Of a DNA stretch of 64,000 nucleotides, positions 1-64,000 are shown piece after piece; within the stretch, counting starts at the first letter, position 1; the number at the start of each line of letters is the position of its first letter. Where the stretch lies: contig JANJGN010000004.1 of assembly GCA_026770705.1 (NCBI GenBank), forward strand, positions 9,858,001 through 9,922,000, read 5' to 3'. Source of the DNA: Isurus oxyrinchus (Eukaryota). A program made the translations under genes and the position numbers. The notes beneath the pieces are model-generated. The model searched no databases, was not told where the DNA came from, and saw only the letters and a list, made by a program, of their open reading frames with translations.

Positions 1-135
1 CCAGTTATGATGAAGTCTCATTGACCTGAAAGGTTAACTCTGGTTCTCTCTCCGTAGAGAGAGCTGCCTGACCTGCTGAGTATTTCAAGCATTTTCTGTT
101 TTTATTTCAAATTTCCAGCATCCATAGCACTCTGT
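1..135 (+). mobile_element. Short Penelope-like terminal repeat element with decayed hammerhead core
   Basis: aTGATGA-agtctcattgacct-GAAA-ggtTA followed by ctctctcc...gctgcctgacctgctgagtatttc; reverse-complement copies of the downstream part at ~16585-16665 and ~33690-33760. Confidence 0.55.
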
Positions 136-149
136 TTTTTAAATATTTT

Positions 150-903
150 GGAAATTCTGGTGGATCGTGTGCAGGGCTTTTCCCCTGTCATCAGGCTCAA
201 TGGGGGCCACACGTGCATGGGGACTCATCTCTCGATTTGATTTTCCCCAAGCTACCAATTCTTGGCTAAAGGTTGGGCTCTCAAAGCTTGATGGTCAGTT
301 GGATGCCTTCCAGCTTAAAGATGGCAGCAAATGCCATGGCAGGACAATGAGAGAGAGAGGGCACTTCAGAACGGAGGCGCCACCTCTCCAACTCTTTTGA
401 ATTTGAAATAAAAAATGGCCTATGCAGCCGGGTCATCACTGTGGCCAATTGGGGGGGTGGGGGAGGAGTAGGGGAGTCTTTTTATAGGCTGCCCTACAGC
501 AGCTGCTGCACCCAGGCAGGTAGGGGGAGGGCCTCTCAGTCTGCCTAGAGGGCTGTCTCGCCTTGCCACAGACCCCCCCCCCCCCACCCCTTCCCACCAC
601 CCACCCGACCCCCAACCAAGTCTGCCACCTGCAGGCTGCCTTCAGGCAGCTAAGTTGTCCCTGGCTACCTCCAGGAACCTGGAGGCTGTCTGGAAAATCC
701 AAGTCAGCCTCCTTCAGTTGGCCTTAAGGGATTCTTAATGGCTTTAATCAGGCTGCGACCACCTCCCCCTCTTCAATCCCCACCAACCCCGCTTCAGGGA
801 AAATGCCCTTGGTGCTGGGAAACTGGCATGCCAATCAGTGATGCTATTTTCAGCATCCGCCAGCCCCTGTTCCTGGCCCCAGCAGCCGCTAAAAATCTAG
901 CCC
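150..903. mobile_element. GC-rich non-autonomous Harbinger-type element (MITE-like)
   Basis: Ends in aaaaatctagccc (reverse complement GGGCTAGATTTT, like the Harbinger TIRs elsewhere in the window); internal ttggccttaaggg motif shared with other copies; left boundary uncertain. Confidence 0.5.
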
Positions 904-1529
904 ATGAATACTTGCCGATAAATTCAGAATGTGGAACCCCATGCCAGCCACAGTATTTCCAAGAAATGGACACATTTTGGCTCAACAGGAATGTATTTAT
1001 CCTAGGCATCAGTAGCCCCAGGAGCTTTCAATTCAAGCTTATTAGAAACCAAAGGAATGGCTAACTGACCAAATATCTACCTGATAGAAATTTGCATGTT
1101 CTACATAGAGACTTATATTTTACTCAATATTATTAACTACATGAAGAAAAAGATTACTAACTTTTGCCTTCAAAAAAATTCAAATATATAGTGATTGAAT
1201 AGTTCATTGGACTAGAACAGTTTCATTTTATTAGCAAACCTAGTTCAGATGAGTGGAATGAAAGCCTCCTTCCTGACAGCTATGAAAGAGCTTAAGTGAA
1301 ATGCCCAATCCCAGTCCAAAACTTCCAATAACTCAACACTAATGGTACTAATTAGAGAATATCACTCAGAAGCTATAGGATTCCTGTTGTTGGAAATGGA
1401 AATGTCAGGTTCGTGTAGTGACTCAGATGAACTTGGTTTAAAGCACACAAGGTTTTGCCCTATTGCATGCACATTGTATCAAGACAGGCTGCTTTGTCAT
1501 TTTTTTGATGTTTTGTTCAATGTCCACCT

Positions 1530-1805
1530 CCATCAGAAATTTGCCTTGGGCAGTGGTGGTAACAGACCAGCCCCCTGATGCAATGGAACTGATTAGCAGG
1601 AGCTGTGTATGCTGGGCAGCCAATCTGATATTGCCCATTTTGCACCACTGCCTGACATGAATGTCTACCTCTTCCTTTCTCACTCTCTCCCAGACTCAGA
1701 CAGTGAAACCAATTCTAGTTTTGACTGATGCCACAGCTGAGATCGGCTAACTCAGCCCCAGACTGGGAATTGACTGGGTGCTACATTTAGCCACTAAGCA
1801 ATCCC
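1530..1805 (-). mobile_element. Ancient SINE-like repeat
   Basis: ctcagacagtgaaaccaattctag...cagctgagatcggctaactcagc is the reverse-complement homolog of 4550-4630 (gctgagttagctgatttc...ctagaattggcttcactgtctgag). Confidence 0.45.
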
Positions 1806-1843
1806 AAAAATAGAGACTGACTTGATGATTTTTCCTGGTACTG

Positions 1844-3908
1844 TAAGACCATAAGTTGTAGGAGCAGGAGTAGTCCATTGAGTCTGCTCTGCCATTCAAT
1901 GAGATCATGGCTGATCTGATAATCCTCAACTCCACTTTTCTGCCTTTTCCTCATAACCCTTGATCCCCTTACTGATTAAAAATCTGTCTATCTCAGCCTT
2001 GAATATACTTAACGACCCAGCCTCTACATCCCTCTGTGTAAAGAATTCCACAGATTCACTACCCTCTGAGAGAAGAAATTCCTCCTCATCTCTGTTTTAA
2101 ATAGCCGCCCCCTTACTCTGAGATTATGCCCTCTGGTCCTAAATTTTCCCACATGGGGAAAGAACCTCTCAGCATCTATCCTGTCAAGCCCCTTAAGAAT
2201 CTTATATGTTTCACTAAAGTCGTCTCTCATTCTTCTAAACTTTCATGAGTACAGGCCCAACCTACTCAACCTCTCCTCATAAGAAAATCCCTCCATACCT
2301 GGGATCAATCTAGTGAACCCTCGCTGGACTGCCTCCAGTGTCAGCATATCTTTCCTCAGATAAGAGGACCAAAATTATTCACAGTATTCTAGGTGTGGTC
2401 TAATTAGTGCCTTGTATAGTTTCAGCAAGTCTTCCCTATTTTTATACTCCATTCCCACTGAAATAAAGGCCAACATTCCATTTGCTTTCCCTGTTACCTG
2501 CTGAACTTGTATGTTAGTTTCTTGGGATTCGTGCACAAGGACCCCCAAATCTCTCTGTGCTGCAGCCTTCTGCAGTCTTTCTCCATTTAAATAATATTCA
2601 GATCCTCTATTCTTCCTGCCAAAGCAGATAACCTCACATTTTCCCACATTATATTGCATCTATCAAGTTTTTGCGCACTCACTTAACTTGTCTGTAGACT
2701 CCTTGTGTCATCCTCACCACTTGCCTTCCCACCTATTTTTGTGTCTTCTGCAAACTTGGTGATAGTACATTCACTTCCTTCATCTAAGTTATTAATATAT
2801 ACTGTAAATAATTAAGGCCCCAGTGCTGATCCCTGTGGCAGTCCACTAGTTACATGTTGCCATCCAGAAAATGGCCCCCTATCCCTACTGTCTGTCTTCT
2901 CTTAGTTAGCCAATTCTCTATCCATGCTAATATACTGCCCCCAACACCATGGGCTCTTATCTTAGTAAGTAGCCTTGTGTGCGGTACCTTATTGAACGCC
3001 TTTTGGAGATCCAAATATATTCCATCTACTGGTTCCCCTTTATCTGTCCTGCTTGTTTCCTCCTCAAAGAATTCTAATAAATGTGTTAGGCATGATTTTC
3101 CCTTCATAAAGCTATGCTGACTCTGCTTGATTAGATTATGTATTTCTAAATGCTCTGCTATTACATCCTTTACAAAAGACTCCAACATTTTCCCAAAGAC
3201 AGATGTTAAGCTAACTGGCCTATAGTTACCTGTTTTTTGTCTCCCTCCATTTTTGAATAAGGGTGTTATATTGGCCGTTCACCAATCCTCTGGGACTTCT
3301 CCAGAATCTAAAGATTCTTGGAAGATTACTACCGTTGCATCCACAATCTCTGTAGCTAATTCCGTTAATATCTTAGGATACAACCCATCAGGTCCAGGGG
3401 ACTTATTGGCCTTTAGTCCCATTAGTTTCCCTAGTACTATTTCCCTAGTGATAGTTATTGTATTTATTTCCTCTCCCGCTTTTGCCCCTTGATTATTTAG
3501 TATTTTTGGAATGTTGTATCTTCCACAGTGAAAGCTGAAGCAAAGTACTTATTCAACTCCTCTGCCATTTCCTGGTTCCCCATTATTATTTCCGCAGCCT
3601 CATTCTCTAAGGAGCCTACGTTCACTTTGGCCTCTCTGTCCTATTTTATATATTCAAAGAAGCTCTCACTGTCCATTTTTATATTACTTGCTAGTTTACC
3701 CTCAAAGGTTATTTTTTCCCTCTCTATTTTTTTGATCATCTTTTGTTGGTATTTAAAATGTTCCCAATCCTCTGGCTTACCACTAATCTTTGCCATATTG
3801 TATGTTTTTTCTTTTAATTTGATACTGTCCTTAACTTCCTTGGTTAATCATGGTTGGTTTATCCCCTTCCTAGAATCCTTCTTCCTTACTGGGATATATT
3901 TTTGTTAA
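1844..3908 (-). mobile_element. CR1 LINE (family A), 5'-truncated ORF2 RT region and 3' end, decayed
   Basis: Minus-strand peptides KQSQHSFMKGKSCLTHLLEFFE, IYLDLQKAFNKVPH, LYKALIRPHLEYC, RTRGHNLRVRGRLFKTEMRRNFFSQRVVNLWNSL; fragmented by stops and frameshifts. Confidence 0.92.
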
Positions 3909-4544
3909 GAGATTTTTAATGTTTATCAAACCAGTTACATTTGCTATAGCATTATGGCAAAGTCGACTTGTAACTGCGCCATCTGTTAATTCAAAGAGAA
4001 AGCTGTTAACATTATTTAGGTTAATCTGGTAGATTGTTAGCAGTAAAATCACCATGTTAGCAATTCCAGCAACAAAATATGCTCAAGACACACTGCTCCT
4101 TTAAATAAATGTGTCCATAATAATAATATTCTGTGGCTGCGTATTGCCTTCTGTTTCCAACCAAGATCATTTTCTGAAGATACAACAGCACAGCCCATCC
4201 CAACACTAATAATGGGCATCGACATTCACACTCAATTGGAATGTGTCAGCTTGTACCTATTATTAATCGTCTCCCCTGCAAACCCCTAAGTGGTATTTTA
4301 CTTTTTTTGTCTTTCAAGCAATTCCAACATGGCCATTATCTGTAAATTACAAATTAGTTGGATTCTTTTGTTATTTTGGATGTTACATGAGCTTTTGAAA
4401 GTAGTTGGTATGAGAGCCACAAAATTCAGCTCCATGGTGTCGTTGGTGTTAGCGCTAAAGAAGCCGAAAGCTGCAAATATGTTGCCAGGCCGCTTCCGGC
4501 TATTTTGGAAGTAGACTACATGCTGCACTATGACTGTAAGGGTG

Positions 4545-4690
4545 CTGATCTGGAGCTGAGTTAGCTGATTTCATCTGTGCCATCAGTTAAGCTAGAATTG
4601 GCTTCACTGTCTGAGCTTGGGAGAGAGTGGAAAAGAAAAGGGTAGTATTTTGTCTTGGGCAGTGGCACTAAGCGGGCACTGTCAGGGTCG
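4545..4690 (+). mobile_element. Ancient SINE-like repeat fragment
   Basis: Inverted homolog of ~1690-1775. Confidence 0.4.
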
Positions 4691-4699
4691 ACCACCCAT

Positions 4700-6065
4700 T
4701 ATACATGTGCATGTTGTGTGTGGTTGAAACATGCACAGTGTGGTTGAGAGCTTCATGTTTATAGATGTGTTTAGATGTTTATAGATGCTGCAGCTTAAGA
4801 GTATGAAAGGGGAGAGGGAATGTATGACCATCAGAGAGTTGAGAAGAAACAGGCAGGTAGTGAAGGAGCCCCCTGTGTGCATCCCACTCTCCAACCAGTG
4901 TTCAGTTCTGAGTACTGATGAGTGAGGGTTCATCTGGGGAATGCTGCCTGATCCAAGTCCATGGCACCACGGCTGGTTCAGCTGTACAGGGGGAGAAGGC
5001 TGGAAGGGCCACAGTTATAGGAAATTTGGTAGTTGGGGAACAAACGGCCATTCCTGTGCCATAGATCTGAATCCAGGATGGCATGTTGCCCCCCCTGGTG
5101 CCAGGGTCAAGGATGTCACTGAATGGCTGCAAAGCACTCTTAGATGGGGTGGATCAGTGGTTGTGATTCACATCAGCAACAACAATGTAAGTAGTAAAAG
5201 TGTTGTGGTTCTGCAGTCAAAATTTGTTGAGTCAGGTAGGAAACATGCAAATAAGACCTCAAAAGTAGTAATCTCCAGATTACTCGAGTACCATGCACAA
5301 GTGAGTTTAGAAATAGGAGGACAGAGCAAACAAATGCGTGGCTGGAAATATAATGCATGAGGGAGGGACATTGGGACTAGTTTTGGGGGAGATGGAGTCA
5401 AGTTGCATATAAGCAGAGTTGAGACCAATTTCCATGTAAGAAGATTTGCTAGTACTATTGGGGAGGGTTTAATCTAATTTGGCAATGCTATAGGAACCAG
5501 GAGGTAATACTAGAGAGGAATACCAAGATGCACAGAATACTGGGAGAGACAGATAGCACCAGAGTAGCAAATAGTAAGGTATTAGTTGAGTTCAGCATAA
5601 GGAGGAAAGTAATAGTTTAAATTAGGGTTATTGTGTCAGTCTGTGAATGCAGAGTGTGGTAAATAAGATTGGTAAGTTGCAGGCACAGTTAGCCATGTAG
5701 AAATACAATGTTATAGCAATAACAGGGACCTGCTATAAGAACAGCATGAATCCTGGATACGAGATATTCAGGAAGGAAGGTAAGGGGAAGGGGTGGCAGT
5801 ATTGATTAAGGAGAACATTACTGTGCTGGAGATAGAGGATTTTCCAAAGGGACAGAATCTATTTGGCTAGAGCTAAGGAACAAAGAATGTGCAATTATAT
5901 TGCTAGGTCTAGCCTATGGGACACCAACTAGTGGGAAAAATGATGGGAGGTGGGGGTGGGGGGGGTGGGAGAGTTACACTTAGTGAATCGTTCCTTATGA
6001 GAGCCAGCACAGGCACAATGGGCTGACTAGCTGCCTTCTGTGCTGTAACCTTTATATGATTCTAT
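4700..6065 (+). mobile_element. CR1 LINE 5' part (ORF1 SGNH-esterase remnant and start of ORF2 endonuclease) joined to a short 3' tail
   Basis: PPGARVKDVTEWLQ and VVVIHISNNNV resemble the CR1 ORF1 esterase motifs (PGA..D, VHVGTND); 5640-5935 is homologous to the EN fragment at 10640-11100; CR1-type tail at ~6000-6065. Confidence 0.8.
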
Positions 6066-6104
6066 TGTGATGCCAAACAGCTTTGAACATGATTTCTATG
6101 TCAG

Positions 6105-6392
6105 CAGATCCTTCCAGTTGGGGGCAGGTAACATTGTCAACTCTTCACCATGCACTGCTGCAGCAAGGAGGTGACAGAGGCCCTATAGACCAGGAGAGAT
6201 AGTTCATATTCTTTTCTCTTAGCAGAGAGAAGCAGGAACATGAGTACATGGCTTTGTCAGGCTAGTGGGATTCCCACACACGAGGCTCTGTGGGTGCCCC
6301 ATATTAACAGAGTTGTACTGTAATTGCAAGAGCAAGAATGAACATGCAGCTAGTGTGTGACCATGCACAGAACATCCTGCTGGTGAATATCA
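6105..6392 (+). pseudogene. Harbinger (HARBI1-type) transposase fragment
   Basis: atgaacatgcagctagtgtgtgaccatgcacagaacatcctg = NMQLVCDHAQNIL, matching NVQLVRDH and NFQLVCDN in the other transposase copies. Confidence 0.6.
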
Positions 6393-6399
6393 TCAACAA

Positions 6400-6885
6400 C
6401 ATATCTTTACATAATGCCTTTAATGTAATGAAACATCCCAATGCGCTTCACAGGAGCAACATAAGACAAAATACGACATCGAGCCACATAAGGAGATGTT
6501 AGGTCAGGTGGTCAAAAGCTTGCTCAAAGGGGTAGGTTTTAAGGATTGTCTTATAGGATCAAAGAGAGGTAGAGAGGCGGCGAGATGTAAGGAGGATATT
6601 ACAGAGCTTGGGGCCTCAGCCACTGAAGGTATGGCCACCAATGGCGGAGTAGTTAAAATTGGGGATGCACAAGAGGCCACAAGTGGAGGAGCACTGATAT
6701 CTGGGGGTTAAAGGGCTGGAGGATACTGCAAAGACCAGGAGGGGCGAGGCCATGAGGGGTTTGAAAACAAGGATGAGAATTTTAAAATCAAGACGTTGTT
6801 TGACTGGGGGCCAACGTGGGCCAGTGAGCACTGGGCTGATTGGGGAACAGGACTTGCCATGGATAAGCGTTCTACTGGATATGGG
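6400..6885 (-). mobile_element. L2 LINE 3' end
   Basis: Minus-strand peptide SPISPVL..WPPVKQRLDFKILILVFK typical of the L2 ORF2 C-terminus; L2-type tail near 6400-6450. Confidence 0.8.
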
Positions 6886-7109
6886 GTAATCACGCATTGC
6901 GAATCCCAGGCCCAGAAATAGTTTTCATTGAATGTTTATCCTGGGTGTTTAAAGCTTTCTAATTACAATACAGTGAACTAGTTATTAGAGTCTTTTATGA
7001 TGGAGAAATACATCAAGGAAATAAATAGATATACTGTGCATTGTTGTTTAACTGCCATTTAGAAATAAATAACGTGTTACATATAGGCTGATTAAGTATG
7101 TTTAAAACC

Positions 7110-8315
7110 TCTGAGGAGGTAGAAGAGAGGGAGAGGAGGACAGCTGTCCACAGGCAGCATTGCTGGGGGGGACCTGTCGGAGGGGAGGTGCAGGCACAGG
7201 GGATGCAGGGCCATCAGGGAGAGCAAGGCGGAAGGGATCGCAGAAGGTGCCACTATCCTGCTGCCAGAGTGTACAGGCAGCGATCCAGCTACCTCAACAT
7301 GTCTGAGATCCAGTACTGCACAAGAATCCTCCTCCCTAGGGACATCATGACATCAATATGTCAGGTGATTGGTCCGAAGATCACCCCCAATTGTGTGGGT
7401 GGACACTCAATGCCAGTGGTCCTGAAGGTCATGGTAGCCCTCAATATATTTTTGCTTCTGGATCTCTCCAGGGGTCAGTGGGAGATTTGTGTGGAGCGTC
7501 CCAGTCAGCTGTCCACAGTTGTCAGGCTCATCACTGATGCTCTGTTCAGACAGGTCCTCACATTCATTCATTACCGGATGGACCAAACTAGCCAGGCTGA
7601 GCAAGCCAGAGGCTTCATAGTTATTGATGAGTTCCCCCGCATCCAGGGTACCAATGGACTGCACTTAAGTGGCCACCAAGGCACCAGCGGGTCAGCTGGG
7701 TGCTTTCATGAATGAAAAAGGTTTCCACTCCATGAACATGCAGATAGTGCATGAACACAAGACCCAGATTCTGCAAGCCTGTGCAAGATACCCTGGTAGC
7801 TCCCATGATGCATACATCCTGCGGCACTCCCAGGTACCAAGACTGTTCATGGTTCCAGCTCGACTGGATTGTTGGTTGCTGGGTGTCAAAGGATATCCCT
7901 TGAAAAGTTGGCTCGGAACGCCACTCTGGCACCTAAGGAGAGAGGCGGAAGAGAGGTACAACTGGAGTTATGCCTCCACAAGGGCAATGGTTAAAAGGAC
8001 CATTGTGGTGCTGAAGATGACCTATTGGGCGGGGGGTGGGGGGGGGGGGGGTGCCCTGCAATAACCTCTGGAGCATGTGTTGCTTATCATTGTTGTCTGC
8101 TGTGCTCTGCACAATCTGGCATTGGCAAGGGGGGGACCCACTGGCGGATAAGGATAGTAAGGCAGTTCCACAGGCCTCGGAGGAGGATTCCGCTGATGGA
8201 CCTGATGAGGAGACCAGGCAGGCACAGGGTGAGGGCATGGAGGTCGACTTAAGGAATCTTCAGGGAGGCAGGGACACTGGGGAGGCCTTGATTCGACGCT
8301 CCTTCAGCGAGGCTG
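7110..8315 (+). pseudogene. Harbinger transposase (DDE_Tnp_4/HARBI1-like), inactivated
   Basis: RVYRQRSSYLNMSE, PVVLKVMVALN, NEKGFHSMNMQIV, CARYPGSSHDAYILRHS, WLLGVKGYPLKSWL; multiple frameshifts; catalytic D replaced (GDKGY > GVKGY). Confidence 0.9.
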
Positions 8316-8409
8316 TCAAGGCTTGGCTTCCTCCTCAGTGCAAGGCAGCCGCCTCCTTCACACACATTCCTGAGAAGGCAATGTCACTTCACAACCTCGG
8401 GAATAAAGT

Positions 8410-8701
8410 TTGCTCAGCCTGGCTAGTTTGGTCCATCCGGTAATGGATGAATGTGAGGACCTGTCTGAACAGAGCATCAGTGACGAGCCTGACAACTGTG
8501 GACAGCTGACTGGGACGCTCCACACAGATCTCCCACTGACCCCTGGAGAGATCCAGAAGCAAAAATATTGAGGGCTACTGTGACCTTCAGGACCACTGGC
8601 ATTGAGTGTCCATCCACACAGTTAGGGGTGATCTTCGGACCAATCACCTGACATATTGATGTCATGGTGTCCCTAGAGAGGAGGATTCTTGTGCAGTACT
8701 G
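8410..8701 (-). repeat. Local inverted duplication of 7311-7604
   Basis: Reverse complement matches cagtactgcacaagaatcctcc...ctagccaggctgagcaa with only scattered mismatches. Confidence 0.95.
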
Positions 8702-8889
8702 CAAGGCACTGATGTGGCCTGCACCAATGGAAAACATGGTGGACACTCGGCATTGAAGCAGAACCTAGATTTATATCTTTTTCAGAGTTGCAAAAAAAGG
8801 AACAAAACATAATTTCCTTGCTACTGTCACACAAGAGCAATACATAACACTAATGAAATGAAAGAATGTCACCCGTGATAACCCCATCC

Positions 8890-9820
8890 TGTGCTTATGG
8901 TGCCTTAAACTTAACCTTGTGAGTGTTGTGGCTTGATACAACCCCACCCCCCCCCCTCCCCTCCCCCCCACCCCTATCAGTGATAGCGGCATTGGAGGCA
9001 GATTGCTGACTCTGCTGTTGTGTCGGCCCTGATGACCTTGGCGGTCATCCTCTGGCCATCGGGACCCAAGCGGACTCTGCCCGCGAGGGTGTGACCAGCG
9101 ACATGGCTGGGCACTCCTCAGTCACTGTGGCCTCAGAAGATGCGGCGGGCACTGGCAGAAAGGTGGAGAAGCTGCAGTCCTCGTCTGGAGTGCCATGAGA
9201 GGAGCCCACAGAGACAACAGGCAGATCATCTGCTAGCGTAAGGACTGCCTGGGGTTCTTTTCTTACCATTGATGATCAGGTATCTAGCAGAGAGGCTATC
9301 ATACATCTGTCACACTGGCAGTGACCTCCTGTGGAAGTGCAGATCTGAGTGTGATCTCAGGAACCCCCGATTCTGTTCCTGAGCTGCCTCTTCATGAGAG
9401 TTGCCACCCTCTTAATGGAGAAGGCTGTGCACCTCGCATGGACTCGTCCATGTCAGAGACCAAGGTACTCAAACCCTCAGGGATCTCTGCCAGATCTCCC
9501 TGTGCTTCTCGCTGGACACCCAGAATCTGCGGCCTGATGGACAACTCCAGAGGCTCATCTGCTTCAGACTCAGTATTGTCCTGGTCCCCAGCTGTCCTCA
9601 GACACTGGGCACATTGGGCACTCTCTGCCTCCCCCATCTCCTCATGCGAGTACACCATGACCTCCCCACAGTGCACTGAGCTGATGAAATTCAGCCCACC
9701 GACATGCTTGTATCTGAGTTGGTGCCTGGTAACAAGAGAGGGTGTGATGCAGGTGGATCTCCTCCTCCAGTGTCAATTGAGGATCCTCGGGGCTGCGGTC
9801 ACCTCTGGAGAATGGTGGAT
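8890..9820 (-). pseudogene. Last exon of the Harbinger second (Myb/SANT-like) gene, convergent with the transposase at 7110-8315
   Basis: Minus-strand acceptor ttttcctccctcag at ~9821-9835; ESEADEPLE matches ESDDEPLD at 39135; C-terminal QSQQSAS matches SQQA in the copies at 39720 and 63630. Confidence 0.65.
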
Positions 9821-10239
9821 CTGAGGGAGGAAAACAATATGTCAGTGGTGTCACTCATCAGATAGTCAGTGTGCATGCTAGGCGGAGGGGTTGTGACTAT
9901 GGACAGCAGCATCAAGGTACCATTTTCATTGCTGGATCATTGGAGACTCTTGATTAGAAGTTACATGGTTTGTAGTCTCTGCCTGTCCCACATCTGTCTA
10001 CTGGACTCTTACCTTTGTCAGGGATGCCTGCCTCTCTGTGACCTGATGACCTTGCATTGGAGATCTAGAGCGTCCATACTAGGCCCACCAAATGAAAGAG
10101 GCCTGGGCAGAGGTGGCCCACGCCCCCGGGAAGCAGGTTGAAGTGACTGGTCTGATCTACCAGCCTTAGAAGGCCTAGGCATATGCGTCTTCTGTTACTC
10201 TGAGTCTGACACTCTTGAGTGCCAAGAGGACCAGCCTGC

Positions 10240-11150
10240 TTATTCTACCCTTCTATTTTGAGGGAACATATCTTGACTGTGCCCAAACCATCTCCTTTTT
10301 GATGGTAGCTCAATGTTCAGATACTGTTTTCCCACCAACCTTTGGTTCCTGTCTATCCGGCCCAGCTCCGTTCTTGCCCCATTGAAGTCCGCTCTGTGCC
10401 AGTTAATTATTCTTACTCTGAATTGACCAACATCCTTTTCTACCGTCATACTAAATCTTATGATATAATGATCACTTTTCCCCTAAATGTTCCCCCACTG
10501 TCACTTGATCTACATAGTCCACCTCATTCCCAAGAACCAGGTCTAGCAGTGCCTCCTTTCTTGTTGGACTGGAGACATACTGCTGTAGGAAATTCTCTTG
10601 AACACAATCTAGGAATGCTTGTCCCTCACTGCACCTTACCTACCACTATCCCAGTCTATATACGAGTAATTAAAGTCTCCCATTATCACTACTCTACAAT
10701 GTTTACCGCTCTCTGTAATTTCCTTACAGATTTGTTCCTCTATATCCTTCCCACTAGCTGGTGGTCTATATATTACACCGAGCAATGTAATTGCACCCTT
10801 CTCATTCCTTAGCTCTAGCCAAATCGATTCCGTCCTTGAATCCTCGGACACATCCTCTTTCTCCAGTATTGCAATTCTCTCCTTAACCAAAAACACCATC
10901 CCTCCTTTTTTTTTAATCTTCCCTACCTTTTCTGAATACTTTGTAACTAAGAATATTTAGCACCCAGACCTGCCCTTCCTTAAGCCAGGTCCAAGTTATC
11001 ACCACAACATCATAATCCCACAAGGCGATCTGTGCCTGTAACTCCCCAATTTTATTAACTATACTCCGTGCATCCACATACATGCAGTGTAACCCTGATT
11101 TAGACTTCATTACTTGCTCCCTCACTACGACTCCATCTATTAACTTCCTG
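10240..11150 (-). mobile_element. CR1 LINE ORF2 APE-endonuclease fragment
   Basis: CMYVDARSIVNKIGEL, YDVVVITWTWL, ESIWLELRN, GVIYRPP, VVIMGDFNY. Confidence 0.88.
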
Positions 11151-11539
11151 CCTCCATGAGAGTGTGCAGGCACTCATCCAAGAAGCGGGGGTGGGGGCGG
11201 GGGGGGTGGGGGGGGGGTGCAAAATGCCCATCCATATTGCCCTCCCACCTGGCATTTCTAGTGGGTGCAGATGCCATACCTTCAGATTAGATTTGGTCAG
11301 CTCCCCGTGCCACCTATGGAACTCCTGGCAGCCTTCAGGGTGCTGCATCAGCCAATTAAGAACAGCCGGCTGGGTCGCCATTGGACCGAGCACCTGTCTC
11401 CCTCCTGCCCCTGCCTTCAGCCCTTCCCCAATGTCGGGGAACGTTTCATGCTGGCCAGCGCTTCATTGGCGGAAGCAGCAATCGTGGCCACTTGCGGGCC
11501 TGACGATTGTGTGCGCACAATGTGCCCAAAATTCAGGCC
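11150..11539. mobile_element. Harbinger terminal arm (probable right end of the 7.1-9.8 kb element)
   Basis: GC-rich segment ending aaaattcaggcc (reverse complement GGCCTGAATTTT, TIR-like). Confidence 0.45.
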
Positions 11540-11574
11540 ATGGTTCAAGGTGATTTTGCATTGCTAGTTTTGTT

Positions 11575-11930
11575 TACCTGGAGATTGGGGTTGATCAGGG
11601 TGCTCAGATATCCTAGAGGGTTTTAGATTTGGAGGAAATTACAGAGATAGGAAGAGATGATGGCATAATGGAATTTGAAAATGAGGATGAGCCCGGAACT
11701 GATGCAGGTCAGTGAGTACAGGCATGATGAGCGAATGACATTGGTGTGAGTTAGCACACAGACAGCAGTATTTTGAATGACCTCAAGTTTACAGAGAGTA
11801 GAATGTGGGAGGCTGGCTATGAGTGTGTTAAAATAGTCAAGTCTGGAATAATGAATGCATGAATGAGGGTTTCATAGCATAAGAGCTGAGGCAGGGGCGG
11901 AGATGGGTTATGTTACAGAGTGGGAAATAG
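11575..11930 (-). mobile_element. L2 LINE fragment
   Basis: gaatttgaaaatgaggatgag and aaatagtcaagtctgga are homologous to or continue the L2 copy at 6750-6800 (minus-strand SRLDYF motif). Confidence 0.65.
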
Positions 11931-12146
11931 GCACAGATATGTATATAAATAAATGTAAATAAACAAATACAGTATAGGTGTATTATATCTGGTTGAGTAT
12001 TCCAATCAAATAAATGTGTTCTTTCATGTGATATTTTCTGTATGTCATGCCATTTCTAATGGACTGCATCTGTTTTGTGGCTACCTGCCACATAGATAAC
12101 CAATAAGACTTTTTACATAATATAGATCAAATTTTCTTCTTCGTGC

Positions 12147-12660
12147 GAATGGATTGAGGAGCAGAGCATTAGGACTCAGGGTGAATGGATTGAGGAGCAG
12201 AGCATTGGGACTCAGGGTGAATGGATTGAGGAGCAGAGCATTGGGACTCAGGGTGAATGGGAAGGGGTGTCAGAGCATTGGGAATCAGAGTGAATGGGAA
12301 GGGGTGTCAGAGCATTGGGAATCAGAGTGAATGGGAAGGGGTGTCAGAGCATTGGGAAATAGGGTGAATGGGAAGGGGTGTCAGAGCATTGGGAAATAGG
12401 GTGAATGGGAAGGGGTGTCAGAGCAATGGGATTCAGGGTGAATGGGAAGAAATGGTAGAGCATTGGGAAATAGGGTGAATGGGAAGGGGTGTCAGAGCAT
12501 TGGGAAACAGGGTGAATGGGAAGGGGTGTCAGAGCATTGGGAAATAGGGTGAATGGGAAGGGGTGTCAGAGCAATGGGATTCAGGGTGAATGGGAAGAAA
12601 TGGTAGAGCATTGGGAAACAGGGTGAATGGGAAGAGATGGTAGAACTTTGGGACTGAGGT
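12147..12660 (+). repeat. G-rich minisatellite, ~14 units of 36-37 bp
   Basis: Tandem units GAATGGGAAGGGGTGTCAGAGCATTGGGAAATAGGGT and variants; no unique spacers. Confidence 0.97.
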
Positions 12661-13614
12661 AGGGGTACCAATGACACAATGGAGATTTTGAAAAAATATG
12701 TTGTGCCTTCAGAAAGTTCTTTTTCCACTTGCATTACCTCAGGATCCAGGACCTCTGCATAAATGCATCAACAAAAATATTCCCTCATGGTGCAGAGCAA
12801 AACAGACTGCCACTGAATATGAGAACTGGTGAGCCCATTAGTGAACCATATTGTTGCTAGAATTATTTGAAAAGAAGCCTAAGATTTGTTTTAGACAGGT
12901 TTCTGATTTATTTTCTGACCTGAGCTATTTTAAATGAGAAATTACTATTGATCTTATTTGCAGGGGAATGAATAGTATTCTTGAGTAATATTTCATTATT
13001 CACTATTCTAATATAGGCTTTAACCTGTTTCACAGCCAACACTGAAATAACCGACGAAGTAATGTTCTGTAAAGGTGTTGACTGTTCATCCGTTGATATC
13101 ACTAAATTAATGTTTAACTTATTATTTCCTATTATGAACCTTATTGTTGAGGTAAAAAAATAAAATAACTAGTAATTTTTTTCTGGTAGCTTCAGAGGTG
13201 CTATCTTAATTAAATTTTGTTTGTCAAATGGGAACAGGGAGAAAATCTAGAAGGGTTATGTGTCATTCTAATCACGACAATGCATTATACTGATTGATAT
13301 ATTGAAGTGATTCTGTAAACATTTCCTGCATGAAGGCACTTCTCCATGATCATCAGTAAAACATGTACCCTAACACCAACAAAACAGAATTAGAGCCAAA
13401 AGATGATAAAAGCACAAAAAGTAGAAAGGGTCAAAACTATGTGGCCAAAATTTTCACCCACTAAAATGGGTGGGTTGGGGTCAATGAGATGATAAAACTT
13501 CCAAAATTTTAAAAGTGATCTCAGCCTGCTAATTTCCAGGTTTAACAAAAGCCAGTCATGGGGTCGCCAGTCAACTCAATCCCAGGAGGCAGATTGACCA
13601 ATTAACATTTCAAG

Positions 13615-13965
13615 AACACAAGAAATAGGAGCTGGAATCAAACATACAGCGCCTCAAGCCTGCTCCAGCATTCAATACGATCATAGCTGATCCTGGGCTT
13701 CAATTCCATTTTCCGGCCTGCTCCCCCTATCCCTCGATTCCCTGAGAGACCAAAAGTCTGTCTATCCCAGCCTTAAACGTATCCGATGATGGAGCACCCA
13801 CAAACCACTGGGATCGAGGATTCGGAAGATTCACAACCCTTTGAGTGAAGTAATTTCACCTCATCTCATTCCTAAATATTCAGCCCCTTATCCTGAGACT
13901 GTGGCCCAGTGTTTTAGATTCCCCAACCAACAGAAACAATCTCTCAGCTTCTATCCCATCAAACC
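13615..13965 (-). mobile_element. CR1 LINE 3' end (family A-like)
   Basis: Homologous to 1850-2180 (aatagga..gcctgctcc..attcaat..gatcat; ttcacaaccctttgagtgaagtaattt). Confidence 0.8.
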
Positions 13966-13999
13966 AATTTGTAGCAAGCTCCCTCCAGTTGTGAATGTC

Positions 14000-14640
14000 A
14001 ATGCTGCTACTTCAAGGAGAGCTGCAGAGTGTCTTTGAAGCATTTTCTTTGTCTTCACTGGTCATCTGAGAGTTGAAAACAGGACCTGGCAGGGGAGACT
14101 GTTTATTGCCATCCGGGCACAGTGTCCAATACGTCGTAGTTGATTTTGCAGAAGTTTTGCCTGGATTCTTGTGGAGCTGGCTCCAAAAAGGACACTAGCA
14201 TTTGTTCAACAGCCTTCTCACTGAATCTGGAGTTTGAGATGGAAGCATTGCTAATGGAATTTCTCCAGCGCTTTTATGTGCCACTGATACACATTCCAAG
14301 TCTCAGCGCAGTACAGGAGTATGGTGAGGAGAACTGCTCTGTAGGACTTCTGTTGACTTGTGGAGGTCTTTGTTGTCACTGCCTTAGTTTGTAGAAGACT
14401 CAGCTGGTGCAGCTAATCCAGTATTGGATCTCTTCATCAATGGTGGCCTTTGGAGAGGTGGCTACCAAGGTATGGGTAACTTATTCCAGAGTCGCTCCTT
14501 CCAGAGAAGATCCATCTCCTGGAATGCCTTGAAATTAGAAGATCCATGTCACAGATGTTCCACCCTCCCAATGTTGCATGTGGTGTTCCAGGGTTCAGTC
14601 ACTGGAGGTCTCCATCCTCCCTTCCAATCTCTGTGAGCTG
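14000..14640 (-). mobile_element. RTE-clade LINE RT C-terminal fragment
   Basis: Minus-strand YPYLGSHLS, TIDEEIQYWI, YRAVLLTILLYCAETWNVY, KALEKFH, typical of RTE/BovB-like RTs. Confidence 0.75.
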
Positions 14641-15944
14641 TCCCAGACTTTCTTGCAGGTAACATTTGCACGTCACGTTGGTCCAGACGCATTCTAGACT
14701 GGTGTGAAAACCCGCTGGCAGCGTAGATGATTCAACGGGGGAGGGGGGGGGTGGCGGTGGGTGTGGGGGGGGGTGGGTGGGTAACAACTCTGGTCAAGCC
14801 TTCATCGGAATCCCATTAATGGGATACAAAATGGTTTCATGCCAGCTTTTGGCGGGAATGGTGACCCATCATCATTCTTCTGCTGCATTGTTCCCACACA
14901 CCATTAAACCACTGTAGGGGGTGGTCTGGAAAATTCTGCCCACTGTCTTCCAGATGGGGAATCCATCGAAGCATAATGATCCATGCTGTCGAGTCAGAGC
15001 TCCATAGCATATGGCAAAATGGAACTTCACCAGAAATTCCACTTCGTCTCCCCCACCCCCATCCACTCAGCCTAGACCATCAAGATTCAGCCCTTTATTT
15101 CTCATCTTCTGTCCTGGATTGAAATCTCATCTAGGCTGATGCAGTTTGAGCTCTCTGACATCTCTTGAGACTCCCAAGTGACATGGAGAGTTTACAAAGA
15201 CTTCCACCAGAAAAGCTGCTCCACTGTGTAGAAATAATGAAATAAAACTACTGATCTCATTTATTTTAAGAACTTAGAATTAAAGGTCCTGAATTGTCAA
15301 TATAATTACCGTAGCCATCCATTAATTCTGCAGATTTGAGGGCACATGGAAAAAAATCAGTGGTTTTATTTGTGTTTTACTCAGTACATGTAAAATTATT
15401 TAAGTCATTAAAATTTTACTAAAAGCAGCATAAATATGTTAAATACTTAATGTGAGACATTACCTTGGTGGGAGCAGATGTTCTGAAATGCTGTTTAATA
15501 CATCAGTAATATTTCACAAAACTCTGGTTACACCTCTGTTAAGGAGCATGACTAACATCCTTTTAAATTCTGCACTGTATACTGAGTAGATACATTGGTG
15601 CGCCATGAGATTGCTATCATCTCATCAATAGATAGCTAGTCAACCAGATGAGCAGCCTATCTCATTATCCAGCAGATTACCTTGTAATATGCACACAATT
15701 CTGCCCCAAGGCCTCCTTTTATCTTTCTTTCTATACTACGAGATATTTGACCAATACTTTGCCAATGCTACCATCGGTCAGAATTAAAGTGCTTGTGAAG
15801 TTAAAAATAGATCCTCCGCTTGCTGCTGTCAATTCACATACACCAATTGATCCATTGATAGCGATGATTTTGAGCATGAAAATTCCATTAAGATATGCAA
15901 AATGCCGACACTTGCCTGAGTACATTTTTACCCTTTGGCACATG

Positions 15945-16300
15945 TAACCAAGGGACAATGGAGGAATGGCAAAACCTGTCCAAGTGAGAAGGGTGTGTAA
16001 TGGGAGAAGAACTTGAATGCAATGATGAGCCACAACATTGCTGCTCCTGTTCTTCTAAGTGGTAGAGACTGCAAGGTAGGGAGGTGCTGTTGAAGTAACC
16101 TTGGTGAATTGCCACAGTGCATCTTGTATATCATACATTCTGTAGCCACAGTTCACCAGTGGCAGAGGGCGTGAATATTGAATCAAGTGGCAGGGGTACC
16201 AACCAAGCAAGTTGCTCTGTCCTGGATGATGGTAAGCATTGTTACAGCAGCCCCCGCCCAAGTAAATGGTGAGTCTTCTATTACAATCCTGACTTGTAGA
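15945..16300 (-). mobile_element. CR1-clade LINE family B 3' fragment
   Basis: CMIYKMHCGNSPRLLQQHLP is homologous to 21650-21730. Confidence 0.8.
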
Positions 16301-16584
16301 GAATGGAATGTCTTTGAACAGCCTGGAGGTGAGCCATTCAGCACAGCCATTCATCAGGGTAGCGAAAGGGCTGTAGAACTTTGGGCCTATTTTACGCAGA
16401 CTTCCAGAAAGATTTTCATGAACTTCCACATGAAGGGCAGCAACAGGAGATTAAAATTGGCCGAAAGGGAGGAAGCAGCAAATACGGTTACAGGAATGAA
16501 GTTGAGCTTAAAGATCTACTGAATGGAGTGCCTTGGAATCAGTGTTTGAGTTTCTGTTGTTACTGTGCTACCTAGATTCAGAAA

Positions 16585-16860
16585 TACAAAAAAAAATTTA
16601 AACACAAAATGCTGGAAATACCCGACAAGTCAGGCAGCACCTGTGAAAAAGATTCAATGTCTCGGAAGAATATAGGAATATGGGTAAACTCCCGAGCCTG
16701 CTCTGCCTGAGATCATAACTGATCTGTGATCTATTACCATATACCCAGTTTTGCCCCATATCCCTTAGTATTTTTGGTTAACAAAACTTCAGTAATTCCA
16801 GATTTAAAATTAACTATTGACCTAGCATAAATCGTTGTTTGTGGGAAAGAGTTCCAAACA
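16585..16860 (-). mobile_element. Penelope-like short repeat fragment followed by a CR1 3'-end fragment
   Basis: aaatgctggaaatacccgacaagtcaggcagc is the reverse complement of 64-100; VWNSFPQ and the CR1-type tail follow. Confidence 0.55.
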
Positions 16861-18331
16861 TCCAACCCACCTCGCCAGGTCCCCCCACCAACTTGACCCC
16901 CCGCCCCCCCCACCACCGCCCCCCTCCCCCACCCACCCCCCCGCTCGGACTTTTTGAGGGTGCTGGCGCGGGGATGCAGATTTTGTCAATAGCATGCCAT
17001 TCCCGACAGTCTGCGCCACTTCCGCTCTCTTGATTTTTGCCATTTCCCATGTGATGACAGTTAAAATTGAAAATGCCGGCAGCATGCTGGGGAGGCACAT
17101 GTGATGCTTTCGGTGATGAAACCCGCTGTCAGTTGGCAATGCTGCAGCTACACGTGGGCTGTTAAAGAGCCTCCGGGTCAAATAAGGAGGCTTTGGATCA
17201 CAGCCAAAAGTTTCTTGCCCAACCCCATTGCCATTAACATATGACTTGAGAGCACAAAGGTGGCATGGGTGTCCTTCAAAAATAAATTTTACTTGTAAAT
17301 ATTTCATTTTACACCTTTATTCATGCGTGTATCCTTATTATTTGTTGAGACGAACTTAGCCAAATTTTACTGGCACATCTCATGGTTGGCACACATTGAT
17401 GGTTACAGGGGTGTTAGGGACGTTTCATTTATTGTGGAAATTGTTCTTTTGTTTACTTTTTATTGAATGTTCATGTTAGTGTTCAGTGTTGTATTCATCA
17501 CTCTGTGGAACATAGCTGAATTTGCAGGCTTAGTTTGCCATCCCTGCTATGCTTTGTAAAGGATATTGTCTGACATCACTCTCAGCGGGGATAATTGAAA
17601 TGTTGTAAATGAACTCAAAGCTCTGTAAGGACTCTGCCAGCTAACACTTGAGATGGACACACATGTGGACAATACTGACACTGCCCTTTAGGCCACTCTT
17701 TTTTTACCTTGACTGCTTGACTGATCCCACCACAACCAGGACGCCAGACCCTTCCCACTTCACTCCTCCATGCCCTGACCCCACTTTTTGTCCCACCCGG
17801 ATCCCTCTTCCATGCCCCCAACGCAACTCCACATCCACCCTTCCACCACCCTTCTTCTCACTACTGACCCACCCATACCACACTGGAGCCTCCATGCCAG
17901 CTGCCATTCATCTGTTCCCCCCACTTGTGCCGCAGAGTTAAACAAAGAAAACAGCTCACCTTAAACAACTGCACAGACTACATCTTCAGTACTGGGTTTA
18001 GTTTCAGTCACTGAGACACAATCCCTAATGACTGGAAGTGGTGCAAGAGTCTGTTCCTAATTTCAGAGGACTTATTCTAGAGAAAGGCTGGAAAAACTTT
18101 GGAGTCCCAATTTTAACTCGGGGGTGGTTATAGATGACGAATGATGCTGAAACTGGCAGCATGAGAACCAGACAATTTTAATGCCTGAACATCACCTGCA
18201 TACTCCTGTCAGTTGCCCATTTGAAATGATGGGAAGCAGCAGCTGGCTGCCAGGTGGGAGCAGAACGTTTGGCAGTCAGAGGCTTCCAAAGTAATGACTG
18301 CCAGAATACAGATAAATTTCAGGGAGGGGGA

Positions 18332-19625
18332 CAGGAACATATGAACTAAGGAGCAGGAGTAGGCCATTCCACCCTTCAGGCCTGCTCTGCCACAAGGTAA
18401 GATCGTGGCTGATCTGGTCGTGGTCAGAACTCTGCTTTCCTGTCTGCCCCGCCATAACCCTTGACTGCCAATTGTCTCTCAAAAATCTATCTAACTCAGC
18501 CTTGAATAAATGTGATGACCCAGCTTCTGCTGCTTTCTGGAGAAGAGAATTCCACAGACTAACTGAGAGAGAAAAAAATCTCCTCTTCGCACTCTTAAAA
18601 GGGAGACCTCTCATTCTTAAACTGTGTCCCTTAGTTCTAGTCTCCCCCACAAGAGGAAACATCCTTCTGATATTTACCCTCTCAAGTCCCCTCAGGATCA
18701 TAGCTATTTCAATAAAATTGCCCCTTATTCTTCTAAACTCCAATGGGTATAGGCACAATCCATTCAAACTTTCATCATAAGATCAGCCCTTCATCTCAGG
18801 ATTGAGTCAAGTGAGCCTCCTTTGAATTGCTTTTAAAGCAATTAAATCCTTTTCTTAAATAAGGAGACCAGATTTGTACACAGTATTCCAGATGTGGTCT
18901 CACCAAGACCCTGTACAGCTACAGTAAAACTTCCCCACTTTTATATTCCATCCCCTTTGCCATAAACACCAACATTCTATTTGCCTCCTGAATCACTTAC
19001 TGTATCTGTATACTAACTTTTTTGTGATTCATGTACCAGGACCCATAATTCCCCTGTAACACCAGGGTAGAAGACATCACAGTGGGCCTCTACAGCATCC
19101 AAAAGGTGCTCATGGGATGCGTCACTAAATAATCTTCTTGCCTTTTGGGGCCATAGCTTCTCTGCAGCAGTCCTAAGTTGGAAGCACTGAGAGGTGTGTA
19201 CGTGGCTGCATTTTAACTGTGGCGCTCAGCATGCTGAAGCGGTGTGGTGACGGTGTGGTGGGTGAATCAGAGATTGCCCGCCATGGAAATGGTACGTTTC
19301 CTGGGAATGCATGGTTAATGGGATGGGATTGGGATGATACAGCGTGAAAAGCTGCTATTGCAGCCGGCAGGAAAAACGTCCTATTTCCTGCCCGCAGCCA
19401 CACTTAGTGCAAATCTGGGACGATTCCGCCACACGTGTTCTTATGTTGTGCAGTAATTTTTGTGGTACATTATCAAATGCCTTTTTGAAATCCAAGTACG
19501 CCACATCTACAGGTTCACCTTCTTCCACCTTGGTACTTCCTCAAAGAAATCTAATAAATTAGTTAAATACAATTTCCCTTTCACAAAACCATGTTGACTC
19601 TGCCTGATCCCGTTATGGTTTTCTA
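18332..19625 (-). mobile_element. CR1 LINE (family A) 3' region, interrupted at ~19070-19420 by a GC-rich insertion
   Basis: LYPLEFRRIRGNFIE, FPLVGETRTKGHSLRMRG, SLWNSLLQKA; RT segment at 19430-19620 homologous to 2950-3150. Confidence 0.85.
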
Positions 19626-19626
19626 A

Positions 19627-22005
19627 TGGCTTGGTGGCCCACTACAGACCAAGCTGGCTGAGTCCTAAATGACATAGCTGCGAATCTGGGTCTGCGGCAG
19701 GTAGTGAGGGAACCAACAAGTTGGAAAAACATACTTGACCTCATCCTCACCAACCTGCCTGCCGTGGATGCATCTGTCCATGACAGTAATCAGTAGGAGT
19801 GACCACCGCACAGTCCTTGTGGATTTGAAGTCCAATCTCCACATTGAGGATATCCCTCCATTGTGTTGTGTGGTACTACCACTGTGCTAAATAGAATAGA
19901 TTTAGAACAGATCTAGCAACTCAAGACTGGGCATCCATGAGGTGCTGTGGGCCAACAGCAGCAGCAGAATAGTACTTGAACACAATCTGTAACCTAATAG
20001 CCCAGCATCTCCCCCATCCTACCATTACCATCAAACCAGGGGATTAACCCTGGTTCAATGAAGAGTGCAGGAGGGCATGCCAGGAGCAGCATCAGGGATA
20101 CCTAAAAATGAGGTGTCAACTTGGTGAAACTACTATTTGTGTGCCAAACAGCATAAGCAGCAAACGATAGACAGAGCTAAGTGATTCCACTACCAAAAGA
20201 TCAGGTCCAAGATCTGCAGTCCTGTGATATCCAGTTGTGATTGTTGGTTGACAACTAAACAACTCACTGAAGGAGGAGGTCCACAAATATTCCCATCTTC
20301 AATGATGGAGGAGCCCAGCATGTCAGTGCAAATGATAAGGCTGAAGCATTTGCAACAATCTTCAGCCAGAGGTGCCGAGTGGATGTTTCACCTTGGCATC
20401 CTCCAGAGGTCTCCAGCATTACAGATGCAAGTCTTCAGCCAATTCAATTCACTCCACATGATGTCAAGAAATGGCTGAAGGCACTGGATACTGCAAAGGC
20501 TACGGGCCCTGACAATATTCTGACAATAGTACTGAAGACTTGTGCTCCAGAACTTACTGCGCCCCTAGCCAAGCTGTTCCAGTACTGCTACAACACAGGC
20601 ATCTACCCAGCAATGTGGAAAATTGCCCAGGTATGTCCTGTACACAAAAAGCAGGACCAATCCAACCCAACCAATTACCACCCCACCGGTCTGCTCTCGA
20701 TCATCGGTAAAATAATGGAAGAGGTCATCAACAGTGCTGTCAAGCAGCTCTTGCTTAGCAATAACCTGTTCTCTGATGCCCAGTTTGGGTTCTGCCAGGG
20801 TCAACCAGATTCTGACCTCATTAAAACGTTGGTTCAAATGTGGACAAAAGAGCTGAACTCCTGAGGTGAGGTGAGAGTGACTGCCCTTGACATCAAGGCA
20901 GCATTTCAGCAAGTGTGGCATCAAGGTGCCCTAGCAAAACTGGGTGAAACCCTTTGCTGGTTGGATCATACCTACCAAAAAGGAAGATGGTTGTGGTTGT
21001 TAGTGGTCAATCATCTCAGCTCCAGGACATCACTGCAGGAGTTCCTCAGGGTAGTGTCCTAGGCCCAACCATCTTCAGCTGCTTCATCAATGACCTTCCT
21101 TCCATTATAAGTTCAGAAGTGGGGATGTTCGCTGATGATTGCACAGTGTTCAGCACGATTTGCGACACCACAAATATTGAAGCAGTCCATGTCCAAATGC
21201 AGCAAGACCTGGAAAATATCCAGGCTTGGGCTGACAAATGACAAGTAACATTCACGCCAGGCAATGACCATCTCCAACAAGAGAGAATTTAACCATTGCC
21301 CCTTGACGCTCAATGAAATTACCATCGCTGATCCACCACTATCAACATCCTGGGGGTTACCTTTGACCAGAAACTGAACTGGACTAACCATATAAATAGT
21401 GTGACTACAAGAGGAGGTCAGAGGTTAGGAATCCTGCAGCGAGTAACTCACCTCCTGATTCCCCAAAACCTGTCCACCATCTACAAGGCACAAACAGGGA
21501 GTGTGATGGAATACAATCCCCTTGCCTGGATGAGTGCAGCTCCAACAACACTCAAGCTTGGCACTATCCTGGGAAAATCAGCCTGCTTGATTGGCACTAC
21601 ATCCACAAACAATCACTCCCTCCACTACCGATGAACTGTGGCAGCACAATGTACTATATACAAGATTCGCTGCAGGAACTCACTAAGGCTCCTTAGACAG
21701 CACCTTCCAAACCCACAACTGCTACCATCTAGAAAGACAAGGGCAGCAGATACATGGGAACACCACCACCTGGAAGTTCCCCTCTAAACCACTCACCATC
21801 CTGACTTGGAAACATATTTCAATTTTTTCATTGTTAAGGGTCAAAATCCTGGAACTCCCTTCCTAACAGCACTGTGCAGGTACCTGTACCACATGGACTG
21901 CAGCGGTTCAAGAAGGCAGCTCAGCACCACCTTCTCAAGGGCAACTAGGGATGGGCAATAAATGCTGGCCCTGCCAGCAAAACCCACATCCCATAAAAGA
22001 ATATA
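19627..22005 (+). mobile_element. CR1-clade LINE family B, long 5'-truncated copy (EN C-terminus, RT, 3' tail)
   Basis: [67 protein letters not shown]; tail gggcaactagggatgggcaataaatgctggcc...cacatcccat; stops and frameshifts. Confidence 0.93.
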
Positions 22006-22649
22006 CAAAATCTTCTGACCTAACACCAACCTTTGCAGATTTGCGCAGTTTTTCTTTTAATTTGTTACTATCCTTAACTTTTGGGAGAAACCTGTGACAG
22101 GGGAAACTGAAACTTTCCTTTTGGGCCCAAGAGGAGCATAAGATAAGTTTTTCGAAAATAAAATCTACCCTGACTCTTCCTCTAGCTCGGTTTACTGGTA
22201 GGGAATTTACAGTGGCTTCCATCAGAGCACTGATTGAAATGACAATAGGACACATATCACTTAAGATGTAGTATGACTCGATCAAAAGCAATGTACATTA
22301 GCAGCAGCATTGCTGATTCCTGTGTCACCCTGTTAAATACTGAACCCGGCCCCTAGATCTCTTTCAGCCCCTCCTCAATTTAACACCATTCATTAAACGT
22401 TCTCTTATACTTCCTCCCAATGTGTCAAAATTTGCGCTGATCTGTTTTGAATTTCACGTGGGGTAATTTTTTGACTAACGTCATTCACACCTGATCAACA
22501 TATTTTAAAGAAAGATTCCCCCACCCATTTTCCAGTAGGCAGTCTTCCCACTCGCTCAGAGATGGTGGGAAGGGGGCAGAGTGTCAGTGGGAAAGTCACT
22601 GAAGTGATTTTCACTATCTGCGTACCTGGTTTCTACTGGGCAGACTGGA

Positions 22650-22840
22650 TCACCGTTGTCTGGTGCAATCTCCATGGCAATGTCTGTACTAATCAGGGTC
22701 CATTTGTCAACCAATCAGCATTCTCTTCTCATACAGCATAAATTGTTGTTCCCTTTACAGGTGGTATTCTTGTGAATTGTCCTGATGAGTGCAAGATGAA
22801 AAGCTTCTACAAGAATGTCTCTTTTTTTCAACAATACTCA
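22650..22840 (+). mobile_element. Penelope-like element terminal repeat (solo pLTR)
   Basis: Homologous to 37085-37270: tctccatggc..ccaatcagcatt..cataaattgtt..cctgatgagtgcaaga(c/t)gaaa..tgtctctttttttca(a/g)caatac. Confidence 0.75.
22777..22812 (+). ncRNA. Minimal type I hammerhead ribozyme motif
   Basis: TTGTC-CTGATGA-GTGCAAGAT-GAAA-AGCT-TC-TACAA: conserved core, palindromic stem III (AAGCTT), UC cleavage site, stem I TTGT/ACAA with a mismatch at the first pair. Confidence 0.7.
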
Positions 22841-23314
22841 AGTTCCATGCTGCCAATTAACTATTACCATTGTCCTTTGGACTCTACAGCATTAAGAATA
22901 GACATGAGAGGGAACCACTATGAAGATATATTAAATACAAAGTGGAGTAGAAAACACAAGTCCAGAGCACTTTATCAAATCAATGAGGACTATAGGACAA
23001 AAAGACATAATTCTGAAGGGGGTTTTAAGACACTGTATTTATGACTGTTATATTGAAAGTTTAGCATTTTAAAAGTATCTAAGTTAAATGTTCAATTTGT
23101 AGCCATCAGGCTTGCATGGGGCAAAGTTCTGTAGGAGCCTATTTCATGTTAATAACTGATAACTGATTCCTGGGGAGAGATTTTATTTGGGTGAATTTCT
23201 GTTCTACCTCCCTCCATTGATAGCTTGATTTGAAAAATTAATACAAACATAGATATGCATAAGGGAGATTTCTCTATGCACAGTTATTGTATTTGAACTG
23301 CTCTGGAGGCTGAA

Positions 23315-23420
23315 AAAAAGACTTGCATTTATATAACGTCTTTCATAACCACAGATGTCTCAAAGCACTTCACAGCCAATGAAGCAATTTTGATGTGGAG
23401 TCACTTCCGTAGCGTAAGAA
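23315..23420 (-). mobile_element. SINE/L2-type 3' tail fragment
   Basis: gacttgcatttatataacgtctttcat..tctcaaagcacttcacagccaatgaag resembles the L2-derived tail of Deu-type SINEs. Confidence 0.55.
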
Positions 23421-23529
23421 ATACTACATAGAAAACCGGAGTCTGCAGTATGCAAAATACCTTGTTTCATAGAAGACCTAGTTACAGAAACTTGAAATCC
23501 TAAGGCAAAGTGCACTGTAGTGAAAAGCA

Positions 23530-24830
23530 GTGGGGGCACTTTATGGAGGTTTTGGGGTGTCTCAGCTGACAACTGGATAGCCAGTGAGGGAGCCACACTG
23601 CCTCTTCTGGGAAAGGAAGACCCGTGGTAATACATACCAGTCGAGAGTTGAGAGGTCACTGGCAGGCCTTCCACAGGATCAGGACCGTGGGGGCAAAAAG
23701 TACCACCCACCAAGAGCTGCCAGCCAATCTGAGGCCAGCAGTCCTTTTGCTCAGCAATGTCACCAGGAAGGCCCAGGATGGTAGAGCCACCCAGGCCAGA
23801 GGTAATTGCTGGTGGGAGAGGTTTAGCAAGTTGGGGATTGGGGAGGGGTGCGATGTAAGGGGGGGTCACCAGCAGGGGCAGGGTCATGGCTCTCAGCAGC
23901 AGTCCACCTCTCCCTAACTTTCTGATGCCTTAACTGGTGGCAGAGCGGGAAGAACGTCCATGGGCCTTCCGGCCATGGACACAATCAAGGTGGAGGGAAT
24001 GTGTTGGGGTCCCCACCAGATTCATTTCATCCCTTTCCCTCCCATTGTGTCTAAAGAAAATCTGTCCTGCTTGTAGTAGTAAGTGTAATGCATGTGGCAG
24101 ATTGAACCATTTCTTGGCCAAATTTCCAAAGTGTGGATGAAACCACTGATGACTCACCTGAAGATCAGATCCTCACACATGGGGCTGGATTTAACAGATG
24201 CCGTAGCCTCTGGTTGCCACCTGCAACCCCCCACCACCCCCAACATCCCAGCTAAGAAATCAAGGGGAGGCCACGCATGATCCTGATGGCTGCCCTGTAG
24301 CCATTTAACCCTGGGAGCAATGTTAAATAATTGGAGGTGGGACTTCCACCCCTCTCTTGGGAGGAAATCCCACCTTAGAGAGCTGCTGGCCACTTGGATG
24401 ACCAGCAGCTCTGTAGTCCCAGCAGCATTACCAGGGGCAGTGGCTACTTCTGAGGCTACAGGCAGTCCCACCAGGCCATACAGCCCGGGTAAGTCTTGGG
24501 TCTCCCTGGTGCCAGGTTCGCAGGCCCTCATGAAGAGCTTGGCGGGGTGGTGGCAGGGGCAAGATTCGAGAGGCCAGGGAGAGGGTTAAAGAGGGGGTCT
24601 GATATTGTGGCCACCTCCAATGGGCCTCGGGGCCTCCCATAAGCTGACACCAGCCTGGCTTGGGCCTCCCCGGGAGGGGAGGGTGGGGGCTGGGAGGGTG
24701 TGGTTTGGGGTGGGGTAGATATTCAAGGCGGTGGGATGAAATCCTTAAGTGACCATTAATTGGTCACCTAAGGGCTTCAGTGGGCCCAACGGCTGCCAGG
24801 TATCCAATGGCTGCCCTGTTAAATTGTACG
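23530..24830. mobile_element. Two adjacent non-autonomous Harbinger-type elements
   Basis: First ends aaaatctgtcc (~24067); second starts gggctggattt (24182); shared internal block (tcccacc..gagagctgc..gccaatc..gcag) also at 33940 and 52425. Confidence 0.55.
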
Positions 24831-27289
24831 GGGTTGGGGGGGGGGGGGTGGTGGTGGGTGGTTGGTGAGGTGGGGGGAGCGGGTAGGTGGCAGTCATGGC
24901 ACCCCCTGGATTTTACTTGTCCTCCCCCACCTTCAACACCATCATGCAGTTGTTGGATGTGTAGAAGTAAATAGATCTTGCAAAGACAGAACAAGTCATT
25001 TGATCCAATTTGTGTTAGCATTTCCTCCACTTGAAGAAATTGTTTTAATTACATTATCTCCTTTTAGCAAATAACTAAGTCAGTTTTCAACGGTACTGCG
25101 CTATGACAATCAATGTTCCATTGGAGCATGAATATTAAAGATTTATTTCAATCAATTGCCTTTAATGTTCATGTTCGACATTGCAGAAATTAAGTCATTG
25201 AAGGGAGAGCAATTTTTTTTTTAAATCAAGAATTACACAATCGAATTTTACATACAAGATCCTTTCATTAGAATAAACCCTCCTTATAAGGAACCGACAG
25301 TTTTAATGACCTCAATGGCAAGTTCCAATTTTTCAGTGAAAATTAACACTATTACACCAAACACTTAATCAGGATCAACCTGGATTGAGCCAGATACAAT
25401 AGGCAGAATTTAATGTCCCTCCCCAGAGATGAGTTCAGTGATGAATGGGGGAGCCGACAGTGGAGGTTGGGGGGATGCGGGTAGAAATCCTCCTGTCTTC
25501 CCACCTCCCTCCAATTATGTCTGGGATGGGAAGGCTTGTGGTGGGCCTTCCTACCTGGAGGTCAGTGGAGGCCCTTAGGTTGGTTAAGGGCTTCAACTCA
25601 CCAACGCTGATATTCAACCAGTTGCTCACCATCTGGGGAGGGTGCCCAGCAAATCCTGTTTGCAGAGAGGTGGGGGTGCTTTGGAGAAGGAGCGGTTTGT
25701 TATGGTGAAGTTCAGCTGTCATGTCAAATGGATATGGACCACTGTCCAGAGTCATTCAATATATATTCAACTTGTAACAGTGCATCATGAGAACATTATG
25801 ATGGATGTTTCATTAAATGTCACAAAAGAATATGTAATTTCTAAGTAATCAGATGTTATCAAGAGAAGGTAGAAAGTGACCTGCTTCTTTGAGTTAACCC
25901 CAGATCTTCACCGATGCATTTGGAAACTACCTATACCTGAAGAAGCAAGAATTTAACAAGAAGCACTTGAATGAGTTTGTTGTTAGAAGAGTTCTTGCAC
26001 AGCTCAGAATCTAACTCATTGGTTCTTTTTTTCAATGATCATGAAGGAAGGGCATGATAAATTTCACTTGTCCATTGATTCAAAGTTATGTACCAGGTAT
26101 AATTGATCCACTTCAAACCATTGATTATGATCTGTCTGAACTCCAAAAAGTGAAACTTTTTATTGTAAGAAATATAGCCTACTGATTATCTTTTCAACAC
26201 AGCTAGTTGCATGTACCTTTCTTTTTGGAATTTCTCCAATTCCTGAGGGACTTCAGAAAAGGCGTGAAACTTTGAAGTAAGTTGCTGTTGGGGTGCATAC
26301 CATTTTGGTACATGGTGCTGATGAAAATGGAAAAAGAAAGTCCTATTGAATTAATACCAATGAAAAGATAGTCTGTAAAACTGTTCAAGGACTAAGAAGC
26401 AGATTATGTCTGTAATTATCTCTGTGGAAATGGACTCAAGCCAGAGCCTATTGAAGTTTCAGATGATTCCTCTTAACAAACAATATATCTGGAGATTTCT
26501 TGAAATTATTATCTGCAGCAATTTGTTCTGAAGATATCGAGGTAACTGCCTTTTTTTCAGCTACTTATTGAAGAAAGAAGTTGACTCGGCCTCAGCCATC
26601 ACCGTGAGAAGAATCTGATGAAGTTAAGGGATTGTCTCTCAAGCACCAATACAAAATTACTTTGACATCAACAACAGGTGTATAAAAAAACCTTTGAAAT
26701 TCACAAGGCAGATGGAGGCTGTTTGGTCCATTTTTTGTGGTGGCTCTTGGCTACAGTTATCCAAAACTGATCTAAAAATCAAAACTGGGGCTGTTTTTGT
26801 TAGAACGGAGGAGATCAAGGCATGAGTTGATAGAGATATTTAAAACAATGATTGGATTGATAGAAACAGACTAGCCCAGTTTTAACCCCCTGTGGGTATC
26901 AAGCAGATGAGGGCTGAGGTTGATGGCAAATCATCTGGCTGCCTGAAATGTGAATCCCATGTGATTTTAAGCCCCAGGCCTCATCTATGTGCCTTCCCAA
27001 AGTCTTCTGCCTAAAGCAGGCAAGAAATCTAAGCTCACTAGTAGGCAGGAGCAAGATTTTGGGTGGCAGGAACAACTGCCAGCAACCGGGTAAGTAGTAG
27101 AGAATGCAATGGTGTGTGGAAGCCCATGACAGGAGAGACTTAATACTTCAAGACTTCCTGGTGGAGAATAAAGAAGAACCTCTGTTTCACTTAGTCTACA
27201 AGGAAACCAAAAAAAATTACCCATTTTTTTGTGTCCTATCTTGTGGCATTTCTGCCTTTTAAAATCAGCAATGAAATAAATGACCAGAT

Positions 27290-27620
27290 AATCTGCTTTA
27301 GTGTTGTTGATAAGGGATAAAGATTGATCAGAACCCTGGCTGAACTCTACTGCAATTTCTTTTTTTAATCGTGCCATGGAATCTTTAACATCCACCTCGG
27401 GTGGCACACAGGACTTCAGTCTGATGGCTCATCCAAAAGATAGTTCTTTTGACAGTGTAGTTTTCTTCAGGACTATCCTAAATTGTTGGCCTGGAACATT
27501 TTCTCAAGTCTGCAGACTGAGCTCAAGCCCCTAAAGTGAACTCAAGTCCCCAGCGCTATTCTTTAACACCCAAGCTTCTGTTTCAGAGGCATGAGTGCGA
27601 CCGTCAAGCTGAGGCCGATA
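27290..27620 (-). mobile_element. Deu-domain SINE (AmnSINE1/SacSINE1-like), decayed
   Basis: gtgccatggaatctttaacatccacct...ctcatccaaaagatag...gacagtgtag resembles the Deu core as recalled; tRNA-like head remnant near 27580-27615. Confidence 0.65.
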
Positions 27621-29514
27621 CCCCTAGGGCTTCTCTCTCCCCCTCCCCACATAACTCCCCCACCCTAGTCACTCCAATATACACGCACAGCCTCACTAAC
27701 CCTCTCTCTCTCCTTACAACCCAACCTGGCATCTGCCTCTACAAACATGCATAATCACTTTCATTTCAAACTTGCTTCTTGCCCCATCTTCCCACCCCTG
27801 CCATTTCCTGTGCATCTTTCCAGCAACTTAATTAGCTCTGCCAATGGCACAAGAGGTAGGTAGAGAGGCCAGAATTTGAAGCAGTGTCAATGATTAAGAG
27901 CAGTGAGTTAACGCCAACAGCGACTTTATTGTTACTGGTAAATCTTGTTCAATAAGGCCAATTTTTAATCATGGAAAAGACCCAAGTAGGCACCAGAAGG
28001 ACCTCCTCAGGCACTGCTGTCATGGAAGGGATTGAGGCAGGCCTCACAGAGAGAGAAAGGAAAATTCAATGACAGTTCTTTGGAAAGGAATCATAAACTC
28101 TTGGACCATTTTTAAAATGTGCTCAAAAGGCTTCAGAGAATAAAATTGCAGTTTCAAACACAGGCAAGCAATGTTATCTAAAATATAGAGGCAAGATAAT
28201 GTTTCTTACTGACACGTTGAGCAGAATGCATCGATCTCACATGACCAGAATGGGTGACACATGTCAATTATAAAAAGAAATGAAAATCAGGATAAGCAAT
28301 AGAGATCATTAATTTTTCCAATGCCTCCAGTTGTCTATGCTTAAAATAATCATAGAATCATATAACACAGAAGGAAGCCATTTGGCCCATCATACCTGTG
28401 CCATCTTAAGGAAAGAGTAATATATTTTGATTATATTATGATTTGGGTACAGGAGGCAGATGCCTTGTGGGTAGCAGCCCTGCCTCTAAGGCCAGAGGTT
28501 CTAGATTTCAGTCCACTCCTGAGAAATTCCACACATGCCATTGTTAATATAAGGTTCATTGGCTCTGTACATAATGTATACTAGTGAATGATAATGGACA
28601 GGCCATGAGTTGGCATGGAGGGTGTGAGGGGCCATGGGAGGATAATTGGGGTCTTGAATTGGCATTGAGTTGGCATGGGAGCTATAAGGGCCATGGTGGT
28701 GGGTGGTATGAATTGGCATGGTTGGGACATGGAAGGGGCATGGGTAAGACCTTTTGAATTTACCTGTCAAAGGTTCCTGGATCCAGACTCCTCTGTGGGG
28801 CCATGAACCACGAGACACCCAGAAGCTGGCCCAACTCCACGAAAATTGCAGAGGACTGGGAGATACCTACCCTTGCAATGGAGCCGGTCAGGCCAAGAGA
28901 GAGAGCCTGCATCCTTATGCAGTGCCAGCAAAAGTTCATAGGCCGGAATGGCAGCAGGAACCCCAGAATTGGGATCCCCCAATTTTTAAATGGTTCTGCA
29001 ATCATTCCAACTCCGTGAAAATCCGGTTCAGTCTTTCTTTGAATATTAGTTACATAAGGACCTGATGTCTTAATCAAGGTCCTATTCCCAAACAAACATT
29101 TTAATTCAAAACCAGATCATTCTACATTGCAAACTGTTTTCCTCTCAAATATTTTGGGTGATGTACTTTAAACATATTGTTAAAGAAGCATCGACAGGCA
29201 AGGGTTTTTTGTGAGGTTCTAAGAGGAAGTGTTTCAAGACCACAAATGGTGAGCCTCTCCATCTTTCTGTCATTAAGAAAAATATACTTATATTGAGCTG
29301 AGCTCAGATTTAAGACCAGTCTCATTGTTTATTTCAACCCATTTCTCCTGTTTTCTTTAAAAGCTGTAGTTTTATTGGCTAAAGCCATGGTTTGTACTGC
29401 CTCTCAACAACATCCAAAAATAATTCTTAGGAGAAAAATGCTTCTAATATTAATACTATCTAAAATTCTTGATAGGCAGTATGACGAAATATCAGTTTTC
29501 TAAAACATTGCACC

Positions 29515-30780
29515 TGTTGGTCTTATGGGTCCTAGACTGGAACCCAGCTTGATAGATCCTAACTTTTAATTTGTTTGTTTGGATATGCGGAGAGGGGCTA
29601 CTGAACTGAGTCACCAGAGTCAGCTAATGAACTTTCAACAAAAGCATAAAACATTTATTAAACGAGAAAAGATGAACCATATTACAATATTTCTTCACCC
29701 ACAACTATACCTTTGCAGATTTGTAAGGATAACACAAGTTACAAAAGCTATCTTATACCCTAATGTTCACAGTAAGCACCGTCCATGTAAGCCAATTGGC
29801 AACATGTGGTCAGACACATCAGACTCTGAAACCAAGTGACATATGCCACCCCAGGTAGATGCAATGGATCGCTCCTCAACTTCCCCCAGACACTTGTTAC
29901 ACCGTGACCCAACCAGTCTCACTGCACAAGGGTTTCCAATCTCCACTCTTGAAGGACTCACTCTAGAACCTTTTGCCAAACCAATGCTTTCTCTCAGACA
30001 CCTTCTGCAAGGCTTCACCTCCAGGGTTTTGGACTCTCCTTCTGATGTTCCTCTCCTCCTGGGTCACCATATGCATTCAAGCTGTCTTCCACACACTGTC
30101 TCTCATCAACTCAGCTGTCAACAGTACACCACTGCTTCAAATGCCCATAGCAAAGAGTTACAGACCTTCAGCCATCTTGTTGGACCTTCTGGTGTCTTAC
30201 AAGCTGTACTCACTTTAAACCTGCCCTCTGCAGCTTTTGTCTCTTTAAATCTGAAGCTTGGAGCCTTTTCTCTCTGTCCCTCACTCTTAACTTCACTTAA
30301 CAGAACCTTTTTCAGGTTTCTGTCCTTTCTTTGATTAGAAGGTCTGCTTGGGACTTTCTCCTGCTTCTGTCTCACTCCTTTGGACTTGGGACCTTTTGGT
30401 TTTTTGGGGAAATATGCCATCATTCTCCAGTTCCCTCTTGCAGTGTTCAGTCTCTTTGGAGTCCTGTCTTAGTACTGAACTCAAAATTGCTATTTCTTTA
30501 GTTTTTCTGTATATGTTTATGGGAGGGACCTGCCTCTCTGGACCCCTGATGCTAGGCAACAGCTCAGTTTCTCTACTCTTGTTTGGTTAACTTAGATGCT
30601 ACAGTCATAAAACTCTCATTAGAAATGCAGGCAGCTTTTAAAGTGAAACTAAAATCAGCTTGGCCTTTCTTAACACACAGATATAGAAATACAAATCAAA
30701 CTTAAACATTAAAGCTAAAACTCATTCCTAACACCTACAGCTACCCATATAACTTACTTACACTTTCTATGTTTCCACTA
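29515..30780 (-). mobile_element. Probable solo LTR
   Basis: Starts TGTTGG; minus-strand AATAAA at ~29655; architecture resembles the solo LTR at 45695; right end and TSD not clear. Confidence 0.45.
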
Positions 30781-30874
30781 TAATTGAGGATAATGTTGTC
30801 TATAAATTGATATGCTGTGCTGTAAATGTTGTGAACATGTAAAATGTGAGTTAACCCATTTTGATATGAGCTGT

Positions 30875-31925
30875 GGTGGTAAGTAGTGAAAAATGGCTGT
30901 TTTTTTCAGATTGGAAGATGGTTTGTAGTGGAGTTCCTCAGGGGTCAGTGCTGGGACCCTTGCTCTTCCTGAAATATATTAATGACATAGTGGTGTGCAG
31001 GGTATGATTTCAAAAATTGCAGATCATACAAGGATTGGAAATGTTGTCAGCTGTGATGGGGATAGTCTTGAACATCGAAAGGGCATAGACATGTTGGTAG
31101 TATGGGTAGACAAGGGGTAGATGAAGTTCAATCCAAAGAAGTGTGAGGTGATTATTTTGCAGGGAAGACATGGTGAGGCAGCGTAAAATAAAGGGAAAGC
31201 CTCCAAAGGAGGTGCAGGAACAGAGGGACCTCGGTATACATGTACATAGGTCATTGAAATCACAGGGCATGTTGACAGAGCAGTTAATGAAACAAATAGC
31301 ATCTTAAGCTTTGTTAATAAGAGCATCAAATACAAGAGTAAGGAGGTCATGTTGTACTTGTATAAGACACCAGTTAGGCCTCACTTGGAGTGCTGCATCC
31401 ATTCTGGGCGCCATATTTGAGGAAGGATGTGAAAGCATCCAAGAGAGTACAGAAGAGATTCACAAGAATAATTCTAGGGATAAAGAACTATAGCTATGAG
31501 GATAGATTGGAGAGGTTGGGACTGTTTTCCTTGGAGAAAAGAAGGCTGAGAGGAGACTTGATAGAGATGTGCAAGATTCTGAGGGGTATGGACAGGGTTA
31601 ATAATGAGAAACCGTTGCCACTCAAGTGAACATCAAGAGCTAAAGGGCACAGATGCAAAATAATTGGCAAAAGGAGTAAAGGCGACTTGAGGAAAAATTT
31701 TTTCACCCAGAGGGTGGTTGGAGTCTGGAACAAACTTCCTGAAAGGGTGATGAAGGCAGGTTCGATTGAGGTATTCGAAAGAGAATTGGATTGCTACCTG
31801 AAAAGAGAGTGTGCAAGGTTGAGGGGTAAGGCAGGGAAGTGGGACTAGGTGGAATGCTCTTTCAGAGAGCCAGTGCAGACTTGGTGGGCTGAATGCACCT
31901 TCTGCACTGTAAAGATACTGTGAAT
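30875..31925 (+). mobile_element. CR1 LINE RT region and 3' end
   Basis: [55 protein letters not shown]. Confidence 0.9.
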
Positions 31926-32612
31926 TGAACAGGTAGTAAGAAAAAAGAATAGAAATGACCCAAATGTTCCATTGCTCAGGAAACCAGGTGGAAAATGAAT
32001 TAATGATGAGCTATACAAAATCGACTTGTACCACATTGTACCACATTGAGGATGTTCAGCTTGGAGAGGAGTCATTTTCATCACATCTTCATCATCAAGT
32101 TATGTGTTGTATTTTGATATAATTTAAGTAATGACATTATATATTTGTTACTCATGAATGGGAAATAAAATGTTTTAAGGTTGATACAGGAATATTGTGA
32201 ATTTGAATTGCACCCTGTGATTTCTCAAAGCATATTTGCTTTAAATGACACTTATCACTGACAGTATTAGACCATGCCCCTACCATTTTAATCAACATCA
32301 CATGAAGCCAGTGTCCCTTTAGCAGAATAGGATGCTGATCATTCTCCACTGGGGCGATTTGGAGCATAAAATTATAATTAAATAATGATTAGTGCGGCAG
32401 GGCATGTAGCTTTTACATTGGCCTGACCCTTGGAACTGTGCAACAATTCGCCTTGCAGGACTTTCAGTAATCTCATGTTACTGCTGCCACTTTTGTTATT
32501 CAAATCTCAGAGGTGAGGAAAGGGCACCCTCAACAAAAAAAACTTAGGCAGACATTTGAAAATATCAGTACCTTCAAAATAGATCTCTCCGTGAGCTGCA
32601 GTCAGATTCACT

Positions 32613-33272
32613 GGGCAGAATTCTGCTGGCCCCAGGGTGGTAATAGTGGGTGCAGTTGGTGGGGCGAAGGGGGTGTGGAGGTGGTGGTGGTGGGAAAATA
32701 GCATACAGCCATCTGAAGTTTCCTCAGGGTAGGCAGGAATACAGACCGACTGCCTGCTGCAAGGCAGTGGTGGCAGCCAATCTGCATATCTATAGCCCCA
32801 GTTAGTGGCGTCATGAGCATTTTGTCAGCCGCAGAGTGGCCCCCCTGCCACATCTCAGTGGAGGCAGCTTCCCTGCAGCAGGCTGGGTGGTGGGAGACCC
32901 TTGAAGACAAAGACTCTATCCACACAAGAGGGGGCCCATTGGAATAAAAGGCTGCACCCATGACCCTAAAACTGACACTGGAGGATGCTCCCCTCTGATC
33001 GGAGGAGCCTACCTGCTTGATCCGTCTAAAAAAAAAAACGTTGTCATTTTCACTCCACCGAGGATGCCTTCATTTTGAGACACGCTTTTATTCCCAGACC
33101 TGCCTCAGCAACTTACTCGGTGGAGCTGCCAAGTCTCCAGAGCTGCTGCTATTGTGGTAAGCCAGTTTGGGAGGCAGCCTCTGGGAAAATAGTTCTCAGC
33201 CTGGCTGCCGGCAAATATAGGCTCTGGATCCCATTCTGACCAGGGCCTGAAGCCCGTGGGAAAATCCTGCCC
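32613..33272. mobile_element. Non-autonomous Harbinger-type element with TIRs
   Basis: GGGCAGAATTCT ... AAAATCCTGCCC imperfect terminal inverted repeats, same family as the TIRs at 37818/42921. Confidence 0.65.
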
Positions 33273-33689
33273 CAAAACCCTCTGTTTTACACATCTGTAT
33301 AATCAGGGTGCAACGCCTTTATTCCTTCTCCCTATTGATCTGCAGCAACATTAGATCTTCTAATTCTTTGCATTTTATTGAAGTTATTTTTTAACATTTA
33401 AAGAAATCTTCAATGACTTCCTAGTTGTGCAGAGCCCTACATGAATCTGAATGTGATATCACAGTTAATAATGGGCGTGACAGGAGTTTACACACAAGTG
33501 CTGAGCTTACTCATTTATTTTGAGATCAGTCCCATTGTTTAGACATGTTTTTTCCTCTACTTAACTGATTCACCCTGTTGGGGGGTCAATTGCTATAAAC
33601 ATGAATCTGTGGCACGGTTGTCTCTACAGCTAGTTATATAACAAATATGCTGTGAAAGTTATTTCTTAAATTCTTGATTTTTTTAAAAA

Positions 33690-34310
33690 ATAAGAGCAGA
33701 AAATGCTGGGAAAACTCAGCAGGTCAGGCATCAACTGTGGAGAGAGAAACAGAGTTAACGGGTGAATTTTACAGGGGGTGCATACTGCTTTCTCCACCAT
33801 CACCCCCTTCCACCCTGCCCCCACCAATAGAAAAGTCAGCCTTGAACCCACCGACTTTAAAATGGGCTGCCTCACAGCGATACGATGCTGGAGGTGGCCT
33901 TAACCAGGTGAGAGTGGGATACCTGCCCCCTCAGGGACAGGAAGTCCCACCCCTTAGATCTGACTGGCTAGCAGCTGAGCAGTGAACAGCACCAAATTGC
34001 AGTATTGGTGGGATGACAAGCAGTCCTAAGAAGAAGATCCATAGATGCCGGACTTCCAGGTAGGTCCAGGGTTTTTGGTCGGGGAATGTTTAGAGACTCA
34101 AGAGGGCAGAGGGTTGGGAGGTTTGGGTTTGGAGGCCAGGAGTGGAGGCACAAAGTGGCGGGATGGGGAGTTACGATCATGGGAAAGGGTGCCCCAATGG
34201 GCATAGGGGACTCCTCAAAGAAAGTACCCTCCCTTTCCTTTGCGTCTTTCAGCCCGAGTTGCAAAAGTAGCGGGCTGCCCCCCTTGATTCTGCCTTCTCC
34301 AGCTGCAGGT
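33690..34310. mobile_element. Penelope-like short repeat (33690-33760) truncated by a non-autonomous Harbinger-type element
   Basis: gcagaaaatgctggg..ctcagcaggtcaggc..ggagagagaaacagagttaac is the reverse complement of 33-100; then gggtgaatttt TIR-like start. Confidence 0.55.
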
Positions 34311-34369
34311 GTTATTTATTTTAACTTTCCGAACCATAGCTTTATTTGTTGTGTAGATACACTGGTAGT

Positions 34370-34663
34370 TTATACAGTGCTGGAGGAAGCCATTGTGGAA
34401 CGTCTGGGCTTTGGGATGGTCACCTCGTGGAATCCATTACTGAATTGATGATACAATACCTTCAGGTGCCTCATGCGACCTGTAACAGTTGTGTTTCTCC
34501 TTTTGGCCTTAGCACTCCAGTTATACTTCCCCGTTCTCTTGTCAAGGAAGGCATATTTACTGCAGGCTGATTTCTGCACGTGAAATGCTTTAGCCCCACA
34601 TCGCCGGCAAAGAGTGTGGGTCTTGTGCCGCCCCTTACCAAATGATAATGTTCCCTTCGTCAT
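34370..34663 (-). pseudogene. RPL37: Processed retrocopy of 60S ribosomal protein L37 (eL37)
   Basis: 97-codon intronless [40 protein letters not shown]...[22 protein letters not shown]; AATAAA at 34341-34346 and A-rich tail remnant at ~34313-34325; fourth zinc-finger Cys replaced by Tyr. Confidence 0.93.
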
Positions 34664-34791
34664 TTTCACTGCGCGCTGGAGACAAAATATTACATGGGTA
34701 CACGATGACATTGGGATGCTTGCCTGACATCATTATGTGCTGCTTCACACTCAGGTGTATACCTGCACACCAAGGTGGCAATTCTGCCTCA

Positions 34792-34885
34792 GATTTCTAT
34801 TGAATTCAAATTTTACCATCTGCCATCGTGGGATTCGAACCCAGGTCCTCAGACCATTACCCTGGGTCTTTGGAATATAGTCCAA
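34792..34885 (-). mobile_element. tRNA-derived SINE/LINE head fragment
   Basis: gaattcaaattttaccatctgccatcgtgggattcgaacccaggtcc..attaccctgggtct..tagtcca; B box GGTTCGAATCC; closely matches 58065-58148. Confidence 0.75.
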
Positions 34886-36734
34886 CTGGCCATTAATTGG
34901 CCACTTAAGGGCCTCAATAGACCTATGGACGGACGGACTGGCTGACACCTTAACCATAATATGGGGGACAGCTCAGCGGTGGGTGGGTGGTGGACTGGCT
35001 GCCCATTTTATTTTACATGCCAACTCTGCCTACAAATACGCTGGTGGTGGGGGGGGGCATAAAATACCACCCCCACCCCCCCCCCCCCCCCCCCCCTCCA
35101 CCGGTATTTCAGGTAGTGCCCTTTAATCAATTTTGTTATGGATATAATAGGTTTCTGCTGATCCGCTCAATTTCTATTAGTCAATTATGCTGACCCGGAC
35201 TTCACTGCAAAAGCATTGGTACCTCTGGCCAATTGCTATAAACGATGTTACAACTTGGCATTCTCTGGAAGCAGAATCCACTTAAAAAAGTAGATATGTT
35301 TAGCTGTGATTTCAGATTTTGTAGCAAAATAGTTAATAATTTAAAGGGAATACCTTGATAAAATATGTTTTCAGTGATATCAGGGTATATTTCATACTCT
35401 GCATGATGTGCATTGCTGTAGGCAATGTGAGTGATTAAATCTTTATTACAATCCATGCCCTTTGTCATGAAGTGTTATTTGTCTTATCACCTTTTCATTA
35501 TAGGACCAGTTTCACTTCGTTAGGATTCATTGAGAACATTTTTAAGTATAACCAGATCCATTATAATAGGATTTCAGTATATAGTGGAGTACAGACCCCA
35601 CCACTTACACTGTGCCTGCATATGCCATACAGCCACCAATATCAGACAAATGGGGGTAACATTTCGTGATTGTCATAGGCATTAGCCACAAAAATGTCAC
35701 TTAAACTGTAGTGGACAGCTTATTTCAGGCAGTTCAGGCAGTTGTTTGTTGTGCCATTAAATCCACACTCCCATGTGGGCCCAAATAAGTGACATTAATT
35801 GTATATTGAGGAGCAGCATCTTTGTCCAACAAATTGTTACTGACCAACATATAAGAGTTCTTGAAAGACGATTACAATTGAAGCAGGAGGGTTCTGGCAG
35901 TATGCCAACACAGGTTACTGTTTGCTCCTGTTTCTGATTGCCCCCGTCAATCTGGCTTCCTCTTAAATGCTTTCAGGGCTCTAATGTCAGCAAAGTTGTC
36001 AGATTCATCGGTGTACTGACTGTTGGAATAAATTGTTTTTTGGAAAAGCTAGGATGAGCAATGACATTTGCTCTTATGCTTTGCAGTTATTAGGGCGTCT
36101 GATGGGTTTACCCTTCATCGTGTATAGCCAGCAAATGGCCTTGATGTGAATGTGCCTGCCATGTGCAGTGCCGAATGTACTATTAAATGGGTATGTGGAT
36201 GTAGGTTTTGGAACAGCAACAATTAGATGACTTAACAACAAAGTGTAATGGTCATGGTGTTTTGGTATTGTTCATACTACAGATGATAAATGTAATTTGG
36301 AATTAATTTACGTGAATCCCAATTCTGGATAGAAGAAAATACCAATTGAGGACCATATGACAATAGTTTGTGAAAGTGGAAGGGAGGAATTTTACCAGCC
36401 TTTTGGCGGCAGGCTGGGAGGTGGGAAGGCTGACAACATGGCATGAGGAAGCAGCGCCTGAAAAATTGGTAGATGGGCTGCTACTGGTAGCCCAATTGAG
36501 TAATTTAAGTGTCTAGTTAAGGGCCGCATACCATTTCTGCTGATATTTTGCCAGTGGCATTGCTGTGTGGGGAGACTGTTCAATGAAATGTGATGGTTTC
36601 CAAATGGGCTATGGTGGGCCTTCCTTTTTGGGCACTCCATGGCCAATGGAGGAGCCTTTCAGCAGCACTGACCTCCTCCATGGCAACTGCACTGTCTGCC
36701 CTCAGTGACCTCCCCCCAATCCCTACAGCCCTGA

Positions 36735-37270
36735 TTGTACCCAACCTGCTGTGCTTACAAAACTCAAAACATAGTGTCCAACAGCAGGCATGATTCCACA
36801 ATTGGACAGCACTTGCTAAACAATCCTGAATGTGCTAAGAATTATGCTGAAAGCCAATTTAAGTGTATCAGTTGGGCTCACACTGTGGCTCACTTATGCA
36901 TGCTAGAAGCCACATATATTCACACACAGGGCCATGTCCTTTGCAGATAGCAGGACTACATCCATGCTTTGTGCCTTTCCAACTAAACAAAAACTTGGAG
37001 TCAGCCATTCCGTGGTTCATTCCCCATGCCTTGACCAATCTGAGTTGACCTGCTTGGTTTGAATTTAAACAAAAGTTGGGCAGTTAACTATTCTCTGCTG
37101 CATTCTCCATGGCTACGCCTTTACCAATAGAGCCCACTTGCTAACCAATCAGCATTTTCTTCCCATACAGTATAAATTGTTCTTCCCTTTACTGGTGGTT
37201 CATCTTGCGAACTGTCCTGATGAGTGCAAGACGAAAAACACCCCTAGCATGTCTCTTTTTTTCAGCAATA
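36735..37270 (+). mobile_element. Penelope-like element 3' end (GIY-YIG C-terminus plus pLTR)
   Basis: DSTIGQHLLNNPECAKNY..QFKCIS.A..VAHLCMLEATYIHTQGHVLCR fits the PLE endonuclease C-terminal H/LE pattern; followed by CCAAT boxes, TATAAA and a hammerhead core. Confidence 0.8.
37212..37240 (+). ncRNA. Hammerhead ribozyme core, stem III and 3' arm degraded
   Basis: CTGTC-CTGATGA-GTGCAAGAC-GAAA; downstream AGCTTC not retained. Confidence 0.5.
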
Positions 37271-37294
37271 CAATTGGTTATGGAAGTGTAATAG

Positions 37295-37668
37295 CTCCAG
37301 AACTGGTACTGGTCTAGAAACTCAGAGACATGAGTTCATATTTCACTAAGGTAAGTTGGTGAAATTGAATTCAATCTGGTAACTTCTGGCTGGTACCAGG
37401 CAGAAATAACCATGAAATCTACTGCATTGTCATTAAAAAAAAAGTCAACTGGTTCACTTGTACTTCAGGGAATCTGCCTCATCTGGTCCATTCAAGACTC
37501 TAGTTCCACACCATGGTCATTGACTCTTAATGCTTAACGAGTTATTCAGTTGGATAATGGGATGCTAGACCACTTCAGAGGCTCACCACCACCTTCTCTG
37601 GTCAACGGGGATGGCTGATAAATGCACATCTGCCAGCATTGCCCACATTCTGTGATCAAATTTAAAAG
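37295..37668 (+). mobile_element. tRNA-derived SINE with LINE family B tail
   Basis: Head and body homologous to the reverse complement of 57890-58150; 3' part gctcaccaccaccttctc..gggatgg..ataaatgc..gccagc..cccacat matches the family B tail at 21919-21995. Confidence 0.7.
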
Positions 37669-38094
37669 AAGCTCTGATGCTACTGGAGATACCAAAAACT
37701 GTCCAAACAAAAGGTCAAGTCCAAAACTGTAGCAGAAAAATTGCCTCAACATCATTGACGTCAAACCCCTCTCTCCCCTTGCCCAGTCAAAAATAGGAAC
37801 ATTACTCATTATTCTTAGGGCAGAATCGTCTCAGATTTGTACAAAGTGGGGGTAGTGGGCATGAGAAAGATGTTTTACCCATTGGCTGCAATGGTGGGTT
37901 TTCATGCCATATCGTCCCCTTCCTGCCTCATAAATTATGCAGTCATCGGAAAGATGCTGGATTTTTGGCTTGTGGCCTCCAATTTGCCCACCACATGATT
38001 AGCTCACCACTTCCTCACGCGGGGCACCATATTTAAACTGCAGCTGCATGCACAGTTCTCGACGCTTGTAGCCCAGGACTGCTCTGGTGAAGAC

Positions 38095-39800
38095 ACCCAA
38101 AAGCCAGGAAGGGTGCAGCCCCCCAATTCAGTGACACACCGCTGGCATGCCTTCTGGACAGTGTGGAGGCCTGCCGCAATGCCCGCTACCCCGGCTCTGG
38201 CCGCAAGAAGCCCACCAGTCTAACCACTCTGGCTTGGGAGTTGGGGACAGTGGTGGTCAGTGCCAATGCTGCACACAAGAGGTCGGCCATCCAGTGCAGA
38301 AAAGGATGAATGATTTAATCCGTGCTGCCAGGGTAAGTTAACTATCTCATTAATCTCAACTCACCCACTCACAAGCCCATCACACATTCACTGGCATCTT
38401 ACTCACTGCCAGCTCAAGGGACATCACCTCTGACTCTCTTACACACACCCTCACATCTCCATCCGGCCTCATCTCCCCTGGAGATTGCTTCCTCACCCTG
38501 TCCATCATTCCACTCTGCACTCATACACATCTGGCATCCTTCTCATTTGGCTTTGCATGCGCCTTGCTCACACTTGCTCCATCTGTCTTTATGCAGGACA
38601 AGATTGTGCACAATCAATGGAAGAGGTCCCAGACTGCGTATGGAGTGCCAGACATCAAGGTCCTCACTCTGTTTGAGTGTCACGCATAGGAGCTGGCTGG
38701 AGAGGATGTGGACCATTCCTGCAGCGATGATGAGGTTGGTGTCAAACATCCACGTGAGGATCCTGCACCACATCATCCCTCTCTCAACCCTACTCTGAGT
38801 CCACTGTTCTGTGTTCAATGTGGCTGCCAAGCACTAATAATCTCCTCTTTCTGTCCTAGGCACATTCCCCACATCTCCCTCAGGCAACTTTGACCCTGAC
38901 CCCAGCGCCGAGATCACCTTGGGTGAGGGCAGCACCGTTGAAGACCCGTCTCGGCGCTCACCCGCACCCTCCACCAGTGCAGTGATATACATCTTGGTGG
39001 GATCTAGATGTAGAGCAGCCTTGGGATCACAATCTGGTGAGCGCAGCACACAATCTGTTCCACAGTTGGCGGAGACAAGGACATCCTTGGTCACCGGCAC
39101 TCAGAAGACTGCTGGAGGAAAGGAGTTTGCTGAGTCCGAGTCAGATGATGAGCCTCTGGACTCGGTCCTCCATCAGTTGGTGGAGTTGCAAAGTCAACCA
39201 CAGGAACATCAGGAAGGGATGTCTGGTCCACTCTTCAGATTGCAAGAGACGATGGAAGTGATGAGATGATAGCACCAGCATGCTGGTACACCAAAGTGAA
39301 CACTGCCAGGATGGTGGCAGGCATGGAGACCTTGGTCCAGGACATTGGCCCTGCACTGTTGCACGGGTTGCACTCCATCACTGATGCCATAGTTGACTTT
39401 CAACAGTGTAAATACGAGAGGGATGTGGGGCAGCTCCATCCCACTCCAGCTTCCCCTTCTCCTCAAGGAGTCAGCCAGGGACCATTGAGCACCTATAGGG
39501 AGGAGGACCAGCAGCTCAACACTCCAGGGTCACCCACCCGAGTGACTCTGGGAATGTCTGGCCAATCTAAATCTCCTCTTCCTGTGTTCCCACCATCTCC
39601 AGCTCCACAGGCCAAGGAGAGTATACCTGGCCCACAGTAGACACCCAAAGCAGGCTGGGGTCCTCCAGGTCTCAGCCCTCCAGAGGGCGCACACCAAAGT
39701 CATCACAGATAGGGCATAGCAGTCAGCAGGCTACCTCCACTGTGGATGTTGAGGGAGCACCAGGATGTCACGGCAGTTTATGAAGTTTAAGAAGATGTAG
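38095..39800 (+). pseudogene. Harbinger Myb/SANT-like (trihelix) DNA-binding gene, three exons (~38095-38332, 38597-38753, 38860-39800)
   Basis: AAPQFSD..LLDSVE..LAW..VSANAAHKRSAIQCRK..MNDL..AR|gtaagt; tgcag|DKIVHNQ..QT..G..|gtgagg; cctag acceptor; in-frame stops and frameshifts. Confidence 0.8.
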
Positions 39801-40500
39801 TTGCACGGACTGGGCACAGGTGTGAATCACTTATACATAATGTTCACTATTGTAAATAATCTCCCAAGAATGTCTCCTTGTCTATGGATTCTTGTTAGGA
39901 TGAGCAGTGTTTGTGCCACTCAGGTGTGAAACCTTAATACCTGCACAAGATAAGGCAGGGCCTCCTCCCTGTGCAGTTTGTAACCTTCAGAGAAAAGTGA
40001 TGGTCCGGCTTCACATTCACTGGACACATCAGTGAGGTCTGCACCTCAACAGTGTTTGTCATTGTTGCTGGATTGTCTTGAGCAGGTGTCACAGAGTTCA
40101 AAGGCACTTCAGTGCCTTTGAAGTGGGGCTGGCCCCCCGCCATCTCTTCAGCGTCGGTGTCTAGTAATGGTGTGGTCCTGAAGGGGTCAGGTGCTGAAGG
40201 CTGACAAAGGATCAGGTGAATTCAAAGCTTCACAGCTGTATCTCCGTGATATGACTCTGATCACCGAGTTCAAGCGAGCTTCTCTCAGCCAGACAGGAGT
40301 CAGACGTTCACAGAGGCAATGTGAAGATCTATGGAGTGTCCTCACTACATGTCGTCATCATCCTCCTAGAATCTTGTGACTATTAAGACCTCCGCTTTGT
40401 CTCCATGACATGTGCCTGAGCACCAAGGGTATGTGTGCTGCCATCGGTCACACAGGAATAGAACTTTCACAGATGCAGGGTGAGGATGTCAGGTCTATCT

Positions 40501-41677
40501 TCACTGCACCTTGTCATCATCCCCCATGAATCTTGCAGCTATGAGGGCCTCCTAAACACACTTGCCTCGACTGGCCAGTGCTATGGCCTCATCACTGGCA
40601 TCCCCTTCACCATCCTCCTCGTTGGAGGAGACATGCAGCTCTTCCATCTACTCCTCATCCAGGTCCTCCCCTGTTGCAGCGCCAGGTTGTGGAGCGTGCA
40701 GTAGGTGATGATGATGTGTGACACTCTCTCAGGACTGTATTTCAGTGCTCCACTGGACCTGTTGAGGTACCCCAATCTCGTATCCAAAATGCCTATCATT
40801 TGCCCCATCAAAGTCCGGGTTGCAGCATGAGCCTGTCACTTTGCTGCAGTCTGAAGCTGCCGCACGGGCGTCATAGGCCAAGTCCTCTGTGTGTAGTCCT
40901 TGTCCCCAAGGAGCCATCCCTGCAGCCTCTCTGGATCCTGGAAGATGTCAGGCACCTGAGACCTGCTCAGGATGTAGGAGTCATGGACGCTGCCTGGGAA
41001 TCATGCGCAGACTTTAGGATGCATTTGAGATGGTCACGGACCAGCTGAACATTCAGGAAGCCCTTGTAGTTGACGTGGTTGACTGCCTGTTGCCATGGAG
41101 ATCTAAGTGTCACATGAGTGCAGTCAATGGCACCCTGCACCTGTGGAAAACCTGAGAGCTGTGCAAATCCCAGCGGTCTTGCTTCCTGGCTTTCCTGATC
41201 CTGGGTGAAATGCACAAAGTTTGTGAAGATGGCATCTGTGACCTCCTGGATACATGTGTGCATGGAGGCTTTCGAGATCCCACACAGGTCACCTGTGGAG
41301 CCCTGGAAGGAGCCACTGACATAAAAATTGAGTGCAGCTGTCTCTTTCACAGCCACTGGCAGCTGATGCCCTCCATGTCCCCGTGGCGCCAAATCCTGCA
41401 GCAGGTGGCCGACAAGTTCCCTGGATATGCACAGTCTTCGGCAACACTGGTTCTCAGTCATCTACAGGAATGACAGGAGCTGTCTATAAACCCTGAGACC
41501 GGCAAAGCACCGAAGAGTGACAGCTCTCTTTGGATCTTCAGCTGTGTGCCTGCTGCCCCTTCATCTTGAGGGAGGTGCTCCTCCCTTAGCCCGAGACAGG
41601 CACCTCCACCGCACTCTTCCGCTGCTTCTCTGCTCCCTATAGGCCATGAGGCATACCGCTAAATCACCAGGCTCCAT
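40501..41677 (-). pseudogene. Harbinger transposase (HARBI1-like), inactivated
   Basis: MTENQCCRRLCISRE, LPVAVKETAALNFYVSGSFQGSTGDLCGISKAS, GFPQVQGAIDCTHV, NVQLVRDH, WLLGDKDY, GALKYSPERVSHII..CTLHNLAL; frameshifts. Confidence 0.92.
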
Positions 41678-42949
41678 GACCCTGATGCTCTCCTCCTGCA
41701 GGATCAAAGAGGGAGATGCGTGGCTTAGCATAGAGACCTCTCTTGGTTAAGTTTGAAAACCCCTTCACGCATGCCAGAGAGTGCTGGCCACCACTTGGAT
41801 TGTCAGTTGTAGTGCGCTCACTGGCTGTCCGAGACCCCACCCACCTCCGCCCCACTCCACCTGACCGATTGGTGGCGGCTTTGCCCATTGGACTGCAGGC
41901 TGTGCTCTCAGCTCTGGCACAGGCATTCTCCTAACCCACACTGCAAGGCTGCCCTGTTAGCTTGAACCATGATGGATACTGGTCCAAACCTTAACAAAGA
42001 CATTGCAAGGAGCAGTGAGTGCCTTCACCAGTGACTGCACCATGGCCGCCTTTCGCAAATAGATTCTACGGCTTGCCCAGTCTGCCAATTGCTCAGCTGC
42101 TCCTTAAAATGCTTTTTAATTAGCAGTCTGTGCCAGAGGGATGAAAGTTTCTGCAGCATTTGGTGGCACGTTCATTCTTTTGCGTTGCTTGAGTGGACAG
42201 AAAGGTTTCAGAGGCCCGACTCCAAGCTATTGGTGGAGTTGTAGCTGAACGGTCCCAGCTGTGGAAGAATGCTCACTTTTGACGAGCTTGTCCAAGAGCG
42301 TGGCCGCTAACCAACCCCCCAACCCCACCTCCACCCCCACCCACCCCCCCCCCCCCCCCCGCCCCCCCACCAATACCCCACCCACCCTGGCATGTGCTGG
42401 CTTACTTCCTTCAGTCTATTCCCCCCCCTCCCACCCTCGCTTCCCCCGGCCTCACCCACACTGGAGCCCTTGCCCCGGCATCGCTCCGAAAGCAAGCTGG
42501 GAAATAGTGACTTGCCTGTTCCCCCCCTCCCCCAAATGCATGGCACCTCCTCCTTGATGTCCCTAAGGCCAATCCTTGCGAGAACCCTCCAGGTTGTGTG
42601 CACTCACCTCCGACTTCCCCTCCAAGTCCAGCTTGCCAGGTGGACGCCTTTGAGAGGCAGCTGTGGATCACGCCATTCTGAAGTCACACTGACATGGGTG
42701 GTAAATTTGACGTGGCTGGATGATTCTGGTGTGAGGGCGCAATGATGAGATACAAATGCATTCAAATTAAGTTCCCGATGTTGGACAGCAGGAAACGCAG
42801 TCCACCATTGACAGGTGGATCGCAAACTGGTCCCATGAAAGCGTGAAACCAATTTTTGGCCCTCTCTCCATATTGTTTGCTCCCATCTGCCTGTCGCCAA
42901 CAGGACTGGATGACTCTGCCCTGAGTCCTTTATACAATATTTTCCCCAT

Positions 42950-43750
42950 TAATATAGTACCTCTTTTTTAAAAAAAAGGGACAGAGCTAATCCAGGTAAT
43001 TACATGCCAATCAGCTTAACATCTATGGTAGAGAAAATATTAGCGTCATTAAAATAAGGATAAAATTGAAAGGTTCTGCTCAGTTTGCGAAGAGCAGAGG
43101 GATTTGTGGGTATGGCTTCATGGGGCATTAAAGACAACATGTCAGGTTGATAAGGCTGCAAATAAATCTAATGGAAATACAGTTTTTTTGTCACAAAAGA
43201 TGTAGGAGATAATGAGCTTGTTTAAAACCTTAATAAGAGATGACTTAGTGTATTGTGTGCAGTATTTAGCTCCATAGTAAAGGAAGGCTAGTGCAAATGC
43301 AGATACTGTCTGGTATGCAGAATAAAAATAGAAAGAATTGATAAAATGTCTGCTAAAACAACATAGATTACAGGGCAATATGATTGTATGATAAGGGTTC
43401 AAAATAATGAAAGAATGGAGCATCATAAACGGAAACAGACTCCTTTCAATATTTGAGGAGTCTATAATAAGGGTCGTGGATATAAAATATTACAAACTCA
43501 GCACAAGGACAGGAAAAAACTTCCATCACACAGAGAGTAATGAAACTAAAAGTCATCACCAGGGTTAATAGCTGATGCACAAATTACGCCAACATTGAAG
43601 ATGCGTTTGGATAGGTGGAAAAAGGAAACAGGCTTGTAAGAATATGGATACTGGCCAGAACTATTTAGTCTCATGGAAGGCACATACTAACATGGACCAG
43701 TAAGACCAAATGGCCTCTTCCTGTATTATCGCTTCTATGCATTTCTATGT
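42950..43750 (+). mobile_element. Old, internally deleted CR1 LINE remnant
   Basis: KKG.RANPGNYMPISLTS at ~42975; CR1-type 3' tail ending tttctatgttct. Confidence 0.65.
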
Positions 43751-43799
43751 TCTGGTGGCTGCTCAATGAACATGCCTGGTGAAGGAAAATTATGCAAGA

Positions 43800-44408
43800 T
43801 TAGACTAACCATATAAATACTGTGGCTACAAGAGCAGGTCAGAGGCTAACAATCCTGCGATGAGTAACCCACCTCCTGACTCTGCAAAGTCTGTCCACCA
43901 TCTACAAGGCACAAGTCAGGAGTGTGATGGAATACTCTCCACTTGCCTGGATGAGTGCAGCCCCCACAACACTCAAGAAGCTTGACACTGTCCAGGACAA
44001 AGCAGTCCACTTGATTGGCACCACATCACTCCCTCCACGACCGACGCACAGTAGCAGCAGAGTGTACCATCTACAAGATGCACTGCAGGAATTCACCAAG
44101 GCTCCTTTGATAGCACCTTCTAAACCCATGATCACTACCATCTAGAAGTACAAGGGCAACAGATAGATGGTAACACCACCACCTGGAAGTTCCCCTCTAA
44201 GTGACTCACCATCCTGACTTGGAAATATATCTTCGTTCCTTCACTGTCACTGGGTCAAAATTCTGGAACTCCCTTCCTAACAGCACTGTGGGTTTACTTA
44301 CACCACATGGACTGCAGCGGTTCAATAAGGCAGCTCACTACCACTTCTCAAGGGCAATTAGGGATGGCCAAGCCAGCAACGGCCACATCCCGTAAATTAA
44401 TCAAAAAA
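43800..44408 (+). mobile_element. CR1-clade LINE family B 3' fragment
   Basis: MEYSPLAWMSAAPTTLKKLDTVQDKA; family B tail. Confidence 0.9.
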
Positions 44409-44524
44409 AAAGTCTCAGTTTTCTGTATGATTTGTACATCACACAAATTCTCCTTTAGGACTGCTGTTCTGTCTTCTGATTCTCATCAGTTAAAAATAAT
44501 CACACTTTAGATTTAAAATAATTG

Positions 44525-47210
44525 GATAGGCCAGCATTTATTACTCATCCCTAATTGCCTGTGAGAAGGTGTGGTCAGCTGCATTCTTGAACTGCTGCAG
44601 TCCAAATGGTGTAGGTACACCCATAGTACTGTTAGGAAGGGAGTTCTGATCCAGCGGCCGTGAAGAAACAGTGATACAGTTCCAAATCAAGCTAGTGTAT
44701 GGCTTGGCGGTGAACTTGCAGGTGGTGGTGTTGCCATGTATATGGTGTCCTTGTCCTTCTTGGTGGTAGAGGTTACAGGTTTGGAAGGTGCTCTTGAAGG
44801 AGCCTTGATGAATTCCTGCAGTGCATTTTGTAGATGGTACACACTGCTGCTACTGTGCATCAGTGGTGGAGGTAGTGAATGTTGAAGGTGATGGATGGGG
44901 TGCCAGTCAAGTGGACTGCTTTCTCCTAGGTGGTGCTGAGCTTCTTGAATGTTGCTGGAGCTGCACTCATCCAGGCAAGTGGAGAATATTCCATCACACT
45001 CCTGACTTGTGCCTTGTAGATGATGGACAGGCTTCAGGGGTCAGGAGGTGAGTTACTCTCTGCAGAATTCCCAGTCTCCAACCTGTTCTTGTAAACACAG
45101 TATTTATATGGCTAGTCCAGTTCATGGCTGGTCCAGTTCCGTTTCTGGTCAATGGTAACCCTTCCAGAAGTTGATAGTGGGGGATTCAGCAATGGTAATG
45201 CCATTGTATGTCAAGGGGCGATGGTTGGGTTTTCTTTTGTTGGAGATGGTCATTGCCTGATACTTGTGTGGCAGAAATGTAATTTGACACTTATCAGCCC
45301 TAGCTTGAATGTTGTCTAGGTCTTGCTGCTTAAGGACATGAACTGCTTCAATACCTGAAGGTATCTGGTGCTAAACATTGTGCAATCATCAGTGAACATT
45401 CCCATTCCTCCATCTGATGAAAGGAAGGTCATTGAAGCAGCTGAAGATGGTTGGGCCTAGGACACTACCCTGAGCAATGCCTGCAGTGATATCCTGGAAC
45501 TGATATGATTGACTTCCAACAACCACAGCCATTTTCCTTTGTGCTAGGTATGACTCCAACCAGCAGAGGTTTTTCCCTGATTCCCATTGAATTCAGTTTT
45601 ACTAGGGCTCCTTGATGCCACACTCAATCAAATGCTGCCTTGATGTCAAGGGCAGTTACTTACTTTACCTTTTGAGTTTAGCTCTTTCGTCCATTGTTAT
45701 GACCGATGCGTTTGGTAAAGTGAAGTTATTTAAAAATCCCAGAGGGAAACTTTAAACAACTCTCATAATCAATAATTTTAAGTGTTATGTTTGAGATGCG
45801 ACTCTAAACTCAGTAATCAGACCACTAGTTCTCGAGGTTTTACATTAAACTAAATGAAACATTTTATTAATTACACAGGTTAAAATGTATACACATGGCT
45901 ACAAATGACTACTATCACAACTTTTAACAAGTTCCCAAACTAATCTCCATTAAGGCAACAACAACCCATAGACTTAACCAAAACTCCAGGCAAAGCATTT
46001 TCACCTTACAAATTCAAAATGAGGTTCTTTCCACTGTGGAGCCAGCTGGGGACTTACAGCTGCCTTTTGATCTTACATTGCCTCTGTCTGCATACCCCAA
46101 AACTGCGGAAGCTACACCTACCAGCCCCAATGAATGTTAATTCTCATTGTATCAACGACCTCTTTGAACTTCAAAAAAATGCACATACATGGTATCTCTC
46201 TGTTTACATCTCAGACTTGTACATCAAAACACCCAGACTAGCTGGCTTCAGTCCAATTAAGACACACCCACAGACTAAACCCCTATTTTAAAAGAAAAAT
46301 ATTTTCCAAAATATGATATGCATTTATAGCTTCAGGGCATCTATGTTTGGACCAAGGCTGTAATAAGACCAGTTCCTGAGTGGCTCTGGCAGAACCCAAA
46401 TTGATCATTAATGAGCAGGTTATTTCTGACTAAGTGCAGCTTGTTAGTACTGTCGGCGACCTCTTCCATCATTTTGTTGATGCTGAAGAGTAAACTGATG
46501 CCGGGTTGGATTTGTCTGCTTTTTTTGTATCGACATACCTGGGAAATTTTCCATATTGTCAGGTAGATGCCAGTGTCACAGCTCCACTGGAACAATTTGG
46601 CTAGGTGTGTGGCTAGCTCTGGAGCACAAGTCTTCAGTACTATTGCTGGAATGTTGTCAGGGCCTGTAGCTCTGGCAGTATCCAGTACCTTCAGCTGTTT
46701 CTTGATATTGTGTGGAGTGAATCAAATTTGCTGAAGACCAGCATTTATGATACTGGAAACCTCAGGAGGAGGCCAAGCTGGATCATCCACCCGGGACGTT
46801 TGGCTGAAGAGTGTTGCAAATGCTTCAGCCTTATCTTTTGCACTGATGTGCTGAGCTCCTCCATCATTGAGCTTGGGGATATTTGTGGAGCCTCCTCCTC
46901 CAGTGAGTTGTCCAACACCATTCACAACTGGATGTGGCAGGACTGCAGAGCTTAGATCTGATCCTTTGGTTATGGGATCGCTTAGCTCTGACTATCGCAT
47001 GCTGCTTATGCTGTTCGGCGCACAACTAGTCTGCTGTTGTAGCTTCAGCAGGTTGACACCTCATTTCTAGGTATGCCTTGTGCTGCCCTCCTGCACTCTT
47101 CATTGGGGTTGATCCCCTGGCTTGATGGTCATGGTAGAGTGGGGGATGTGCTGGGCCAGGAAGTTACAGATCGTGGCTGTATACAATTCTACCTTTGCTA
47201 ATGGCCTGCA
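44525..47210 (-). mobile_element. CR1-clade LINE family B (RT and 3' end), interrupted by a solo LTR
   Basis: Reverse-complement homolog of ~20000-21980 (QLTGGGGSTNIP, KDKAEAFATLFSQ, DQFGFCQSHS..LITALVQT). Confidence 0.9.
45695..46339 (-). mobile_element. Solo LTR nested in a LINE
   Basis: TGTTATGA...TCAGGGCA termini; 5-bp TSD TCCAT/TCTAT; LINE sequence resumes exactly across the insertion; minus-strand AATAAA at ~45865. Confidence 0.78.
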
Positions 47211-48479
47211 GTGGCGTTTTCATGTGTTTATAATTGCGGATCACATTTGGCAGCCAGCTGAGAGCTATGGGCTAGTGCCAGTCATGTTATTATGTGCAGA
47301 CCTGCAGTTCAGCATAGGCACAAAATAATTATCAGCTTGGAATGAGCACAATACTGAAGATTGCTCAGCTACCTGTTTTGTTTCAGTTGAAATGTTGGCC
47401 TGGAGTTTTATCCTCGAGGCAGCTAATGGTGTACTGTGCGAATTGGGAAAATTCCTGACTTTGTGCGCTCGGGGTGGGGAGGGCAGCTCACCCTAGAAAC
47501 ACTTCTTAGGCAGAGACAGCATAACTGAACTGGGAGGTGGGCTTTTCATGACTCAGAACTTATATAAAAGACCGGCCTGGAAGGCAGTCACTGTGATAGG
47601 AAGGAAGTTGCCAAGAGTTCACAACCCTTTGTGGGAGGACACTTCGGAAGCCGTCAGGTGAGTGAAAGTTGCAAAGGTTGGCCAACTGGTTTTTAATGCT
47701 GTAAGAGATGGCCCATCATGTGTTTTTCATAGGAAACTTTAGATTGTGAAGTTTGGTCACTGGAAATGTGTAAAGAGTGTTGCAGTCATTCACTGTTGCC
47801 AAAGGCACCTCTCCCAGCCATTTAGATGTCTGCAGCTGCAGCAGGTCATGGTCCTGTGCATCAAGTGAAGTAAGCACTGTAACCTGAGGGCTGGTTTCAG
47901 GACCCCACATGCAAATCCTTAATGTTCTGCCACATGCCCTCTTACATGTCACAATTTCAAATGTGAGCATCCAAAAGTAGCTTGCCCATAACAGTGGCAT
48001 CAGCACGCTGTCTTCCCTGGCCTTTGTGACTCCAAGGGAGTACTCCAGCAGGGTCCTATAAGCTCCAGAGCACAAGATGCCATATAGCGGTGCTCACATA
48101 TAAGAACAGTGCATCCAAAGAGTCTTGTCAACTCTCCAGAATTGCCCTCGACTCTAAAACAATGGATGGAAAGGCTATTTGGACACAAGAGTTCATATGA
48201 TGGAACCCCCAGGAATATGTCCTACTGCAGCTGACAACCATGCAGCCACTTTATGATTGAACTATACCCCCACTGCCCCACCAACAATGTTGGTCTGTGC
48301 ACGGCTCAGGATTGAAGATGCAGCAGGAGATTGCACACAGGTATTGAGTAGCACCACACACAGCGAGAATCCTTACTCATCGATGTGCTTTATTCCTTGT
48401 GATGGCAGAATGTCCTAGAGGAGCATCGTGAATGTGTCTCATGGATTAAATGTACCCAGGTTCTATGACCAGGACCTAG

Positions 48480-48690
48480 AGATCCTGGCACAGGACATTG
48501 CTTGTTGCAGAGTTCCCAACCTCTGACTTGCTCTTGTAGCCATGCCTTGTCCAATTCAGTTTCAGGTTAATGGTAACCTCCAGGATGTTGATAGTGGGGC
48601 ATTCCATGATAGTAATCCTATTGAATGTCAAGGCAAGACAATTAGTTTCTCTCTTGTTGAAGGTTGTCATTGCCTAGCACATGGGACAAA
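48480..48690 (-). mobile_element. LINE family B internal fragment
   Basis: MTTFNKRETNCLALTFNRITIMECPTINILEVTI is homologous to 21265-21380. Confidence 0.72.
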
Positions 48691-48989
48691 TGTTAATTTA
48701 TGCGACTCAGTCTTGATTTGCATTGTTTCTGTTTCTGTCAATCAATCACATCTGCACGTGCTAAGTCTCAGCCAACACTGCACTCTTGACATATGACCCA
48801 GGCTACACTTAGTCACTGATGACTTGTCTCTCTATATTTGACAGCATCCAAAATACACTTGCAGGCTCCTCTGTCACGTGGTACCTCAAGATCTATCCTG
48901 TAATGTGGCTGAGTGCAGTCTTCTAATGGTGAAAATTTCAACCATTGTAGTGCCAGAGTCTCAATGCAGAACTTCAAGTGCCTCTGTAT

Positions 48990-50917
48990 TAGGATCTCCC
49001 TATTGATTATGGCATCAGGTGCAAAGCAGAGCCTGGGTATACTGGCACACCTTTCAACATTTCCACCATTGTGCCCCTCCTCACCCTCCTCAGTTACATC
49101 TTCACCTGAGGTAAATGGCTCCTCCTCCTCGACCTTTTCTTCTTCCTGATGAGCAGTCTTCTTCACCGGGCCCCGGATCTTACTTTTGAATATGCCTTTG
49201 CAACGCCATATTATGCAGCAGGCCACCACTATTCTTGATATCCTTTCGGGTGAGTATTGCAGTGCTCCTCTGTGCAGTCTAGGCACTGGAAACACATTTT
49301 AAAAATGCCAATAGCCTGCTTGATGGTTGCCCTGTTCTGAAGGCGACCATGTTATGATGCTGTTCCGGCACCATTTCCAGATGGCGCAATGGAGCAAGCA
49401 GCCAGCTCCTGAATGGGTAACCTTTTTCCCCCCAGTAGCCAGTCACAGGCCTGGGTGTAGGCTCAAACAGGGGTGGAAGGTTTGATCCCCTCAAGATGAA
49501 TGAGCCATGGCTACTTCCAGGGAATCTTGCACAGACATGGAGGAAAACATTATTGTTGTCACACACAAGCTGGAAGTTGATGGAGTAAAAAGACTTTCTA
49601 TGCATTTATCAGTGAGCCTCCTGTGGTGGTGCTTTGTTGGTAATGTGTGTGCAATCTGTTATGCCTTGCGCTTGTGGAAAGCCTACTGTTGACATGAACC
49701 TCATTGCTCTTTGGCTCTGAGACTCCACATCTGTAATGAATTTAATGTGCTCCCCTACCAACAAGAGAGAATCCAACCATCTCCCTTTGGCATTCAATGG
49801 CATTACCATCACTGAATCCCCCACTCTCAATTTCCTTGGGGTAGCCATTGAGCAGAAATTGAACTAAACCACCTACAGAAATACTGTGGCTACCAGAGTA
49901 GGTCAGAGACTGGAAATTCTGCAATGAGTAATTCTTGACTCCCCAAATCCTGCTCACCATCTACATGGCAGAAGTCAGGAGTGTGATGGAATTCTCTCCA
50001 CTTGCCTGGATGAAAGCAGCTCCAACAACAGTCAACAAGCTCAATGCCATCCGGGACAAAGCAGCCTACTTGATTGGCACCCCATCCACCATTTTCAGCA
50101 TCCACTCACTCCACCGCTGATGCAGAGTGGCCACAGTGTGTGCCATCTACATGATGCACTGCCGCAACTCACCAATGCTTCTTCGGCAGCACCTTCCAAA
50201 CCCGTGACCTCTACCACCAAGAAGAAGAAGTACAGCTGGCACATGGGAATGCCACCGCCTGCAAATTCCCATCCAAGTGGCTCGTCATCTGGACTGGAAA
50301 ATACATCACTGTTGCTGGGTCAAAATCCTGGAACTCTCTTCCTAACAGCAATGTGGGTGTACCTACATGATATGGAATGCAGCAGTTCAAGGGCCAGCGC
50401 ACCACTTCTGAAGGGCAATTGGGGCTGGGCAATAAATGTTGGCCTAGCCGGCTATCCCCACATCCCATAAAAGAATATAAAAAAAAACACTTGCAAAGAA
50501 GACTTCAGTTACTGCTGCTATGTACCTATGGGCAGCTGACTGTGAGATGCTGGAGAGATCTGCCGCAGAGCCCTGGAAGGGCACAAATACATAAAAGTTG
50601 AGGGCCACAGTGACACTGACAGCTATCAGCATGTACACCAGTTGCTCGAGGCACGACGTCTGCCTCCATATGGCACAGATCTTACTGACCATATCCCGAG
50701 ACACCCGAAGCCGTCGCCTACATTGCTTCTCACTCATGTCCAGGAAGCTAAAACCGTTCCTGTACACCCTTTATTCAGGGTAATATCTCACCTTCCTCCT
50801 CCTTGCTGCCCTGCCTGGGGACTCTGCCAACTCGTGCCCGGGTACCCTGGCTCTAGCCGTACACTGCTGCTGGTGGCTTTTCTCCATATTGTTCATGTGT
50901 GAAGGTTATGCACCCAT
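48990..50917 (-). pseudogene. Harbinger transposase, split by a LINE insertion
   Basis: FSFLDMSEKQCRRRLRVSR, VTVALNFY..FQGSAADLSSISQSAAHRYI | GFPQAQGITDCTHI, RKSFYSINFQLVCD, CARFPGSSHGSFIL, GALQYSPERISRIVVACC. Confidence 0.88.
49757..50488 (+). mobile_element. CR1-clade LINE family B 3' fragment nested in the transposase
   Basis: VRSVMEFSPLAWMKAAPTT; family B tail plus A-rich end. Confidence 0.9.
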
Positions 50918-52251
50918 TTCAGTAAACTTCCTTCGTGGACTACACACATCTTGGTCGAGTGAGACTGGCAGTCTGTAATGTCGCCCCCTTGGCTGATGAA
51001 GCAAAGAACGATGAGCAGGAGCACATATGGATGTACTTTTGCACTTTTACCGACACCCTACCCCATTTTCCTTGAGGTCAAATACCAGCCTCTACCTCAG
51101 AAAGAAGTTCAGCTTTGCAGATGCTGCTTCAGTCAGCTCTATATAAAGCTTTGAATCCTTTACCTCAGTCCTTCAGTTCTGCCCACGTCTCCAGCGCCAA
51201 GTCATGTAGCACACGTCCTGAGTCCTGGAAGTTTTGAGAGTGAAAATCATGCCTTTCCATTCTGATCCATCTCTTTAAATGGCCCAGCTGATTCATAACT
51301 GCTACATCCGGACCTTACACTCTGCCTCCTTTCACATCCCTCTCAATATCAGAAATGCCAAGAATGGGAGGCAGGACTTCCAGATTCGGGTCCCGCCTGC
51401 CTTTTTCATTCTCTCCACTGGGTCTACCTCATCCCATGAAAATCCAGGCTGTCATTTCAGCTGGTAGGGGCTCTCCAGGTTACACATCTTTCCAAGTATA
51501 CTATTCCCTGATTTGTATGTGTGTGAATGACTAAAGTTTTAAAAGAGTTTAGCTACATAGTAGCCCTGGGAATATTCAAGAAATCAAGTTTGAAATAATT
51601 CGATGAACAGGAGTTGCTGGGGCTTACTTTCCATTGTATATTAATTTTCATAAAATGTAGAAGTGTTTAAATACCTGGTTAAAAAGGCATCATTGGGCTG
51701 TTTCTTGTACTAGCTTACTGAGCAATGCTCTAATTTTAAAAATGGGCTACAGAAATTAATGATAGAACACCAAAGGTTTTTGCTTATTAAGGCTTCACTA
51801 AAGGCCAATTCTGAGGAACGTATGCAGAAAAATAGAAGTGGCTATTAACTCCGAGTCAGACTTGGCATTAGTCAGCTTAATGATTCGAATGATTTCCAAG
51901 TATTGTCGGTGATTTTAGAGAACGTGATCTAAAAAAATTAAATTAACGTAGTTAATCAGCACAAAAATTTTGCAAAACTTAACACTTAATACAAATATAT
52001 TAAATTTCATTAGTCCTCTGAAGTCTGTAGCTGCTCTTCCACGCATCAAATAATGCACATACACTCAAATACAGTAGACGTGAAAAATACTAGTATTTCT
52101 CCTGCCCTATTGTTGTTTGGTAGTAATTCTTACAATTAACTTATTTATATAAAAGCAAAATGCAGTAGTTTATATATTGTGCATATTTGATGATTTCTAA
52201 CTACAAAGCCCAGGTACTGAATCCACATACAGACTGTAGCATTTAAACCAT

Positions 52252-53029
52252 GGGCTGCATTTTAAGTGGGTGGTGGGGGATGGGTGCAAGGGACGGACTG
52301 CACCCCTCGCAGGAATTTTGGCCCAAAGGTCACACACACCAAGGAAGCCTGCCCCACAGCCATAACACCCCTCCACGGCTGGGCTAAATCATTTAAGAGT
52401 GGGACTTTAGCCTTAAGTAGGAGGAAGTCCCACCGTCGGGAGCTGCTGGCCAATCTCATTGGCGGCAGCTCCATCAGTCCCAGCAGCGGCAGCGTTCGTT
52501 AGTGGGCTCTGCTGGCACTGTAGGGAAAAGCCCGAAGAGGATCACAGCTGCCCAGGATAGGTAAGTCCTGGGGTTTTAATGCGGGGGAAGGATCCTAGAG
52601 CCCAGCTTAGAGAGGGGAGAGAGAAGGGTGGGGGCGTGGGGGGGCAGATTTTGTAGGGCAGGTGGTGAGGAAGGAAGGGGGCGGGGGTGGTGGCGACATC
52701 TTGGGGATATCCTCGATGCATGCAGGGCACCCCCCAAATGAGTTGCCCCCTCCCTTCCATCTTGCCACTCATTTAAGCCTTAAAAACATGGCCTGCCCAG
52801 TCCTGCCTGACTGCTCCTATCAACTGTATTTGCTGACAAGCCTCAATTGACTTTTAATTGTACATTTAAATATGGCAGGCGGGCTGCCAATTTTAGCACC
52901 TGCCCACCTAGCATATTAAGGGGATTGGGTTGGGGGTGGTGAGAAGGTGGTGGGCTAGCCACCTGACCTATTCTACCAGCCCCCCCCCTCACCAAAAATA
53001 CGTCTGATGGAAGCACGTCAAATCAGCTG
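52252..53029. mobile_element. Non-autonomous Harbinger-type element
   Basis: Starts GGGCTGCATTTT; internal block shared with 24330-24500 and 33930-34070. Confidence 0.55.
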
Positions 53030-53349
53030 TAAGTTTCAAAGGTTTTGGACCAAGTGCTGAATGACTGTCACATTGCTTCAATGGAAAAAGTTCCCTTCAT
53101 CAAAAAATACTCAGGTTTTATTTTACCCAAATACCCCAACCCAGCAAACAAAAACCCTTTGCCTCATTGTAACTTTGTCATCTGATTGTTCTTTGAGCAA
53201 TGGTTAAGCAAAAAAGTCAGGTGAAGCACTTTCCATTTGCACTTAAGCTGACTATAAAATGCACAAGCAAAAAGGTGCAGGAGAAATGGCAAGTGGTCTG
53301 TAATTTGCTTATAGATTATGCACTATGATTGTCAACTACGAAGAGTCCT

Positions 53350-54375
53350 TCAAACCTACAGCCTTCTGAGATCTCTGCACTCTTCAAATTCTGGCCTCTT
53401 GTGCATTCCCCATCTTAATCACTCCACCTTTGCTGGCTGTGCCTTCAGCTGCCCATGCTCTACGCTTTGAAATACCTTCTCAAAACCTCCCCCCTCTTCC
53501 CTTTAAGATGTTCCTTTAAGCCTACCTCTTTGACTAAGTTTTTTGGTCATCTGAATCCATCTGGTCTGAATCCAGTTCTCACTACTGACCTCGAAGAAAG
53601 CTGCCTACAAAGGTGCTCCCTGATGCTTAGATTTCCCCTTTCCTGACATCAGTTTGAATCTGGCACCAAGTCAATGGGATTTTCATGTGTCCAGCAACAG
53701 TGATGTTATTAAGCAGGGTAAGCAGCCAGTCACATTGAAGACCTCACAGGCAGCAACCGGGAGGTAAAAGCCATTGTTTTCACTTATAGTTAAAATTTTA
53801 CAGACAGCAAAATAAACATACACATGGGATTAGTAGAAGCTGAAATATTACAAAACTTTAAAAAATATGTTAAAAATACAAATCTGTTTGATCATAATGG
53901 AGACAATTGTAATTTGATAAATATAAAATTATATTTTCAGGACAGGTAAAACTGTTTAGCCGTAATTAGGAACTTAGGATGCCTTTAAAAAAACAAGGTA
54001 CAACTCACTCAACAAACGAGGTGTATTTTTTTCAAGGGTTTTCACTTTGAGGCTAGTAGTGAAAAGTTTTCATCGGTTCCATGATTTCTAATTGATTTCT
54101 GCCTGGGGTAATTTTAACACCACACTCTATGTAGAAGTGTAGAATCACTGTTAGACATTCCTGTATTTTCATATTTTTAACTGTGCATGTGTGGTCTCCA
54201 GAGGTTGCTGTCAGTTTCAGAGGGATAATGATGGCAAACGCTGACGGGTTTTGCCATCATTATTATTGAAAAATCCTGGCCAAAATCATCTTTGCGGCTC
54301 GGTGTCATATTTTGTTTTGATAATGCTCCTGTGAAGTGTCTTGGGACATTTTACTGCATTATAGGTGCTATGTTC
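53350..54375 (+). mobile_element. L2 LINE 3' end split by a ~53565-54282 non-autonomous insertion
   Basis: tctggcctcttgtgcattcccc..gccttcagctgcc..cctacctctttgac and gctcctgtgaagtgtcttgggacatttt are reverse-complement homologs of 6420-6700; insertion ends aaaatcctggcc. Confidence 0.6.
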
Positions 54376-54956
54376 CTTTGAAGCAACTCTGTTGATCAAA
54401 AAATGTTTCACTTAAATAACCTGAACATTTTTATGTGCCAATTTGTTCTACTGACCCACAAAGATATCATTGTGTCAAAAAGATTTGATCTTCTGATGTT
54501 GTCCCTGTCTGGTTTGATTTCTGTGCCATATGATGGCCTGGTTTTGAATCTACCCTGCCTGCTGGGAGCAGGGGTAGTGGTAATAAGATTTGAGGAATCC
54601 ACAAGTTGGGATTCCTCCTCATGCATTGAATTTGGACTCTACAATCTAATTGTGATGTCACCAATCAGTTCCCCACCCAGAAGTTAGCTTGATTGACAGA
54701 CCTGACTTCCATTCTAATAGAGAACGTGCCGGTGAAGGCCACTGGACAAGGGAGGTCTGTGCTTGGTTTATCAGGGTGGAGGAAAGGGAGGAGGGGTTCA
54801 CCTCAAGGAAATGGTGATCAATCCTGGAGGCAGGGGCGGGGAGAAAGGGGACAGAGATGGGTTGAGCTTGTGGAAAAGACATCCCCTTGGAGGGAGGGGT
54901 GGGTGCAAGGTGTCAGTCTTGGGGGAGGAGGGGTGGTCAATTGCGGAGGATGATGA

Positions 54957-55164
54957 TGTCGTCTCTTATGATCCATTGCCACCAAATATAGTGAGGGTCT
55001 CGATGTAGACCTCAAGAGATCTGTCTTTATGCTGTCTATGAACATCTAACATGGAGGCTGTGCCTTTTATTCTCTCGGCTTACACACGGTGATGTCAGAG
55101 TGATGTCACTATGCAACATGTCAAGGTACATGTCAATGGCTAAATTGGCATGTATACAGTATCA
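54957..55164 (-). repeat. 3' LTR (internally deleted) preceded by a polypurine tract at 55165-55177
   Basis: Shares gagggtctcga.gtagacctcaag and agtgatgtcactatgca..aaggtacatgtca..atacagtatca with 61957-62440; PPT GGGAGAAGGGGG on the minus strand. Confidence 0.85.
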
Positions 55165-56404
55165 GCCCCCTTCTCCCGTTTGATAAAAAGAAAAACTTTG
55201 TAAGAACATACATAACAGTGCATATCAGGCATAACAAGACTGAGTCACGGTATAGTGTCTTCATGCATGAAGATAATATTTTGGTGGGCGTATGATGCAA
55301 CCGTATATTGTTCTCTGCAGGTTTCATGGTACTGAGTTGTGTCCTGTGGTTGTGCATTCATAGGTTGTGTTCTTGGTTGTTCATTGTGGGATCATTTTGT
55401 CCTACAGCGTTGGTACTTGTGTGATCCTCTGCGATTGAGATAACACTCTCTGTGCCTGAGACATCGTCAATTTGCGGTTCTGCATGTGCAATGCAAATGT
55501 GCCAATGGTTCCTTCTGAGGATCTGTTCATTTGGCATCTCAGCTGCATATGACCTTGGCTGTGTGCATTTTCGCAGTATCTTCCCTTGTACCCACGTGAT
55601 CCACAAAACGCATGCTTTGACCTACATGGAACATGTAACCGTCTGCCTCTCTAGCTGTGCTGCTGAGACATCCTCTCTCTTCATTCTAATAGAATATCAT
55701 GAGCTTCTGTCTAGATTGGGAGTAGAGGGGACAGGAGAATGGTGTGGACTTGCCTCCCAAACAACAAATTGGCAGGTGAGGGTAGCCTGTCTCCCTGCGG
55801 TGTGGAACAAAGATTGAGCATCGCGATTCGGGAATCTTGCTTGGTTGCTTTAAACTTCAGACGTTTTATTTATTTATTTATTCATTGTGTTGCTTTCACT
55901 GTCTGGATGGTCCATTGTGCTAACCTGTTGGATTGAGGGTAGTGTGTGGAAGTGATGTTTTACACCTTATTTTGTGCATGGTCCTATATATTGAGGACCA
56001 TTGTCTGAGACAATGGTTTCAGGCACATCAAACATGCTGAAAATTGCAGCGAGTGTATCAACAACCATAAAGCTGGTCATGTCCTTGATTTGGCAAATGA
56101 AAGAGAATTTGTTAAACCAGTCCCTGACCAAAATGTGATCTTCGCCATCTAGATGGAGTAAAATAGTGACTATTTTCGACCATGGGACAGAGGGGATTTC
56201 ATGTGGTAACAATGGTTCTCTGCCCTGCTGGGGTTGCTGCATCTGGCAGGTATGGCATGCCTGTGTATTTTGTCAATGTTCTTGTTAATTCCTGGCCAAC
56301 AAAATGATTCTCTGGCAAGAAACTTTGTGCGTCCGATGTGTACGTGACTTAACATGGTTTGATGCATTGCGTGAGGTATGAGGATTTGCTTGCCTTTGAA
56401 TTTT

Positions 56405-58167
56405 ATCTTATTCATGGGATGTGAATGTCGCTGGCTAGGCCAGTATTTATGCCCATCCCTAATTGCCCGAGAGAAAGTTTTTTTTACTCATTCACAGCAT
56501 GTGGACTGGCTGGGCCAGCATTTATTGTCCATTCGTAGTTGCCCTTGAGAAAGAGGTGGTGAGCTGCCTTCTTGAAATGCTGCAGTCCATGTGGTGTAGG
56601 TACACCCATAGCGCTGTTAGGGAGGGAGTTCCAGGATTTTGACCCAGCAACAGTGAAGGAATGGCGACATATTTCCAAGTCAGGATGGTGAGTAACTTGG
56701 AGGGGAACTTCCAGGTGATGGTGTTCCCATGTATCTGCTGCCCTTGCCCTTCTAGATGGTAATGATCATGGGTTTGGAAGGTGTTGCCTAAGGAGTCTTG
56801 GTGAATTCCTTCTTGAACCGCTGCAGTCCCTGTGGTGTAGATACACCCACAGGTGGTCCTGTGTTGTAGCTTCACCAGGTTGCAACCTCATTTTTATGTA
56901 TGCTGCTCCTGGCGTGCACTCCTGCACCCTCCATTGAACCAAGGTTGCTCCCCTGGCTTGGTGGTAATGGTAGAATGGGGGATAAGCTGGGCCATGAGGT
57001 TATGGTTTGTGATGGAGTGCAACTCCACTGCTGCTGATGGCCCACAGCACCTCATGGTTGCCTGGTCTTGAGTTGCTAAATCTGTTCTAAATCTATCCCA
57101 TTTAACATGTTGGTAGTGCCACAAAACACGATGGAGGGTATTCTCAATGTGAAGATGGGACTTCATCTCCACAAGGGCTGTGCAGTGGGCACTCCTACTG
57201 ATGCTGTCGTGGACAGATGCATCTGCGGCAGACAGGTGAGGTCAAGTATGTTTTTTTCCTATTGTTGGATCCCTTACCAGCTGCTGCAAACCCAGTCTAG
57301 CAGGTATGTCTTTTAGGACTTAGCCAGCTCAGTCTGTAGTGGTGCTAATGAGCCACTCTTGGTGATGGACATTGAAGTCCCCACCCAGAGTACAATCTGC
57401 GCCCTTGCCACCCTCAATGCTTCCTCCAAGTCGCTTTTAACATGGAGGAGTACCGATTCATCAGCTGAGGGGGAGTAATACGTAATAAACAGCAGGAGGT
57501 TTCCTTGCCCCTATTTGAACTGATGCCATGAGACGTCATGGGGTCTGGAGTCGATGTTGAGGACTCCCAGGGCAATTCCCTCCTGACTGTATATCACTGT
57601 GCTGCTATTCCTGCTTGGTCTGTCCTGCCAATGGCACAGGACATACCCAGGGATGGTGATGGTGGTGTCTGGGACATTGTAAGGTTTGTTTCCGTGATCG
57701 TGACTATATCCGTCTGTTGCTTGGCTAGACTGAGAGACAGCTCTCCCAGTTTTGGGACTGACCTTCTGAAGTTAGTAAGGAGGAAGTTGCAGGATTGACA
57801 GGGCTGTGATTGCCATTCTCATTTCCAGTGCCTAGGTCCATGATGGGTGGTCTGTCCGGTTTCATTGCTTTTAGACTTCTTGGCAGTTTGATACAACTGA
57901 GTAGCTTGCTTGGCCATTTCAGAGTCAATCACTTTGCGGTGGGTCTGGAGACCAGACCAGGTAAAGATGACAGATTTCCTTCCTTAAAGGACATTAGTGA
58001 ACCTGATGGGTTTTACAATATTCGTTTCATGGTCATCATTGGACTTTTAATTCCAGGTTTTTATGGAATTCAAATTTACCATCTGCCCTGGTGGGATTCG
58101 AACCCGGATCCCCAGAGCATTACCCTGGGTCTGTGGAATACTAGTCCACTACACCATTGCCTCCCCC
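56405..58167 (-). mobile_element. tRNA-headed, internally deleted LINE family B derivative nested in Gypsy pol
   Basis: A box TGGTGTAGTGG (58146-58156), B box GGTTCGAATCC (58094-58104), then EN peptides LLTN..PKLGELS, DIVTITET, IPGY, VLWVGDFNVHH, RTDLATQD..MRCCGPSAA, then a jump to the family B 3' tail. Confidence 0.85.
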
Positions 58168-61100
58168 AAAATGTGATGTTTCTAGAGTTGCCCAGTTCAT
58201 CTCTGTAGTGCCAAATGATTGGATATTTTTGTGAACATCTTCTTCTTTGTGATCAGGCCAACCTGCACGAATAACTTGCTTCAGCTGTTGAAGCTGTGGG
58301 TCTTTCTGAGTGGCCTGTTGCATCATTTCAGCTTGGCCTTGTCTGAATGGATCAAGTTGATGTGGAGATTGTCTTCCACCTCGTATTCGATATTGTCAAC
58401 ACAGAGGTCTAGAGGCACATCTTTGTTGTTGGCTGGGCTGGGTAACTGACTCAGCTTGTCAGAGGTTGCCATTTTAGAGCTTGGTTTATATTGGACATCA
58501 AGGTCCTAGCCCTGAACCTTTCTCAAGCAGGCGCTGGTGGCAATCTGACCAGGGGTTTTCGGCAATGATCTCCTACGACTTGAGGCCTGTTTAGACCATG
58601 AAGCGTTTTCCAAACAGATACATGTGGAAGTGTTGAATGCCAAATACTAATGCAAGAGTTTTGCGTGCAATGTTAGAGTAATTGGCTTGTGCAGAGTAAG
58701 AACCTTAGTGGCAAAAGCTACAGGCTTATCATCCTGTAGTAGGCATGCCCTTTTGTGATGCATCTGCCTCGAGTACACTGTGCTTGGAGGGGTCATAGTA
58801 TTGCAAGACGCATGAGCTCAAAGACGGGGTATCCTTCAAGCTGTGAAAAATGTGCTGGTGTTCTTCCTGTGGAGGTTCCTGAGTGGGGCAACATTGGCTG
58901 CAAAACCTGTGACATACAGAGATAGAAAGTTAACCAAACTGACTCCTTTGCAGGTCATCCTGGTGTTGTGAGGTAGGCCATGTCATGCATCTTCTATTTT
59001 TACTGGATCAGGCTGAATGCCTTGAGAGGCATAGGTGGAACCGAAAAAATTAATCTGGCTCGCATTGATTTGGCATTTGGCACAATTAAAATCTGGCTGC
59101 CTCCATGAGCATATAGGTTGTTGTCATGTTCTGCTTTAGTCTTACCAACGAGTGCTATGTAATTGGCGACGCATAGGCACCCGGGTACATCTTCTATGAT
59201 GCGGTTCATGTGTTGTTGAAACATGTCTTGACTCACTGAGAGCCCAGACAGCAAGCACAAGAAGCAATACCGTCCAAAAGTGGTACAAAAAGCGGTGAGC
59301 TCTTGTGATGCTTGTGCCAGATACACGGACCAGCAGTCGTTCTTAGCATCCAATTTCAAACAGTATCAGGCACCCGTGAACTTGGGATTCAGTTCCTCAA
59401 GCATGGGGATGTTGTGAGGACATCGCTTCCGTGCCACGTTGAGCTGTCTTGGGTCTAGGCATAAACGTGGACCATCCTTCTCTAGAGTGCAGGTGATGGA
59501 ATTGCACCAGTCTGTATGGTGATCGACTTCCCGGGTGATTTTATTGTAGACCATCATGTCCAACTCTGCCTGCAACTTGTCTTGGATATGGATGCTGCAC
59601 TTTCTCGATGGGCCGATGCTGAGTTGAGTATCATCCTTTAGGTGATGCAGTGCGCACCCCTGAAGTTTCCGATGGAGCCGAAGCAACCTGGATACATGGG
59701 TGTAAGGTCCTTATGGAGTCAATTCTTCCTTTGGTACTTTCCTGTGTGGTGATAGCGGCCTCTGTCACATCATAGATAGTAACCATGTGCACGTCACTGC
59801 AAGCGGGCAAACCAATGATTGTCGAGCCACTGGTTTTCACAACATAAAAAAATCTCCTGTGTCCACCTTGATCTTCTGTATTGGCATTGTATTGTGATGG
59901 TGCAAATGCACAGGATGTCAGACTTGTAGGTGGCAAACCGGTCAGATGTTGACTGGTATACTGTGCCTTTGTCCCATATATGTGGTGTTGAGAACGTGCA
60001 ATGTTAAGATGTTGGCACTTGCAGCGGTATCAATTTTCGCATGTGTGGTATATTGTCTGTCGTGCTGTTTACAGTGGCAAATGCGTCGGCTTGTCTGACT
60101 CCATCCACATGGTGAGTGAGGTTGACAATATGTACAGTCCAGCCTGGATCTGTACACTGTGGTGTATGGGGGTTGTTGGGGGGTGGGGGGAGAGGGGGAT
60201 GCCTTCACTTCATTGATATGTTTATGATTTGCAGGGTGAGCTCTGAAAGGGTCATTAGTGTCAGATTGTTGTGGAATCCTTGTTTGTTGTAAGTTTTGTA
60301 CTTTGGGTATGTCTGGTTTGTTGTGTCAGAGACACATTTTTACCCAACGCCCTCTGGTGAAGCATAGTTTGCAATTGTCAACCTATGCTGGATATTGCTT
60401 GGGTAAGTGCAAAAGACCACACCCCACGCAGGGTTTGGGAGTCTTTGATGTTTTGGTTACTGTGGCAATGGCAGATTCATGATCAAGGGCTTGAAGGTGC
60501 TGTTCACCAGCCACTAATGACTCAAACTTTCTACCTTCATCCAGTAGTGCATTTATTGAGTAACCTTTGGCTTTATGTTGTAGCATTTTTTTGGAAAGAC
60601 TTTTGGGCGTTGAAGCGCTGCCAAACTCCATCAATCTCCACAAGATCATCAGCATTGAAGTCACATTTGGCTCCTTTGCACCGGTATCTGTTTATAAATT
60701 GGTTGATGCTTTCACTGGGCAGTTGGCGGCACAACATCTATTCTAGCGTGTGAATTCTGAATTTAACTTGGACCTTCAGTTTATTTTCGATGAATTTGAA
60801 GATTTTACAGGGGTCTTCTTGGTCTTCATCAGATAGACTTGATGAGTTTAAATGCATTAGCCCCTTGCTGTCAAGATTAATTAGTAATCTGGTGGCCTGT
60901 TTCTCTTGTTCCTGTGCCTGCTGGTCTACAAAATGTAAGCACATCTTCTGTCTAAAGAGTTAAAATTCTGCAAAAAAGATCTCCTCGCTAGTTCGTAGTC
61001 AAATCTCTATTTGTCATCGTGATGTTTTTGGTTACTGGCTGCACTGGGTGCTACACACATATAGTTGCTGAGTGCTGTGTCTCTCTGGATAAGAATTTGT

Positions 61101-61940
61101 ACTTGCTGCCTTTGTTGTCCTTGTGCTATTAGAGAATGGATGCTGCAACAATGTATAACTGCAGCCTCATAAAGAGCTTGCTTCTCCTCTTACTGTATAT
61201 TTTAAAAGTAGCACTTTAGATGCTTGGCTTCTTCTAATATGGCTTGACATAAGGAGAAATAATTATAAATTGCAGATCTTTATATTGCAGAGATTGTGCC
61301 TTCTTGTTGTTTCTGTTGCAGCATTGAAACTGTACTGTTTCATTCTGTTGGGTTGCTACCATGCCTCGATTGGCGGGGTCGGAGAGCTGGCTTTGGTGCC
61401 AAAACTGAAAAAAAACAAAAATGGTGGAACCAACCGACAGTCGTGCTGACCTCTGCCAGGAGCCACTGGAACTTGCCCCTCCCGGCCCTCTCATTGTGGG
61501 GTATGTTTGTTTTCTTGTCCAAACAAACTCAACGCTCTAGCCTTCACTTGCTAGGTTGAGCGGCTTACAAATAGCTGATCCCGACAGTCAAATAAAATGA
61601 AACCTGCTGCCCAAATCACTGAACTTACAGTGAGGTCTTCACTCGCTCCTGAACTCAGATGTTTGTTGGAGCTAATCTCTGTGCCTAATGTCGGATGCCA
61701 AGTTCTTGTGGTTGAAGAACTGGACCTTTTTTGTTTGTAAACCGAAGCACCTGGACTGAAGTTCCCTGTGAGTGACTTCCCTTAAAGTGCTGTAGTTACA
61801 GACTGTCCTTCCTTTGGGGGGTCTGGATTGGAACTGGGTAAGTGGAATCACTACCATTGGTTTTGCTGCTTAAGGATCTTCTGCCTTGTATTCTGGTATC
61901 TTCAGAAATTATCTCGCTGCTCCGAGATCTTTAGAAGTCA

Positions 61941-61956
61941 CCATTGCTGCCAACCA
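61941..61956 (-). promoter_or_regulatory. Primer binding site, tRNA-Leu-like
   Basis: TGGTTGGCAGCAATGG immediately after the LTR end; resembles the complement of the tRNA-Leu 3' end (TGGTGGCAGCGGTGG). Confidence 0.65.
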
Positions 61957-62445
61957 TGTCATGGTCTCTTACAGGAGGTGGGGGAGGTAGGGGCGGGGAG
62001 TGGTGATGGGGTGGGGGGTCTGCTGCCGCCATTGATATTGAGGGTCTCGACGTAGACCTCAAGGCATCTGTCTCTATGTTAACTGTACTAAGTAAGACAT
62101 TGAGACTGACAAGGGTTCAGGTCAAACACAATTACATAAAGTTTATTACTCGCAACAACTATATACAGCTTTGCACAGGCCTTGATCTAGCTTGGGTCCT
62201 AACAGTTACATAGGCTGATTACTTGACTATATGCCTGACTCATAAGGTATACATAAAATCTTACTGATACAGTGTCATGGACAGCAGTGAACATCTGCAG
62301 TAGAGATCACAGGCAGCAGTGAACAACTAACATGGGTGCTTTTATATTCCAGCCACACACACAGTGATGCCATAGTGATGTCACTATGCAGCTTCTTAAA
62401 GGTACATGTCATTGTCTTCATTGGCCTGCATACAGTATCACAACA
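61957..62445 (-). repeat. 5' LTR
   Basis: TGTCATG...CACAACA termini (TG..CA), minus-strand AATAAA at ~62142, flanked by the PBS and the TSD. Confidence 0.85.
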
Positions 62446-63544
62446 GATGATATTGATAGCGGGCGTGGTTCCAAGGAAAGGGAGACATCGGATGCCTTAG
62501 TTGGCGGACGTCCAGAGGATATTCAGTGGCTTGGTAGAAGGGAAATTGGAGACCTGAGAGGGTGATTAGAGGATTGGGAAATTGATCAAAGGGCTGGTGG
62601 AGAGGTCAGAGACCTTGTGGGGTTATAGAGGTCAGAGGCCTTTGTGGGGATATATTTGGAGGCTTTGTGGAGAAATTCACAGAAGGTGGAGCGCAAACAT
62701 GGGTGTTGCCCAGGCTGGCATGCTAGATCCAGTAGTTCTTACCTAAGTGAAGCTTGTGGGTTTCTGTGGGAAACCCAGCCAACCACAGTTAAAGCTGAAA
62801 AGCTGAATAACGATGAGGCTTGCTGTCCCATTATCATATGCATTCTTTCAGATGAGACATTAAACATTAAAAAAGTTTGGAGAGTCTCTATGTCGCACAG
62901 TTTTAACCACCTCGCAGGAATCTAAAGGCTCAGCATGTGCCAGTGAGGTCCATTGCTCTAAATCTTGATGGCACAAAGGTGGGGAACAATATTGGGGTGA
63001 TGTTCAGATGTACACGTGGGCATGAGGTAACACAGCAGGCAGACAGGATCACAAAGGAACTCTGAGTTTTGCTTCATATGTAAGGCACACACAAGGCTGA
63101 TGGAAAGTACATGAAGTCCAATGAAATGAGCACTGACTCAATGCCATAACCATTCAATCCTCTAAGATCCACATTGAGTACCCTACAATGAAAAAGCATC
63201 GGGAGACTGAAACAGCCTCCATGTTCTAAACCCACGGGGCAACATTATATGAACCTCTGAAGTAGTTCTCAGGTATGCCCTGGCTAATCAGCAAGTTTGT
63301 AGAGATGCAGAGGCTTCATTCATGTCAATACAGCACAGAGAATGGTCAGGCACAGTAATGCGATGGTCCTAGTCACCATGGAGCTGAGGCAGATGATGGA
63401 ACATCTGGGAGGTGGGGGGCATCTGTGACTCTTGACAAACCACAGAGCGTTTCAACAGATGGAAGAAGCATACACAAACATGAGAAGTGGAATGAATCAA
63501 AATCAATTTACAGTTTTGAAGTCAATAGATTGTGTCACCCATAC

Positions 63545-64000
63545 TACGTAGTATTTCTTAGCTATTTTTACCCTACCGCTACATCTTGATGCTTCCCCAA
63601 CATCCCCAGCAGAGTTGGAGACAGCCTGCTGACTGCTATTCCATGTTGTCTGTGATGATCTTGGCGGGTGTCCTCTGGAGGGTCGAGGCCTGCAGGGCCC
63701 CAGCCTGCTTTGCTTCTCTTGCTGTGGGGCAGGTGCTCCCTCTTTGGCCTGTGGAGCTGCAGATCATAGGGTCACAGGCAGAGGGGATTGGGATTGGCTG
63801 GACACTCATGGAATCACCTGAGTGGATGGTCCCAGGGTGTCAGTTGATGGTGCACCTCCCTGTTGGTGCCCGAGGGCCTCTGCCTGACTCCTTGGGAACC
63901 TGGTGTGAGGTCGAGGTGCCCCATCCCTATCCCCCTCTCAGCGAATCACTCACGGATCCCACCTATGCCTATAGTGATGGAGCGCAGGTCTGAGTGCAAA
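63545..64000 (-). pseudogene. 3' end of another Harbinger Myb/SANT-like gene (runs off the window)
   Basis: Minus-strand SSQQAVSNSAGDVGEASRCSGR is homologous to 39715-39800 and 8900-9020. Confidence 0.65.

Follow-up and report, generated by a model that had tools for sequence, protein, structure and literature searches.

A prevailing division among retroelements holds that LINEs are Pol II units and that tRNA-type promoters drive only short non-coding RNAs. A block of DNA in the genome of the shark Isurus oxyrinchus (GCA_026770705.1, contig JANJGN010000004.1) raises the question of whether a protein-coding LINE can carry such a promoter as its own 5' end. The block runs on the minus strand from 58167 to 56405 of the window, the 64,000-nucleotide stretch of DNA that was analysed, and was originally predicted to be a LINE of a CR1-clade family, called family B, with a tRNA-derived head fused to the endonuclease. 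On balance we favor the reading that the locus is a dead, RT-deleted elasmobranch Zenon, that is, a copy of a 3.27-kb single-ORF LINE with a tRNA-Thr-like 5' head, likely transcribed by Pol III end to end.

The window copy

The block begins with a G-run at 58167, and its parts are listed in Table 1. The A box and perfect B box described at the start of the insertion are both present. Endonuclease coding sequence had been placed after about 350 nt; it is there, but its LLTN motif begins 385 nt in, at 57782, and a leader of about 300 nt separates the B box from the endonuclease motifs. The motifs DIVTITET and GDFNVHH were also found, in shifting frames (GDFN at 57382), and stops and frameshifts break this part of the ORF. 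The copy retains family positions ~1-1372 and lacks 1373-2941, so the RT is indeed skipped, with its entire core gone. The tail of the family follows as predicted, but the 3' part is rearranged, with a displaced 55-nt piece and two tails. ARAGORN found no tRNA in the window. The block is a dead, RT-deleted copy of the family identified below as Zenon.

Table 1. Features of the window copy and its flanks (positions in the window)
Feature	Position	Strand	Remarks
Host Gypsy-type pol, upstream flank	58168..59710	-	decayed, weak RVT_1; outside the LINE
tRNA-Thr(AGT)-like head, 5' end of family	58085..58167	-	~12 nt missing between A box and anticodon arm here
A box	58146..58156	-	
Hairpin of ~20 nt inserted at variable-arm position of tRNA-like head	58111..58129	-	
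B box	58094..58104	-	exact GGTTCGAATCC
Conserved leader block of ~150 nt, common to LINE and SINE forms	57879..58010	-	predicted structured; partly by eye
Predicted hairpin with 7-nt anticodon-like loop	57897..57922	-	contains leader AUG
5' part of single ORF (basic N-terminal peptide, APE endonuclease, linker to aa ~360)	56850..57908	-	
Displaced 55-nt piece of ORF 3' end (family 3141-3195)	56799..56852	-	at deletion join
ORF C-terminal end, ~56-nt 3' UTR, poly(A) (family 2942-3273)	56479..56810	-	
Second tandem family tail (family 3198-3267)	56405..56478	-	
Host Gypsy-type pol, downstream flank	55967..56400	-	Integrase_H2C2 and rve; outside the LINE

All domain matches in the Gypsy flanks (RVT_1, Integrase_H2C2, rve) are under the Pfam cut-offs. 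In eight of nine related Gypsy loci the two flanks run into each other, overlapping by 8 bases; thus, the block lies in a single target site from which nothing was lost, in keeping with the description of a pol that rejoins across the whole block. Target-site duplications of 19 full-length Zenon copies were no better than those of cross-paired controls.

The window holds six further Zenon copies, at 19627-22003 (+), 43803-44401 (+), 44523-47206 (-), 49758-50477 (+), 48513-48683 (-) and 15947-16297 (-), which are 5'-truncated or rearranged and are 68-89% identical to the family majority. A lone head fragment at 34790-34884 (-) has the B box and its flank without A box or tail, and a minisatellite with a 37-bp unit in 12.8 copies occupies 12162-12634.

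The head-endonuclease join across the genome

A search of the same genome with the 5' 668 nt yielded 18,693 candidates, of which 40 were scored. All 40 span head and endonuclease, in a sample biased by a query that favors the join. The upstream flanks of these loci differ, indicating that the head is the 5' end of the element. When 39 head loci were extended, 27 reached the tail, and 20 of these, including one duplicate pair, are ~3.0-3.3 kb long and free of large indels.

Because of the bias of this query, samples were also drawn by the endonuclease start, the head or the RT alone. Exact 17-mer matches in the genome numbered 11,235 for heads, 4,771 for endonuclease starts and 58,683 for tails. 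Among the first 30 of the 4,771 endonuclease-anchored copies, 16 reach the head, two reach the leader just behind it, and the remaining 12 end at scattered points with unrelated flanks; no other 5' end was found among these 30. The first 30 of the 11,235 head-anchored copies comprise 10 that enter the ORF, 15 short head-plus-tail forms and five fragments, and 19 of the 30 align from positions 1-5. The head was reached in 11 of 62 loci selected by RT. A conventional 5' UTR with ORF1 upstream of the endonuclease was looked for, and no ORF1-type 5' region appeared among the 30 endonuclease-anchored and 62 RT-selected copies.

A shared alternative 5' end for the family was considered and rejected. 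Comparison of 12 flanks of endonuclease-anchored copies gave a single 27-nt match, and 56 upstream flanks of RT-selected copies gave duplicated loci, displaced family pieces and one further group that shares ~70% identity at unrelated breakpoints (676, 1447, 1555). What looked like a hot spot for truncation at leader position 274 was likewise discarded: a 12-nt length variant had produced it as an artefact of the alignment. Five of the 30 endonuclease-anchored copies (L212, L215, L221, L222, L223) are 5'-truncated within ~30 nt (family about 238-268), where a predicted GCAA hairpin is possibly a pause site for RT.

The join is family-wide and no local accident. That a SINE merely came to lie beside a LINE fragment at this one locus, as the rearranged 3' part with its two tails and the abundance of free SINE forms (15 of 30 heads) might suggest, is extremely improbable and we reject it, given the identical join at 39 other loci, in 16 of the 30 copies sampled without bias and in the seven consensuses in print, and the contiguous Gypsy target site. 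The genome-wide survey of the junction proposed with the original prediction thus came out in its favor, and the description of a single-ORF LINE with a tRNA-derived 5' end applies to the family as a whole.

The full-length element and its identity

The copy majority was built from 22 head-bearing copies with a mean divergence of 8%, three of them without the 3' end. It is 3,273 nt long (about 3,273-3,285), and a single frame runs through 975 codons without a stop and includes all APE and RT motifs. The first Met of this frame is at aa 291, and no other sense frame exceeds 106 aa. A natural copy matches the RVT_1 profile at E=5.5e-24. The frame is followed by a 3' UTR of 56 nt and poly(A), with an A-rich end in 18 of 22 tail-aligned copies. 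No intact copy was found; the longest open frame listed is 804 aa.

By eye, the first 400 nt of the published consensus CarCar_Zenon-1 (length 3,288) are almost letter for letter those of our copy majority, and the head opens each of the seven Zenon consensuses published for sharks and rays, as read in their first 400 nt. The closest public proteins are ray and shark fragments at 69-71%; the next are at ~40%, and the named ones among these are from invertebrates. Judged by this sequence agreement, family B is the published elasmobranch Zenon of the CR1 group (PMC13343379), described there as lacking ORF1, ending in poly(A) and being absent from repeat repositories (Stuart et al. 2026, PMC13343379). 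The family had been correctly predicted to be a single-ORF LINE, and it is already catalogued. The same source, in the text available, reports no ORF1 in Zenon elements of any phylum; therefore the missing ORF1 is a trait of the clade and no consequence of gaining a head. The words 'tRNA' and 'polymerase III' occur zero times in its main text. 'CR1-Zenon-like' LINEs were also named in the whale shark genome (10.1101/443036). The other elasmobranch Zenons (CarCar_Zenon-1, RhiTyp_Zenon-1, ScyCan_Zenon-1, HypSab_Zenon-1 and SquAca_Zenon-1/2/3) have, as far as described, the same single APE-RT ORF, no ORF1 and poly(A), whereas the first 400 nt of the coelacanth and hagfish Zenon consensuses start without the elasmobranch head. 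Unlike the shark family, a canonical vertebrate CR1 has an esterase ORF1 and a long 5' UTR.

Several side observations concern the family at large. In four copies (L154, L170, L174, L181) a more diverged 5' part (79-85%) is joined across a deletion to a less diverged 3' part (92-97%), a pattern suggestive of a template switch from one RNA to another of a different age or subfamily. On small contigs (L118, L121, L130), ~56 nt from the 3' end of the ORF (family 3107-3167) recur in a tandem array of more than 10 units; this stretch overlaps the 55-nt piece displaced in the window copy. In the distant relatives P0028 and P0104, a PHD finger (PF00628) shares one ORF with endonuclease and RT.

The tRNA-like head

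Of four isotypes compared from the same genome, tRNA-Thr(AGT) gave the best alignment to the head (z=6.0), followed by Cys (4.7), Lys (3.2) and Val (2.9). ARAGORN called one insert-less head a tRNA-Thr(agt), and Rfam searches of 10 loci and one leader returned no tRNA, ribozyme or IRES family. The element starts 10 nt before the A box. Among 50 exact matches to a tRNA-Thr-spaced pattern, 48 resemble family heads without the variable-arm hairpin (e.g. L100-L109), and two have a true tRNA-Thr(AGT) arm (one checked, L110). The predicted fold of the head has arm-like hairpins, no cloverleaf and short acceptor pairing. A and B boxes are retained in the LINE consensuses of five species, with deviating B boxes in HypSab and SquAca (by eye).

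Features of a SINE2-type head are present, namely A and B boxes at the 5' end with tRNA homology and no internal T4 in the copy majority. Unlike a SINE, the long form encodes APE-RT; the short forms are non-coding and non-autonomous. The likeness to tRNA-Thr raised a MetaSINE reading, which was dropped as no Meta core was seen by eye, and the Deu core shows by eye a short, non-collinear resemblance.

T-runs and the transcribing polymerase

Pol III terminates at four or more T. The sense strand of the 3,273-nt majority contains no run of at least four T, no TTTNT and no TNTTT; the equivalents in A number 14, 18 and 21. Under synonymous-codon permutation of the ORF, T3 runs are depleted (4 observed, 12.8 expected, P=0.0002), as are interrupted T-runs (0 against 4.5 expected, P=0.006), and A-runs occur as expected. 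The lack of T4 runs is by itself not significant (0 observed, 2.0 expected; P=0.08 with codons preserved, P=0.20 by dinucleotide shuffle), and T makes up only 20% of the sense strand, a low share found in many LINEs.

As a control we used a second CR1-type family of the same genome, assumed to be made by Pol II. Its T4 and T3 runs are near expectation (9 against 10.7 and 31 against 34.4), and interrupted T-runs show a slight deficit (11 against 16.1, P=0.049). The second control comprised 80 related metagenome loci, single copies at 23-32% identity, 40 of them with frames of at least 600 aa. All 40 contain TTTT, at a density of at least 1.0 per kb. No upstream B box was seen in any of them, and their T-run z values (lowest -2.9) all fall short of the family's -3.4. 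Natural Zenon copies carry ~0.3 T4 per kb (19 complete copies), below the lowest control.

The tRNA-type boxes together with an avoided Pol III stop signal argue that this protein-coding element is likely made by Pol III, and we think that full-length Zenon is probably transcribed in this way. Pol III would read the whole element and stop at the first T-run in the flanking DNA; under such read-through, T-runs inside the element would be purged. We hold these two steps, taken together, to be probable. In a cell assay, ORF1p was dispensable for the retrotransposition of Pol III RNAs (PMC2666806, in the part available). This fits the proposal without telling it apart from the alternatives, because an ORF1 is also missing from head-less Zenons. 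Of 24 sequencing runs, all available as assembled contigs and with an RNA status that is mostly guessed, seven were aligned to the element; their contigs cover it and, in part of these runs, the SINE join, but start, strand and polymerase cannot be read from them. In run X15, a coral metatranscriptome, 29% of the words of the element occur, along with contigs that cover its 5' region; contamination or fish-derived material is a likely source.

The best surviving alternative accepts the head as family-wide but has the LINE made by Pol II from leader-internal or host promoters, with the boxes serving the SINEs or a TFIIIC boundary and the T-run depletion having another cause. We consider this combination unlikely, though with an appreciable chance of being right. 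It agrees with the standard view of LINEs as Pol II units (PMC5786205, as far as available), with a leader that between species has changed less than the head (by eye), with the deviating B boxes of HypSab and SquAca, and with the non-significance of the TTTT deficit by itself. It does not sit well with a depletion that is T-specific, extends to interrupted terminators and is absent from the CR1 control and the 40 relatives, nor with boxes kept in five species; the AATAAA hexamer at +115 also counts against it, as a weak point.

Alternatively, upstream host promoters could co-transcribe the element, with the tRNA-like fold acting as an RNase P-type processing signal that cuts a precise 5' end, comparable to the self-cleaving ribozymes of R2 and RTE. 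The precise starts of the 19 head-anchored copies and the predicted arm-like hairpins would suit such a signal, and ORF1-less LINEs often have 5' processing structures according to the available text of PMC5786205. We find this improbable; T-run avoidance would be left unexplained, and the predicted fold lacks a cloverleaf and has short acceptor pairing. Transcription by Pol III remains our preferred reading in what follows.

The leader and the start of translation

Among 100 listed leaders inspected by eye, a stop comes right after AUG-GCC at the in-frame leader AUG in 74, and a second in-frame TAA is present in 33. The first stop is kept in six of seven published Zenon consensuses (by eye, in their available 5' sequence), and its loss showed no linkage with loss of the second. 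A start at this AUG by read-through or in a stop-free sub-lineage was rejected on the basis of these frequencies and unlinked losses. The window copy, in which the codon after the leader AUG is sense where most copies have a stop, belongs to a minority with an open frame from that AUG. With stops following the leader AUG and the first Met of the frame at aa 291, initiation most likely lies downstream of the leader AUG and at a non-AUG codon; the exception would be use of an AUG in another frame, 35 codons before the endonuclease overlap, combined with a frameshift.

Folding predictions place the hairpin with the anticodon-like loop at pair probabilities of 0.94-1.0. An in-frame GCU, 13-14 nt downstream, is complementary to the loop of this hairpin and is kept in all seven published consensuses with a varying spacer (by eye, in the 5' sequence available). 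The candidate pseudoknot has 3-4 bp, shows no compensatory change and competes with an alternative pairing that fits too. The helix upstream of it has one compensatory change in RhiTyp and a G-U intermediate in HypSab, and the GCU in SquAca_Zenon-1 is shifted by one base from its frame in four other species (all by eye, in the published 5' sequence). A long leader hairpin was predicted in a fold made without pseudoknot modelling. Folding of the leader as a whole is modest (z=-1.7, and z=+0.4 in one natural copy), and no IRES in Rfam matched the leader at E<=10.

If made by Pol III, the uncapped RNA would be translated from the structured leader without an AUG, possibly by way of a pseudoknot that mimics a tRNA anticodon beside the in-frame GCU. 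We put forward such a tRNA-mimicking, IRES-like start tentatively, as a model that may well be wrong. The intergenic (IGR) IRESs of dicistroviruses are ~150 nt long and contain a PKI domain (PMC10516663, PMC3894237), and the available text of PMC3894237 raises the possibility of such IRESs in LINEs. The Zenon leader resembles them in its length of ~150 nt, its predicted loop complementary to a downstream in-frame GCU, and its lack, in most copies, of a usable AUG. It differs in having no Rfam match and only 3-4 predicted bp, and PKII and PKIII are not part of the likeness. This is resemblance to a type 6 (IGR) IRES rather than membership. In the literature searched we found no publication on an IRES in a tRNA-headed shark LINE.

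SINE forms and the origin of the head

Short head-plus-tail forms fall mainly into two classes: nine of 21 have one join (J1), nine a second (J2), and three have other joins. The J1 forms lack a leader insertion, as do 69 of 71 long forms in this genome, and the J2 forms contain the insertion that is present in Squalus LINE consensuses. Each SINE class thus matches a 5' state of the LINE, which favors an origin of the two classes as deletion forms of the LINE in at least two births; exchange of heads is a less probable alternative.

In our proposal, an ORF1-less Zenon ancestor would have gained its head, probably when the RT switched template onto a tRNA or SINE RNA. ORF2p would prime on the 3' tail, and template jumps would then produce 5'-truncated copies, deleted copies of the type in the window, and ready-made SINEs.

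Comparison with other known elements

The Zenon family and its lack of ORF1 are already known from the available text of PMC13343379. We found no publication on a tRNA-headed shark LINE in the open-access literature searched, and neither the tRNA head, the terminator avoidance nor the SINE forms were found in print in the literature searched. In its fullest form, our proposal is that shark and ray Zenon is an autonomous element made wholly by Pol III and translated without cap or AUG by a compact, tRNA-mimicking, dicistrovirus-like IRES, in effect a coding SINE that sheds SINEs by deletion. We regard this complete version as doubtful. If true, a vertebrate element present in thousands of head-bearing copies would break the division between Pol II and Pol III elements, and its natural Pol III RNA would have to be translated independently of a cap.

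A close parallel is the Zenon of Lepidoptera, which is ~3.3 kb long with a single ORF and yields, by internal deletion, the SIDE Persaeus, in which its 5' and 3' parts are joined (PMC6740152). As far as that source describes it, the butterfly element is like shark Zenon in its single ORF and repeated 5'+3' deletion derivatives. Persaeus differs in having neither tRNA homology nor a Pol III promoter, whereas deletion in the shark family gives genuine tRNA-headed SINEs, the head being already present in the parent LINE. LINEs with tRNA-like sequence have been mentioned before, namely RTE-1_DAn and elements related to it (available text of PMC5786205).

Among known SINEs, HE1 (a V-SINE; PMC3747384) and SacSINE1 (a DeuSINE; PMC5499810) of sharks have tRNA heads and LINE-derived tails. 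Their partners, HER1 and the L2-2_CM/CR1-like LINEs, share only the tail with them, which by the published descriptions sets them apart from the Zenon SINEs. The bipartite SINEs Bov-tA, AfroSINE and SINE2_Gav join a tRNA head to a 5' part and a 3' part of a LINE (Kojima 2018, PMC5786205). In the model given there, the head is added after deletion to an element that is already non-coding, and only RTE and Vingi contribute. In shark Zenon, by contrast, the head is borne by a coding parent of the CR1 group, and deletion of a headed LINE would offer a one-step route to SINEs, unlike the published model in which the head is added later.
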